This document shows, piece by piece, positions 1 to 64,000 of a stretch of DNA of 64,000 nt. The DNA is from Heteronotia binoei (taxonomy: Eukaryota). The notes beneath the pieces are model-generated. The model saw only the letters and a list, made by a program, of their open reading frames with translations, did not search any database and was not told the origin of the DNA. Within the stretch, counting starts at the first letter, position 1. Every line of letters starts with the position of its first letter. The DNA is taken from the NCBI RefSeq assembly GCF_032191835.1, contig NC_083224.1, positions 32,736,001 through 32,800,000 of the forward strand, written 5' to 3'. The position numbers and the translations under genes are program-made.

Positions 1-1443
1 ATTGGGTGTGGTAATACGCCCTTGGAAGGTTTTGTGAGTGCTTGTATGTGCTTTTGAATAATTTCTTGTTGGTGAGTTATTTTACTTATGGCTTTGTTAA
101 AACTTTGTGGTATAGATTGATGCTGTAAAGAATAAAAATTATGGTATGTTGTTTGTCACACAGTAAAATTGTCAGAAGAACTTCTATCTCCCCTCTTTGA
201 CAAAAGCAATAGAAACGGCGCTGTAAGTGTCAGCCGGCTTCGGGTTCCGTCGGAGGTGGACCTGTGGAGTCTTCAAAGAATGAACTGTTACTACTTACTA
301 TACTTTTACTACTTACTATACAAGCACCTTTTGCACTCAGCACTTTATTCATGAGAAATATATTCTCCAGGAGTTTTGCATGTGCTCAGTTTGTGTGTAT
401 GAATTACTGACTTTACTGTAATAATGTCAACGTGTTTGTGATTGATATCAGCATACTCATGGTATTTTTGATAAATTTGTATTAATTTAATTAATGATTT
501 CTTCATTATTGGATCACGCTATTTGTTTGGTTTGCTGAATTATGAAGTAAGCAGAATGACAAGTGGAGTCCAGCCACCGCCAAACGTACTTGCATTGGGT
601 GAAGATGTTCCCCAAAAGTTATGTGAATTCCCTCTTTCCTGAATGCAGCTTTCGATTCCCCCTAAAATACCTCTTTCCAATAGCTTGGTGAGCTGACCGC
701 ACACAAGACCATCTTCACAGTATTAGCTTCTTAAAAGGATCACTTATCAGCACAACAGGCTTCCAAGAAATCAATAGGGTTTGTTGATCTCCTGTGCTAG
801 CAATTAAATAGTGCTTCCTTCTTGTAGCTGGCAAAGATCAAACTTTGACGCTCAGAAGTGAGACCATTAAACTTTTCTAATTTACAGCACAGGCAACTTT
901 TTTTCTTTTTTCTTTTTTTTAAAAACCCAAACCTCTAATGGTACTTCTTCATTGGTTCTATGTTTAAACTAGTTGCAAAGCTTAAAAGGAAAGGAGGGGG
1001 AGGAGGAGGAAATGGAATGAAGGATAGTTCTAAAATTAGCCCATGCTTATTAACCTGTCTCAGATATGGGTAGCTATGATTTAATCAAGGGATTTATCTG
1101 AAAATTCATGTTTACTTGAAATCTTGCATGTGTGGATGTAACTTCACTAGCTACCAGCTGGTGCGGGGCTTAATTCAAAATCTGTTTTTAACCTTTAAAT
1201 CCCTAAAATGTCAAACACTGGAGTCAAGGACTCCTTACTCCCCTAAGAGCTTGCCCAGGTTTCAAGATCATATGCTGAGTTTCCATTACAGGTTCTACTG
1301 ATAAAATGAAGGGTTTAGTTAAATGCCAAATGGTGACGTTTTTTTAAAACAGTTGTTTGCTGTTGTTTAAATATAACACTAGTGTTGCCAAGCTAAGCCT
1401 GGAAACCAGAGGGAGCACTGGGGGGTGGAGACATGGGTGTGTG

Positions 1444-1625
1444 CAGGGCTTTTTTTGTAGCAGGAACGCCTTTGAATATTAGGCCACACACCCCTGCTGT
1501 AGCCAATCCTCCAAGAGCTTACAGGGCTCTTAGTACAGGGCCTATTGTAAGCTCCAGGAGGACTGGCTACATCAAGAGTGTGTGGCCTAATATGCAAAGA
1601 AGTTCCTGCTACAAAAAAAGCCCTG
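1444..1625. mobile_element. Non-autonomous hAT-type MITE (CAGGG TIR)
   Basis: TIRs cagggctttttttgtagcaggaac / gttcctgctacaaaaaaagccctg, internally palindromic; flanks ggtgtgtg / tgtgtgtg (7/8 match, 8-bp TSD). Confidence 0.8.
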
Positions 1626-2483
1626 TGTGTGTGATATCAGCAATATTACTATTTCACTTCCGCGTACAACCTGAATGTGGCAAGTAGTAGCTCTTGGAAT
1701 CACCAGAGACTCTATGGAAAAATCATGACATGGAGGCCAGCAGTGATTTCCCTCCCTTAATTTTTTGGCAGCCCTGTATAATACTTATTGTCAAACACCT
1801 CTTTCCCTCCCATAACCCCAGCAGTAACATTTAAAAAGGAACGGGAGGGTGGGGGGGGATCGAGAGGTGAGATTATATTGAAAGGGAAGTCATTACTGCT
1901 TGCTTTGCCTATGATTGGTCTGGTTGGTAAACTGTGCTCCTGATTGTTGGAAGTTTATAAGTTTGAGTCTGGGAAGGAGTTGGTTAGAATCAGTTGGAGG
2001 GGAAGGTGGGCATAGTAGAAAGAAGGCCGTGGTTGCAACATGGTTAAGAAAACACTTGGAAAGACTCTACTAGCAGAAGATTGAAGGGATGTATATGTGA
2101 TGGGTACAAATATAGCTAGCAGAGAGGTTACTAATACCATAGAGGTTACTATATCTAAACATTATACATGGACAGTAGGGTTGCAGTTCTCTTATATTAT
2201 TTTTCCTTGCACTGTGCGCTTCCTTAAAATGTGTTTTATTATTTAAATATTTTATTTTATTTTAGCTAATTTATATTCTGGCCTTTCCTGTGAACAGGTT
2301 CAGGGCGGAGCACAACATTTAAAACATTAAAACAATTCAGCAATAAATAATTAAAAACCTTTAGAACTACAGATCCGTCAATAAATCTTCATAAAATCAT
2401 TATCTGAATAATTCCCTGTGTCTGGAACTCAGTCATATTACCTAACACACGTTGTATTAATAGAGAGAGCCAGTTTGTATTAA

Positions 2484-2751
2484 GAGAGCCAGTTTGGTGT
2501 AGTGGTTAAGTGCGTGGACTCTTATCTGGGAGAACTGGGTTTGATTCCCCATTCCTCCACTTGCAACTGCTGGAATGGCCTTGGGTTAGCAGAGGTTCTC
2601 CTTGAAAGGGCAGCTGCTGCAAGAGCCCTCTCAGCCCCACCCACCTCACAGGGTGTCTGTTGTGGGGGGAGAAGATATAGGAGATTGTAAGCCGCTCTGA
2701 GTCTCTGATTCAGAGAGAAGGGCGGGGTATAAATCTGCAATTATTCTTCTT
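2484..2751 (+). mobile_element. tRNA-derived SINE, Squam3-like (gecko type)
   Basis: Head gagagccagtttggtgtagtggttaag with A box and ggtttgattcccc B box, CORE-like body, (ttc)n tail; the same family recurs about 8 times in the window. Confidence 0.8.
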
Positions 2752-3136
2752 CCCTAAGGTATATTATTTTCCCTAAGGTATAGCTGAGTGAAAATGTAAA
2801 AGGAACCTTTTATATTTCATCCCTTTCCATTCTTCCAGCTTCCACCACTGCTTGATGCAGCACTGGGAACAAAACTGGGGACAGATGTTTTAGGAGTTCA
2901 CCCAGACTGTATGGTATTTACCTGAATGTGATAATTGGTGGATCTAGGAATCACCAGAGACTCTATGGTAAAATCAATGGTAAGAACCATAGAGATTGAG
3001 TGAATTCCTAAAGCATTGTCTGACACAATGCAGTCACTTCCAGGCCTTTACCCAGGAGTGACATAGCCTTTTGTGAGTAATGTTCCCCTTCCCCATGCCC
3101 TGCCCCTGAATCTTCTAGCATTTCCTTTAGATATAC

Positions 3137-3393
3137 CAGGGGTGGCCAAACTGTGGCTCGGGAGCCACATGTGGCTCTTTCACACATATTGTGTAGCTCT
3201 TGAAGCCCCCATTGCCCCATCAGCCAGCTTGCAGAAGATAACTGCATTAGAGAATGTATTTAAAGTTAAAGTTGCTTTCTTTCTACCTCTCCCTCCCTGC
3301 TTCCCCATCTATTTTCTTTCCTTCCTTGAGGCTTTCAAATGTCTGACATTTATTCTATATGGTTCTTATGTTAAGCAAGTTCGGCTACCCCTG
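3137..3393. mobile_element. hAT MITE with perfect 8-bp TSD
   Basis: TIRs caggggtggccaaact / agttcggctacccctg; TSD agatatac at 3129-3136 and 3394-3401. Confidence 0.85.
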
Positions 3394-4485
3394 AGATATA
3401 CTATGTGTCACAATTCCCACTTTCTGAAATGGATGAGGAGGCTAAAAGGCACCAGATTAGGAACTGCCTTCCCCAGGAACATCTGTCAGCTTCTTGTTTT
3501 CATCACAGAATAAGACCTACCTGGATGAGGCACAAAAGCACCCCTTGACCCCTTTGAGGGATCTTTGAGCTTATATATAGACAAGCAAACCTGGATGCAA
3601 TCCTTTGGAAAGGAAGAGAAGGCAGTTCTAATGTCAAAGGTTCCACATCATTAACCACAAGGTGTAGGTGAAATGACATGAAAGAGATCATTTTTGCTTG
3701 TAGTTCACAATTAAACGGTTCACCTTATAAGCAGCAGAGAACAACCAGCTGGAACTAGGCCAACACAGATTTGCTTTTGGAAAGAGGATTAGCTATGCCT
3801 TACACGTGAAAAAGGATAAATTGAGGCAGAAGACAAAAAAGAAATGGAGGAAAGTGAAGAAAGGGAGAGAACTAGGGATGGGAGAGAATAACATTGTAGA
3901 GGTCAGGGCTTAACCAGGGCAAGGGATGGCTAGTAGAAGGTCTGAAGGGAGAAAGAGTTGTTCTGACATGGTTAATTTAAAGGGGGGGGGGGATGAAACT
4001 GCACCAAGACAGACAGAGAGGAGAGGACTAGGACTGGCTGGAATCGTGAACCCCAGGGAATTGAGGGGGGGGGGGTATAACAGTGACTACGGTTGCTAGA
4101 CTCTAGGTGTACCTGGAGATCTCCCAGAATTACAACTGGTCTCCAGGTTAAAAAAAAAAAATCTGTTCCCATGGGGAAATAGCTACTTTGGAAGGTAGAC
4201 TATGGCATTGTACCCAACTAAGATCTCTTTTACCCAAACCCCGCCCTCCCTATTATCCACCCCCCCCCCCAAAAAAAAATTCCAGGAATTTCACAAATCG
4301 CAGCTGGCAACCCTAACAAAGGGGAAGAAAGGGCTTTACAGAGGGCTGTTCCATTGTGCTAGTGACATCTTTTGCTTTGGTACAAGCTGGCACTAGAGGC
4401 AGTTCCTCTAGGGAAAACTGACCTGGGCTGAGGGGTTCGAGGTCCCCTTTTCAACCCTGTTTTTACAGGCTTTCCATCACATAGC

Positions 4486-4622
4486 TCTTAGAAGGACAAC
4501 CTCTGCCAGAGCTATGGCTGACCCAAGACCATGCTAGCAGGTGCAAATGGAGGAGTGGGGAATCAAACCCGGCTCTCCCAGATAAGAGTCCGCACACTTA
4601 AGCACTACACCAAACTGGCTAG
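4486..4622 (-). mobile_element. Squam3-like SINE, 5' part
   Basis: Reverse complement of the Squam3 head (cacttaagcactacaccaaactggct). Confidence 0.75.
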
Positions 4623-4899
4623 CGGTTACACTTATAAGGATCACTCTGGGATTAACCACTCTGGGATTAACCTTCGACAGAAGATGGACCTCATGTTATT
4701 CATTTCATCAAACAAAGTTATATATGCCATCAAGTTGCAACCATCTTGTGGCAAACCCAGGAAGGGGTTTTCAAGGCAAGTGAGAAGCAGAAGTGGTTTG
4801 CCATTGCCTTCTTCTGCAGAACCTTTGATTCTGAGATCTGACAAGATTGACTTATACCATGCCATCTTCCCTTGTACTGTCTGATTATCAAATTCTGGT

Positions 4900-5290
4900 A
4901 GAATAGGATTCTCCCCTCTTGAGTAGTTGACAGCAGGTTTTGATAGTCTACAGGCACAGGTCATCCTGGTTGATTGTTTTGTCCATCACAAAACAAGCTT
5001 CTGGTAAAGTTTCCACAATTCTTTGTCTGGGTTATGCCATGTATTTTTGTTCAATTTCACTTCTGCTTTTGCATACCAAACCATTGACTTACCAATAAGA
5101 AGTCTACCTTGTTCTATTCTTATGCTTGTGTCTACCTTGACGCAAGGGAAGTCAACATATGTTGAATGACTGGTTTCTGTTAAAGACCTTCACATTTACC
5201 AAGGCCCTTGATAGCATGTGAATTTTTGAATTTTTTGTTTGCATCAATATGGGTTGATTTGTTGTATTTGCCAATATGTTCTCTTTTTTC
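4900..5290 (-). mobile_element. Old degenerate LINE RT fragment (RTE-like)
   Basis: Minus-strand translation gives broken RT C-terminal-like peptides (SIRIEQGR..., KLYQKLVL); heavily decayed. Confidence 0.3.
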
Positions 5291-7489
5291 GTTCAGAGAT
5301 TTCATTATGATGGTTTCAACTTTGATATAGGAAGTTTTCAAATAAATGAGTGGAGTGGAGGACTTTGAGGATAGCCAGAGACCAAAGTAGAACTTAGCAG
5401 ATAGAACTTCATGTTAGAGTGCTGGAACCCAAGCTTCAATCTTCTCCATCACTTCAAATAACTACTTAGACCCAGTGGAGGTTTCCATGGGCAACATGAT
5501 TTCTGCCTATAGAATATGACATTCCCACCTACCATCCCCTCCCCTCCCCTGAAGCGGTATTTCAAGTGACACAGAGCAGGACAGGGAGGTGAGAAAGTAC
5601 CACTCTATGGGCAGAAATTCATGGAAATGATCCAAGCTAGTGTGCTGACTGGTTCATTCCAAAGAATGAAAGTGCACTTGAAGATGTTGCATGATGGCCC
5701 ACATGTTTGAAACCTAGGATGTCAGCAGCCAGAGCTTGAGTTGCTTAATTTTTCTGCATTTGTCAAACATACAACAGTGAAAGGAGGCATAGAAGTATTG
5801 GCAATTCTACATGGACAGTATTTCGACTGCTAAGGAGTCGCGTGAGAATCCTGCGCATTTTCCATGAGAAAGATAAACACACATTAAATGAATGAAGGTA
5901 AGCCAAAAGCACTAACAGATGGGCAGTTGGGAGGACATGGGAGGTGTCCCAAATCTGGCAGGCTCAGAAAGAAGCATTCTATACAAGCCTTTGCCTGCAA
6001 GCCCTTCCCATCCCATCTGCGGGGCGACTTGGTGCAATCAGATGACTGTTGTGCACCATCCCTGTAGTTTGTTTTGGGTTTCTTTTTTCCATTCATTTAT
6101 TAGTTATGCACATGTGCACTCATGCCCCCATGCACCTATGTGCTTGAAATCAATTTTTTTGATGGCTGGTGGCTTGGCGGGTTCACACCTCGCTTCTGTG
6201 TCCAGATGCTGAAGAGGCGACTGATGTGCAGCTCAGATATTTGCTACCACTTCAAAAGTGGTAGCTTTCTGAGCCACTCTGAAGATGCCAGAGGATGGGG
6301 TGAGCACGGGATGGGGATGGGCTGCAGATGTGCTTGTTTGGACGGGTTTTTCTAGTTGGTTTCTGAGGCGTCTCTGGGTTGCCTCAGACTGCCGACTGCC
6401 TGTTAGTAAGCTTCCCTCATGTTACATTCCTGCATTTATAGCTGAATGTGTTTTTATCCAGGCTTTCTTGGTCTCCAGTTTCATTTGTTAAGTGTGTCCT
6501 CATTCTTTCTTACAAACAGGAATGTCAAAATACATGCTTGATGTACATGCGTTCACTGCAACTTTGTGAACTGTGTTTGTGCAACGGAAGGAGAGCATTG
6601 TTTGCTATTCCTTGAAAGCATGAATTGTTGGAGTTCCATTAATGGGTCTCCTGCTGTGCTTGTTGCTCCTCGAAGCAGCCAGAGCAGAAGGATGTAGTTC
6701 AGAGCTGTAGTTCTGTGGAAGTGGGAGTTGAACTCGTCTTTCCATGACATGTCAAATGTTTTTTTTTTTTTAAAAATAAATAATTTCTCCAGCCAAAACT
6801 TGGCCTCCAGCTGTCTTAGATCTGTTAACTGAAGTACAATACAGATGCCTGTCCTTTTTTCCCTCCTGCCGGCAATTTTTGATTAAGAAGCAGTGAGTAT
6901 GTGAGGGAAGGAGGAGAATGTGTTAATATCTTCCTTTCCCAGTGGTATGGCCCTGATTCAGTTTCTCCTTGGCTACCTTTTACCAGGGGGAACCATGTTA
7001 TGAAGCTCCAGTATCACACGAGTGTCTAGTTACATGAATGAAGTAGGAGTTTTCAGTTGCCCCCCTAGTCAGAATGATGAGGCAGAGACAGGTTGGAGTT
7101 AAGGGCCACTTTATTAACTTTAACACAATAGCAAGGGCTAACTCATCGGTCAAGTCAAGCCAGGGGACAGTCTCTTGTCTACCCCCTTGACCTGGTTATG
7201 GGTGAGCACCCAGCCCCAGAAATGAACCAATCTACTGGCTCATAACCGGCTGGCAGGGCCCAACTGATCCCCCCTTAATGGAGCACCACCCTCCCCCAAA
7301 CCGTACAGCCTGGTCAGTGGATTACTCCCATTGTGAGGGGATCCCTAGTTTACCTGGATTCAGATCCCAAGCAGTGAAACTTAATGGTCAAACCAGATAG
7401 ACCGTTACCATAAGGTGCGGTGCCCCAGATGCTCACCAACCCCCATGCCACCACCAGGCCCAAGCCTCTGTTTAGGCCCTTGTGCCCAT

Positions 7490-8045
7490 CTAACCTGCCA
7501 AAAGCTGACAGAGCCTTTGCCGCATGTCCTCTAAGAAAATTAGATTACCTTGTTCTGACAGATGTACCCCATCCTGCCTATACAAGTCCATTCGCCTGGC
7601 CCTAGACCCTTCTCGAGAGCCTTTTACAAGGCCCTATTAACTTTCTTATGGGTACGTTCCAGCCCAGCAGGATCCCAAGCCGCTCGCCATTCCCGGTGGG
7701 GCAGCATTGCAGACCACACAATGATGACACCAGGCCACCTCTTGCGGATCAGGCAAAGGTCGGCATGTGCCTGTAAGGAGAGAGCCTTGCTGTTCAACAA
7801 GCCCAGGTCATTGCCACCAAGGTGGATCAACAAGATGTGAGACGGAGAACCCTTCCTTCCCTCAAACAAAAGTGGCAGGAGTCCTGGCCATTGCATGCCA
7901 CATTGACCCTGCCACTCGATAACCGCCTTCTTGCTAAGGCCCAGCTGGAACCCCACCAGCATCCGATGGGCTTGATGGGCCACCCAAAAGATTATGCTGT
8001 GGCCGCAGATGAGGATTCTTCTCCTCCCAGCCTGTGCCACAGCAC
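7490..8045 (-). pseudogene. SGNH/GDSL hydrolase ORF of Ngaro copy 1
   Basis: ILICGHS (block I), IHLGGNDLG (block III) and, after a frameshift, DLYRQDGVHLSEQG (block V DxxH) ending at a stop near 7490. Confidence 0.85.
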
Positions 8046-8075
8046 CTGTAAAAGAGAATCATTAAACTTTTCTGA
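8046..8075 (-). promoter_or_regulatory. Putative 3' splice acceptor in front of hydrolase (copy 1)
   Basis: Minus strand tttaatgattctcttttacag|GTGCTGTGGC; identical junction context in copy 2. Confidence 0.6.
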
Positions 8076-8157
8076 ACATGCAAAACACAACTTTATAACT
8101 GACTGGAGCAACTATCGTCTGAAAAGAGGGGGGTGGTGGAGGTGAGCTGACCCCTCA

Positions 8158-9070
8158 TCAGGGAGCTGCCAGAGGTTGGACGTAGCTCTTAAAGGCCCCA
8201 GACCTCCATTGCCCTAAACGGTGGATATCGTTGCTCCGTACCCCAGAGCAGCTGCTGTGAATGCCGCCCCAATCCTGAATGAATGCATGCCAAACTTTAT
8301 GTTACCTAGGCCTATTTTTGTTAGTGCATGGCCCATAATGGTCCAAAACTGAAACTTAGTCAAGGGTGCCCTGTCTGCATGCTGGAACAACGGACCCTCG
8401 CTACTGCCCCGCAATCCCAAATAGTGGGAAAGGGCAGAAGCCGGGCATAGCTCCCTGTTGGAGCAAGCGCCCAGTGTGACAACACTGCCGTGCTGCTTCT
8501 GGTCTGTTTTTGATCGCCAGACATGCAGTAACACCTGTTCATCCTTGAATTGCAAATCGCCTACCAACAGGGCCCAATCGTTCGTATCCTGGTGGGAACG
8601 TAGCACCAGTTCAGACACCCGCAATGCCCCATAAAAGGCTGTCAAGGCCGCTGCATGGAAAAGGGTCTCCTCATAAACTGATCCGCAGACCAAAGACCAC
8701 AAGCCATGAAGGCCCCTCAGGACTGACGGGGAAATGGGCTGCCTGTCATCTAACAGGCCTGCCTCCCGGGACCACCACTCTAACATTTTTTGTATTCGAA
8801 AGTCCTGGGTTTCGTCCCTGAACCCTTGTGTCTTGCTCATGTAGGCCAGGGCAGCTAACTGACCCCTAATGGTTTTTACTGACAGACCACGCACCTTCTG
8901 CCACATGCAAAATTGCATGAGAAGCTCCACTGGTATAGGCCAGCTATCAGCTAAACCCGCCTTCCCTCTAAAAACCGTGAATTGGCTTGTCGCATGGCCA
9001 TACGACCTTTGAGTGCTGGGCGCTATGACAAACTGGATTGCCCGGCTAGCCTCCTCCCTCCAAGTCACCA
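8158..9070 (-). pseudogene. Tyrosine recombinase of Ngaro copy 1
   Basis: GALRVSELV, RSKTDQ, HSFRIGAA; a frameshift near 8230 restores RLGQWRSGAFKSYV with the catalytic Tyr; stop at 8158-8160. Confidence 0.9.
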
Positions 9071-9089
9071 CAGATGCGTGGGGAGGCGT

Positions 9090-9357
9090 ACTGGCAGTGG
9101 GTGGGCCTTTGGGGCGAGTTGACGAAATCACTCGATCTGTTGGTGAGACAGAGCGTCCGCCATGCCATTACAAGCACCTGTAACATGCTTTGCGAGAAAT
9201 AATGCATTTAATTGCAAGCAATGCTCTAACCAAACCCATAACTTCGGGCGATCTAGAGGTCAGTTTGTTAATAACGTGTACAACAGCCATGTTGTCACAC
9301 CAGAAGTGTACCGTCTGATTGCTCATTGCCTGACCCCAAAGAAAAAGAGCCACCATC
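9090..9357 (-). pseudogene. RNase H C-terminal part of Ngaro copy 1
   Basis: VALFLWG...FWCDNMAVVHVIN, then in another frame KHVTGACNGMADALS (DIRS/Ngaro RNase H motifs). Confidence 0.85.
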
Positions 9358-11357
9358 CACCGCTTTCCTCACTGTTTATAATGACTCTTGAAATCTTATT
9401 GATGCAAATACAAGATGATGAAGAAATAGAAGGAACGAGAATTAAAGGATTTGCTTATAAATACAGAGCATTTGCAGACGATATAATGTTTATAAATGAA
9501 AATCCTACACAAGTAACAACTTTGTTGTTGGCTAAAATACAAAATTTTGGAGAATTGGCAGGATTTGATGTGAATAAAGAAAAATCAAAACTTTTATGTA
9601 AAAATATGCAAGTAAATAAACAAAAGGAGCTGCAAAGACTAACAGGATGTGAAGTTATTTCTAAAGTAAACTATTTGGGTGTGGAAATAACAATGAATAT
9701 TGACTTGTTTAAAAATAATTATGAAAAGTTATGGCGTAAAATGGATGAAGATATGATAAAGTGGAACAAGCTTAATTTGTCATTGCTTGGAAGAATAGCT
9801 GCAATTGAGATGAACATTTTGCCAAGAATAATATACTTATTCCAAACTATTCTGATTGTGAAAGACAGCAAACAGTTTAATAAATGGCAAAGGAAGATTT
9901 CAGAATTTGTAAGGGCTGGAAAGAAACCAAGGATCAAAATGAAAGTTTTAATAGATGCTAAAGAAAGAGGAGGATTCCAATTACCAGATTTAAGACTATA
10001 TCATGAAGCAGTTTGCTTAGTGTGGATAAAGGATTGGGTGACGCTATTGAATAAAAAACTTTTAATGTTGAAAGGTTATGGAAATAAATTCGGCTGGCAC
10101 GCTTATATGTACTATGGGAAGAAAAAGATGGATGGTCTTTTCTCTCACCATTACATAAGGAATAATTTGCCTAAGTATCTGGATAAAATATATGAAATAT
10201 GGTGATGAGAGAAAACCACTATGGATAGCGCCAGCAGAAGTAGTAAGAATAACAGCTGTTTCAGGAGAGGAAAAGTGGATGTCATACAATCAACTATTAA
10301 AAATACAAAGCAGTAAAATAGAATTGAAAACTGCTGAGGCATTGAACTATAAACATGACTGGTTTCAAATGCAACAAATAAAGAGCTTTGTGGAAAGTGA
10401 TCTCAAAACTGATGGAATAAGATGAGAACAAACAGAAATGGAAAAAGTTCTGCTTGGAGATAATGAAAAATTAATTTTGAAAATTTATAAGTTACTTTTA
10501 AAATGGTCTACAGAAGATGAAGTAGTGAAATCACAAATGATTAAGTGGGCAATTAATGTAAATAAAGAAATACAGATGGATACATGGGAATATTTGTGGA
10601 AGAATTCTATGAAACTCTCAACATGTCAGAATATCAAAGAGAACTGTTTTAAGATGATGTACAGATGGTATATACTCCTAAAAAGTTGGCAAAGATGAAA
10701 AATAAGATGTCAGATAGATGTTGGAAATGTAAAAAACTTGAAGGTTCTTTCTACCATATGTGGTGGACTTGTGAAAGAGCAAAAAAGTATTGGCAGATGA
10801 TTCAACAAGAGATTTCTAAGATCTTGGGTTATGAATTTAACAAAGTTGCAGAGACTTTTCTGTTGGGATTACAAATGGAAAAATTTCCAAAAGAAGATAG
10901 AATTTTAATCTGGTACTTGCTCTCAGCTGCTAGGACATTGTATGCGCAGTTGTGGAAGCAAGAAAAGATACCAGAGAAATGGGATTGGATTGTAAAAGTT
11001 ATGACATGGAGTGAAATGGACAAGTTAACAAGAACCTTAAGAGACTATGATTTGGAAGTATTTAAGATGGAGTGGAAAAAGTTCAGAAGTTACGTAGAAA
11101 AAGAGTGGAAAATAAAAGGACATTGGACAATTTTTGATAATGATTAAGTATAAGAGGGAGTAAGAGTTTAATTGTGGTTCCTAATTACTAAGGGTACCTT
11201 TAATATTAATATTTTAAATTTAGTACACTGGCGGGGGTCAAGTAACAGGGGGAGGGGTGGGTAAAAAGTAATATATGGGATAGAGGGGAAAAGTAGTTAT
11301 TAATGATGTAAGAAAATTGTCTATACTACCATATGTTATTAATAAATTGTTTGAAAC
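9358..11357 (+). mobile_element. 5'-truncated L1-clade LINE (ORF2 RT C-terminus, CCHC, 3' UTR) inserted antisense in Ngaro copy 1
   Basis: PLSSLFIMTLEIL, YRAFADDIMF, YLGVEI, KMNILPR-like motif, CWKCKKLEGSFYHMWWTC; AT-rich; ORF2 ends at 11147; AATAAA at 11341-11346. Confidence 0.9.
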
Positions 11358-11903
11358 CAGAAGGTCAAAATTCTCAGGGTAGACCGGGAGAAGGCGAAAT
11401 GCCGACTTTATGCTGGATTTCAGCATCTCGGCTCCACTGCCGTACACGCAGACAATGCGCACAGCCCGTTCAAAAGAGGTATATTTTACAGAGGCCAACT
11501 CCTCAGGTATGGCATCATTTACTGATTGCCCCCAAGGGTAGGAACAATGATGAAGCAGGCGGAATTCACCCGCCACCTTCTTGGGCACAACCCCCAAGAG
11601 GGACACCCGAAGGTTGGGGACCGGTGGGTCCTTGAATGGGCCCACCACCCACCCCTCAGCACATTCCTTCCTGATTTTCTCCTTAACAATGTGCTTCAAA
11701 CCTTTCACAGAATGCAAATTAGAACATAGAAATGAACTCTGGGGCCCGATAGGGAATCCTGAACCCGCTGGTAAACCCTTCCAGGAGATGCTGCCCTTCC
11801 ACCTGGTTGGGTTAGTCACGTACAAGTTCCTTAAGAACCAACAGATGTATGGGACTGGGGCCCATTTCCAGTCTGCTGTCCTGGCCCGCCCCCACCTGCT
11901 CAC
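11358..11903 (-). pseudogene. RT N-terminal part of Ngaro copy 1
   Basis: GFPIG...SNLHS...LGVVPKKVAGEFRLLHHCSYP...SVNDAIP...KSAFRLLPVYPENFDLL, cut at the L1 junction. Confidence 0.88.
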
Positions 11904-11949
11904 TTACTGACCCCCTTGTGCTTGGCATTGTTACAAGCCATAAAAGCGT

Positions 11950-13165
11950 GAGGGCCCCCACAGAGTGGATACTAATGCTTGTACTTGCACGTTTTTCAGG
12001 CACACGCTCCCTGGGAGGTGAACTCTCAACAAAGCAGTCATGGGTGACTGACTGCCCCGCAGGAGCATAGGTGCCGGTTGGGTTTGAAGCTTTGTGCACA
12101 ATGTGCCCACTAATCAATCCCCAATGTTTGCTTTGCGGGTGCCATGAGCTGCAGCCATAGCTGCTGATTAATTTGGTTCCAGGGAAGGCTGGGATTGACA
12201 GCTGCCCTCATCCTAAACTCCTCATCATACTGGAGACATGCCCCCTAATAAAATCAGTATACGCCCGGTAAATGATGTCACAATACTGAAACGGGGGGCA
12301 GCCCTCAATGTCTGTGTCTGAGCAATAACTCCAGCATAGATAAGGAATCCCGGTAGCCAGTTAGCCCAGGTCCTATCCAATTTCTGCCTCTTCAGCTTTT
12401 CTTTATTTTTCTCATCTAGCTCATCTTTGGTGCAGAGGAAATCCCCCAGCGCCCCACTGCACTGCCAGCCAAGCTGGAGGTGAAAAGGACGCCTGTTGCC
12501 AGATTCAAGGCCAGCCACCCTGTGTCTGTTGCATTGGCTGCCTGCCGCCACCCCACCTTGACCATACAGGGCCGTCAACATCTGACATGGGAACCAACTA
12601 CCCGATGGGTTCTCGATTGATATGGTGACCAGGTTGGGAAGTACTGAGCCAGTAGACTGGTGGCCCAGCCATGAACCCGACCCCCTGCTAACTGCCACGT
12701 TTGGGGTGGGAGACATTAAAGGTCCCTGGCTGCCCACACCTGCAACTGGTCCCCATGACTCCCAGGGCCATGCCAGCCTCTGTTGTTGCGGGAGCAATCT
12801 ACTGTCACCCTCCAAAGGCACCACCGCTACTGCCTCCAGCTCCTCCATCTGATCTTCCTCCAGTGGTTTAGCTGCATGACTCCGCTGCTGCCCTCTCCAG
12901 CCTCCTGTAAAGCAGAAAGACAGGCCAGCACCTCCTTTTGAAATGATACTGTAGCTGCATGCCCAGGGCCCATTATCCCACTCAACCAACGTTGATTGCC
13001 ACACACCCCTTGCTTCCTCCAGCGCCCCCAGCTGGTCCGAAAGGCCAATCTGATGAGCGCCTCATTTTCCTCTTCAGGCGGGGGCTGTGCAGGGTTGGGT
13101 CTTTTAACAGGTTTCTTAGCCAGCTGCTTTCCCTTGGGTGGGCCCTGACCCTTCTTTGGAGCCAT
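11950..13165 (-). pseudogene. Gag-like ORF of Ngaro copy 1
   Basis: MAPKKGQGPPKGKQ start; DRTWANWLPGFLIYAG; decayed zinc knuckle C*EFTSQGACA*KTCKYKH*YPLCGGPH matching copy 2. Confidence 0.8.
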
Positions 13166-13715
13166 AGCACTACCTGTGCCTTGCTGGATTCCACCTACTA
13201 TCCCAACTGCTAGCTCAGCAGAAGGCTCACTGGAGGGCACCCCCTGGATAAAGAGTGAGCCCCCCACCCTTTCCTTTGGGCTACTAAGCCAAGGCCTGCA
13301 GATGCAAGCAGCATTTTTTTTTTGCTCTTGACTCCCCCACCCAATCTGAGAGAAGCTCCCTGTGGGCGCGAACAGCCGCGACCCTACCATCGCAGGCCCG
13401 ACTATGCTTGAAGGCCCCACTGCCACCGCGGCTTCCCCTCCCCCAAACGCGAAAAACCACCGCTCTGCCCGGCCTGTGGCACTAGCTGCCAGCCTTGCCA
13501 CTGCCGCAACTGCCTCCCTTCATGAACTGCCAAACCGTCTGTCCTCGCATCCACTGCTGCCCACACGTGATGCTCCCCAGCTCCACCAAGCTCTCTGGGG
13601 GCCCCCCACACTTCTTCGGCCTCCCTTGCACCGCTTCCCGACTCGGCCTGCCACGGAGCCGAGCAAAAAGACGTCCTCCGGGAGCCGAAAGCGGCGAAGA
13701 ACTGTGCCACAGGGG

Positions 13716-13785
13716 GTGGGGCTGGCTAATTTATCCTGTGCCCGCCCCCTGTGGGGCTGGCTAATTTAGCCTGTGCCCGCCCCCT
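13716..13785. repeat. 35-bp tandem duplication in the 5' region of Ngaro copy 1
   Basis: gtggggctggctaatttaKcctgtgcccgccccct x2, one mismatch. Confidence 0.9.
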
Positions 13786-13906
13786 GAGGGCCTGGATAAC
13801 CGGAAAGAGTCCACTGCCTCTCCTCCATCCAGGGGAGGCAAAGAACAGCCCCCAGCCTTATCAGCCGATCGGCTGGGTGGGGCCAGATTCCCTACCAGTC
13901 ATAGAA

Positions 13907-14208
13907 AGAGCCCCGTGGTGCAGAGTGGTAAAGCTGCACTACTGCAGTCCTAAGCTCTGCTCACGACCTGAGTTCGATCCTGGCAGAAGCTGGTTTCAGG
14001 TAGCCAGCTCGAGGTTGACTCAGCCTTCCATCCTTCCAAGGTTGGTAAAATGAGTACCCAGCTTGCTGGGGGGGGGGGGAGTGTAGATGACTGGGGAAGG
14101 CAATGGCAAACCACCCCGTAAACAGTCTGCAGTGAAAACGTTGTGAAAGCAACGTCACCCCAGAGTCAGAAACGACTGGTGCTTGCACAGGGGACTACCT
14201 TTACCTTT
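13907..14208 (+). mobile_element. Sauria SINE (Squam1-like), full length
   Basis: tRNA-like head (ggtgcagagtggtaaag...gagttcgatcc), BovB-like tail ending (accttt)n; 14-bp TSD taccagtcatagaa at 13893-13906 and 14209-14222. Confidence 0.88.
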
Positions 14209-14984
14209 TACCAGTCATAGAAGAAGCAAAGTCTCATGTTCCATTATTTATTTCCTTCAAAAAGCTTCTCCTGTTATACCTTGAGGTGGGGCCACATCAG
14301 CAGGTGTACAAGGGGGAGTGGGGAATCAAACCCGGATCTTCCAGATAAGAGTCTGTGCACTTAACCACTACACCTAACTGGGCTACATGTTAAGGACCCT
14401 GCTCTGGATGGTGAGGCAATTCCTACTTTAACTATGGTGCTTACCTTGGCTCAGGTGCTGCTGAAATTTAGGACATTGTAGCAGCTGATATTGCGGAGGC
14501 ATTGTTGAGTCACACCAATAACAGTGAAGGTGCCGTCCACTTCTGCCTTCCTGAAGAAACTTCTTTAACTCTGTTTCTGCATCTCTCAGTGACATGTATC
14601 ATTTTGTGACCTCACTTTGTTGGCAGCATTGTCAGTCAGTCAGTCAGTTTATTATTACAGTCATTGACCAGAACATGTAAGTCTATTATTATAGTTTATT
14701 ATTACAGTCATTGACCAGAACTTCCATTGTCACTTCCATCCTTGTTTTCAGGTCAGTCATACCAAGCCAATAGACAGTTTTGAGCAATGAGGCTCGCAGC
14801 TCAGGATTTCTGCCTTTGACAAACATATGGCGTCTCCAGGGCTTCACAGAGATATCAGCTTATCTCACTACACACGCTAAGTAACTCAGTTCTCACTTAT
14901 ACTAGCACTCCCTGGCAACTAATCCACCCCTCCTATATGCAATGGTTAAGAAAATTATGTTCCACTATATCTTAATAAATGAGT

Positions 14985-15085
14985 TTGCACACAAAAACTT
15001 AGGCCTTGAGTAAAACTTTGTTGGTCTTAAAGGTGCCCCTGAACTCACGCTTTGTTCTGCTGCTTCAGACCAACACCACTTACCC
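14985..15085 (+). mobile_element. Penelope-like terminal repeat fragment
   Basis: ttggtcttaaaggtgcccctgaactc...cagaccaacac motif shared with 16438-16685 and 44230-44320. Confidence 0.55.
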
Positions 15086-15358
15086 AACTGAATCTACGTA
15101 CATAGTATAAAGTCTCATTTTGTTACTTTAGACAATAGTGTTTAGAAGTTCTAGAAGCTTTATAAATTTAAAACCAGTGCATAGGCCTGTTAATTAATTA
15201 CATGAGATCTGAAAGATTCCCCACTTTCCTTATGTTCCAGAAACCTAAAAAGAGGATATTAGTTTGTAATATTTCAGCCTAAGGGACTTGCTTATCCTTT
15301 CAGTATTTCAGAGAAAGGAGTTCTACTTGGGACTGTTTCTCCCACCACCCCCTTAGTC

Positions 15359-15530
15359 AGGGCTTTTTTTGGTAGAAAAAGTCCAACAGGAACTAATTTG
15401 CATGTTAGGCCACACCCTCTGGTGCCACCAATGTTCTGCACAAGGATTTTTGTAGAAAAAGTCCAGCAGGGACTCAATTCCATATCAGGCCACACCCCTG
15501 ACCCCAAGCCAGCTGGAACTGCCTTCCTGT
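15359..15530. mobile_element. hAT MITE (CAGGG family), partial
   Basis: cagggctttttt start with ggccacacccc subrepeats as at 19319 and 29010. Confidence 0.6.
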
Positions 15531-16437
15531 GCATCCATGCCCTTAGTGTGCTTGATGGTGTGATAACAGCACCTCACTTCCTGTCCCTCATTGCCATCTT
15601 TTTCCCAAATTGCACCTCTTAGAACGCGGGCTGGAATGGAATAGGGCAAAGATGATTGGAAGTGTCTCATAATGGTAACACATTATGGAAATTTCATTTT
15701 GCAGCCAGATCAAGACAGTAATGTGAATAGAGTACATTTTGCATCACCTAAATGAGCAGGATTTATATTTAAAAAGGAAAAAAAAAGAATTGGGTAGATG
15801 AAATTTTCTTCAATAGTATTCACTAACAGTTAATTAAATGAACATCTGGAAAGCACTGATGGAATATACTACCGAGGACATAATTCAGTCTTCAGAGGCA
15901 ACCTGGAGGCACAAATGGGTATAGCTTATACAACGGAACAGTCCTTTGCCAGTCCACAGGGTGTAGATTAGATGAATTAAACGGACTGATTTTCACACAG
16001 TTCAGCCATGCAATTATGTTCATTAAATGCGTGTGTAATTGCATTCCTAATCTGAATGAACAATTCCCACGGCTGTGCATCCCAATCAGGCAATTGAAAA
16101 CATAAATAACAATTTGCATATTTCAGCTCCCATTTTATATGCACAATTACGATAACTGCCCATGCAAATAGGATGCACAGTTTCACACTCAGAAATACAA
16201 CCCCCCACCCCCAAAGTCTATTTCCAGCTGAAATATGGGGGATGGGGGGTGGGAGAGGCGTTTTATCCATAATGCATGTGGTACCCATCACCCACCATGC
16301 CTGATGAAGTTCTCCATCCTCACATCCAACTCATCAATCAGCTCTCATCATGTCTAAACTCAGAATATATGTAATTTACAAAAGCAACACAGTCCCCTTC
16401 TCTTAATGCTGCTGTGCTTATTACTAACTCCACTAAT

Positions 16438-16685
16438 AGATCCAAGCGGGCAGCCGTGTTGGTCTGAAGCAGTTGAACAAAGCAGGAGTCAAGTCTCACC
16501 TTTAAGACCAACCAATTTTTATTTAGAATGTAAGCTTTCATGTGCTCTTAAGCACACTTCATCAGACAAGGAATCCAGCACAGTGAGCAAAGCCATACAT
16601 AGCTGAGCAGAGCCATACACAGCTGATAGGCAGTGACCCAGAAAGTTGGTTGGTCTTAAAGGTACAACTTGACTCCTGCTTTGTT
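16438..16685. mobile_element. Penelope-like inverted terminal remnant with 13-bp flanking direct repeat
   Basis: Minus-oriented pLTR followed by a plus-oriented piece; taactccactaat at 16425-16437 and 16686-16698. Confidence 0.75.
16529..16568 (-). ncRNA. Minimal hammerhead ribozyme core (Penelope-associated)
   Basis: Minus strand UGU-CUGAUGA-A-GUGUGC-uuaaga-GCACAU-GAAA-GC-UU-ACA. Confidence 0.6.
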
Positions 16686-17445
16686 TAACTCCACTAATGT
16701 CTCTTCACAGACAACATTCCGAGAGTAAGTGGGGAGAAAAAAAAAATTCTAACTTCAGTTCAGGTTAATTCTTAAATGTTAAATCCATAATATCCATCTT
16801 GTCTCTGAACTTCCCATCATTTCTTCTGCTGTCTCACTGGGTTCCTTTTGCCTTCTCAGCTGTTTCGTTAGGGAGTTTTATGTTGCAAAGTGCCAGGGCA
16901 AATTACGGAGGGAAAAATTTCAAGTGGACATCCATAGACTGATTATGCTGCACCCTGTGTCTAGTCCAGGTAAACATATGATCACTGCTTTCAGCTACTG
17001 GCTGCGTCACACTAGTGATGCACATTAGTCAAATCACTTCGCGCCTGTCTGTGCTTGTATGAGTCAATTCACTTCCTTCTCCTAAAATTCTTCATTGTCT
17101 GTGTGTGTGAGAGAGAGAGATGTGGAAGGTGTGAAGTTTGTTTGGAGAGCTTATGACTTCATACCTGTGAGAGGACTCCTCCTGCAATGCCCTTCTTAGG
17201 AATGGAAACTTGATCTTGCATAGCATTTAAGGACTGCTAAACCACCAGTGAGCATTCATCAGCTCCCTCTGGTCTTTCTTCCTGTTTGCATGAGTGACAC
17301 TCCCAACAGGGCCGGCCCTGCCATTAGGCAAACTAGGCAATTGCCTAGGGCACCAGTCTTCTGGGGGCACCAAATTGCCCTCATGTGACTTGGTGATGCT
17401 ATCAGTGTGTGTGTGTGGGGGGGGACCAGAAGTTAGCCTTGCCTA

Positions 17446-18199
17446 CAGGCTTGCCAATCCCCGGGTCCCAGCGGGGATTCCCCCACTTTTGCAGGCTCCT
17501 TCCCACCCCCAGACAGCTGGCCAGTGGGGGGAAGCCCTGCCCCAACATCCCCCATGTGCCTTCAAACCATGAAGGCTTAAGAAGACCCTGGGAACAGCTT
17601 TTTTCCTAGAAAGGTGCTGTGCCTTTAAATCTTAGAGCAGGCTGCGGGAAGGGACAGCCTGCAGAACAATGTGCCTGGTGGAAGGTAAGAGAGGAGTCCA
17701 AAAACCACATTAAAATTGTCTCAGAGGCCATTTGCACAGGAAAGGGTAAACTAGAACCTTTCGTTTCCTTGTGTTATTCTTTAGAACTTGGGACTTCAGT
17801 AACTCGTGAGTAAATTGCCCTAGTGAACTGCACATGCGTGGGATTGCAAACTGTTTATTTTGACTACGCACTCTCTCTCTTTGCGTGTGTGCACGTGCAC
17901 GTGTGTGAGAGAGGATACAGAGCAGGTGCAGGTAGTTGGGGTGAGGAAATGAAGACTGTATTCAGGGGAACTGCACTGCTGATTTTTTTTACTTATTTAT
18001 TTTAGGGAATGTGAAAGTCTCCTGGATCCACCCCCAAAGTCCCCAGATATTTTCTGAGACAGATTTAGCAACCCTACCAGAACTCTCTTTGGAGTTCAAT
18101 TATGCCTGCCACAAACTTGCTATTGGCTCCACCCCCATAGTCTCCTGGCTCCACCCCCAAAGTTTCCAAATATTTCTTGGATTGGATTTGTCAACCCTA
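17446..18199. mobile_element. hAT-type non-autonomous element (TAGGG/GGCAACCCTA family) nested in a CAGGGCCGG MITE
   Basis: 8-bp TSD cttgccta at 17438-17445 and 18200-18207; colinear with the copy at 24164-25145. Confidence 0.8.
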
Positions 18200-19318
18200 C
18201 TTGCCTAGGGTGCCAGATAGTCTCCCAAGTTCAAACAGGCATACCATTCTATTCTGTGGATGCTAAAATTTTGCCTGATCACTGCAGCTGTTTTCTTGGT
18301 AGATTCTGCATGACAGGGAGCACATATTCTGGGGTAAGGGATTGGCTCACTTAAGTTTAAAAACAGAGATGCAAGGGTACCAGTTTTGGGATGGAAATGC
18401 CTTCCTCTGAACTGGAAGGCCTTTTGCCAGTTCTCTTTTGTTTATTCACAACAGCTGTTCAGCAGTGAGTGGAAAATGCTTTGCAATTGCTCAGAAACAC
18501 TCAAATAAATTCTTAAATCTAGCAAGTACAGTAGATGTCAGGAATGAACCCCAACCTCAAAAATCCCGATGGCAAGATCACATAGCCCAGCCAGGGGGGT
18601 AGCAAACTCCTTTCATTTTATGAAAAGACCACCCCCCGTTCAATGTACATTTTGACTGCTTGACTGGCATCCCACCGGTATTAGAATGAAAAAAGTCTAT
18701 AAATAATGCTTTATAATGCATCAATTAGAACTGAAATTGCCCTCCAGTTATATTGTCATATTCTACCACTAAATGATAATATTGAAAATAGATTTCTAAA
18801 GAGATTTCTAAAGAAAATAGCATCAAGGAAAGGACAGAGCGTGTGCAAGAGAAAAAGATCAGTTCTAGAGAAATAACTCCATAACTTGCTTTAATAATTT
18901 ACCCAAGTGTTAAATTGGAATCTTTTTTAATCTCTGCACTGCTATTGAGATATACACGTTCAACTGCCTAACTTCATGAGGTAGGGTGTCAGGGGCCTTT
19001 CAGGGTTCTCAAATATATTCTTAAGGCTATCTGATATTTAATTAATGCTTAAAGGGGGAGGTGGAATTGCTCCTTGAGTATATTTTTACAACATTTATTT
19101 GACTGATGAATTTTCAAAATGTAGAAATTACCTCTCTGTATGTAGATGATTGAAAACATTTCATCGATTCCTAACTTGGAGAGAAAGGTAAGCTGTAACT
19201 AATTTAAGTGCTCTATACTTACTGGTTCTTAGAGAGAGAAAAAACAGGCTGTCAACTGGGAAAAGTGTCAATTGGGTACTGGAGTCCTGAAGAGGAGTGA
19301 TTAAGGGGTATGGTTAAC

Positions 19319-19516
19319 CAGGGCTTTTTTTGAGCATGAATGCACAGGAAAGTGTTTCCAGCTGGCTTGGAGTCAGGGGGTGTGGCCTAATATGCAAATG
19401 AGTTCCCACCCAGCTTTTTCTACACAAAAACCCTGTGTGAAACAATGGTGATGTCAGGGGTGTAGCCTAATATGCAAATGATTCCTGCTGGACTTTTCCT
19501 GCAAAAAAAGGCCCTG
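19319..19516. mobile_element. hAT MITE (CAGGG family)
   Basis: cagggcttttttt / aaaaaaaggccctg TIRs; TSD tggttaac / tgattaac. Confidence 0.8.
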
Positions 19517-19724
19517 TGATTAACCATCTATTCCAAACCACTTCTGGAGGCAGGAAAGCCAAATTAGAGCATTCCCAGCTACCTGCCCTGCCTCTACTTC
19601 AAGGTGTCCAGTGAGGGAGATCCCAGCACTCCTCCCCAGGTAATTGGCTCCAATGTCAGAATTTTTTACTGATGTTTTAGTAAAATGTTACCCTTCCTAT
19701 TATCTTGAGCCTATTCCTTATCAT

Positions 19725-19890
19725 ATTTCAGACGCTAAGCAGGGTTGGCTCTGGTTAGTACTTGGATGGGAGACCACCAAGGAAGTCTAGGGTTGCTGCA
19801 GAGGCAAACCATCCCTGAATGTCTCTTGAACAGAAAGCAATGAGGAGTCGCCATGGATCAGCTGTGACTTGGTGGCACTTTCCACTATCA
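19725..19890 (+). mobile_element. 5S rRNA-headed SINE (5S-Sauria-like)
   Basis: gctaagcagggttggctctggttagtacttggatgggagacc matches the 5S internal control region, followed by a Sauria/BovB-like tail. Confidence 0.7.
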
Positions 19891-20052
19891 ACTTAAGACC
19901 ATTAGATCTCATTTTGGTCTTTAAAGCAAGTGAGAACACATTTTTGCCCTTTTCCATATGACAGCCACTGAAATATCTGAACAGCATGATCATATCTTCC
20001 CTGTCCCTCAGTCTTTTCTAAACAAAACATATACAGCTCAATATGTTGTCAT

Positions 20053-20246
20053 TCATGGCCAGAGTCCATTGGTTGTTGTAGAATTTCTGGGCTGTGTGGC
20101 CGTGGTCTTGGCATTGTGAGACCTGATGTTTTGCCAGCAACTGTGACTGGCATCCTCTGAGGTGTAACACCTCTGAGGATGCCAGTCACATAAGGTTTCA
20201 CAATGCCAAGACCATGGCCATACAGCCCGGAAAATCTACAACAACC
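20053..20246. mobile_element. Penelope-like head-to-head inverted remnant (second family)
   Basis: Palindrome centred on gaggtgtaacacctc; arms contain ctctgaggatgccag...catggccatacagccc. Confidence 0.65.
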
Positions 20247-20334
20247 ATATACAGTTCATTCAACCTTTCTTCACAGGGCTTGATTCCCAGGACCCTGATG
20301 ATCTGCATTGCCAGCCTCTGAAGAGGTTCCGACT

Positions 20335-20560
20335 TGTTTGCATCTTTCTTAAAGTTCACTACCCAGAATTAGACACAACACTCCAGGAGGAGGTCTGACT
20401 AGAGTGGAGTGGAACTGATATTTCTGGCAACCTAATTCTGACAATAACATTCTATCAATGCAGCCTGAAATCGCATTTGTCTTTTTTGTAAATTCATCAT
20501 GCTGCTGACTCTTGTGATCAGCCATAAGACGGAGAGTTGGATCGTTGCAGAGGAAATACA
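20335..20560 (-). mobile_element. CR1 LINE ORF2 fragment, old
   Basis: Minus translation KKTNAISGCIDR...STLVRPPPGVLCLILG resembles CR1 ORF2 C-terminus. Confidence 0.55.
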
Positions 20561-21509
20561 CATTGGGCTTCCCTTCTATATCATTTTTGCAGATAGGGCT
20601 GCCAACTCCATCCTGGGAAATTCCTGGAAAATTTGAAGGTTGTGCCTGTGGATGGGGAAAATGGGGGAGAGATTTCACCAAGAATCTATGGTGTATCATA
20701 GAGGTTGTCCTCTGAAGTGGTCATTTTATCCAGGTGAATTGATCTCTGCAGTCTGGGGATCAGTAGCCATCCCAGGAGGGCTCTGTACCCCAACTGGTGG
20801 AGAGGCATATCTGACATAGGAAGTCTCTGCTGAGCATTTGGCCATTTGAACTTTTTTGATTGGGGCTTCGATATTTACGTTCTGTCCAGCTTTGATGGGA
20901 GTTCAGAAGAACATATGAGAAATCTTCTGAAGACTACCAGAACACTAGCATGATCTATGTGCCGTGTCTTGTTTGTTGATATTGATAAATGCCAATGACA
21001 TTTGTCTTGCTTCAACATTCATTGTTCCCTACTGAGAGTTGCAATCCAGCAATGCAGCAAGATTACATCATGCTTTGGACTTCTGATATTGTTTCCTTAC
21101 TCCCCGTTGAGGTCAAGCGGACCTAGGAGTGTGTATTGAGAACATTTTTTCTGACTGATTTTTGTATATTATTTGGAGATGATATGCTATTGTGGAAACT
21201 GTGTATGGATATAGTTGTGATATTATACATTGCCATAGGATAGACATTGATTTGAATGTTTTTAATTGGGCTATTACTGTCTTTTGCTACAGTTCTGTTT
21301 TCTGTTGGCCACCAGGTGATTGGCAACCTTGATTGCAGGGGATGTGCAAACTGTGATCCATAAGAACCTTTACACCCAATCAAGGCAGAAAAAGGGGCTC
21401 ATTTTACATAAATGTATATTAAATGTACATTAAATGTATATTTAACTTAGTTACAGGAGCCATACGTGGACCAGAATGCAGCAGTCTGATGATTAACAGC
21501 TAGACTTCG

Positions 21510-21660
21510 TGGCCCTGACCTGGATGGCCCAGGTTGTCTCTAGTTAGTATTTGGATGGAAGGCCACCAAGGAAGTTCAAGCTCTCTATGGAGAGGCAGGC
21601 AATGGCAAATGAACTCTGAATGTCTTTTGCCTTGGATACCATACAGGGTAGCTGCTGATG
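21510..21660 (+). mobile_element. 5S-headed SINE, degenerate
   Basis: ttagtatttggatggaaggccaccaaggaag...gcaatggcaaa. Confidence 0.5.
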
Positions 21661-21713
21661 TGGCAGGAAAGGAAGTGGGGAGGGTACAGCTTGAGCCAGG
21701 CAACCCTATAGTT

Positions 21714-22330
21714 AGGGCAACCCTATCGTTGGGAATATTTTCTGATATTCCTGAATCTTGATACTGTTACAGTATTCAGATATGGGATTTTTCAGAGAGC
21801 CTGATCCCCCCCCCCCCCGCCCAGCTCTGTTATACCTAATGGGGACCTTTATGGTCAATGGTCCCCATAAAGTATAAGTAGGAATTGATCCAGGGGTATC
21901 TGGGAGCCTCGGGACTGTTTTGGGGGTATTTTGGGGCACCAAAATTGCTGGTGCCTCTTTCCCAAAAGCCTCCCAAGCTTCAAATAGAGTGGACTAGGGG
22001 GTGCAATTCTATGGGCCCCAAAGAAGGTGCCCCATTCTTTATTGTTTTCAATAGAGGGGGAAACAGTGTTTAAATGGCTTGCAGTCTCTTCTCCGAGAAG
22101 TGAATTCACCCAGAAGGCATTTCAAGTGACTATGATCCCCTCAAATGCCCTTTAACTTTGGCTATCTGGTGGGATTTTGGGGGCACGGCTACTATGGATA
22201 GCCAAGAAAATACTCAGTTGTATATTTGGCTGTATATTTGACTTGGATATAACCAAATGTGCAGCCCTACTTATAGGAGTACCACATACTTGAGAAAGAC
22301 TGTCTCTTTCTAAATCAACCTGATTGGTCC
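21714..22330. mobile_element. TAGGG-family hAT-type element, degenerate
   Basis: Shares ccaattctatgggccccaaaagaaggtgccc core with other copies. Confidence 0.5.
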
Positions 22331-22789
22331 TACAGATTTTAACCATAAGATTTGTATGTTTACCGCCTTAAGGGATCTGTGATTGCCAAGACAAGAATGT
22401 TTTCTATCATGGCTCCATTCTTCTACAACTGACTGCTGGTTGAAGTCAGGACTTCTTCTTTTGTCCAGTGCAGAAAGCAATGGAAGACTGCATTGTTTAG
22501 GTAGGCTTTTTCTTGGCTTGGGTTTAATTGTGTTTAATTGTGTGAACATCTTACTATGGCAGGTTTCTGGTTGGTTTGAATTTGCCTGCTTTGTTGCAAA
22601 CTGCTTTAAACAAACAAAACAAAAAGTCATGGAAGTGTAGTAAATCAAAGAACTGAAATAACTTAAAGTTGCAGATTTCAGGTTCAAGACTTCTTGGGAT
22701 TCTCAGATCAACTTAGAGGGCACATTTAACTGTGGCACAATATTCCATGTTCTATAGCCCACTTTATCAAACTGATGAAGTGTATTCGA

Positions 22790-22833
22790 TATATATATAT
22801 ATATATACACACATACATACATACACACACACA
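22790..22833. repeat. Compound (TA)n(TACA)n(CA)n microsatellite
   Basis: Seen directly. Confidence 0.9.
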
Positions 22834-23075
22834 CGGGCATAAATAGGAAAAAATGGAATGAGTGAGGTTGAAATATAAGAGGACCACTCTCCGACACTTC
22901 AGCTTAAGCCTTATACATGTGACTGCTTTCAACAGCAGCAATAAGTGATAACAACAATCTTCTTAGACAAGCTAAGCTAATTTAATACCTTTAGTTTGAT
23001 ATAAACCCCTGATCTTTTCTGAGCCCTAACAAGAGAAGATCAAACTTCCTATTATGTGTGTGTAAAGTGCCATCA

Positions 23076-23373
23076 GAAAAGCCATGTGGCACAGAGTGGT
23101 AAGCTGCAGTATTGCGGACCAAGCTCTGCTCATGACCTGAGTTCGATCCCGGCAGAAGCTGGGTTCAGGTAGCTGCTGGCTCAAGGTTGATTCAGCCTTC
23201 CATCCTTCTGAGGCCAGTAGAATGAGTACCCAGCTTGCTGGGGGTAAAGTGTAGATGACTGGGGAAGGCATTGGCAAACCACCCTGTAAAAAGTCTGCCA
23301 AGAAAGTGTCATGATGTGACATCACCCCATGGGTTGGTAGCAACTTGGTGCTTGCACAGGGGACTACCTTTAC
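23076..23373 (+). mobile_element. Sauria SINE inserted in a 5S-headed SINE
   Basis: 13-bp TSD taaagtgccatca at 23063-23075 and 23374-23386. Confidence 0.85.
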
Positions 23374-23386
23374 TAAAGTGCCATCA

Positions 23387-23575
23387 AGTCACAGCTGACT
23401 TATGGTGACCCCTCAAGGCAAGATATGTTCAGGGGGTGGTTTGCTGTTGCTTCTCCCTGCAACAACCCTGGACTTCCTTGGTGGTCCCCCTTCCAAGTAC
23501 TGACCAGGGCCAACCCTACTTAGCTTCTGAGATCTGCAGAGATCAGCCTAGGCTAGGCTGATCAGGTCAGGGCAA
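23387..23575 (-). mobile_element. 5S-headed SINE (host of the Sauria SINE)
   Basis: Minus strand gatctcagaagctaagtagggttggccctggtcagtacttggaagggggacc resembles 5S rRNA. Confidence 0.7.
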
Positions 23576-24163
23576 AAATCTTCATAATATTACCCTATTT
23601 ATTGGTGGTGCCTTAACTGGATGGCATGTTTTGATGAGTTGGATGCAAACTAAACTTTCCAATGGCAGAATGGAAATCCCCTGCTTCCTGCATTCCACTG
23701 CAGCCCACTGACCTCCATGCTGCTCCTGGGGGACCCCTCCAGGTCATTGTTGGGTCTGGTTTAGGATGGCTGCACTGGTCAGGCAGCCCTCCTTACCTTC
23801 ACTTAGCAGAGTGCTCCTTCTGAGCTTCAGTGCAGCAGTGTGGCCTAGTGTTATGGTTATCACAATATCTCACAAATTGCTTTAAGTTAAGAAACAAATA
23901 CTGGTGGAATTATTTAAAGAAAAAACATATACATGTAGTGGAGAGAAAGAGTGACTATCTATCCTAACTAACTATGGATGGCTTTGAATTGACAGTAGGC
24001 CTTCTGTTTAGTTCAGATCAGGAGGAGAGGCACCATGCTGTTCCTCCTGATGCAGACAGGGAAGAAGAGGAGGAGAACAAAGAAAAAGGAAGTTCCCTGA
24101 GATTACATTCTACCTGTGAGAGAGGGTGTGTGAAAGCAGAACAGACAGGAAGGAGACTGATAT

Positions 24164-25145
24164 TAGGCTTGCCAATTCCCACTTCCCAGCAGGGGTTCCC
24201 CCACTTTTGCAGGCTCCTTCCCACCCCCAGCCAACTGGCTGGTGGGGAGAATCCTCACCCCAGCACCCATGTGCCTTCAAACCTCAAAGGCTTAAGAAGA
24301 CCCTGGAACAGCTTTTTTCCTAGAAAGGTGCTCCGTGCCTTTAAATTTTAGACCAGGCTGCAGGTGGGGCAAACCTGCAGAACAATGTGCCTGGTGAAAG
24401 GGAAAGGAAAGAGTCCAGAATCTGTGTTGGTTTTATAATTGTCTCAGAGCCGTTTGCACAGGAAAGGGTAAACAAGAACCTTTAGAAAAAGAAGAAGATA
24501 TTGGATTTATATCCTGCTTTCCACTCCGAAGAGTCTCAGAGCGGCTCACAATCTCCTTTACCTTCCTCCCCCACAACAGACACCCTGTGAGGTGGGTGGG
24601 GCTGGAGAGGGCTCTCACAGCAGCTGCCCTTTCAAGGACAACCTCTGCCAGGGCTATGGCTGACCCAAGGCCATGCTAGCAGGTGCAAGTGGAGGAGTGG
24701 GGAATCAAACCCGGTTCTCCCAGATAAGAGTCCACACACTTAACCACTACACCAAACTAGCTCTCCTTGTGTTTAGTTTCCTTGTGTTATTCTTTAGAAC
24801 TTGGAACTTCAGCAACTCGTGAGTAAATTGCCCTAGTGAGACCACACAAATGCGGGATTGCAAACTGTTTATTTTAGCTGCTGTTTCTCTCTTCATTTCC
24901 TCACCCCAACCAGCTGCACCTGCTCTCTGTCTCTCTCTCTCTCTCTCTCATGTGTGTGTGTGTGAAAGAGAGAGAGAGAAAGAGAGAGGGTGCAATTGGT
25001 TGGGGTGAAGAAATGAACACTGTATTCTGGGGAACTGCACTGCTGTTTTTTTTCTTTAAACTTATTTATTTTAGGGAATGTGAAAGTCTCCTGGCTCCAC
25101 CCTCAAAGTCCCTAGATATTTCTTTAATTGGACTTGGCAACCCTA
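24164..25145. mobile_element. TAGGG-family hAT-type element containing a Squam3 SINE
   Basis: TSD actgatat at 24156-24163 and 25146-25153; Squam3 on minus at about 24485-24765. Confidence 0.82.
24485..24765 (-). mobile_element. Squam3-like SINE, full length
   Basis: Reverse complement of head, body and (ttc)n tail. Confidence 0.8.
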
Positions 25146-26102
25146 ACTGATATTGTCCTAGCTATCCAGCTTGCTTTATAGTGTTTGTAGTCTTGGAGGA
25201 CTGAGCCAGAGACATCACCAGTCTGTTCTTTTAACAGTCATGACCAGGGGGTCTGCAGCAGGAAGGGGGAATTAGAGAAAATTGCTAATTTTGTTTGGAT
25301 GCAATCCAATGGATTGTTGTGTTATTGTTTCAATGGATTGCTGGAAGTCCCCTTCGAAGAACTTTTGCTGAGACTTTGGGGAAGGATATACATATTTTAA
25401 ATAAATAATATCCTATGATTTGGCTGTTTAATACTAATGTTTCCTTTGAAACTCTTTTGTTAAAAACTAGTGACTTTCCAGAAGCAGAGTGCCCTGACAG
25501 AACAAAAATATTCTCCCACCAGTATCTGAATGTTTTCTATTTTTTTATGGTTCCTATTTTTGATCTCAAATTTGCATCTATTTATTGTTGCTTGCATATA
25601 CTAGCCCATTTGTCTTTTGATTATAGCAGAAAGGGTTTATTGACAGATGACTGCAAATCATGAACATTATAAATGAGGGCACACTTCATTTTCTTCATGT
25701 TTATGCCACAATAAATCTGTTAGTCTTTAAGATACCAAAACTCTTTTGGTTCTTGCAACAACAGACTCTGAAACAGTTCTGGAGAGGAATTTGTGTTGGT
25801 TTCTGTTCTAAATTGTGTCTATCTGGACTAGGGTTGCCAGGTCTCTCCTGGCGACCAGCATGGGATGAGGAAGGTTTACCAGGAGTGGTAGAGAGACCCA
25901 GAAGACATCGCTGGTGATGTAGCTACATTACTTCCAGCATGTGATATAATCACATTGCAATGTCACAGCAACATGTTGGTATCTGGGGGTGAGAATCCTT
26001 GCATGCTGCCGATGTGATATCACTTCTGGTGCAGGGGTAGCATGGGTCTCCCTCGCTCTCCTAGTAAGTTCCCCACTAGCCAGCTGATTGCAGGCAAAAG
26101 AT

Positions 26103-26597
26103 TAGAGTTGCCAAGTCCAATTGAAGAAATATCTCCAGACTTTGGGAGTAGAGCCAGGAGACTTTGGGGGTGGAGCCAGGAGCAAGGGTGTGACAAACAT
26201 AACTGAACTCCAAAGGGAGTTCTGGCCATCACATTTAAAGGGACTGCACACCTTTTAAATGCCTTCCCTCCATTGGAAATAGTGAAGGATTGGGGCACCT
26301 TTTTGGAGGCTCATAGAATTGGACCCCCTAGTCCAATCTTTTTGAAACTTGGAGGGTGTTTTGAGGAGAGGCACCAGATGGTATGCTGAAAATCTGGTAC
26401 CTCTATCTCAAAAAGCAGCTCTCCAGAGCCCCAGATACCTTTGGATCAATGCTCCACTATATCCCATGGGAATCAGTCTGCACAGGGAATAATGGAGTGC
26501 CCAGCAGACATTTCCCTCCCCCCCCTGCTTTCTGGTGACCCTGAAGTGGGGGGAGGGCCTCCAAACTGGGGGATCCATCTGGGGATTGGCAACAGTA
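26103..26597. mobile_element. TAGGG-family hAT-type element, reverse orientation, nested in a shorter MITE
   Basis: Ends tagagttgcc / ggcaacagta; TSD caaaagat / aaaaagat. Confidence 0.7.
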
Positions 26598-27397
26598 AAA
26601 AAGATGGGGCCTGGTGGCAGGGCATCCATTCCCCACCTTCACCAGATGAGCTGCCAACTCTAATCTGGACTCTCAATTTTCTATGCTTAGACTGGGCCTT
26701 GCCCCAAACGAGCAGCCCATAGTCTTACCATGGAAAGAAGTCTGAACGGCAAACAGAATGTTTAATCAACATGAAGAAGTGGACAGAGACTACAAAAATG
26801 CTTTAATGTTTGGCTGGAGATCACCCCGTCTTAATTAGGCACAGCAACAAGGAGCGAATGAGTTCATCAAGCTACTTCAAAGAAGGGATTTGAAATATGT
26901 GTGAAGCTTATTTTTTTTTCTGTCCATGAAATTGGGACATAACTAATTAACCTGTCCCCTTGGCTGTCTTGAGAGCCAGATTAGCTGAGAGTGCAGGATA
27001 TAAATATCCAAAAAGGAAATCACCTAAATAAATAAACTGGGAAAATAGCAACAAATTACACACATAGAAAGCCTTGAACTTAAACTTGGCTTAGGAGGGC
27101 ACTGACAGTGATTCCAATTTTTTATTTAGTTATATTATCTATAGTCCACCTTTCTCATCTGAACCCAAGGTGGATTATATGTAGTGAGTCAACCCAATAA
27201 AGAAATGGGATTTTCAAAAAACTAACGTAGAATGATAGAAGACTGGAATTACAGAATGAACAAGAACATAGCGTAAGTACTAACAAGACACATTAAGCAG
27301 TTGATAAACTACATAATAGGATCCTACTTACAACATGCTACATACAGCAGTAAAAACGGCAGTCATTTATCCAAGTAAGGCAGGTTTGGTCACAGCC

Positions 27398-28092
27398 AAG
27401 GCTTGCCAATCCTCAGGTCCCAGCGGGGGTTCTTCCACTTTCCCAGACTCCTTCCCACCCCCCAATCAGCTGGCTGGCGGGGGGAAGCCCCGCCTCCAGA
27501 GGACCATGTGCCTTTCTACCTCTGGAGGCTTCAGTCTCCGATTGAAAGGCTTCCTCTTGGGATGGTGTGTCTGTGTTACTTTGAAGAAGTTGGCAGCAAC
27601 TTGTGAGTAGAGATGCCAATCCCTGCCTCAGAGTTGCCAGAAACGGGGGAGGGGGAGAAACGTCTGCGGAGCACTTCATTATTCCCTATGTGGAGATCAA
27701 TTCTCATAGGGTATAATGGGGAATTGATCTGGAGGTTTCGGGGGCTCTGGGGGAGCTGTTTTTTGAGGTAGAGACACCAAATTTTCAGTATAGTATCTAG
27801 TGTCTCTCCCCAATGTACCCCCAAGTTTCAAAACGATTGGACCAGGTGGTCCAATTCTATGAGCCCCAAGAGAAGGTGCCCCTATCCTTCATTATTTTCT
27901 ATGGGAGGAAGACATTTAAAAAGGTGTGCTGTCCCTTTAAATGTGATGGCCAGAACTCCCTTGTAGTTCTATTATGCTTGTCACACCCTTGTTCCTGGCT
28001 CCGCCCCCAATGTCTCCTGGCACCACCCCAAAGTCTCCTGGCTCCACCCCCAAAGTCCCCAGATAGTTCTTGAATTGGAGTTGGCAACCCTA
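27398..28092. mobile_element. TAGGG-family hAT-type element
   Basis: Perfect TSD tcacagcc at 27390-27397 and 28093-28100. Confidence 0.85.
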
Positions 28093-29009
28093 TCACAGCC
28101 AGATTAACAATTAGGCCAAGTAGGCACTGACATATGGGCCCCCATGCATTTAGGGGCCCTGGGCCCCCATGCATTTAGCCCCCCCACCAATTTCCATCTG
28201 CTTGCAGCCCTCCTAGTCTGCATGAACAGCCAGCAACTGAGCTGCTCTTTGCCCAGCTTGCCCGGTGAGGCTGCAGCTGGCATTGTGGCCAAATTTGTCT
28301 CTCTCTGCCTCTCCCCTGCAGTTTAGTAAAAGAGGCTTTTAAGAAGGTGGCTGCAGCGAGGGCCATGGGCGGTGGGGCGGGCACTCAGACTGAGATAATT
28401 CGTAAGGGGCCTCCCAAGATTTCGATTGCCTAGGGGCCTCTACAGGGTTTAATCCGGAACTGGGTTTGGTGAGCACATTTTTAACCATTCAGTCTTATTA
28501 CCTGCATAGAAACACCACTTGCAGGACTGTGTGTGGCTGCCACTAGACTCACTACTCAGAGGGGATCACTGGGAATAGTAATCCAGCACATCCACACACC
28601 TCTAAAAGTCAAGGTGCAGTTTCTGTAAGGCATCAGAACTACAAAACAAAACAGAATGGACTTCAGTTTAAAACAGCTGAATGCTTGCAAGCTTGTGTGA
28701 GCAATAACATGTTTTAAATCTCTGAGTTAATGCCTTGTGATAGGATTCTGCCTGGGGAATGCATTCCCCCCTGCCCCGCTTTTACACTCTAGTTTTCCCT
28801 CTAGTTTTATATCATTGAATGAGCAGCTCCCCTGGAAAAAATGGCTGCTTTGGACTCTCCAAATGGCATTATAGCTCACTGTGGTCACTCCCCCTCCCCA
28901 ACCCTTCCCTCCCCAGACTCCCTCCCAAATATCCAGGAGTTTGGCAACCCTAGTGCAAGTCATCTGAAACCATGAGGAAATTTTCATAGAGCTGGATCAT
29001 ACTTACAGC

Positions 29010-29198
29010 CAGGGCTTAATTTTTTTTTAAGAAAAAGCCCAGCAAGAATTCATTTGCATACTAGGCCACACCCCTGACACCATCATTTAACACTGAGCTT
29101 TTGGGTAGAAAAAGCTCAGCAGGAACTCATTTGCATATTAGACCACACCCCGTGACACTGAGCCATCCAGAACTGCTTTCCTGTTAAAAAAAGCCCTG
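29010..29198. mobile_element. hAT MITE (CAGGG family)
   Basis: Perfect TSD cttacagc at 29002-29009 and 29199-29206. Confidence 0.85.
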
Positions 29199-29340
29199 CT
29201 TACAGCCAAAGATAGTAGACACTGTATATATTTGCACAGTCCACAGTCCCTACCCCTTTACCAAAAATCTCTCTGAACCATTTTGTTACAGTAAAGCCCA
29301 ATTACCTGTGTGAAGAAGCCCTCTGCAATAATTCAGTTTT

Positions 29341-29800
29341 GCATAAGAACATAAGAGAAGCCATGTTGGATCAGGCCAACGGCCCATCAAGTCCAACACT
29401 CTGTGTCACACAGTGGCAAAAAAATTTATATACACACATACCTGTGGCTAATAGCCACTGATGGACCTGTGCTCCATATTTTTATCTAAACCCTTCTTGA
29501 AGGTGGCTATACTTGTGGCTGCCACCGCCTCCTGTGGCAGTGAATTCCACATGTTAATCACCCTTTGGGTGAAGAAGTACTTCCTTTTATCCGTTTTAAC
29601 CTGGCTGCTCAGCAATTTTATCGAATGCCCACGAGTTCTTGTATTGTGAGAAAGGGAGAAAAGTACTTCTTTCTCTACTTTCTCCATCCCATGCATTATC
29701 TTGTAAACCTCTATCATGTCACCCCGCAGTCAACGTTTCTCCAAGCTAAAGAGTCCCAAGCGTTTCAACCTCTCCTCATAGTTGATGGCAGGGGTCATTT
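29341..29800 (-). mobile_element. CR1 LINE 3' end
   Basis: MIEVYKIMHG...RTRGHSIKL...YFFTQRVINMWNSLP; octamer tail seen as cataagaacataag. Confidence 0.9.
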
Positions 29801-30854
29801 AGTAGAAAAAAAGGTGCTGGAGTTCATTAGCATAACTATTTGCATATCCACACCCTGACATCACCAGAAGGTGGACTAAATTATATCAGCTCAGCATCTA
29901 CCTTAAAATGCTTCTTGAATGATAATTATCATAATAAAACCCCATCATACATTTAAAATACTTTATCCTATGCTGCCACAGCAGCATGAATATTTCCATC
30001 TGTCTGCTTTGCCTGTTTTGGTTATTTTCCCATTTTTGTGGGGGGAAATATTAGAAAGTTTGTCAAATCTTACTTGGTTCAGCAAAATTCTCACAGCAGA
30101 ACAATGGAGCCCAGAAGCAATTTGTTTTTTTGGTGGGGGGAGGTAAGAAAGAAAGAGCACAATAAAATTTAGAGGTTCCAGAGCTCTGCTCCTGTAAGCT
30201 CCTGCCCAAAATGAGGCCTGGTTGATGGAATGCCATGAAAGCGAGAGTCTTCTTGACTTTATCAGGCAGGCCATTCTATAACATTGGGGGGGGGGGCATA
30301 CCAGAGAATGCAGATGTACACTGTACATGCAGTTGTTGATTTTGCCTACTTAGAATCATAGAGTTGGAAGGGACCCTCCTGGGTCATCTAATCCAACCCC
30401 CTGCACAATGCAGGAAACTCACAAATACCTTGCCCCCCCAGTCGGAATGAAGAGGCTGACATAGTATGTTGGGTATAAAAACCGGGCTGCTTTATTGAAA
30501 CAAACTTATCAAACCTATAACTAGCAGGGACAAGCCCTGGGGTCACCCCCTGACCCCGCCTTGTCCTAGGAGGGTGAGCCACCCTGCCCCCAGCACAAGC
30601 CCCCCGTATTTGGGCTGTTGCTGAGCGGCCAGGCCCAAAGCCATTCTCAACCTGGGCTAGCATCAATCCCCCATGGAAAGATCCGCCCAGGTGAGGCTTT
30701 TCTGTGATCTGAATTCCCCGCACTGAGCCGTACAGCCCATCTGCGGTTCATACAGACCACCGGCACACCTGGTGCTAAGCCATAGGTGCTCCCCTGAAAA
30801 CACTGTGGACAATACATCCTCCAGCACCACCAATGCCAAGCCTCTGCTTAGGCA

Positions 30855-31447
30855 TTAGCGCCCCACCGGACGGCCCAGAGCCAACCGCAACCCCTGCCAA
30901 ATCTCTAAAAAGGCCCGGTTGCCCAACTCTGACAGATGGACCCCATCCGGCTGATACAGGTCCGCGTCCTTGACCCATATGGCCAGATGTGGGAGAAAAA
31001 GCCCTAGGCCATTTTCCATGGCCTTCTGCAAGGCCCTGTTTGCCTTACGCCTAGCACTCTCTATCCCACCAGATGAAAGGGCAAACCTCCAAACCCTGCG
31101 AGGCAAAATTGCCGACCATACCAGGACAACACCTGGCCATCTTTGCTTAATTTCCCGAAGGTCAGCCAGCGCCTGCAGTGAGAGGGCTTTCCCCTGCATA
31201 AATCCTAAGTCATTACCACCCAGGTGAATGACCAGGATGTGAGGAGGAGGTGCTGTCCTCTCTCTAAACAATAATGGCATGATCCCTGGCCAGCGCAGGC
31301 CCAGGAAACCCAGCCACTCCACTATTGCCCACTCGCTGAGGCCCAGTTGAGTGCCCACTGGAGACCGCCTGGCTTGATGGGCCGCCTAGAACACCATACT
31401 GTGCCCACAGATGAGGATACGATGCCTCTCACTACGAGCCACAGCAC
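30855..31447 (-). pseudogene. SGNH/GDSL hydrolase ORF of Ngaro copy 2
   Basis: RILICGHSMVF*AAHQA... (one nonsense codon), IHLGGNDLG, LYQPDGVHLSELGN. Confidence 0.88.
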
Positions 31448-31475
31448 CTGAAAAGACAGAAAATTGTCAACACCA
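31448..31475 (-). promoter_or_regulatory. Putative 3' splice acceptor in front of hydrolase (copy 2)
   Basis: Minus strand ttgacaattttctgtcttttcag|GTGCTGTGGC. Confidence 0.6.
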
Positions 31476-31524
31476 AGGAATAGCCAGTGGGCAATAAAAT
31501 AGTCACACTTCCATACAAACCCTC

Positions 31525-32415
31525 CTAAGTGACCAACAGGCATACGTAGGATTTAAAAGCTGCCGACCACCACCGGCCAATACGCTGTATAGTGGAGGGG
31601 GTGTAACCCATCACGGCTGCTGTGGAAGCGGCCCCAATCTGGAATGAATGCGTCCCGAACTTGACACCCTTTAAACCCAGCTCTGCCAGGGCCCAGCTTG
31701 TCACGGCCCAAAACTGATACTTGGTAAGTGGAGAGCCCTCACAATGCCTAAAAAAGGGGCCCCCGTTCTCACCCCTAAGCCGTGTGTAATGTTCCATGGC
31801 CCTAACCGGGCACAATTCAGGCAAGACACACTGACCAATTGTAATGTTTGACCCCTTCTGGCGTTGATCAGTTTTGGACCGCCGAACTGTCAAGATAATC
31901 TGCCCCTGCCCAATTTTAACATCCTTGGCCTGAAGCGCCCGCCCTGAGGTATCAGTCCTGGACTGCACTACCAACTCACTAATGCGCAGAGCGCCGAAAA
32001 AGGCCATTAAAGAGGCTGCATAAAACAGCACAGCCTCGAAAGTAGAAGAACATATACCCGGCCAAATCCCAAACAGCCCCTTGAGTACTGAAGGGGATAT
32101 GGGTTGCCGGGTATCAACCCACAGCCCGCGCTCCCTGACCCAGCCCTCCAACATCTTCCGAACCCTGAAATCACCCGTATTCTCCAGGAACCACTGTGCT
32201 TTGCTAATAAAGGCCAGCGCCGCCAGTTGACCCCTAATTGTCTTGAGCCCCAAGCCTCTCTCCTTCTGATAAACACAAAACTGCATGATATGCACCGTAT
32301 GAACCGGCCAACTATCATGAAGTCTGGCGGTGCTCCTAAATGCCCAAAATTGGGATCCCACCCTATCGTATGCTCTTCTGGTACTAGGTGCCAATGCTAA
32401 ATGAATGGCCCTACC
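31525..32415 (-). pseudogene. Tyrosine recombinase of Ngaro copy 2
   Basis: Open frame; GALRISELV, RRSKTDQ, HSFQIGAA (catalytic Arg changed to Gln), IQRIGRWWSAAFKSYV. Confidence 0.9.
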
Positions 32416-33250
32416 AGCTCGATGCCTAAGAACGTAAGAACGTAAGCACAGAACTGGGCCCCTCGGTCTTTTCATTCGCCAAAGGTACTCCAAGCTCAAG
32501 GGCTAGCTCCTGAAATAACTGTAACAATCTGGCGCATTGCCCCGAGCCCGCTGGACCCACAAAAAGTAATCGTCCAGGTAATGCGCTGTGTCACTAAGCC
32601 CAGACCTATCCCTTAGCACCTATTCCACAAAAGAACTGAAATGCTCGAATGCGGCACAGGATACCGAACAACCCATAGGTAGGGCATGGTCCATGTAAAA
32701 TTTTCCTTCAAAACTAAATCCCAGAAGCTCGAAATCCTCTGGGTGAACTGGCAAGAGGCGAAATGCTGACTTAATGTCACATTTCGCCATCTCGGCCCCA
32801 ATGCCACATCCCCTAACTACTTTGACCACCTGGTCAAAGGAAGTATACCGTACCGAACATAATTAGTCGGGTATGGCATCGTTCACTGATGCCCCTTTTG
32901 GGTAGGACAGATGGTGTATCAGGCGATATTCCCCTGGCGCCTTCTTGGGCACCACCCCCAAAGGGGATACCCATAATGCAGGTACAGGTGGGACATCAAA
33001 GGGTCCTAAGACCCTACCTTCCTGACAATCTTTGGCTATCTTAGCCCTAACCACGTGCTCAAGACCCACCACAGAACGGAGATTAGAAGACAAACAAGGG
33101 ACCCTAGGACCCCCGTAAGGGATCCGGAACCCAACAGAAAATCCATTCCATAAATACTCGCCATCAGCTTTATGGGGATATTTGCTCAATAAACTAATGA
33201 GCACCCTCAGACGAATGGGGCTGGGCCCCTTTTCCAGGGGGCTGCTGATT
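32416..33250 (-). pseudogene. Reverse transcriptase of Ngaro copy 2 (thumb and RNase H missing)
   Basis: SPLGVVPKK...RLIHHLSYP, KCDIKSAFRLLPVHP, LPMGCS, YLDD at 32569-32580, EKTEGP..LTFLGIEL. Confidence 0.88.
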
Positions 33251-34733
33251 GCCTCCACCGCTGGGGCATTTAACCCCGGCCCTTGGCTTTGACCGACTAC
33301 AAGCGGAGAGGGCGTGAGACCCGCCACAGAGTGGGCACTCATGCTTAAATTTACAGGGTTTCCTTGAGCACACACCCTTCGATGCAAACTCCCAGCACAA
33401 CAGCCAGGGTTGAACCAGCTGGCCCACTGAAACGCGGGCCCCTGTGGCAAGCTGCTGCTTATGAGCTAAATGTCTCCTATCGGATCTGTCCCCTGAATTT
33501 GGCTTTGCCGGGGACATCAACTGCTGCCAAAGCTGCTGGTTAATCTGGTCCCATGGCAGCCCCGGGTTAATGGTGGCCCTCATGCGAAAGGCCTTGTCAT
33601 ATTGCAGCCAAGCTGCACCGACGAAATCCGTGTAAGCCCGGTACACAATATCGCAATACTGAAAAAGCGCAGCCACGCGAGCCGGCTGCACCCTTGCACT
33701 AATGCCTGCGTAGATAAGGAAGCCGGGCAGCCAATTAGCCCAGGTTCTGTCCACTTTCCTACGTTTCAACTTCTCCTTTTCTTTATCGTCAAGTTCCTCT
33801 TTGTACTTTTTCTCTAACTCTCTAAAAAGGAGGCTAAAAAGTCTACATATTCCCCACGTAGGATCCTATCCCGTGTGGTCACCGATAGATGGTCCCCTAA
33901 CGGCAATGCCGTGTCGCCATACAGGAGCATATGAAAAGGGATGTTCGCATAGGGATTTGGTGGGTAAAACCACATACCCCTCTGAAAACTCGGCCATGCC
34001 CCCTGCATCTGCATGTATTGCTGCCCGCCCCAGGGTAACACGTCAGGCGGGGCCTGCGTTGCAGTCACCGCCTGTGGCACAGCCGAGGCGACTGGCTGGC
34101 CAGAGGTCTGTAGACCTGGGCTGCCTACCCTGAACCCTTGGGGGGGCTGTGCCCTGATGGCCCCAAGCCCAAGACGGCCCCACCCCCCACTGATCGGCAG
34201 AAGGTCCACTCTGCCCAAAAACCCATGGCACTCCCGCCGCTGTAGTTGGGGGGGGGATGGTAATTGTGTAGGGCTCCAAGGCCACACCTGCAGCTGCTGA
34301 AAGGGGGGCTTACCAACATTCCCAGAGGGGGGAACACTACTGCAACCACCAGAGGCTGCTGCACGACCTTTCCCGATGCACCGCTAACCGAAGGCTCCTC
34401 TGACGGGCCCTCGCCCGGGTCTTCCTCTTGGTCTGGCTCTTGTTGTCATTCAAGCCCTGGCGCTCCTCCCTGTAAAGCAGACAGACGAGCCAGTACCTCC
34501 TTCTCAAAGGTGAAACGGGCTGAGCGCCCTGTCGCACGGCGACGCCCTTCCCATATGGGAGCACCCGTGGCCGCTCTCTGTTGCTCCAGAGCCTCCAATT
34601 GGCCCATAATAGCTAGTCTCACTTGGGCCTCTTGCCCCGGGTCCTCAAAGGGACCAGGTTGCTGACCCCGCCCCCGGGGGGGTCGGGCAGGTTGCTTGCC
34701 TTGAGATTTGCCCTGCACTTTTTTAGGTGCCAT
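33194..34733 (-). pseudogene. Gag-like ORF of Ngaro copy 2
   Basis: MAPKKVQGKSQGKQ start; DRTWANWLPGFLIYAG; CWEFASKGVCSRKPCKFKHECPLCGGSHALSAC; overlaps RT in another frame. Confidence 0.85.
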
Positions 34734-35199
34734 AATGACGCACCACCTAGCAACACTCAGGCATGCCCACAACCAACACCTTACAAAACAATCCTTCCCG
34801 ACCCTAAAATATGGCTGCCACACCCTCACCACCGACACGTGATGAGTGGAGGGGGGCGGTTTAGGAAGGCTGTGGCAAATAAAGAGCAGCAGCCACAGAA
34901 AAACAAGGGGGGGGGGGTAGCAGGCCAAAGCCAGGCACCCACAGCCCCTAAACACCCAGCTGCAAACAGCACTACCCAGGTGGTGTAGGGAGGGTTGTTG
35001 AGGAGGGCTGGGTGGATGATACTTCCCCTAACACCCTTCCCTTGGCCCAATAAAGTTGTGGGGTAGCCAAACCACTCCCCAGAAAACACCCGGCTGGGTG
35101 GGGAGGGGGGGGGCTAACACCGACTCAAAACGCCCCCACACAAACCCCTTCCCACGGAGGGCTATCAAGCCCCACTTGATCCCCAAAGCAGGAAAACCG

Positions 35200-35400
35200 T
35201 GCTGCCCAACAATAGCCGCCGCTCGCGCCTCCAAGCCACCGCGTCAACGTCCCACGCCGATCTGAGGCCTTCGCCGGCGCTATCCCCCGCTCGCGCGCAG
35301 TTCGCCCGCACATGGCTCTCCCTCAGAGAGCTAGAAACAAACTGCGTACTTCAGGGCGCGGGCGGGGCTTATATAGCCCGACGCCGCACCCGGAAGAAGC
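35200..35400 (-). promoter_or_regulatory. CpG-rich putative internal Pol II promoter of Ngaro copy 2
   Basis: Dense CpG; minus strand gctatataagccccgcccgcg (TATA-like plus GC box) around 35358-35378. Confidence 0.5.
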
Positions 35401-35676
35401 ACCCAGATGAACCGGGGCTGTCAATCATCCGCCTCTCCTTCCGAGCTGGCAAAAACGGCCCCCAGCCTAAACGTCGGTGATGCCGGCTTAGCTGGGAAGG
35501 GGTCGGACCTTCCCCTAAATTCACAGAGGAATATTGCTATCAGATGGCCATCTAGCTTCTGTTTAAAAACCTCCAAGGAAGGAGAGCCTACCACCACCAG
35601 AGGAAGCCTGTTCCTCTGAGGAACTGATCTGTCAGGAAGTTCTTCCTAAAGTTGAGCCGGAAACTTTTTTGATTCA

Positions 35677-35942
35677 GACCGTTTTCGCACACAGCTTACC
35701 ACGCAGTCACAATCCTGTTCCCTCTGCAGCATCTGGTCGGATTTCCCACCATCTGCGCCGGAGTTACAGGAAGTGCCGCAGCTTTTGCGTAGCAAACGTA
35801 AACTGGGTTTTAGCGGTTTACATTTGCTACGCAAAAGCCGCGGCACTTCCTGTAACTTTGGCACAGATGGCAGGAAATCCAACTGGACGCTACGGAGGGA
35901 ACAGGATTGTGACTGCATGGTAAGCTGTGTGTGAAAACGGTC
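35677..35942. mobile_element. Fully palindromic MITE, PIF/Harbinger-like
   Basis: TIR gaccgttttcgcacacagctt / aagctgtgtgtgaaaacggtc; 3-bp TSD tca at 35674-35676 and 35943-35945. Confidence 0.85.
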
Positions 35943-38900
35943 TCAATTTCAACCCATTGGTTCTGGTCCTACCTTCTGGGGCCACAGAAAACAATTACAC
36001 ACCATTCTCTATACTCCTTCAAGTACTCAAAGATGGTGATCATATCACCTCTTAGCCGCCTCCTCTCCTGGCTAAACATGCCCAGCTCCTTCAATCTTTC
36101 TTCATAGGACGGTCTTCAGACCCCTCACCATCTTCATCGCCCTCCTCTGGACCTACCCCAGCTTGTCTATATCTTTCTTAAAATGTGGTGTCCAAAACTG
36201 AACTTAATACTCCAGGTGAGGTTTTAGCAGAGCAGAGTAAAGCGATACCATCATTTCATGTGATCTAGACACTATACTTCTGCTGATACATCCCAAGATT
36301 GCATTTGCCTTTTTAGCCACCACATCACACTGTTGACTCATGTTCAGTGTATGGTCCTCTAAGACCCCTAGATACTTTTCACACATACTACTGCTAAGAC
36401 AAGTCTCCCCTATCCTATAACCATGCATTGGATTTTCCCTACCTAACTTGTAGGGTGCACTCTGCAGAAGGCCTTTCTGAGATGTGAGGATATCACAATG
36501 GCACTTAGGGGGAGAAGCGGTCATCACCCAGAGATCTGGTTAAGGAGATACAGAGCAGGGTATCATCAGCATGTTGATAACAACCAACCCCCAAACGATG
36601 TGTACTAGATCACATGGCTGTTGACTCTCTCAAAGAACTCACAAAAGCCTGGTAAGCGGGACTTACCTTTTCAAGAAGCCATGTTGATTTTCTCTCAGCA
36701 GGGCTTCTTCTCTGTGTTTAATGATTCTATCTTCTGTATTTCAGTAAAGCCTAAGTAAACTTTTCACTGTAAATACGGGATCGGGGTGGGGGGCGGGGTA
36801 ACCAGTCAAAAAACAGCATGACTGATCAAACAAAGGAGAGGAGACAAGAAATGTACTCTCTAAGCAGGATGCTAACATAGGGTTGCCAACCTCTAGGTTG
36901 TGGCTGGAGATCTGCTATTATAGGTAATCTCCAGGTGACAGATCAGTTCACCTGGAGAAAATGGCCACTTTGGAAGGTGGTCCCTATGGTATTATAGTCC
37001 ACTGAAGTCCCTCTCCTTCCCAAACCCTGCCCTCCCCAGACTCTAAATATCCAGGTATTTCCCAATCCTGTCAGTGAGTAGGAAATTCAAGGCCTCTTAT
37101 TGCTAGAACAAGCAGGCAAGGTTTCAGCTGTCTTAAACTGGTGTGCATTCTGGTTTCTTTTGTGGCTCAGATCCCTCAGTTCAATTAAGCCAGTCCAATT
37201 TTTCCTAAATTAATTGTCTGCTGTTTTCTATATGCTAATTAAGGTCAGGCATAGTTACAAATTTTTTCATTAGCATTCAAGATCACATTATTATTTAAAG
37301 CCAGACAGAATGATAGGTGTATTTTTAATAGACTTTTGCTGAGGGGAAAAAAAATCATAAATTCATATCAAAAATAACATCAACATTATCCTCTTTCAGC
37401 TCACTCCGTTATTAATATTTTAAGGGACATGGTATGCTGAAGACAGAAAAAGAGTTTTTAGGCTTTCTGAAGTGGTTGTCAATGTGAATTTCTCTGTCAC
37501 CTGGCTGGTAATATTTCTAGCTTTCTAAATTCCATTTCAAGGAAAACAGACGATTAAAAACTCAGCAACCCAGGGGGAAAAGGGACAGGTCATTTTGCTT
37601 GGAATTCATTGGTAGTAATGGCATGTCCTCCAGCAACCTGAGGAGGAGAAAAGAAAGTATGTCATATTGTTCATGCCTTGGAATGTATAGCAGACTTACT
37701 GTGTCTGGAATAGGATTGCCAACTCTGAGTTGGGAAATACCTGGACATCATGTAGGATATGGCCTGGGGAGGGTAGAGTTTGGGGAAGAGAAGGAGCTTA
37801 GCAGGTATAGTACCTGTTCACCTGCCAAAGCTGCCATTTTCTCCAGGGGAACTGATCTCTGTTATCTGGAGATCTGTTATATGCCAGGAGGTTGGCAACC
37901 CTGGGAACTTCCACATGTCAAGCAAATGTTCTACCCTAGTGTAGAACTGAAAAATTTCAATTATGAAGGTATTTGGGTTACCCAGGCTCTTCCCTGAAAC
38001 ACTGGGAATACAGAGCTGTAGACATTTCATTTCTTGGATCATTTTGTACTTGACATGATGTGACATAGCAATAGAATATTTGTTTGGCATGTGGTAGAAC
38101 CCAAGTTCTGTTTCTGGTATCTCCAATTCCAAGGTTCCTATAGCATCCAATAGGAAAGACCTCTAAGTCCTTAGATGGCCACTGCAAATAAGAGTAACCA
38201 ATACTGACTTTTAGACCATGGGCCAATTCAGTTTCAGGTAGTTTCTTGTAGGTACATTAACTTGTATGTACATTAACAATACTTCAATTTCTCTTCTGAT
38301 TTACTTATAATATTTTGTTTATTTGTTGACATCTTTTAAAAAATACTGTATGGATTGCTGCATAATTTCTGTACATATCTGCAACAAATGTATGGTAGAC
38401 TTCAGATGTTGTGAGCTAACCAGTGAATTTTCTGATTGACTAAAGAGAAGGTGAGGGGGCAGATCTGGGACCTGAAAAAAACTTCCAAATTAGGAAGGAG
38501 AGGGAAGGACTTTGGGCAAGGAGGAACTGGAGAAGAAGCCTGTTGACTTCAAAGCTGTTCGCTGGCTTTGGGCAGCACCAACAGTTACCTTATTGAGCTG
38601 GGATTCAGCAAGAAATTCCAACATCACCTGCTACCTGACATAAGGATGAAGAGTGCTAATGTTTGTGCAGTTGTTTATGGTCAGGAATGCTAATGCAGTA
38701 GTAGTACCCTTAGCGGATAAGACACAATTCTACGAACACTTTAGTCTCACTGGCTAAATTGGGATTTACTTCTGAGCATTCCTGCTTAAGAGTGTTCTCT
38801 TTATATGTCATCTTTATGAGTTGCTTAAGAGGTTCTGACTAAAGCTCTCCTTGGAGAAGTTTTTCTCCTCTTGGGAGTTACTCTTTCCCACTTATTTTAT

Positions 38901-41604
38901 GTAGTGTGGTCTTACTTCTGCTAGCCCACGGTCCCTTGAGACTCTGTTTCTAGGCCTCATGTGACTCGCAAAGAGAAGCTGGTTCCATATCCTCAAAATG
39001 GAGGAGGAAAGAGAAAGGCCAACAAAAATGGAGACATGATAGCAAAAACACTATTTGTGCATGAAGCTCAGGAAGCATAAATCCAATGTAGGATTTCTGG
39101 TACTTCTTCAAGTATGAAATTTTCTCCTATAAGAAAGGTAGGAGGGAAGAACTCCAAGCTTCCTTTTAGCATTATAAGGGCAGTATAACAATAAAGGGCC
39201 AGGCAGGGGAAGAGGGGGATTTGACATCACACTGATGTGTGGCATCACTTCCCCCACAAAACCAGAAGTGACATAATCACACCAGGGTAATACCAGTACA
39301 ATGGTACTACTGGTGCCATGGCATCACTTAAGGTTTAATCATAGAGACTTGTGCGAGTCCTAGAGTGTCACCAACTTGATGTCACTTTTGGTTTCACACT
39401 GAAAGTGTTGCTGTGTGTTGGTATGACATAGAATAATTCATCCCTGCCCCTCAAAATCTCCTATGCGCTGCCAGCTAAGTACACTGGCAACCCTAATGAT
39501 AACCCCTTCTCCATGGCTTTATTCAACAGTGGTGCTGTAGTGTTTCACTGTGTACAGTTGTTTGGGTCCTTCCAACCCAATCTTTGCCTCCTAGTCTAAT
39601 ATGGGCATTTGACTGCATTGTAGCAGAGCTTCAGGATGAAGCCCCAGCAAAACGGGATTTCCATGGTACTGTGGTAATCTGCATCTTTCAGAATCATTGC
39701 AAGAGCTCTTTATTCATTTGTTCAGTCATTTCGAACATTTTTGTGCTGCCTCTCAAGAAAATCTACTTAAGGTACTTTATCAAACCAGACATGCTAAAGG
39801 TAACAAAAAAGCATAAAATTGTTTCAAAAAAGAATGAACTGCTAAAAGCCCAGCCTTTAAAAAACCAGCCAGAGCATACAAATGGCATAAAAGTTCAATT
39901 GCCTAAAATGGTTTTAATGAAACTGTTCTCAGGCCAGAAGCAGACTGTAAAAATAAATAAAAAGATCAACCCCTAAACTAAATGCCTGGGTAAAATAACA
40001 TATTTTGCCTCCGGTGCCTAAAATAGAATAGGGTAGCTACCTGATGAGTTTCAGCAGGAAAGAGCATTCTATCGATGAGGTGTCATTACAGAAAATGCCA
40101 TGTATCTGTTCACCATCTACTTCATCTGGTATGGGGAATTACAAGTCCTCAGTCCCTATTTCCCATCACATAGGAAATGAGGAGCTGGAGAGAGAAAAAA
40201 TGTCATCCACATTAGGGTTGCCAGCCTCTAGGTGGGGCCTGGAGATCTTCCACTTTCTCAACTGATCTCCATCTGGCAGAGATCAGTTCCCCTGGAGAAA
40301 ATGGCTCCTTTGAAGCGTGGACTCTATGTCATTGTACCATCCTGATGCCCCTCCCCTTCCCAAACCCTGTCCTCTCCAGGTATTTTCCAAAACAGACCTG
40401 GCAACCGTACTCCACATAGTGACGCTGTAGGAATTTCACCTAGTCTTTATAGTCTAGAGACTAGGGGAGGCAATCTAGAATGTCACCCAGAAGTAAAATC
40501 ACATTCTTGCTAAATTTTGCCCTCCTGATGCACAGCCCCATCTCCAGGCATTTGCCAAGGCAGCATTGGTAGCACTACCTCTGCAACTGGGGGCACAAAC
40601 AATTGAGAAGGGAAGATGGATGACAGCAGAATCAAACTATTTAGAGCATTCAGACTGCTTAGGATACCAATGAATTCAAGATGGCTTTCAGGCTTGGGGG
40701 TGAATTGGAAGGGGATGGTATAACAACCTCAGATAATATTGTTAACATTTTATCTTGTTCCTCTAAGAACGTTGTGATCTGCTTTTGTTGTTAACCAACC
40801 TGAGGCTTCAGAAGGAGTGTGTGTGTGTGTAAAATTTAAATAAATACATAATATTCATAATTAAAAATAGGAATACTGCATCAATCTAACCTGTCTCACA
40901 GGATCTTTGAAAAGGTAAAAAACTGGGAAGCACTTACATAGTCACAGACATAGTAGACATGATACTTTCAGCTTTAATCTTTTTTTTCTTTTCAGTGTAC
41001 ACAAAGAGAAGCCAGAGGTGAAGTCCCCGGCTTTGATTTGGAATGCTGCTCTAATTCTTAAGGGTATATAATCTCGATGGACATTCTACTAAGCTTACAC
41101 TGAAGAGGGGGAAATGCACAAAGTGTTTTATATGCATTCTGAATTCCAAACAGGGGGTGAGCAAATCTCCCTTATTTTATTTTACTTATTTTTTCTATTT
41201 GACAATGGTCCTGTGTTTGTTTTTTAAGTGGTTGGTTTTGTACATTTGTGCCTGCATGTTGCATGGTACTTGTACCATATCTATCCATTCCATGTAGCAT
41301 CCTCAATGCATGCAATGCAGTGTAGAATATTGATTAAAACAAATCTTGAAAAAGGAGTACTTTTTACAGGAACAGCCCAACGAGGGGGGAAATGTCGCAA
41401 AATAATCACTTCTTAGTTTGTATGTGGAATAAATGAAATTAAAATAACGATGAAGGAAACAGGAAATCAGGGGTGACAAATCCAGAATTAATTCCAAACC
41501 TGGTCCCATCCCAGGTACGTTGAAGGAAAACAGATGATGCGTGGAAAAGCTCACAGAATCAGCTAAAAAGCAGAAAACCTGGATTTTGTTGTTTTGTGCA
41601 AGTG

Positions 41605-41770
41605 GTGGTGCCAAATGCTGTCAAGTCACAGCTGATGTACAGCGACCCTGTGGTGTTTTCAAGGCAAGAGGCGTTCAAAGGTGATTTGCCATTGCCCGCC
41701 TCTGCATCGCAGCCCTGCTTAGGAGCTGAAATCTGACGAGATCAGGCTAGCCTGGGCTATCCAGGTCATC
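41605..41770 (-). mobile_element. 5S-headed SINE, internally shortened
   Basis: gtcaagtcacagctga...ttcaaggcaaga...gagatcaggctagcctgggc as at 23387-23575. Confidence 0.6.
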
Positions 41771-42541
41771 ATGGAAGGCACATCAAGTGAGCTGAAAGCA
41801 GAGCGCTTGCATGTGATGTCTTGTGCACGCGAGTCCACCTAGTTCTTTATTCTGAATCTGAAAAGCTTCCAGAGGATTAATATTTTACAAGCCACAATCA
41901 GGATCTCATTGCACTTCCATCATTTATTTAATATGCTAAATCAATTGCTTTATTGTATTTCTTTATCAGATTTATGCAAAACACCGAGTGTCTGGTATGT
42001 CAGTAGAAATGTGCTGCCTATCCTATGGCTTCCCTATTCAAATAGATCAATTATTTTCTAGCATAATTAGGAGAAATTAGAACTGCTCCATATATCTATT
42101 TACCTAAGAAACCATAAGCGAAATTCCTTTTTATAATTTCTGCTCTCCTCCCCCGCCCTTCGCCTCTTTCCATGTTTCTTTTTATAGTCAACTCTACGGT
42201 TTCTCTATTGACATCAGCTAGTGCTGATATACTCATCATATAATTTTTATAAGTTTCTTTCAGTTGTTGCTTAACAGGCCTAAGAAAACACATTTTCAAA
42301 AGAAACCCACCAGTAATGTCAAATTAAGAGACAGCTTGATGAATCTCAGAAGTTCCTGTTCTGGATTTCACAAAAAAAGTCATCATTATTGTCTTGGATC
42401 TTGTTGAAGTTCATACAGAATTAGGTGGGGAAAACGGGTGGGGGTGGGGTGGGGAAATTGACTGTAAGGCTGAAAAATGGCTTCATACCTCAAACATTCC
42501 CAGGCCAATTTTTTAATATTTCTACTAAGGCCCTTTCCACA

Positions 42542-43013
42542 TAGGGTTGCCAATCCCCAGTTGAGGACATGGGATCCCCTGGTTTGGAGGCCCTCCCCCA
42601 CTTTAGGGTTTGGGTGGGCGGGTTGAATGTCATCTGGGCATATCTTACCCTATAGAGACTGGTCCCCATAGGGTATAATGGAGAATCAATCTGTGGTTTT
42701 CTTGGGCTTGAGGGGAGCTGTTTTTTGAGGAAGAGGCATCAGATTTTTGGCATAGCATCTGGTGCCCCTCCTCACCACCAGCCCCTGAAGTTTTAAAAAG
42801 ACAGGACCAGGGGGTCCAATTCTATGACCCCCAAAAGAAGGTTGCCCAATTCTATATTATTTCCATTGAAGGAAAGACATTTAAAAGGAGCACAGTCCTT
42901 TAAATGTGATGGCCAGAACTCCCTTTGGAGTTCAGTTGTGTTTGTCACACCCTTGCTCCTGACTCCACCGCCAAAGTCCCCAGATATTTCCTGAGTCAGA
43001 CCTGGCAACCCTA
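42542..43013. mobile_element. TAGGG-family hAT-type element
   Basis: tagggttgcc / ggcaacccta TIR; perfect TSD tttccaca. Confidence 0.85.
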
Positions 43014-43289
43014 TTTCCACACATGGACCTCCACTTGGGTTTTCTCTGAGTCTGATTCACATTCATTTACCTTGCAGAAAACACTGGGCAAAACAGCATC
43101 CATATGTCCTGGCACAATTGTGGGGTGAAACTGGGGTGAGCTCAGTGTAATGAGGAAATGGGAGGGGGGAACCCAAGATAAAAACCGGGGTGAAATTGAG
43201 TGTAGTGTGGAATGTCAGTTTGGGGACAGGGTTGAACCAGGATTCAAGTCTAGTGTGCAAAGGGCCTAAGTGATTCATCCCTCTTTCAC

Positions 43290-43688
43290 CCAGGGTCACA
43301 TCACCAAAACCTTTGAATATAAACATCCAAAAGAGCATATTCAGAGCATATTGAGCAGCATTTTGAAATTCTGACTGTTGTGTACTGAATTTAGCATTTT
43401 GCGATAGCTTTGCACTTTTCCGAGCTACCGCGGGAAACCATGAGATACCTTGATGGACCTGTACTGTTTGAAGGAACCAATGAGTGGTCGTGGCAGGAAA
43501 TGCAACTGCAGTGATTTGGTATGGACTTGGGGGTGTTTCTTTGCGTGTTTTATAAGTGGGATCTCGGCCCCGCCATGTTGTCTTTTGTCCGTATGTAGTT
43601 AATAAAGCATGTTCTATGTTGAATTCCGCTGCATCGAATTTGCTATTTAACACTGACACAGGGTGGTGGCTCCAATTAAACACGGCTG
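43290..43688 (-). CDS. Candidate unassigned coding exon (133 codons, phase 1-1)
   Basis: Lies in a 296-codon stop-free frame; acceptor cttcctcctgcag| and donor CTGG|gtgaaa; non-repetitive, CpG-retaining; product not recognised. Confidence 0.3.
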
Positions 43689-44100
43689 CTGCAGGAGGAA
43701 GATTCAACCACACATAGGAAGCCCAAATACAGGGAAGAAGAAGAGTAATCTTTAAAAAATACACCAAGAAAGATGAGAGAGAGAGAGAATAAAACCAACA
43801 CTGTGCTAGCAGCTGCAACTGAATCAATGTTGTTATAACCTGCACAGCTAATGAGACCTCCAGTGGCCACTCAGAAACCCTGGTGGCAAGAACCCCCCAT
43901 GGCCAAACCAGGAAAGCTGTTGATAGGTACCAAGGCATCCAAGGACACCACATTGGGAACCCCGCTATAGTGTTTTACTACGTAGCAGTGCTTTCCTGCA
44001 GAAGTCCCCATGTTGCTGTGGTGGCCAATGCACTGCAATGGCAATGAGTCTTCAAAACAGAGTTGGTAACCCTGGAGTTCTCTTGGAATTATATCTAGCC

Positions 44101-44320
44101 TCCAAAATAGTGAAGAGTCCAGTAACACCTTTGAAACTAGCGGATTTTATTGGAGCATAAGCTTTCGAGAAACACAACTCTCTTCGTCAGATGCATCTGA
44201 TGAAGACAGCTGTGTTTCTCAGAAGCTTATGCTACAATAAAATGTGTTAGTCTCAAAGGTGCTACTGGACTCTACTCTTTTGCAGCAACAGACTAACACG
44301 GCTAACCCCTCTGGATCTAA
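44101..44320. mobile_element. Penelope-like head-to-head inverted terminal repeats
   Basis: Palindrome centred on atgcat (44191-44196); arms ctgaYgaaga...gcttatgctMcaataaaat...aaaggtgYtactggactc. Confidence 0.8.
44155..44194 (-). ncRNA. Intact minimal type I hammerhead ribozyme core (Penelope-associated)
   Basis: Minus strand GCAU-CUGACGA-A-GAGAG-uugugu-UUCUC-GAAA-GC-UU-AUGC; stem I GCAU/AUGC and palindromic AGCU stem III. Confidence 0.7.
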
Positions 44321-44949
44321 CCTCAAGACTGCAGAGATCAGTTTCCCTGGAGAAAATGGCAGCCTTGGAGGGTAGACTCTATGGCATGACAATCTTGCTG
44401 AGCTTCCTGCTCTTTCTGGACTCCACTCTCCCCAGGCTCTGCCCCCAAGTCGCCAGGAATTTCCAAACCCAAACTTGGCACCCCCTACTTCCAGCTGATG
44501 GGTTTCTCCACTTTTTATCTGCCCCAGCCCCCATGATGCCCCCATACTATAGGAGGAAGCTTTTCTCAAGACTTTTAGAATAAAATGGTAATGGACACAC
44601 TGATATGTCATTATATTTGTATGCCAATTGCTGATTTTTTTTAAACAATTACAAAAAGACCACCAGTGGCAGGGCAGGGAAAATGGCTGCTGTGTTTCTG
44701 CGACTGGAAAATCCAGGCCTATCCACCCACATGACAGCTGGCTCAGCTTTACTGTGTTTGTTCCTAAAAGCAGGTTTGCGAAAGATCTCAGAAGAGCTGA
44801 GAAAAAGTCAGAAGCATCATGATGCTGTGGGAAGTGGAGGGAAAACCCACTCTTCAAAAGTATCCAGCCCAGGGCAAACCAGCAGTGTGGATATGGCCAT
44901 AATGACAGTGTATAACAGAGTCAGATTAACCACTTGATCCTTTCAAGTA

Positions 44950-45098
44950 GCTATTTTCACACATGCTGAATAATGCATTTTCGATTCATTTTCAGTGGAC
45001 TTTGCAACTGGATTTTACTGTGTGAAACAGCAAAATCCACTTGCAAATGATAGCTAAAGTGGATTGAAAGTACATTATTTAGCATGTGTGAAAGTGCA
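44950..45098. mobile_element. Short palindromic MITE (Harbinger-like)
   Basis: ttttcacacatgctgaataatgc / tacattatttagcatgtgtgaaa inverted arms; no clear TSD. Confidence 0.5.
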
Positions 45099-45232
45099 CA
45101 ATGGCGCAGTTCAGCCATCACCTGAACCATAGTTCATTTAAATTATGCTTAGTTATGGCTTTTTTCTCAAATTGGGTCTGGGTTTTCCTAACCAGACTCT
45201 CATTCCTGTCAGCTGGATGTCAGCTTCTGGGA

Positions 45233-46068
45233 TAGGCTTCCCGAATCCCCCGCCTAGCTGGGGGACCCCCGATTTGGAGCCTCCCCCCCCCCCCCGCTCG
45301 CCAAAAATCCAGAAAGCAGGGGGGAATGGCGGCCCTTCCCACCCAGCCCCGATCCCAGCAGCTTTTCCTTGCCCTTCCCTTCCCACCCAGCCCCGATCGC
45401 AGCAGCCTTTCTTCAGTTTTCCCAGGCTGCTTCCCGCCCCCAATCAGCTGGCTGGCGGGGGGGGGGGAGAAGGAGCTCCGCCCACAAAGGACCATGTGCC
45501 TTTGCACCTCCGGAGGCTTGGCTTGAAAGTCTTCAATTTAGGATGGTGTGTCTGTGTTTCTGTGAAGAAGCTGGCAGCAAATGGTGAGTAGAAAGGCCGA
45601 TCCGCTGCTTCAGACTTGCCGGAAAGGGGGGGGGGGGAGAGGGAAATGTCTTCATTATTCCCTATGTGATCGATTCTCATAGGGTATAATGGGGAATTGT
45701 TCTGGAGGTTTCGGGGGCTCTGGGGGAGCTGTTTTTTTGAGGTAGATACACCAAATTTTCAATATAGTATCTAGTGCCTCTCCCCATAGTACCCCCCAAG
45801 TTTCAAAATGATTGGACCAGGGGGTCCAATTCTATGAGCCCCAAAAGAAGGTGCCCCTATCCTTCATTATTTCCTATGGAAGGAAGTCATTTTAAAAGGT
45901 GTGCTGTCCCTTTAAATGTGATGGCCGGAACTCTCTTGGAGTTCAATTATGCTTGTCACACCCTTGTTCCTGGCTCCGCCCCCAGTGTCCCCTGGCTCCA
46001 TCCCCAAAGTCTCCTGGCTCCACCCCCAAAGTCCCCAGATATTTCTTGAATTGGACTTGGCAACCCTA
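45233..46068. mobile_element. TAGGG-family hAT-type element
   Basis: Perfect TSD ttctggga at 45225-45232 and 46069-46076; colinear with 27398-28092. Confidence 0.85.
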
Positions 46069-46614
46069 TTCTGGGAAGTGATTTCCCATGCACTGGAGGG
46101 GCCCAATTTGGATGGTGCAGAGAAAGAAGGGGCTTCAGGCTTTCCCCCTGCAATGTTTTTCTGACTTCAGATACCCCGTTGGAAAAACCCTCTAAGAATG
46201 TTAGAAAACATAAGAGAAGCCATGTTGGATAAGTTCAATGGCCCATTCAGTCCAACACCTCTGGGCCAAACATCAAGAGGTCCAGCAGCAGGGTCAGAAT
46301 TCCAGATTTCCTCCCACTGTTACTCCACCCCCAACACCAAGAATACAGAGCATCAATGCTCCAGCAAAAATGTTTTATCCATAAAATATCTATAGATTTG
46401 AAGTTCATGCCTGGAGAGGGAGGAATTTGGGCAGAGAAGAGAGCTCAATAGGGATGGGGTGCCATGGAGCCTGTCTCCTGACCAGTGGAACATATCTCTG
46501 CAGTGCGGAAGTCAGTGGAAATTTCAAGAGAACTCCAGACCCCACCTTGGATTTGGTATCCTACAAGAGGTAGAGTATGCACACGGGTCTCCTTGAGTAG
46601 CTGCCACTTGAGAC

Positions 46615-46887
46615 ATGAAGTTATTGGATTTATATCCTGCCCTCAACTCCGAAGAGTCTCAGAGTGGATCACAATCTCCTTTACCTTCCTCCCCCACAAC
46701 AGACACCATGTGAGGTGGGTGGGGCTGGAGAGGGCTCTCACAGCAGCTGCCCTTTCAAGGACAACCTCTGTCAGAGCTATGGCTGACCCAAGGCCATGCT
46801 AGCAGGTGCAAGTGGAGGAGTGGGGAATCAAACCCGGTTCTCCCAGATTAGAGTCTGCACACTTAACCACTCTCACCAAACATGGCC
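46615..46887 (-). mobile_element. Squam3-like SINE
   Basis: Reverse complement of the family consensus seen at 2484 and 55062. Confidence 0.8.
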
Positions 46888-46895
46888 ACAGAGGA

Positions 46896-47277
46896 CAGGG
46901 CCATAGCCAGAATTTCATGTTTGGTGGGGCCCGCAAAAGTATTTTTTGTTTGGAATGGGGCTGGGAGGCCACCCAGTTTGGACCTAAACATTTTCTCTGC
47001 TCAAGTAAAGCAACACCCCCCCTCCAATTTGTCTTACTCAGTAAACTTTCCAGGGGCATCTGGCTGCAAGTAGGCTTCTCTCCCCCCACCTTGCCATGCC
47101 AATCTGAAGCCCCTACAGTAGCAATGCTGCACTTGTTCAGAGCAGTGGCAAGTGTCAGTGAGCAAAGGGGGCAGATTTGAGGCCCTTCAATGGAGGGGCC
47201 ATACAGATGGAAAGGGGGGGGGAGTTGAATGGAGTTGCCTGCCCTCCCCCCCAGGCCCCACTGTAGCTGTGGGCCTG
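46896..47277. mobile_element. hAT MITE (CAGGG TIR)
   Basis: cagggccatagcc / gctgtgggcctg ends; TSD acagagga / acagatga. Confidence 0.65.
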
Positions 47278-48736
47278 ACAGATGAAGAGGAGGCAGTACA
47301 GGCAGCAACTATGGTCTTACTCTTAGATGTGCCTATGCATGCCTGTGAGACTGAAGGGGAATGCTCGCAGGTTGGGGCATCAAAGACTTCCATAAACAGT
47401 GACCCACTCAAAAAACGAATAAAGCCATCACTGCTGAATTTGGATAGAGTAAGTACCTTACTCAAGGCATGGTGTGTCTGCTCAACTGTGTTCTTTGGAG
47501 TTCTCTTCTCTTGTGTTATTCCAAGCTACTTAAAAGACCAAACAATTCTTCAATATAATAATAATAATAAGTTTTTATTTATACCCCGCCCTCCCCGCCA
47601 AGGCAGGGCAGGGCAATATAGAAGAGCATTTATGCTCGCTCAGTTAAATTCTTTTCTCTTGGCCATACTGGAAGGTTGATTCACAGGCATAGCATATCTG
47701 GACAGAGTTGGTAAAGGGCAGAGAATGGTAGGCCTCTTGCCAATGTGGGCAAGCTAATGCCTAGCCACTATTAGTGAGTTTGAGAAAATCCACAGTCCAA
47801 CATTCCCACCTGTCTGTGCATTTGTTTGCTCTGTGGTAAAGTACTGGCAACTCCTATGAGGTAGATAACATCATCTCATGGAAGCTAAGATAGAAGTAGA
47901 GGGAAAAGGATATAAAATATTTTTTCAGACTTTGCAGGTAATCATGGTTTCCTAGCTTATATTCCCCAAAATTTAATTAACACATCCAAATAAAAGAAGA
48001 TAATGGGAGGAGAGCAGCTTCTTCACTTTTCACACCTAAAAAGGTGTGAAGTCCAGTTTTAGACTATGTCTATCACTGTATTTGAAGCACTCCTGGTTTA
48101 GTATGCAGAATGAAAATGTTTAATTCTTTCTTTCTTTCTGAGAAAATATGCCTTGGCTGATGACTTTTATCAGGAGGAAGTGGGCAACTCTTTTCTGGAC
48201 CAAAAGCCAGATTTTCCCACGGAACAGGGAGGCCAAGCCTTAGAGGAATTTACTTCTGAACTGGCTGTGTGCTCCTTGGGTCTCAAAGACATCTGTCCAC
48301 AGAAACATTTTTGCAGCTTTCCCTGGCTTATTCACTTACGGTTGACAAATCTGACTCAGGAAATAGCTGGAGGTTTTAGGGAGTGGAGTAGGGCAGCCAA
48401 GCTCCCACTGAGGTGGGGGATCCCCTGGTTTAGGGGCCTCCAACCTGCTGGCACTGAGCAGGCCATTGGGGGATTCCCATCCCCCCAAAGCCCCATCTCT
48501 GATGCTACAAGCGCCACATGATGACGTCACCTGGAAGTGACATCACGCCAGAAATGCTTGACATCATGCCAGAAATGCTCTAGGATTTATGGTAAAAATC
48601 TATGGTAGAGTTTTACCATGGTTCATAGAGTGTCCCCAGTGTGATGCTCTAGGATTCGCTGTACAAAACTTGGTAACCTTAGGGTGGAGTCAGGAAACTT
48701 TAGGGGTAAAGTGGAATCAGGAAACTTTAGGGGTAA

Positions 48737-51197
48737 CCGCTGAAGCGGTGCCATGGTCGGACCACCTCGCCCTCAGGGCCCGTGTAGATATGCCACCCCA
48801 AACCTGTTTAGGCAACGAGCTTATTATGGCTCGCCCGCGGAGCCAGATGGACCCGGAATGGTTCCAAATGGTGCTGCGGGATCCCTGGCCCTCTGGCGAC
48901 TCTCTCAATGGCCTGGTTGAGACCTGGAATAGCCGGCTCTCTAGGGCCATAGAGGAGATCGCACCTCGACGCCCTCTATGACCTCGGACTAGGCTGGCCT
49001 CGTGGTACACCCCGGAGTTACACCAGCTGAAACAAGGCCTCAGACGGCTAGAGAGGCAATGGCGGTGTACCCGCGACAAAGCGACTAGAACATCTTATAG
49101 GAAGTTTATGAAGTCCTATGAGATGGCAGTCAAGACCGCAAAGAAAACATACTTTGCGGCTAAGATTGCGTCTGCAAATTCACGCCCGGCACAATTGTTT
49201 AGGATAATTCAGAATTTCACTACATTGCCACAGGGCAATCCAAACGTCAAGGAATTGGAGATAGGCTGTGAGGCTTTTGCAAAATTTTTTGCAGACAAGA
49301 TCCAGTCGCTCCGCCGTGACTGCCCTGCCAATTTAGATACAGTAAGTGAACTCGAGGCCCAATGCATGTCTTCTGATTTGACCCTGGACTGCTTCAACCC
49401 ACTCAGCTTGGAGGAAGTCGACAGAATCCTTGGCACTGCACGACCAACAACTTGCGATCTGGACCCATGCCCCTCCTGGCTAATTAAGGCCTGCCAGGAG
49501 GAGCTAAGATGTCCTATAAGGGGCATCATAAATAGATCTCTTTCAGAGGGCTCTTTTCCAACACTCCTGAAAGAGGCAGTGGTCCGCCCTCTCCTGAAAA
49601 AGGCTACATCAGACCCGGCCAAATTGGCTCATTACCGGCCGGTCTCAAACTTGCCCTTTCTGGGCAAAATTATAGAGAGGGCTGTGGCGGTGCAGTTACA
49701 GGATTTTCTGGATGACGCTTCCACCTTAGACCCATGCCAGTCCGGCTTCCGCCCGGGCCATGGGACGGAGACTGTCTTGGTCGCCCTCATGGATGACCTC
49801 CGGCGACATCTGGATCGAGGCGGCTCGGCGGTACTGCTGCTGCTAGACCTATCGGCTGCATTCGATATGGTCGATCATCAGCTGCTGACTCACCATCTTG
49901 CCGACGCAGGAATTTGGGGGCTAGCCTTACAGTGGCTCTCCTCCTTCCTTGAAGGTTGGGGACAAAGGGTGGCAATTGGAGGGGAACTGTCTCGGAGACA
50001 CCTACTTAATTGTGGGGTGCCTCAGGGGGCAGTTCTCTCCCCGATGTTGTTTAACATCTATATGCGCCCCCTTGCCCAGATTGTCCGGGAGTATGGGCTG
50101 GGTTGTCACCAGTACGCTGATGACACCCAGCTCTATCTATTGATGGACGGCCGGACTGGCGATGTCCCTATAAATCTGGACCGGGCGTTACAGGCCGTGG
50201 CTGGCTAGCTCAAGCTGAGTGGACTGAAGCTGAATCCAGCGAAGACTGAGGTCCTTTGCATAGGTCGCGGCAGGCCAGGAGGGGAGATCTCCCTACCAGC
50301 CTTTGACGGTGCGTCATTGATACCAGTGCGCAGGGTCAACAGCTTGGGAGTGCTACTGGAGCTTTCCTTGTCAATGGAAGCCCAGATAGCTGCCACTGCT
50401 AAATCCGCCTTTTTCCACCTTAGGAGGGCGAGGCAGTTGGCTCCCTTCTTGGAGCGTAGCGAACTGGCAACTGTGATCCACGCAACGGTCATTTCGAGGC
50501 TGGACTACTGTAATGCCCTCTACATGGGGCTGCCCTTATACCGAACCTGAAAACTGCAGTTAGTGCAGAACGCGGCAGCCAGGCTGTCAGTGGGACTACC
50601 TTGGTGGGAACATGTGCAGCCTAGGCTGCGGGAGCTGCACTGGCTGCCAGTTGTGTATCAAGTTCATTATAAGGTGCTGGTTATTACCTTTAAAGCCCTA
50701 TATGGCCGAGGACCTGCCTACCTTAGGGACTGCCTCTCCCCATATGTTCCCCAGAGAGCACTGAGATCTAGTTCCCAAAATCTTTTAAAAATCCCTGGAC
50801 CAAGGGAGGCTAGATTGAAAACAACGAGGGAGCAAACCTTCTCAACAATGGCCCCCTGATGGTGGAATCAACTCCCAGAGGAGGTGCGAGCCCTGCGGGA
50901 CCTGAATCAGTTTCGCAGGGCTTGCAAAACCGCCCTCTTTCAGCTCGCTTTTAAGATGGAACCCGGCTAAATTGATTTCTAGCCATCCTATACATGTTTC
51001 TGAATTGTAGCACCTTAATTAATAACTCATAATGGCTAACTGTTTTATCTAATTTTAACTTAATTTATAAATGTAATTCAACTGTATTTTAATCTGTTTT
51101 ATTGTAATGATTGTATTTATTGAAATCATGGTTATACCATGTCCTGTGAGCCGCCCTGAGCCTGCCTTTGGCAGGGGAGGGCGGGATACAAAAATAC

Positions 51198-51283
<86 letters not shown>
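48737..51283 (+). mobile_element. 5'-truncated L2-clade LINE with (TTA)n tail, inserted in a hAT MITE
   Basis: End of APE domain (VPWSDH), RT with QSGFRPGHGTET, LLDLSAAFD, GVPQG, YADDTQLY; single frame to TAA at 50970 with four nonsense codons; 3' UTR and tail. Confidence 0.92.
51200..51283. repeat. (TTA)~28 microsatellite (L2 tail)
   Basis: Seen directly. Confidence 0.95.
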
Positions 51284-51284
<1 letters not shown>

Positions 51285-53112
51285 AACCAGGAGCAAGGCT
51301 GTGACAAGCAGGATTGAACTCCAAAGGATGTTCTGGTTTTCATGTATAAACGGACTGTGTTCCATTTAAAAACCTTCCTTCCATTGGAAATAATGGAGGA
51401 GGGGCTCATAGAGTTGGACCTCCTACTCCTATCTTTTTTAAACTTGTGGGGTTCTTTGTCTGATTTACTGTAAGGATGACAACAAAACAATCAATGTGAA
51501 GTGCTCTGAACACTGAAAGGACTATATTAATGCTACACATTAGCATATCTTTCATTCTTGTTGAAGCCAAGCTTCTTCTCAAAACATTGCCTGTCACAAT
51601 ATAAATTAGTCTTAGATACAATGATATGTCCATACATATGCTATGAGTATCTGGGGCCAGTGCCTGTCCTGTCTTCAGCCACAGCAACTGCAGCAAGTCT
51701 GGGACTTCCTCAGAATTTCAAGACCTGAATAGGACACTCTCATCTCCCTCATACTGCAGACAGCCACAATCAAGTTGGCAAAAACACCCAGGGTGGAACC
51801 CTGGGCAGCAGGTAGCTGAAGTAGGGACGCCAGCTTTATAACTAGGCCAAGGACCAGAGAGGAAGCCCTGTATTGTCCAGATGAGGGTGATGCTCCAAGA
51901 ATGAGAAGATGGACTTGGGTGATACAATACCTTCCTCCCTTCCTATTCTAAGATCTGGGGAGACACCAGAAAGTGAAGCAGTGCAAAGGATGAAGGACCA
52001 ATAGGTGGTGTTGGTGAGGGAGGAACTTCACAATGAGAGTTATACCTGACCAGGGATTGTAAAGTAATTCTCCTACACCTGGACCACCAGTTATGCCATC
52101 TTCTGTCCCAATGAAGCTCCAAAAGGTAATGCAGCCATCATCAGATCCCAAGATCCCACTCATTGCAAGAAATGGTGTAAACAAAAAACGGATAATCACA
52201 CCCTCTACACTTTTCAACATCCTCTTCTCTATATTTGCACAGGTCTTTTTCTTTCTTTTTTTTGGAAACTGGTTGGGAGAGTAAGAGGGCAGAAGTCTAA
52301 ACAATAGTTATTTAAAAATTTATGGAACCTGGGTGGCTGGAAGCAGAAACAGCAGGGAAAACCTACTATCAATAAAATATTATTTTGAGTAACTCAGAAG
52401 TTTAACATTGAAACAGGAGGACAAAAAAGCCCTTTGATTATACAAACCCAAAATTGAAGCCCACAGTTCCTTGGAATTCACTCATTTCAATGGGATTTAT
52501 TTGCATGAAACTGGGCGTAGGATTTCAGACTTTGTTTTCTGGTATGCTCGGAGGTGTTTTCCCTTTGAGATTAATTGGAGTCACTGACATTTTAATTCAA
52601 TGTATTCTTTTGTCCATTAGCTAATGCAAAACATTATTATTCAAATGCATTGCAGTAATTAGCGCAATTATATATTTATTCCCTGCTAACAGCACAATGT
52701 TGGTATTGCGTTTCCACTCATGTGTTAGTTTGCTCAGCTCTACAGTAACGAAAGAGAACAGGAATGATTTTTAATTCCCTCCCCCACCGCTGTTTCAATC
52801 TGAAAAATCCCAGTCCAGTTTTGCTTCATTCTGGCACAAACAGAAGTTGTTTTTAAGTGATTTTTTTTACCTCCGTTTCCTTGCACCATTTCCCCCTATA
52901 AACATTTGCATTTCCTCATATGATCTGTGCATCATAAAGGAGCATTGCTCATTATTCGTATATTATATAAATGATATATAAATTGCGTATTAAAACATGC
53001 TTATAGGATGAAAGCAAAGTCACAAAACCAACAGAGAAAAACAGAGGACAGAAACTGCTGAAAACCCATATTTACAAACAAAAACAAACAAAGAAGGAAG
53101 GAACATGAGCTC

Positions 53113-53415
53113 AGACAGCCAGTTTGGTGTAGTGGTTAGGAGCAGCAGACTGTAGTCTGGAAAACTGGGTTTGACTTCCCAACTCCTCCACATGGAGCCA
53201 GCTGGCTGGCCTTGGGTCTGTCACAGTTCTTTCAGAGCTGTTTTATCAAGAGCAGTTTCTCTCAGAGCTCTCTCAGCCCCACCTACCTCAGGTGTCTGTT
53301 GTAGGGAGAGGAAGGGAAGGAGACTGTAAACTGCTCTGAGACTCTGAGTGAAGAGTGGGGCATAAATCCAACTCCTCCTCTTTGTCTTCAACTTCCTCCT
53401 CCTTTTCCTCTTCCT
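53113..53415 (+). mobile_element. Squam3-like SINE (older subfamily)
   Basis: agacagccagtttggtgtagtggttagg head; pyrimidine-rich tail. Confidence 0.75.
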
Positions 53416-54065
53416 CTTAGCTGATTTCGATTCACTGCTTCCCATGCAGGTTTGGGCTTGGGTCCTAAAATGTCACAAGTTGTGTTAGCCTCTGCAACAG
53501 AGATGCTCCCCCTCCTGCTAAAATGTCTATCTGAACAATATTTGTGTTTTTCAATGAAGTGTCAGCACATAACAGCAGAGAATATCTAGCCTACATGGAA
53601 CTCCCTCATAGGGTCCAAGCCTTCTTTCTAGGGCCAGCCCCTGACTATCTGGCACCCTAGGCAAGGCTAACTTCTGGCATCCTCCTGCACTGATAACATC
53701 ACCAAGTCACATGGGTGAGCATCCAATTTGGCGCCCCCAGAAGGCCAGCATCCTAGGCAATTGCCTAGTGGAAGAGCTGGCCCTGTTTCATTCTATAGCA
53801 GTGGTAAGTGCGCTGTTGGTAGTAAATAGACCACATTACTCAGTTGTTGTTAAGAATATGAGATGAGAAACTAAGAGTTCTTAGAGATGCTTCTGGAACT
53901 CTCCTTGTGTGCATTTTTCTTTTGGCAGTCCCAAATGTTCCCGAAATGGAAGCAATGCATTTTGGCATCCCATTTGTCACTCTCCACTGCTTGTTTCCCC
54001 CCAATCTTCCACAAAGCATTGTGTTTGCACAGTTTTGCTATAATTTTCATTTTTGAGGATGTGGG

Positions 54066-55050
54066 GTGGGTGCTTGGCTCAGTGGTAGAGCATCTATTTT
54101 GCATGCAGAAGGTCAAAAATTCAATCCCAGGGTTGTCTCAGTTTTTTTTTTTAAAGAACCTGGAGAGCTGCTGCTACTTAGAGCAGACACTCTAGGCTTC
54201 CCAATCTCCAGGTCCCAGCGGGGGATGATCCCCCATTTTTACAGGCTTCCCCCCGCCCCCAGCCAGCTGGCTGGTGGGGGAAGCCCCGCCCTCACAGTCA
54301 CTATGTACCTTTAGAGCTCCGGCAGGTTTAGAACCCTGCAAACAGGTCTGTTTTTAAAATGTTTGCCTTTAAAGCTGAGCAGGAAACGGAAAGCACTTCA
54401 TGGGAAAGGGTCAGTGACGGTTTCATCAGAGAACAGCCCCTCCCTTTGTTTTGCTTTCATTTTCAGAGCAAGTAAAGGTGTGCAGGAACCAGACCCAGTA
54501 AGTGTTTGTGTGTATGAGAGAGGGAGGGGGCAGGGGATTCCCTGGTTTGGAGGGGGAGGGAAATGTCTACTGGGCACTCTATTATTCCCTGTGGAGAATG
54601 ATTCCCATAGGAAACAATGGGAAATTAATCTGCAGGTATCGCGGGCCCTGGGGGGCTGTTTTTTGAAGTAGGGGCACCAATCTTTTAGTATAGCATCTAG
54701 TGCCTCTCCCCAAAATACTCCCCAGGTTTCAAAACGATTGGACCAGGGGGTCCAATTTTATGAGCCCCAAAAGAAGGTGCCCCTATCCTTCATTATTTCC
54801 TATGGAAGGAAGGCATTTAAAAAGGTGTGCTGTCCCTTTAAATGTGATGGCCAGAACTCCCTTGGAGTTCAATTATGCTTGTCACACCCTTGTTCCTGGC
54901 TCCACCCCCAATGTCTCCTGACTCCACTCCGCAAATCTCCGGACCACCCTCAAAGTTCCCAGATATTTCTTGAATTGGACTTGGCAACCCTACTAGTGAC
55001 CTTGGTAGGCCAAGGGTCTGATTCAGTATATGGTGTTTATGTGGCTGTTT
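54066..55050 (+). mobile_element. tRNA(Ala/TGC)-headed SINE split by a TAGGG-family hAT element (about 54193-54992)
   Basis: ggctcagtggtagagcatct..ttgcatgcagaaggtc head; the body resumes after the insert as gacc..ggccaagggtctgattcagtata. Confidence 0.55.
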
Positions 55051-55061
55051 GTGGTCTTTCT

Positions 55062-55330
55062 ATGCCAGTTTGGTGTAGTGGTTAAGTGTGCAGACTCTTA
55101 TCTGGGAGAACCGGGTTTGATTCTCCACTCCTCCACTTGCACCTGCTAGCATGGCCTTGGGTCAGCCATAGCTCTGGCAGAGGTTGTCCTTGAAAGGGCA
55201 GCTGCTGTGAGAGCCCTCTCCAGCCCCATTCACCTCACAGGGTGCCTGTTGTGGGGGAGGGAGATAAAGAAGATTGTGAGCCGCTCTGAGTGGAGGGTGG
55301 AATCTAAATCCATTTTCTTCCTCTTCTTCT
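55062..55330 (+). mobile_element. Squam3-like SINE
   Basis: ccagtttggtgtagtggttaagtgtgcagactc...(ttc)n. Confidence 0.8.
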
Positions 55331-55773
55331 TCCTCTGCATTGCCAATGCACGTGTGTATTATGATAAAAGGAAGATGCTTGATGATACGAGAATAGATTC
55401 TTTTCTGTATCTTTTCCCTGTGTGCAGGAATATATCATTTAAACACCACATGCAAAGAATCTTGATTCAGTTATCAGGGTTGTTTCTTGCAGACTTTTAT
55501 CAATTCCTGTATAGGCTGATAATGTAGAATGGAAGGGAAAATGCAAAGCAGCTGCCAGGAGCGAAAGCTCTGTCAAACTAAGCATGTTCCATGCAGAATT
55601 ATTTTGCATGTGTTTGTGTTTTAAAATCCTGGTTCAACCAGGACTCAAGTGAATCGAACTAGAACATGTGAGTGAAATGATCAAGAAATTAAGCCAAGGG
55701 AATTCTCCCAGCTCCTACTAGTTTTACAGGGGTTAGGAAAATGATGGTTGAAGTAATATTTCTGTACTTGCTT

Positions 55774-56270
55774 CATAGAATTATAGAGTTGGTAGGGACC
55801 TCCAGGGTCATCTAGTCCAATCCCCTGCACAATGCAGGAAACTCACATACACCTTCCTCTAAATTCACAGGATCAGCATTGCTGTCAGATGGCCATCTAG
55901 CCTCTGTTTAAAAACCTCCAAGGAAGGAGAGCCCACCACTTCTTGAGAAAGCCTGTTCCACCGAGGAACCACTTTTACGGTCAGGAAGTTCTTCTTAATG
56001 TTGAGGCAGAAACTCTTGATTTAATTTCAACCTGTTGGTTCTGGTCCTACCTTCTGGGGCCACAGAAAACAATTCCACATCTTCCTCTATATGACAGCCC
56101 TTCAAGTACTTGAAGATGGTGATCATATCACCTCTCAGCCACCTCCTCTCCAGGCTAAACATACCCAGCTCCCCAACCTTTCTTCATAGGACTTGGTCTC
56201 CAGTCCCATCCCCATCTTCATCGCCCTCCTTTGGACCCATTCCAGCATGTCTATATCCTTCTTAAAATGA
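55774..56270 (-). mobile_element. CR1 3' fragment (uninterrupted relative of 30351-36450)
   Basis: catagaattatagagttggtagggacc start; colinear with the split copy. Confidence 0.85.
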
Positions 56271-56589
56271 TGTCAACAAAGACTGTAATGTCTTTAGGAC
56301 ACCTCTAATGCCTATCTACATTTTTTTGGGAAGTCTTAGAGGCCCTGCCCATTTTACCATTTTGGGTGCTGTCATGCAGTGACATCCCTGTTTGGGGGAG
56401 GGGTTTCCCTAACAGGCAGCTGGTTTGAGGCAGAAAGGCATCACCAAAACTAGGGGATCCCATGCTGGGATCTGGGGGCTGCCAATCTTAAATGCGGCAT
56501 TGGAGGAGAGTTTTACAGATACCAAAGGCCACCAAAACCCCCAAATAATTGGGTTCTAGATCAGATCTAGAATTCGCTAAGCTGATGAA

Positions 56590-57380
56590 GAAAACAGTTG
56601 CAAGGTTGAAAAGAAAGTAAAATATTGGAGAATTACGTTGTCAAATATGAATTGCATGTAATTCCATAAGAACTATTTAAGACTTGGAAAGAAAAAAAAA
56701 AGATTTATTAAGATGGAGAAAATTGCAATTGTCATTGCTGGTGAGCATATTTGTAATTAAGATGAATATTTTATTTAGAATGTTATTTCTGTTTCAGACA
56801 ACACCAGTTTTAATATCTGATGTACCTTTTAAACAATGGCAGAAGGATATATCAAGATTTGTGTGGCAAGGGAAAAACATGGGTTCAATATAAAATGTTC
56901 CAAGAAAGAGGTGGTTTGGAGTTACTTGATTTGAAAGTATGCTTGGCTGCCTGTTGTTCAGTATGACTGAAAGAAAGTTACCAGCATTAGAAGGACACAA
57001 TTTAAGATTCGGATGGCATGCTTACGATGAAGCTTACAGAGACATCCAAACTTACTTCTTTGATTAGAGAAAAGACATCATCTAAATTTATTGCTATCTG
57101 GAATCCCCTTATAGAGTTTTTGAGCGAAATGGGAAAAAAAAAATTGAACTGATGATTTGTGCTTTTGAAGATAAAGAGGCAAGAAAATGATTACAGTGAA
57201 AGGAGATTTTTTTTCTTATTGTAACTTTAGAGCAAGTATGTAACATGTAAGTGTGTGTATATCTGTCACAGAGAAAATTGGAAGTTATTCCTTTCTATTT
57301 CTTCATAAGTGTAATAATTCTGTTTTTCTTTTCTCCTTCTTTATCTTTCATTCAAAATCCTTAATAAAATTTATTTTAAA
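56590..57380 (+). mobile_element. L1-clade ORF2 fragment and 3' end, old
   Basis: IKMNILFRMLFLFQTTPV...WQKDISRFVWQGK, homologous to the 9358-11357 L1. Confidence 0.7.
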
Positions 57381-57387
57381 AAAATAG

Positions 57388-57700
57388 ATCAGATGAAGCC
57401 TGAACTCTCCCTAGCAGCTCAAATGAGTAAAGTGTGGCTGTCATACTTTGAGCATGTTATGAGGAGACAAGAGTCACTGGAAGAGACAATCATACTAAGA
57501 AGAGACAATCATACTAAGAAAGGTTGGAGGCAGCAGGAAAAGGGGAAGACCCAACATGAGATGGATGGATTCACTCAAGGAAGTCACAGCCCACAGTTTT
57601 TCAAGACCCGAGAAGAGCTATTAATTATAGGACATCATGGAGGATATTAATTCAAAGGGTGACTGTAAGTTGGATGCGCCCTGATGGCACATACACTCAG
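57388..57700 (+). mobile_element. BovB-type RTE LINE 3' fragment
   Basis: KPELSLAAQMSKVWLSYFEHVMRRQESLEETII resembles the BovB RT C-terminus; internal duplication gagacaatcatactaagaa x2. Confidence 0.7.
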
Positions 57701-57738
57701 CTTTGTTATGGTTTTCTCTTCCAATGTCTTTAATGACA

Positions 57739-57984
57739 CTTCACCGCGCAGCGTCTGCACGGTTTTCGCACTAATTGCTCCGGAGCACCTGGAAGAGCCG
57801 CAAAGTCCCACGGCTTTTGCGTCGCAAATGTAAACCGGTTTTTGGCGGTTTACATTTGCGCCACAAAAGCCGCGGGACTTTGCGGCTCTTCCAGGTGCTC
57901 CGGAGCAATTCGTGCGAAAACCGTGCAGACGCTGCGCGGTGAAGAGGGACGTCGCTCCAGCTTAAGGTAAGTGCGAAAACGCCC
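57739..57984. mobile_element. Palindromic Harbinger-like MITE, left end lost
   Basis: Near-perfect inverted arms; central segment shared with 35677-35942; right TIR gtgcgaaaacgccc. Confidence 0.75.
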
Positions 57985-58074
57985 ACAGTTATGGTTTTTT
58001 TTCAGGTGTGTTGCTGTTATTGCTGTAAACACTTGTGAATCATACAGATGGCAAGAGAAGGGCAAGAGAAGGAC

Positions 58075-58250
58075 ACTAGAAGCCCTTCTACTGCGGGGGG
58101 GGGGGGGGCAACAGTGAGAGGGCTTCTAGTCTCCTGGCCCCACTGATGTACCTCCTGATGATTCCTGGGTTTTTTGGCCACTGTGTGGCAGAGTGTTGGA
58201 CTGGATGGGCAATTGGCCTGATCCAACATGGCTTCTCTTATGTTCTTATA
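58075..58250 (+). mobile_element. CR1 3' UTR fragment
   Basis: ggactggatgggcaattggcctgatccaacatggcttctcttatgttctta. Confidence 0.7.
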
Positions 58251-60039
58251 TTTGAAATAAATAAATAAAATATGGATGGTACCATGAAAGCAAAGGATCT
58301 GTGGCATGTTCCCCCTCATCTTGCCTGCCACAAGGGATCAGGCATTAGCATACCAGTTCTGTTGCGGTGCTTGTGCATTGTCATAAGTGTTTCTGATTCT
58401 TCAAGCCATCGCATGAGTCATGAAACCCCTCTGTAGAAGTCAGAACCGGGGAGCCTGCATTGCTTCTTGCATTTCCTGATGATGAAAAGCCTATTGTGAT
58501 AAGAGGGTTGAAGAGGGAGAGAAAGACTTTGCAAATACTGGTGTGAATGAAGCTTAATAATTTGATTTGCTGCCGTTCCTATTGCCTTGTTTACCCACAG
58601 TTCAGCGGGCACGCTGTCGTTCAGCGAGTTCCTTGGGGAAAAAAAATTAAAAGGCAAATAGATTATGAACAGGAATGCAAATGGAGAGGATTAGTTGTGC
58701 TGTTGTTCTTGCCCAACTCTGTCCAACAGCTCTGAGAATTGCTTAATAATTCACAAACACAAATAAGCAAGAACGGTTTCTTACACTCATCCAAGCAGGA
58801 AACCCTTTCCCCTCTTTGATCTATCCAGATACTCTCTTTAAAAAAAAAAAAAACCTGCAAAGTTTATCCTACAGGCTTCCAGTAGTTAACAAGATGCCTG
58901 TAAACTCAACAGTCCAACTGATAGGCTTTTTCTCCCCCCCACCCCCCCTCGCCGACAATCACTATGTAATCCACAAACCACAGTTAACAAAGCCACCATG
59001 TGTGGTCGCTACTGACTCTCTTCTTTAGTGTTTCCTGTAGAACCTGATGAAGGGGGAATCTCTCGTCCTGAGCTGCTTCTTCCAAAGCTCAGCAGGGGTA
59101 CATGCAGAAGGCCATCTTGGCTCCTCTAATTGGAGCAGAACTCTTTGTATTGCCTGGGGTTGTGGAGCTGGCAAAAGCATTTGCTGGGCGCAAAGTTCAG
59201 CGGCACAATATGAGAGACTTCATGCTGAGCAGGGGAAAGGAGTTTCTTCAGTTGTGCAGGTATTCGGAGCATGCAAAGGGGCTTCCTCTTGCTTGAAAGC
59301 ACAACCGCAGCAACGAGGGATGAGCAGCTCTCCCCACTTGGGTTCCTGTCTCATTTTGGAAGTGCAGCGTGTGTCGTGTTCCAGTGGTCCTTAATTCTGA
59401 TTGCATTATGAAAAGCACAGTGTTAAAATTAATCCCCATACTGGACAATGTGCTATTTACTGCAGGATTTGGGGTTTTTTTTAATTACTTTCATGGCATA
59501 TGTTGTGTACTGGACTGAAGTGAAGATTGTTTTAGGAGTTCCTGCCTGGCTCATTGGAGACATAGGAACGGAGCTTGGGGACTCAGGGACAATGGGCAGC
59601 AGGATCCAAATCCCTGCTGCCCTGCACCAATCAGAGCCCCCCAGCTGGTTTGAATGGCCCAATAACGTGCTTGTGGGGGAACCCAGTGCTGTATATAGTT
59701 GGCCCTGTTGGCCCAGTTCTCCAGTCTTTGTAGTGCAGCCACCTAGCATGCTGTATCTAATAAAGAGCTTGTTATCACTACCACCTCACCTCTTCAATAC
59801 ATAGAACCCAGTATATTATAGCATAGTTACAGGGGGGGGAGGGGGGGGGGCTAGAATATTCATTCTGTTTTGAGTACATTGCGTGGTTGATCTCCAGAGA
59901 TTTAATTTATTTGAATTCTCTTTCTTCTGTAAATTTGTTATCTTTGCCATGGTGAATAAATCTTTAAAATGATAACATCCATTCATTTCTATTTGGTGCT
60001 GATTCTTCCCTCCTCATGCCTAGCAAAAACAAGGAGGAG

Positions 60040-60247
60040 AGTTGATTTATACCCCAACTTTCACACAGAGTCTCAGAGCAGTTTACAGTTTCCTTCCTTT
60101 TCTCTCCCCACAGCAGTCAACCTGTAAGGTGAGTGGGATTGAGAGAGCTCTGAGAGAACTGATCTTGAAAGAACGGCTCTGAGAGAACTGGGACTGACCC
60201 AAGCTTATCTAGCTGGCTGCATGTGGAAGAATGGGGAATCAAACCCA
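60040..60247 (-). mobile_element. Squam3-like SINE, 5'-truncated
   Basis: Reverse complement of body and tail. Confidence 0.65.
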
Positions 60248-61138
60248 GAATCAAAAAGAGCTGCCAGGATCACATTAAAAACAAAGACTTTCAGGTTATT
60301 AGGAACCTCTTCAACATAATTAAGCAAACAGAATTCTGGGATCAAAGGCAATGCAGACACGCTACCTGCTGAAATTATTTCTGCTATCATTTGACGGTAT
60401 CTAACATCCTTTGGACAATTCCACCACACTTGGAGGAAATAAACTTTCATAGACTTATAGTGCCAACATTTCCTGTCATTTGTATGATATGTTTTTGCTC
60501 TTTTATTGGATCATAAATTCCATTTAATAGCCATTTTCATTAAATGTACGACAAATAGCTCAAGTCATGTATCTTTTAAATATGAATCTCCATACTGATG
60601 GATTGAATTCATATTTTAAGCCTTTAGACCATTTCACCATGTATTTTTTAACAGGTTTGCTATGCTATTTATTCAGTAAGTATAAGTCACAGAGATGAGA
60701 TAATAATGTCTTATCAACAACATTTCTAACTGCCGTTTTGGTTCCTTAATTTAATTTGCTTCTTTCCTCCCCTCTGATAAGTGTGACTGATGAGTGACTG
60801 ATAAGTGTTGCATTCTGTTTCCCTCAATGAGACAGGCCTGTGTAGTTGCCTTCATTGCTGCTATGGCTGCAAGTACAGCACCATGACAACAGGGCTAACA
60901 CATGGTGCATTTCCTCAGTTTCCCAATGCCCTGGTAGCAGCCAACCCCCCCGCCCCCTTCTGGCACCAGCAGGGGGCTTTTTCAGTTTTATTTTTAAATG
61001 ACAGTCAAATAATGTTATATCAGATTCAGATTTATTATGGTACATAACCAATAAAAAGCAATTTAAAAATCCAATCCATTCAAATCCGCTGTACAAAGTA
61101 GTCAAACATTTAGGCATGGTTGTTACAGTAGCTTAAAT

Positions 61139-61349
61139 CTCTCGGCTTGACTTCGCGAACAAAGATTTAAGAAGGGTGCAGTAGTCCATGTCTGCTGCAG
61201 GCTCGCTGGTGGCTGACAAGACCAATGTGGGACAGGCAGATCCGGCCACAGTGGCTGCAGGGAAAAGTCTGATTTGGGGTTGGTGCTGTAGCAGTGCGAT
61301 TCTTCCTCAATCTCCTTTTGTCCTCAAGACCAGGACAAAAGACCAAGAC
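61139..61349 (-). mobile_element. RTE-clade LINE 3' end with 24-bp TSD
   Basis: EDKRRLRKNR...FPCSHCGRICLSHIGLVSHQRAC C-terminal Zn finger; catggttgttacagtagcttaaat at 61115-61138 and 61350-61373. Confidence 0.85.
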
Positions 61350-61439
61350 CATGGTTGTTACAGTAGCTTAAATAACGTTATACGAAGTAAATATTCTAGC
61401 TTGATATTCTAACTCGTGGACACTCAATGAAATTGTGGG

Positions 61440-61797
61440 TTGGGTTAGAATGGATAAAAGGAAGTACTTCACCCAAGGGGTGATTAACACATGGAATTCA
61501 CTGCCACAGGAGGTGGTGACAGCTACAAGCATAGCCAGCTTCAAGAGGGGACTGGATAAACATATGGAGCAGAGGTCCATCAGTGGCTATTAGCCACAGG
61601 GTATTGTTGGAACTCTCTGTCTGGAGCAGTGATGCTTGGTATTCTTGGTGCTTGGGGGGCAACAGTGGGAGGGGTTCTAGTGTCCTGGCCCTACTGATGG
61701 ACCTCCTGATGGCCTTTTTTTGACCACTGTGTGACCCATAGTGTTGGACTGGATGGGCCATTGACTTGATCCAACATGGCTTCTCTTATCTTCTTAA
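61440..61797 (+). mobile_element. CR1 LINE 3' end
   Basis: aggaagtacttcacccaaggggtgattaacacatggaattcactgcc...ccaacatggcttctcttat; same family as 29341-29800. Confidence 0.85.
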
Positions 61798-63897
61798 CTA
61801 GGGTGTACATTCAAATATACCTGGTTCTTCTCATGCCTTGTTTTTGCTTATGTGTTACATGCACTCCTGGGCAGTTTATAATCTAGGGATGAGCAGGGTT
61901 CCATTATCTTGTGAGGAATCCATTATGCTTTGTGCTGATAAAATAACTGTAAAAAGCAGTCTCAATCTGCTCATACGCATGACTTCTTGAAGATTCTTTT
62001 CATGGGCGGTTTTGCTTGTGCATATGCACTCCCGGACATGGGCTAACCTAAGGACAAATGGATGGATTCCCTAAGCTGTGCTTTGTTGGCTTCATTATGC
62101 TCTGAGTCCCACTCTAAGCCATCTTCTGACAAGAGTGGAGTCTTTTAAAATGTTGATAATGGATTTTGTGCAAGGGAAAAAAAAGTATATCCCTTTGAGA
62201 TTAGTTTTTTAAAAGTGGAATAATTGATTTCCTTGAAAGAAAAAAACCCCACAACATTGCATCCTGTGCAACACATCTGTCCTGATTGCGGGATTCAGAA
62301 CAACTTGGGAGTCAGCCAGCTGGAAGAGGGCCAGTTGGCCCTAAGTAGCATGGTCACGTGCAGAAGCCAACCCACCAGCGTTCTTACCAGAGATGACCTT
62401 GGCACTGAGAACCAGGGAAGAGGAGACCCTTCTTAGACAAGGTCAGGCAGGGTAGTCAGCTCTTTAAAGAAGTTCAGGGGAGGGGCCAGTGAGTTCATCA
62501 ATCCAAAAGCAAGTATCCACTGGTCCAGGGACCTGACAATCCTGAGGAATGGACTGAGGAGAAGAGAGGGTTGGTTGAGGCCAGGGTTGGTCCTGCCTTG
62601 GGGACACATTTAAAAGGTATGCTTAGAAGCAGCCAGGGAGAAAGAACCAGACAATAATATCTAGCTGGTACCTTCCCATCTTTATGGAGCTGCTGTGCAT
62701 CAGACCATTCATACATCTAGCCCAGTATTGTCTACCAGCTACCAGCTGTTGTCCAAAGTTGCAGGTAAGGGTTTCTCAAACTCATCAGAGTAATTTCCAT
62801 GTCCTCGTCCTCGACGAATTTTTACCAGCTGGAGCTTCTGAGCATTCATCAGGAGCAACTTGCAAAGGAAATGCCACCATATGCTTTAGTTGAAGGATTG
62901 TGAACATGCATGCTGCAATTTAGCAGTTCCATAGGACGTCAGCAAACACACAGTTGATGAGCATTCTTGTTCAACAATTTTGCTGGCAAGACTTAATTAC
63001 TGATATTGCCCAAATCAAGATAAACAAAATGAAGAAATGTACTTAAGAAGGAAAGAAAAGGCTTGGAACAGCATCAAAATTAACATGAAAATAGTGCAAT
63101 CAGATCTGAGAGCAAAACATTGTCTCTTTCATTTTTGCATTTTTTGAAGGATTGTGTTCCATTGCTCTAAATTTCTTTGATCTAAATCTCTTGGTCATTG
63201 TCTTTCTCCAAACAGCCAAAAAGTACCTGGTAGCAAGATATATCAACAATAGGGCCTTTCAGTTTAGTTTAAAAAAAAAAAAAAAAAAGCTTGGAAGAGT
63301 AGAAAAGTACCTTTTCCAAGTGTGAAATCCTTTTTGCAATTGGGAATAACGAGGACATGTCTAGCAAAATGTCACATGTTTTTGCACCCATGCAGCACTG
63401 TTGAAAAGCTGGCATTTCGGCAAACAAATTTGGCTACAGATGTGTTACAGACAGTGCCACTTTCTGACAAAGTGAGACCAGACCCAAGCAATTTTTTTTA
63501 AAGGCAGACTTTTTTTTTAAGGTAGATCTCCTCCCCCCCCCACTTTGTGAGGAATTCCATTTATTATTGACATAACACCGGTACTGTACATGCCACCTTA
63601 CAAAATAATAAAAGTAAAAAGACTGATCTTCTTGAAGAGCCTACAATGTAAATTGTAGGGGAACATCCAAGAAAGTGCGATTTTGAACCCATCAAGGGGT
63701 ATCTGACTCCTCACAACTTGACTTCTGGGACATTAAAACATCTCAAGTTCTGGGGGGAATAGACATTAACTAGAGCATCTGCTGTGCCAAACCAACACAT
63801 GGAAATATGCTTCCTAGAGTGGCTATTTAACTTGGGCTCATTGTGTCCTATAGGATCAACAACAACATTGGAAGCTACTCCAGAGGGTTGAAAACCA

Positions 63898-64000
63898 GAC
63901 TGTTTTCGCACACAGCTTGCCATGTAGTCACGTTCCTGTTCTTTCCACAGCGTCTGTCAGATTTCCCATTATCTGCGTCAGAGTTACAGGAAGTGCCGTG
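63898..64000. mobile_element. Harbinger-like MITE, left arm (runs off window)
   Basis: gactgttttcgcacacagcttgcc...gttacaggaagtgcc, colinear with 35677 onward. Confidence 0.8.

Follow-up and report, generated by a model that had tools for sequence, protein, structure and literature searches.

Hydrolase-bearing Ngaro-like retrotransposons very probably use a single phase-1 splice donor inside ORF1 for alternative splicing to one of two acceptors, one opening the tyrosine recombinase (YR) and the other the SGNH hydrolase. The window analysed here, a 64-kb (64,000-nucleotide) stretch of Heteronotia binoei DNA, contains both acceptors, the donor, matching phases, and no usable ATG for either enzyme. 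Protein databases contain three classes of protein that share an N-terminus and part at one point. Since the hydrolase lies start-less behind an acceptor and relatives join the ORF1 start to either hydrolase or recombinase, alternative splicing from a shared first exon is the likely source of both enzymes; that these junctions are made in vivo we infer from sequence. In the proposed scheme, unspliced RNA would yield the full ORF1 protein and also serve as the genome. Splicing from the ORF1 donor to an acceptor inside RNase H would yield the ORF1 N-terminus (ORF1-N) plus YR, and splicing to the hydrolase acceptor would yield ORF1-N plus SGNH hydrolase.

The window contains two decayed retrotransposons, both on the minus strand, with the gene order ORF1, reverse transcriptase (RT)/RNase H, YR, and SGNH hydrolase. 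Their features are as follows.

7057..13860, minus strand: copy 1, approximate extent; non-coding ends align between copies, above all 100 shuffles
7475..8045, minus strand: copy 1 SGNH hydrolase exon, phase 1, without ATG; stop and frameshift near the 3' end
8046..8070, minus strand: splice acceptor of the copy 1 hydrolase, with branch-like motif, pyrimidine tract, and CAG; fails the strict rule, passes the loose rule
8214..9136, minus strand: tyrosine recombinase exon of copy 1, lacking a Met near the start; P0075 tblastn E 6e-101
9137..9160, minus strand: copy 1 second acceptor (CAG 9139-9137), within the RNase H frame; opens the recombinase frame, phase 1
9147..11240, plus strand: non-LTR fragment inserted in copy 1 in the opposite orientation; RVT_1 E 9e-7
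12797..12808, minus strand: two degenerate donor candidates of copy 1, with the intron beginning at 12802 or 12808; each is phase 1 in the local ORF1 frame
12803..13165, minus strand: copy 1 ORF1 N-terminal exon (ATG 13165), frameshifted; P0006 E 7e-7
30430..35470, minus strand: copy 2, approximate extent; non-coding ends align between copies, above all 100 shuffles
30855..31447, minus strand: copy 2 SGNH hydrolase exon, one internal stop; blocks GHS, G, GGND, and DGVH present, Lipase_GDSL_2 E 5e-9
31448..31475, minus strand: copy 2 hydrolase splice acceptor; passes the strict rule
31525..32427, minus strand: copy 2 recombinase; P0075 residues 165-459, E 2e-111
33194..34313, minus strand: copy 2 ORF1 core, read only when unspliced, with a C-terminal zinc-finger-like motif; P0077 tblastn E 1e-90
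33297..33320, minus strand: candidate for a third acceptor in copy 2, leading into the RT frame in phase 1; the homologous copy 1 position is not AG
34308..34314, minus strand: copy 2 donor G/GTAAGC, first intron base 34313; reads Gly-Lys in ORF1
34314..34733, minus strand: N-terminal exon of copy 2 ORF1, encoding a basic tail, two predicted helices, and a linker, with one stop and one frameshift; P0006 1-134, E 3e-14

The two copies are old relatives: identity is 289 of 446 aligned bases in the hydrolase and 509 of 882 in YR, only 58-65% over these genes. Both are dead and need not be spliced today. Most of the RT/RNase H region of copy 1 is missing at the 9147..11240 insertion, which we take to be L1-like. 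Copy 2 probably lost its recombinase start, together with the acceptor, in a deletion joining RT to YR near 32415-32420. The closest matches of the window hydrolase are lizard proteins (67% to Eublepharis). Elsewhere, the window contains another RT fragment (RVT_1 E 6e-29), as well as two long ORFs that have no Pfam match (48982-50208 plus; 43063-44920 minus).

In gene content the elements are Ngaro-like. A YR ORF follows ORF1 and RT/RNase H: P0075, which has Pfam phage integrase domains, aligns to both copies (E <1e-100), and the window YR ORFs themselves gave E 0.043 or no match against Pfam. RT and RNase H motifs are, by our reading, visible in the element sequence; a Pfam search with the broken RT/RNase H fragments returned no match. 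An SGNH hydrolase ORF, a feature of a vertebrate subgroup, follows YR. No methyltransferase lies between RNase H and YR in copy 1, where the end of RNase H overlaps the start of YR directly, and the region is deleted in copy 2. Split direct repeats (A1...B1-A2-B2) were not found, no direct or inverted repeat within either copy scoring above shuffles. As these repeats were not found in copies this old, the elements are filed as Ngaro-like only, not as proven members. The Xenopus elements DIRS-53_XT and DIRS-54_XT are likewise hydrolase-bearing and Ngaro-like, their hydrolase having no proven function; in the available sections of their description, they share the order ORF1, RT/RNase H, YR, SGNH hydrolase and the lack of a methyltransferase, and DIRS-54_XT, like the window copies, has no split direct repeats (PMC9210276). 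In contrast to the present scheme, those sections treat the genes as four separate overlapping ORFs and do not contain 'splic' or 'intron' (PMC9210276).

Several non-coding segments of the minus strand were also of note. The 3' ends (30430-30590 and 7057-7220), with AATAAA and a terminal G run, are conserved between copies above all shuffles; as they are conserved and yet no split repeats were found, the elements may have a different terminal structure. A conserved 5' block (35360-35470 and 13750-13860), ending in a TATA-like box in copy 2, is a probable promoter. Directly 3' of the copy 2 hydrolase stop is a hairpin (30810-30870; z -3.9, 0 of 200 shuffles); at the corresponding copy 1 site (7440-7500) the same stem-loop core is visible and the score is not significant (z -0.25).

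The preliminary description had proposed that the hydrolase frame has no start codon and is fronted by a splice acceptor in both copies. Indeed, both acceptors are present on the minus strand, with the AG at 8047-8046 in copy 1 (exon from 8045) and at 31449-31448 in copy 2 (exon from 31447). The exons share phase 1, as had been stated, and in both the split Gly codon lies 13 codons before the Cys of CGHS. The claimed absence of an ATG before the catalytic GHS also held: there is no Met in either copy between GHS and the in-frame stops, two of which lie at the branch-like motif in copy 1 and one in copy 2. Read-through from YR into the hydrolase was rejected for the window because of these stops. 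The YR-hydrolase spacers, described as unrelated, are 103 and 77 nt long, and their alignment is no better than that of shuffled sequence, 762 of 1000 shuffles reaching its score. The acceptor had further been called conserved; its kind and position agree between copies, but its letters do not (last 25 nt, 219 of 1000 shuffles).

Using a strict acceptor rule (≥11 of 15 pyrimidines, YAG, no AG upstream), 139 of the 4520 minus-strand AGs in the window passed. The copy 2 hydrolase acceptor is one of the 10 sites that pass out of the 363 AGs of copy 2, and of these it is the richest in T. The copy 1 acceptor fails, with 10 of 15 pyrimidines and an AG approximately 20 nt upstream, and this copy has a stronger, out-of-frame acceptor-like site at 8118. 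When the rule was relaxed post hoc so as to let both sites through, it matched 75 positions in the 64 kb. The acceptor string by itself is thus weak evidence, and the case rests on position, phase, and relatives.

The donor, which was missing from the preliminary description, lies inside ORF1, about 140 codons in (34313 in copy 2; 12802 or 12808 in copy 1). In both copies, donor and acceptor are compatible as a GT-AG pair, both being phase 1 in the local ORF1 frame; if counting starts at each copy's own ATG, the donors fall in phase 0, a consequence of the frameshift that each copy carries ahead of its donor. Splicing of the hydrolase to an upstream exon, said to come from gag or the 5' leader, was supported in its gag/ORF1 form by fused ORF1-N/hydrolase models in lizard relatives. 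A leader exon is disfavoured, as it would bring in no start codon and the fused models start from the ATG of ORF1. Accordingly, a leader donor in copy 2 (G/GTGAG at 34829) was considered but dropped, as it brings no ATG and is used by no model. The expectation of an env-like product was not borne out, as approximately 120-205 ORF1 residues remain on the enzyme, making it an ORF1-tagged enzyme.

Using the copy 2 hydrolase as the query, 44 homologues were returned, 10 of which carry a full ORF1 N-terminus of 140-155 residues, 9 of these 10 having gone into building the profile of this N-terminal module (N-module). Independently, P0006 matches both window ORF1 starts (E 3e-14 at 34733; E 7e-7 at 13165). 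RefSeq contains ORF1-N/hydrolase fusions from five lizard families (Eublepharis, Anolis, Rhineura, Elgaria, and Hemicordylus); a Gekko model annotated outside RefSeq is a further example, and Pogona also has one. A count by eye put a Gly at the position of the window's split codon, 13 residues ahead of block I, in 13 of the best 14 Eublepharis models. Unspliced ORF1 models share their N-terminus with the fused models and diverge at the same point. Thus, the unspliced P0077 and the fused P0012 agree up to EGDG, from which P0077 continues into the ORF1 core (window match E 1e-90). At the branch point, four of four unspliced representatives read Gly-Lys, Gly-Lys, Gly-Asn, and Gly-Asn, as G/GTAA requires, and the copy 2 donor reads Gly-Lys, as does P0077. 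Long N-terminal extensions, which may or may not be ORF1, also occur in frog models.

The same ORF1 donor also appears to serve the recombinase, a point absent from the preliminary description, through an acceptor inside RNase H (copy 1 exon starts at 9136). This second site is deleted in copy 2. The N-module was matched by 105 of 294 stored proteins, a set biased by the choice of look-ups and including the 12 proteins from which the profile was built; by motif, the matches comprised 69 hydrolase, 13 YR, 10 ORF1 core, 13 other, and 0 RT proteins. At the Hemicordylus locus LOC128347973, isoform X1 carries YR and X2 the hydrolase, the two being identical for 123 residues. Likewise, LOC128341831, LOC128343527, and LOC128349017 of Hemicordylus each give a YR/hydrolase pair. 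Where the isoform pairs first differ (Gly/Asp, Gly/Val), the two codons have their first base in common, as expected of a phase-1 junction. All six YR fusions in which the junction could be recognised, drawn from four lizard families, have 26 residues between that junction and the first conserved Trp, and the copy 1 CAG at 9139-9137 gives the same distance; P0075 aligns to copy 1 from residue 135 at 9149. Finally, a single Ala at the YR junction separates two isoforms of Eublepharis LOC129337769, the difference expected of a 3-nt tandem acceptor. Such a pair is hard to obtain without transcript data.

A joined form was also found in a raw assembly contig of 1,677 nt. The Logan protein P0104 encoded there has the N-module (E 1e-11), the YR leader, and the hydrolase in one 394-aa frame, a span for which copy 2 needs 3.9 kb. 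The contig is too short for an unspliced element, so a joined molecule exists, be it RNA or DNA; it could come from DNA. The Anolis models P0213 and P0216 have the same three-part form. In these three-exon forms (P0213, P0216, P0223, and P0104), an internal donor in the YR leader or body precedes the hydrolase acceptor, and its position varies between families.

The fused models might be annotation artefacts, in which predictors joined the open frames of a repeat via chance GT-AG pairs and the elements do not splice. Acceptor-like strings are common, as the strict rule revealed, and a single junction can be propagated to many loci through multi-mapping or protein alignment. Moreover, a few models are plainly odd joins: P0019 attaches the hydrolase to the YR end and P0029 attaches it to the ORF1 core. 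We nevertheless consider this very unlikely, as one branch point recurs across families whose fused N-termini are only 28-58% alike, single loci give isoform pairs, one pair differing by 3 nt, the length of the YR leader is constant at 26 residues, and a raw contig contains the joined form.

Slightly less probable again is translation of the hydrolase alone from unspliced RNA: ribosomes would re-initiate beyond the recombinase stop, using either a near-cognate GTG where the exon begins or a lineage-specific ATG. An in-frame GTG with purines at -3 and +4 does occur in both copies, and the Xenopus hydrolase ORFs are reported to overlap their neighbours (PMC9210276). Upstream in-frame starts are found in L001, a metagenome contig, and in P0036 and P0037, ORFs of raw contigs in which the start is called upstream of the hydrolase exon; the upstream residues of the latter two look like a translated pyrimidine tract. 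Re-initiation explains neither the fused models nor the recombinase isoforms, and use of the Met that is frequent after GHS would drop the nucleophile. The smallest probability falls to the fused proteins arising mainly from internally deleted DNA copies, through retrotransposed spliced RNA or deletions, and not from regulated alternative splicing. The P0104 molecule is compatible with such an origin and copy 2 demonstrates that internal deletions occur. However, loci that give both YR and hydrolase isoforms need both exons in place, and precise retro-copies would themselves imply splicing.

Under alternative splicing from the shared ORF1 donor, the hydrolase would be a tagged enzyme. SGNH blocks I, II, III, and V are present as motifs in copy 2 and near-invariant in 52 aligned proteins, and GHS, GxND, and DGxH are kept in 58 of 68 fused-type proteins. 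The P0012 model has pLDDT >84 over residues 141-330, and its top Foldseek folds are SGNH esterases (E 3e-8), predicting that the hydrolase takes the flavodoxin-like fold of an SGNH esterase. The best PDB sequence match of the hydrolase profile was the ZfL2-1 ORF1p esterase (4C1B, E 2e-10), which was absent among the Foldseek matches listed. A relative was encoded in 0 of 20 candidate stretches of viral contigs and in 1 of 442 metagenome contigs, the ambiguous L001. This contig carries a distant AT-rich element (1840-2400), YR then SGNH, with a phase-1 TAG plus an in-frame ATG, adjoining an unrelated retroelement fragment. Large proteins with this SGNH type at the C-terminus, including a fish protein with cold-shock domains, or in tandem copies (P0163, P0157, P0171, P0200, P0203; P0079, P0080, P0090-P0092, P0106) are possible domestications of a start-less, acceptor-fronted exon.

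The shared piece consists of a basic tail, an acidic patch, two predicted helices (residues 32-52 and 74-95 in P0012) that each bear one R-h-x-x-h-E motif, and a disordered linker. Two R/K-h-x-x-h-E motifs, Lys being allowed for Arg, occur in 18 of 20 relatives examined and one in the other 2. A trimer prediction for the N-terminal 96 residues, run without an alignment, scored 0.13, and an Atlas search with the N-module gave no usable match. The piece may self-associate and thereby load both enzymes onto an ORF1 particle, on which the hydrolase might act on lipids or membranes, as proposed for the ZfL2-1 esterase; we advance this role with less assurance than the splicing scheme.

[quoted passage not shown] According to the parts of the study available, ZfL2-1 ORF1p has, like the fused proteins, an N-terminal self-association helix region, a linker, and a C-terminal SGNH domain with catalytic Ser/Gly/Asn/Asp-His (PMC3905857). 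In ZfL2-1 this is one unspliced LINE ORF, whereas the window architecture would be built by splicing and shared with the recombinase; the likeness of the N-termini is one of layout. The available text on LINE-1 ORF1p likewise describes an N-terminus that carries positive charge and, after it, a helix region containing two RhxxhE motifs, considered trimer motifs (PMC5940361). The window piece differs in having no RRM or CTD and much shorter helices; the likeness is one of motifs.

The RT may be made in a comparable way. Copy 2 has a candidate third acceptor that passes the strict rule (exon from 33296) and is in phase 1 with the RT frame; copy 1 has no AG there. No protein model supports this acceptor, none of the 105 proteins with the N-module combining it with RT. 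RefSeq is known to leave out models resembling transposon proteins, so this absence is weak evidence. In the ORF1 zinc finger (33342 region of copy 2; P0077, P0215, P0217, P0218), a His is followed by Glu, Val, or Ala, such that an ATG can fall in the RT frame; this ATG, present in copy 2 and lost in copy 1, is a possible RT start. As a speculative extension that we think somewhat more apt to fail than to hold, alternative splicing could replace Gag-Pol frameshifting in Ngaro: every enzyme, including RT via the 33296 candidate, would bear the ORF1 N-tag, the RhxxhE helices of which would co-assemble RT, recombinase, and lipid hydrolase in one particle, a scheme ancestral to the group.

Splicing in retroelements is already known. 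Retroviruses make spliced subgenomic RNAs (env, foamy pol), and retroviral env keeps little or no Gag. Plant Ty1/Copia elements also produce spliced subgenomic RNAs, the splicing yielding Gag alone in the account available (PMC5580714). In each case, as proposed here, the host spliceosome makes different proteins from one retroelement transcript; the window elements differ in that two separate enzymes would each receive a 120-205 residue piece of ORF1. No description of splicing inside Ngaro elements was found in the available text of the literature searched (PMC9210276, PMC7192593, PMC6681497, PMC3783388, PMC3266345, PMC8547959, PMC4157794, PMC9341512, PMC4495291), which excluded Goodwin and Poulter 2004 and Poulter and Butler 2015; nor was a shared ORF1 donor serving two enzymes in Ngaro-like elements found described.

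In the literature searched, the expression of the overlapping, start-less ORFs of YR retrotransposons is unexplained, and one donor with two acceptors would give exact junctions. The scheme would also correct the protein boundaries of the recombinase and hydrolase for biochemistry. That a YR element reaches the helix-plus-esterase layout of LINE ORF1p would point to a shared lipid role in two unrelated retrotransposition pathways. Finally, if the scheme is true, many 'uncharacterized' lizard genes in RefSeq are spliced transposon transcripts.
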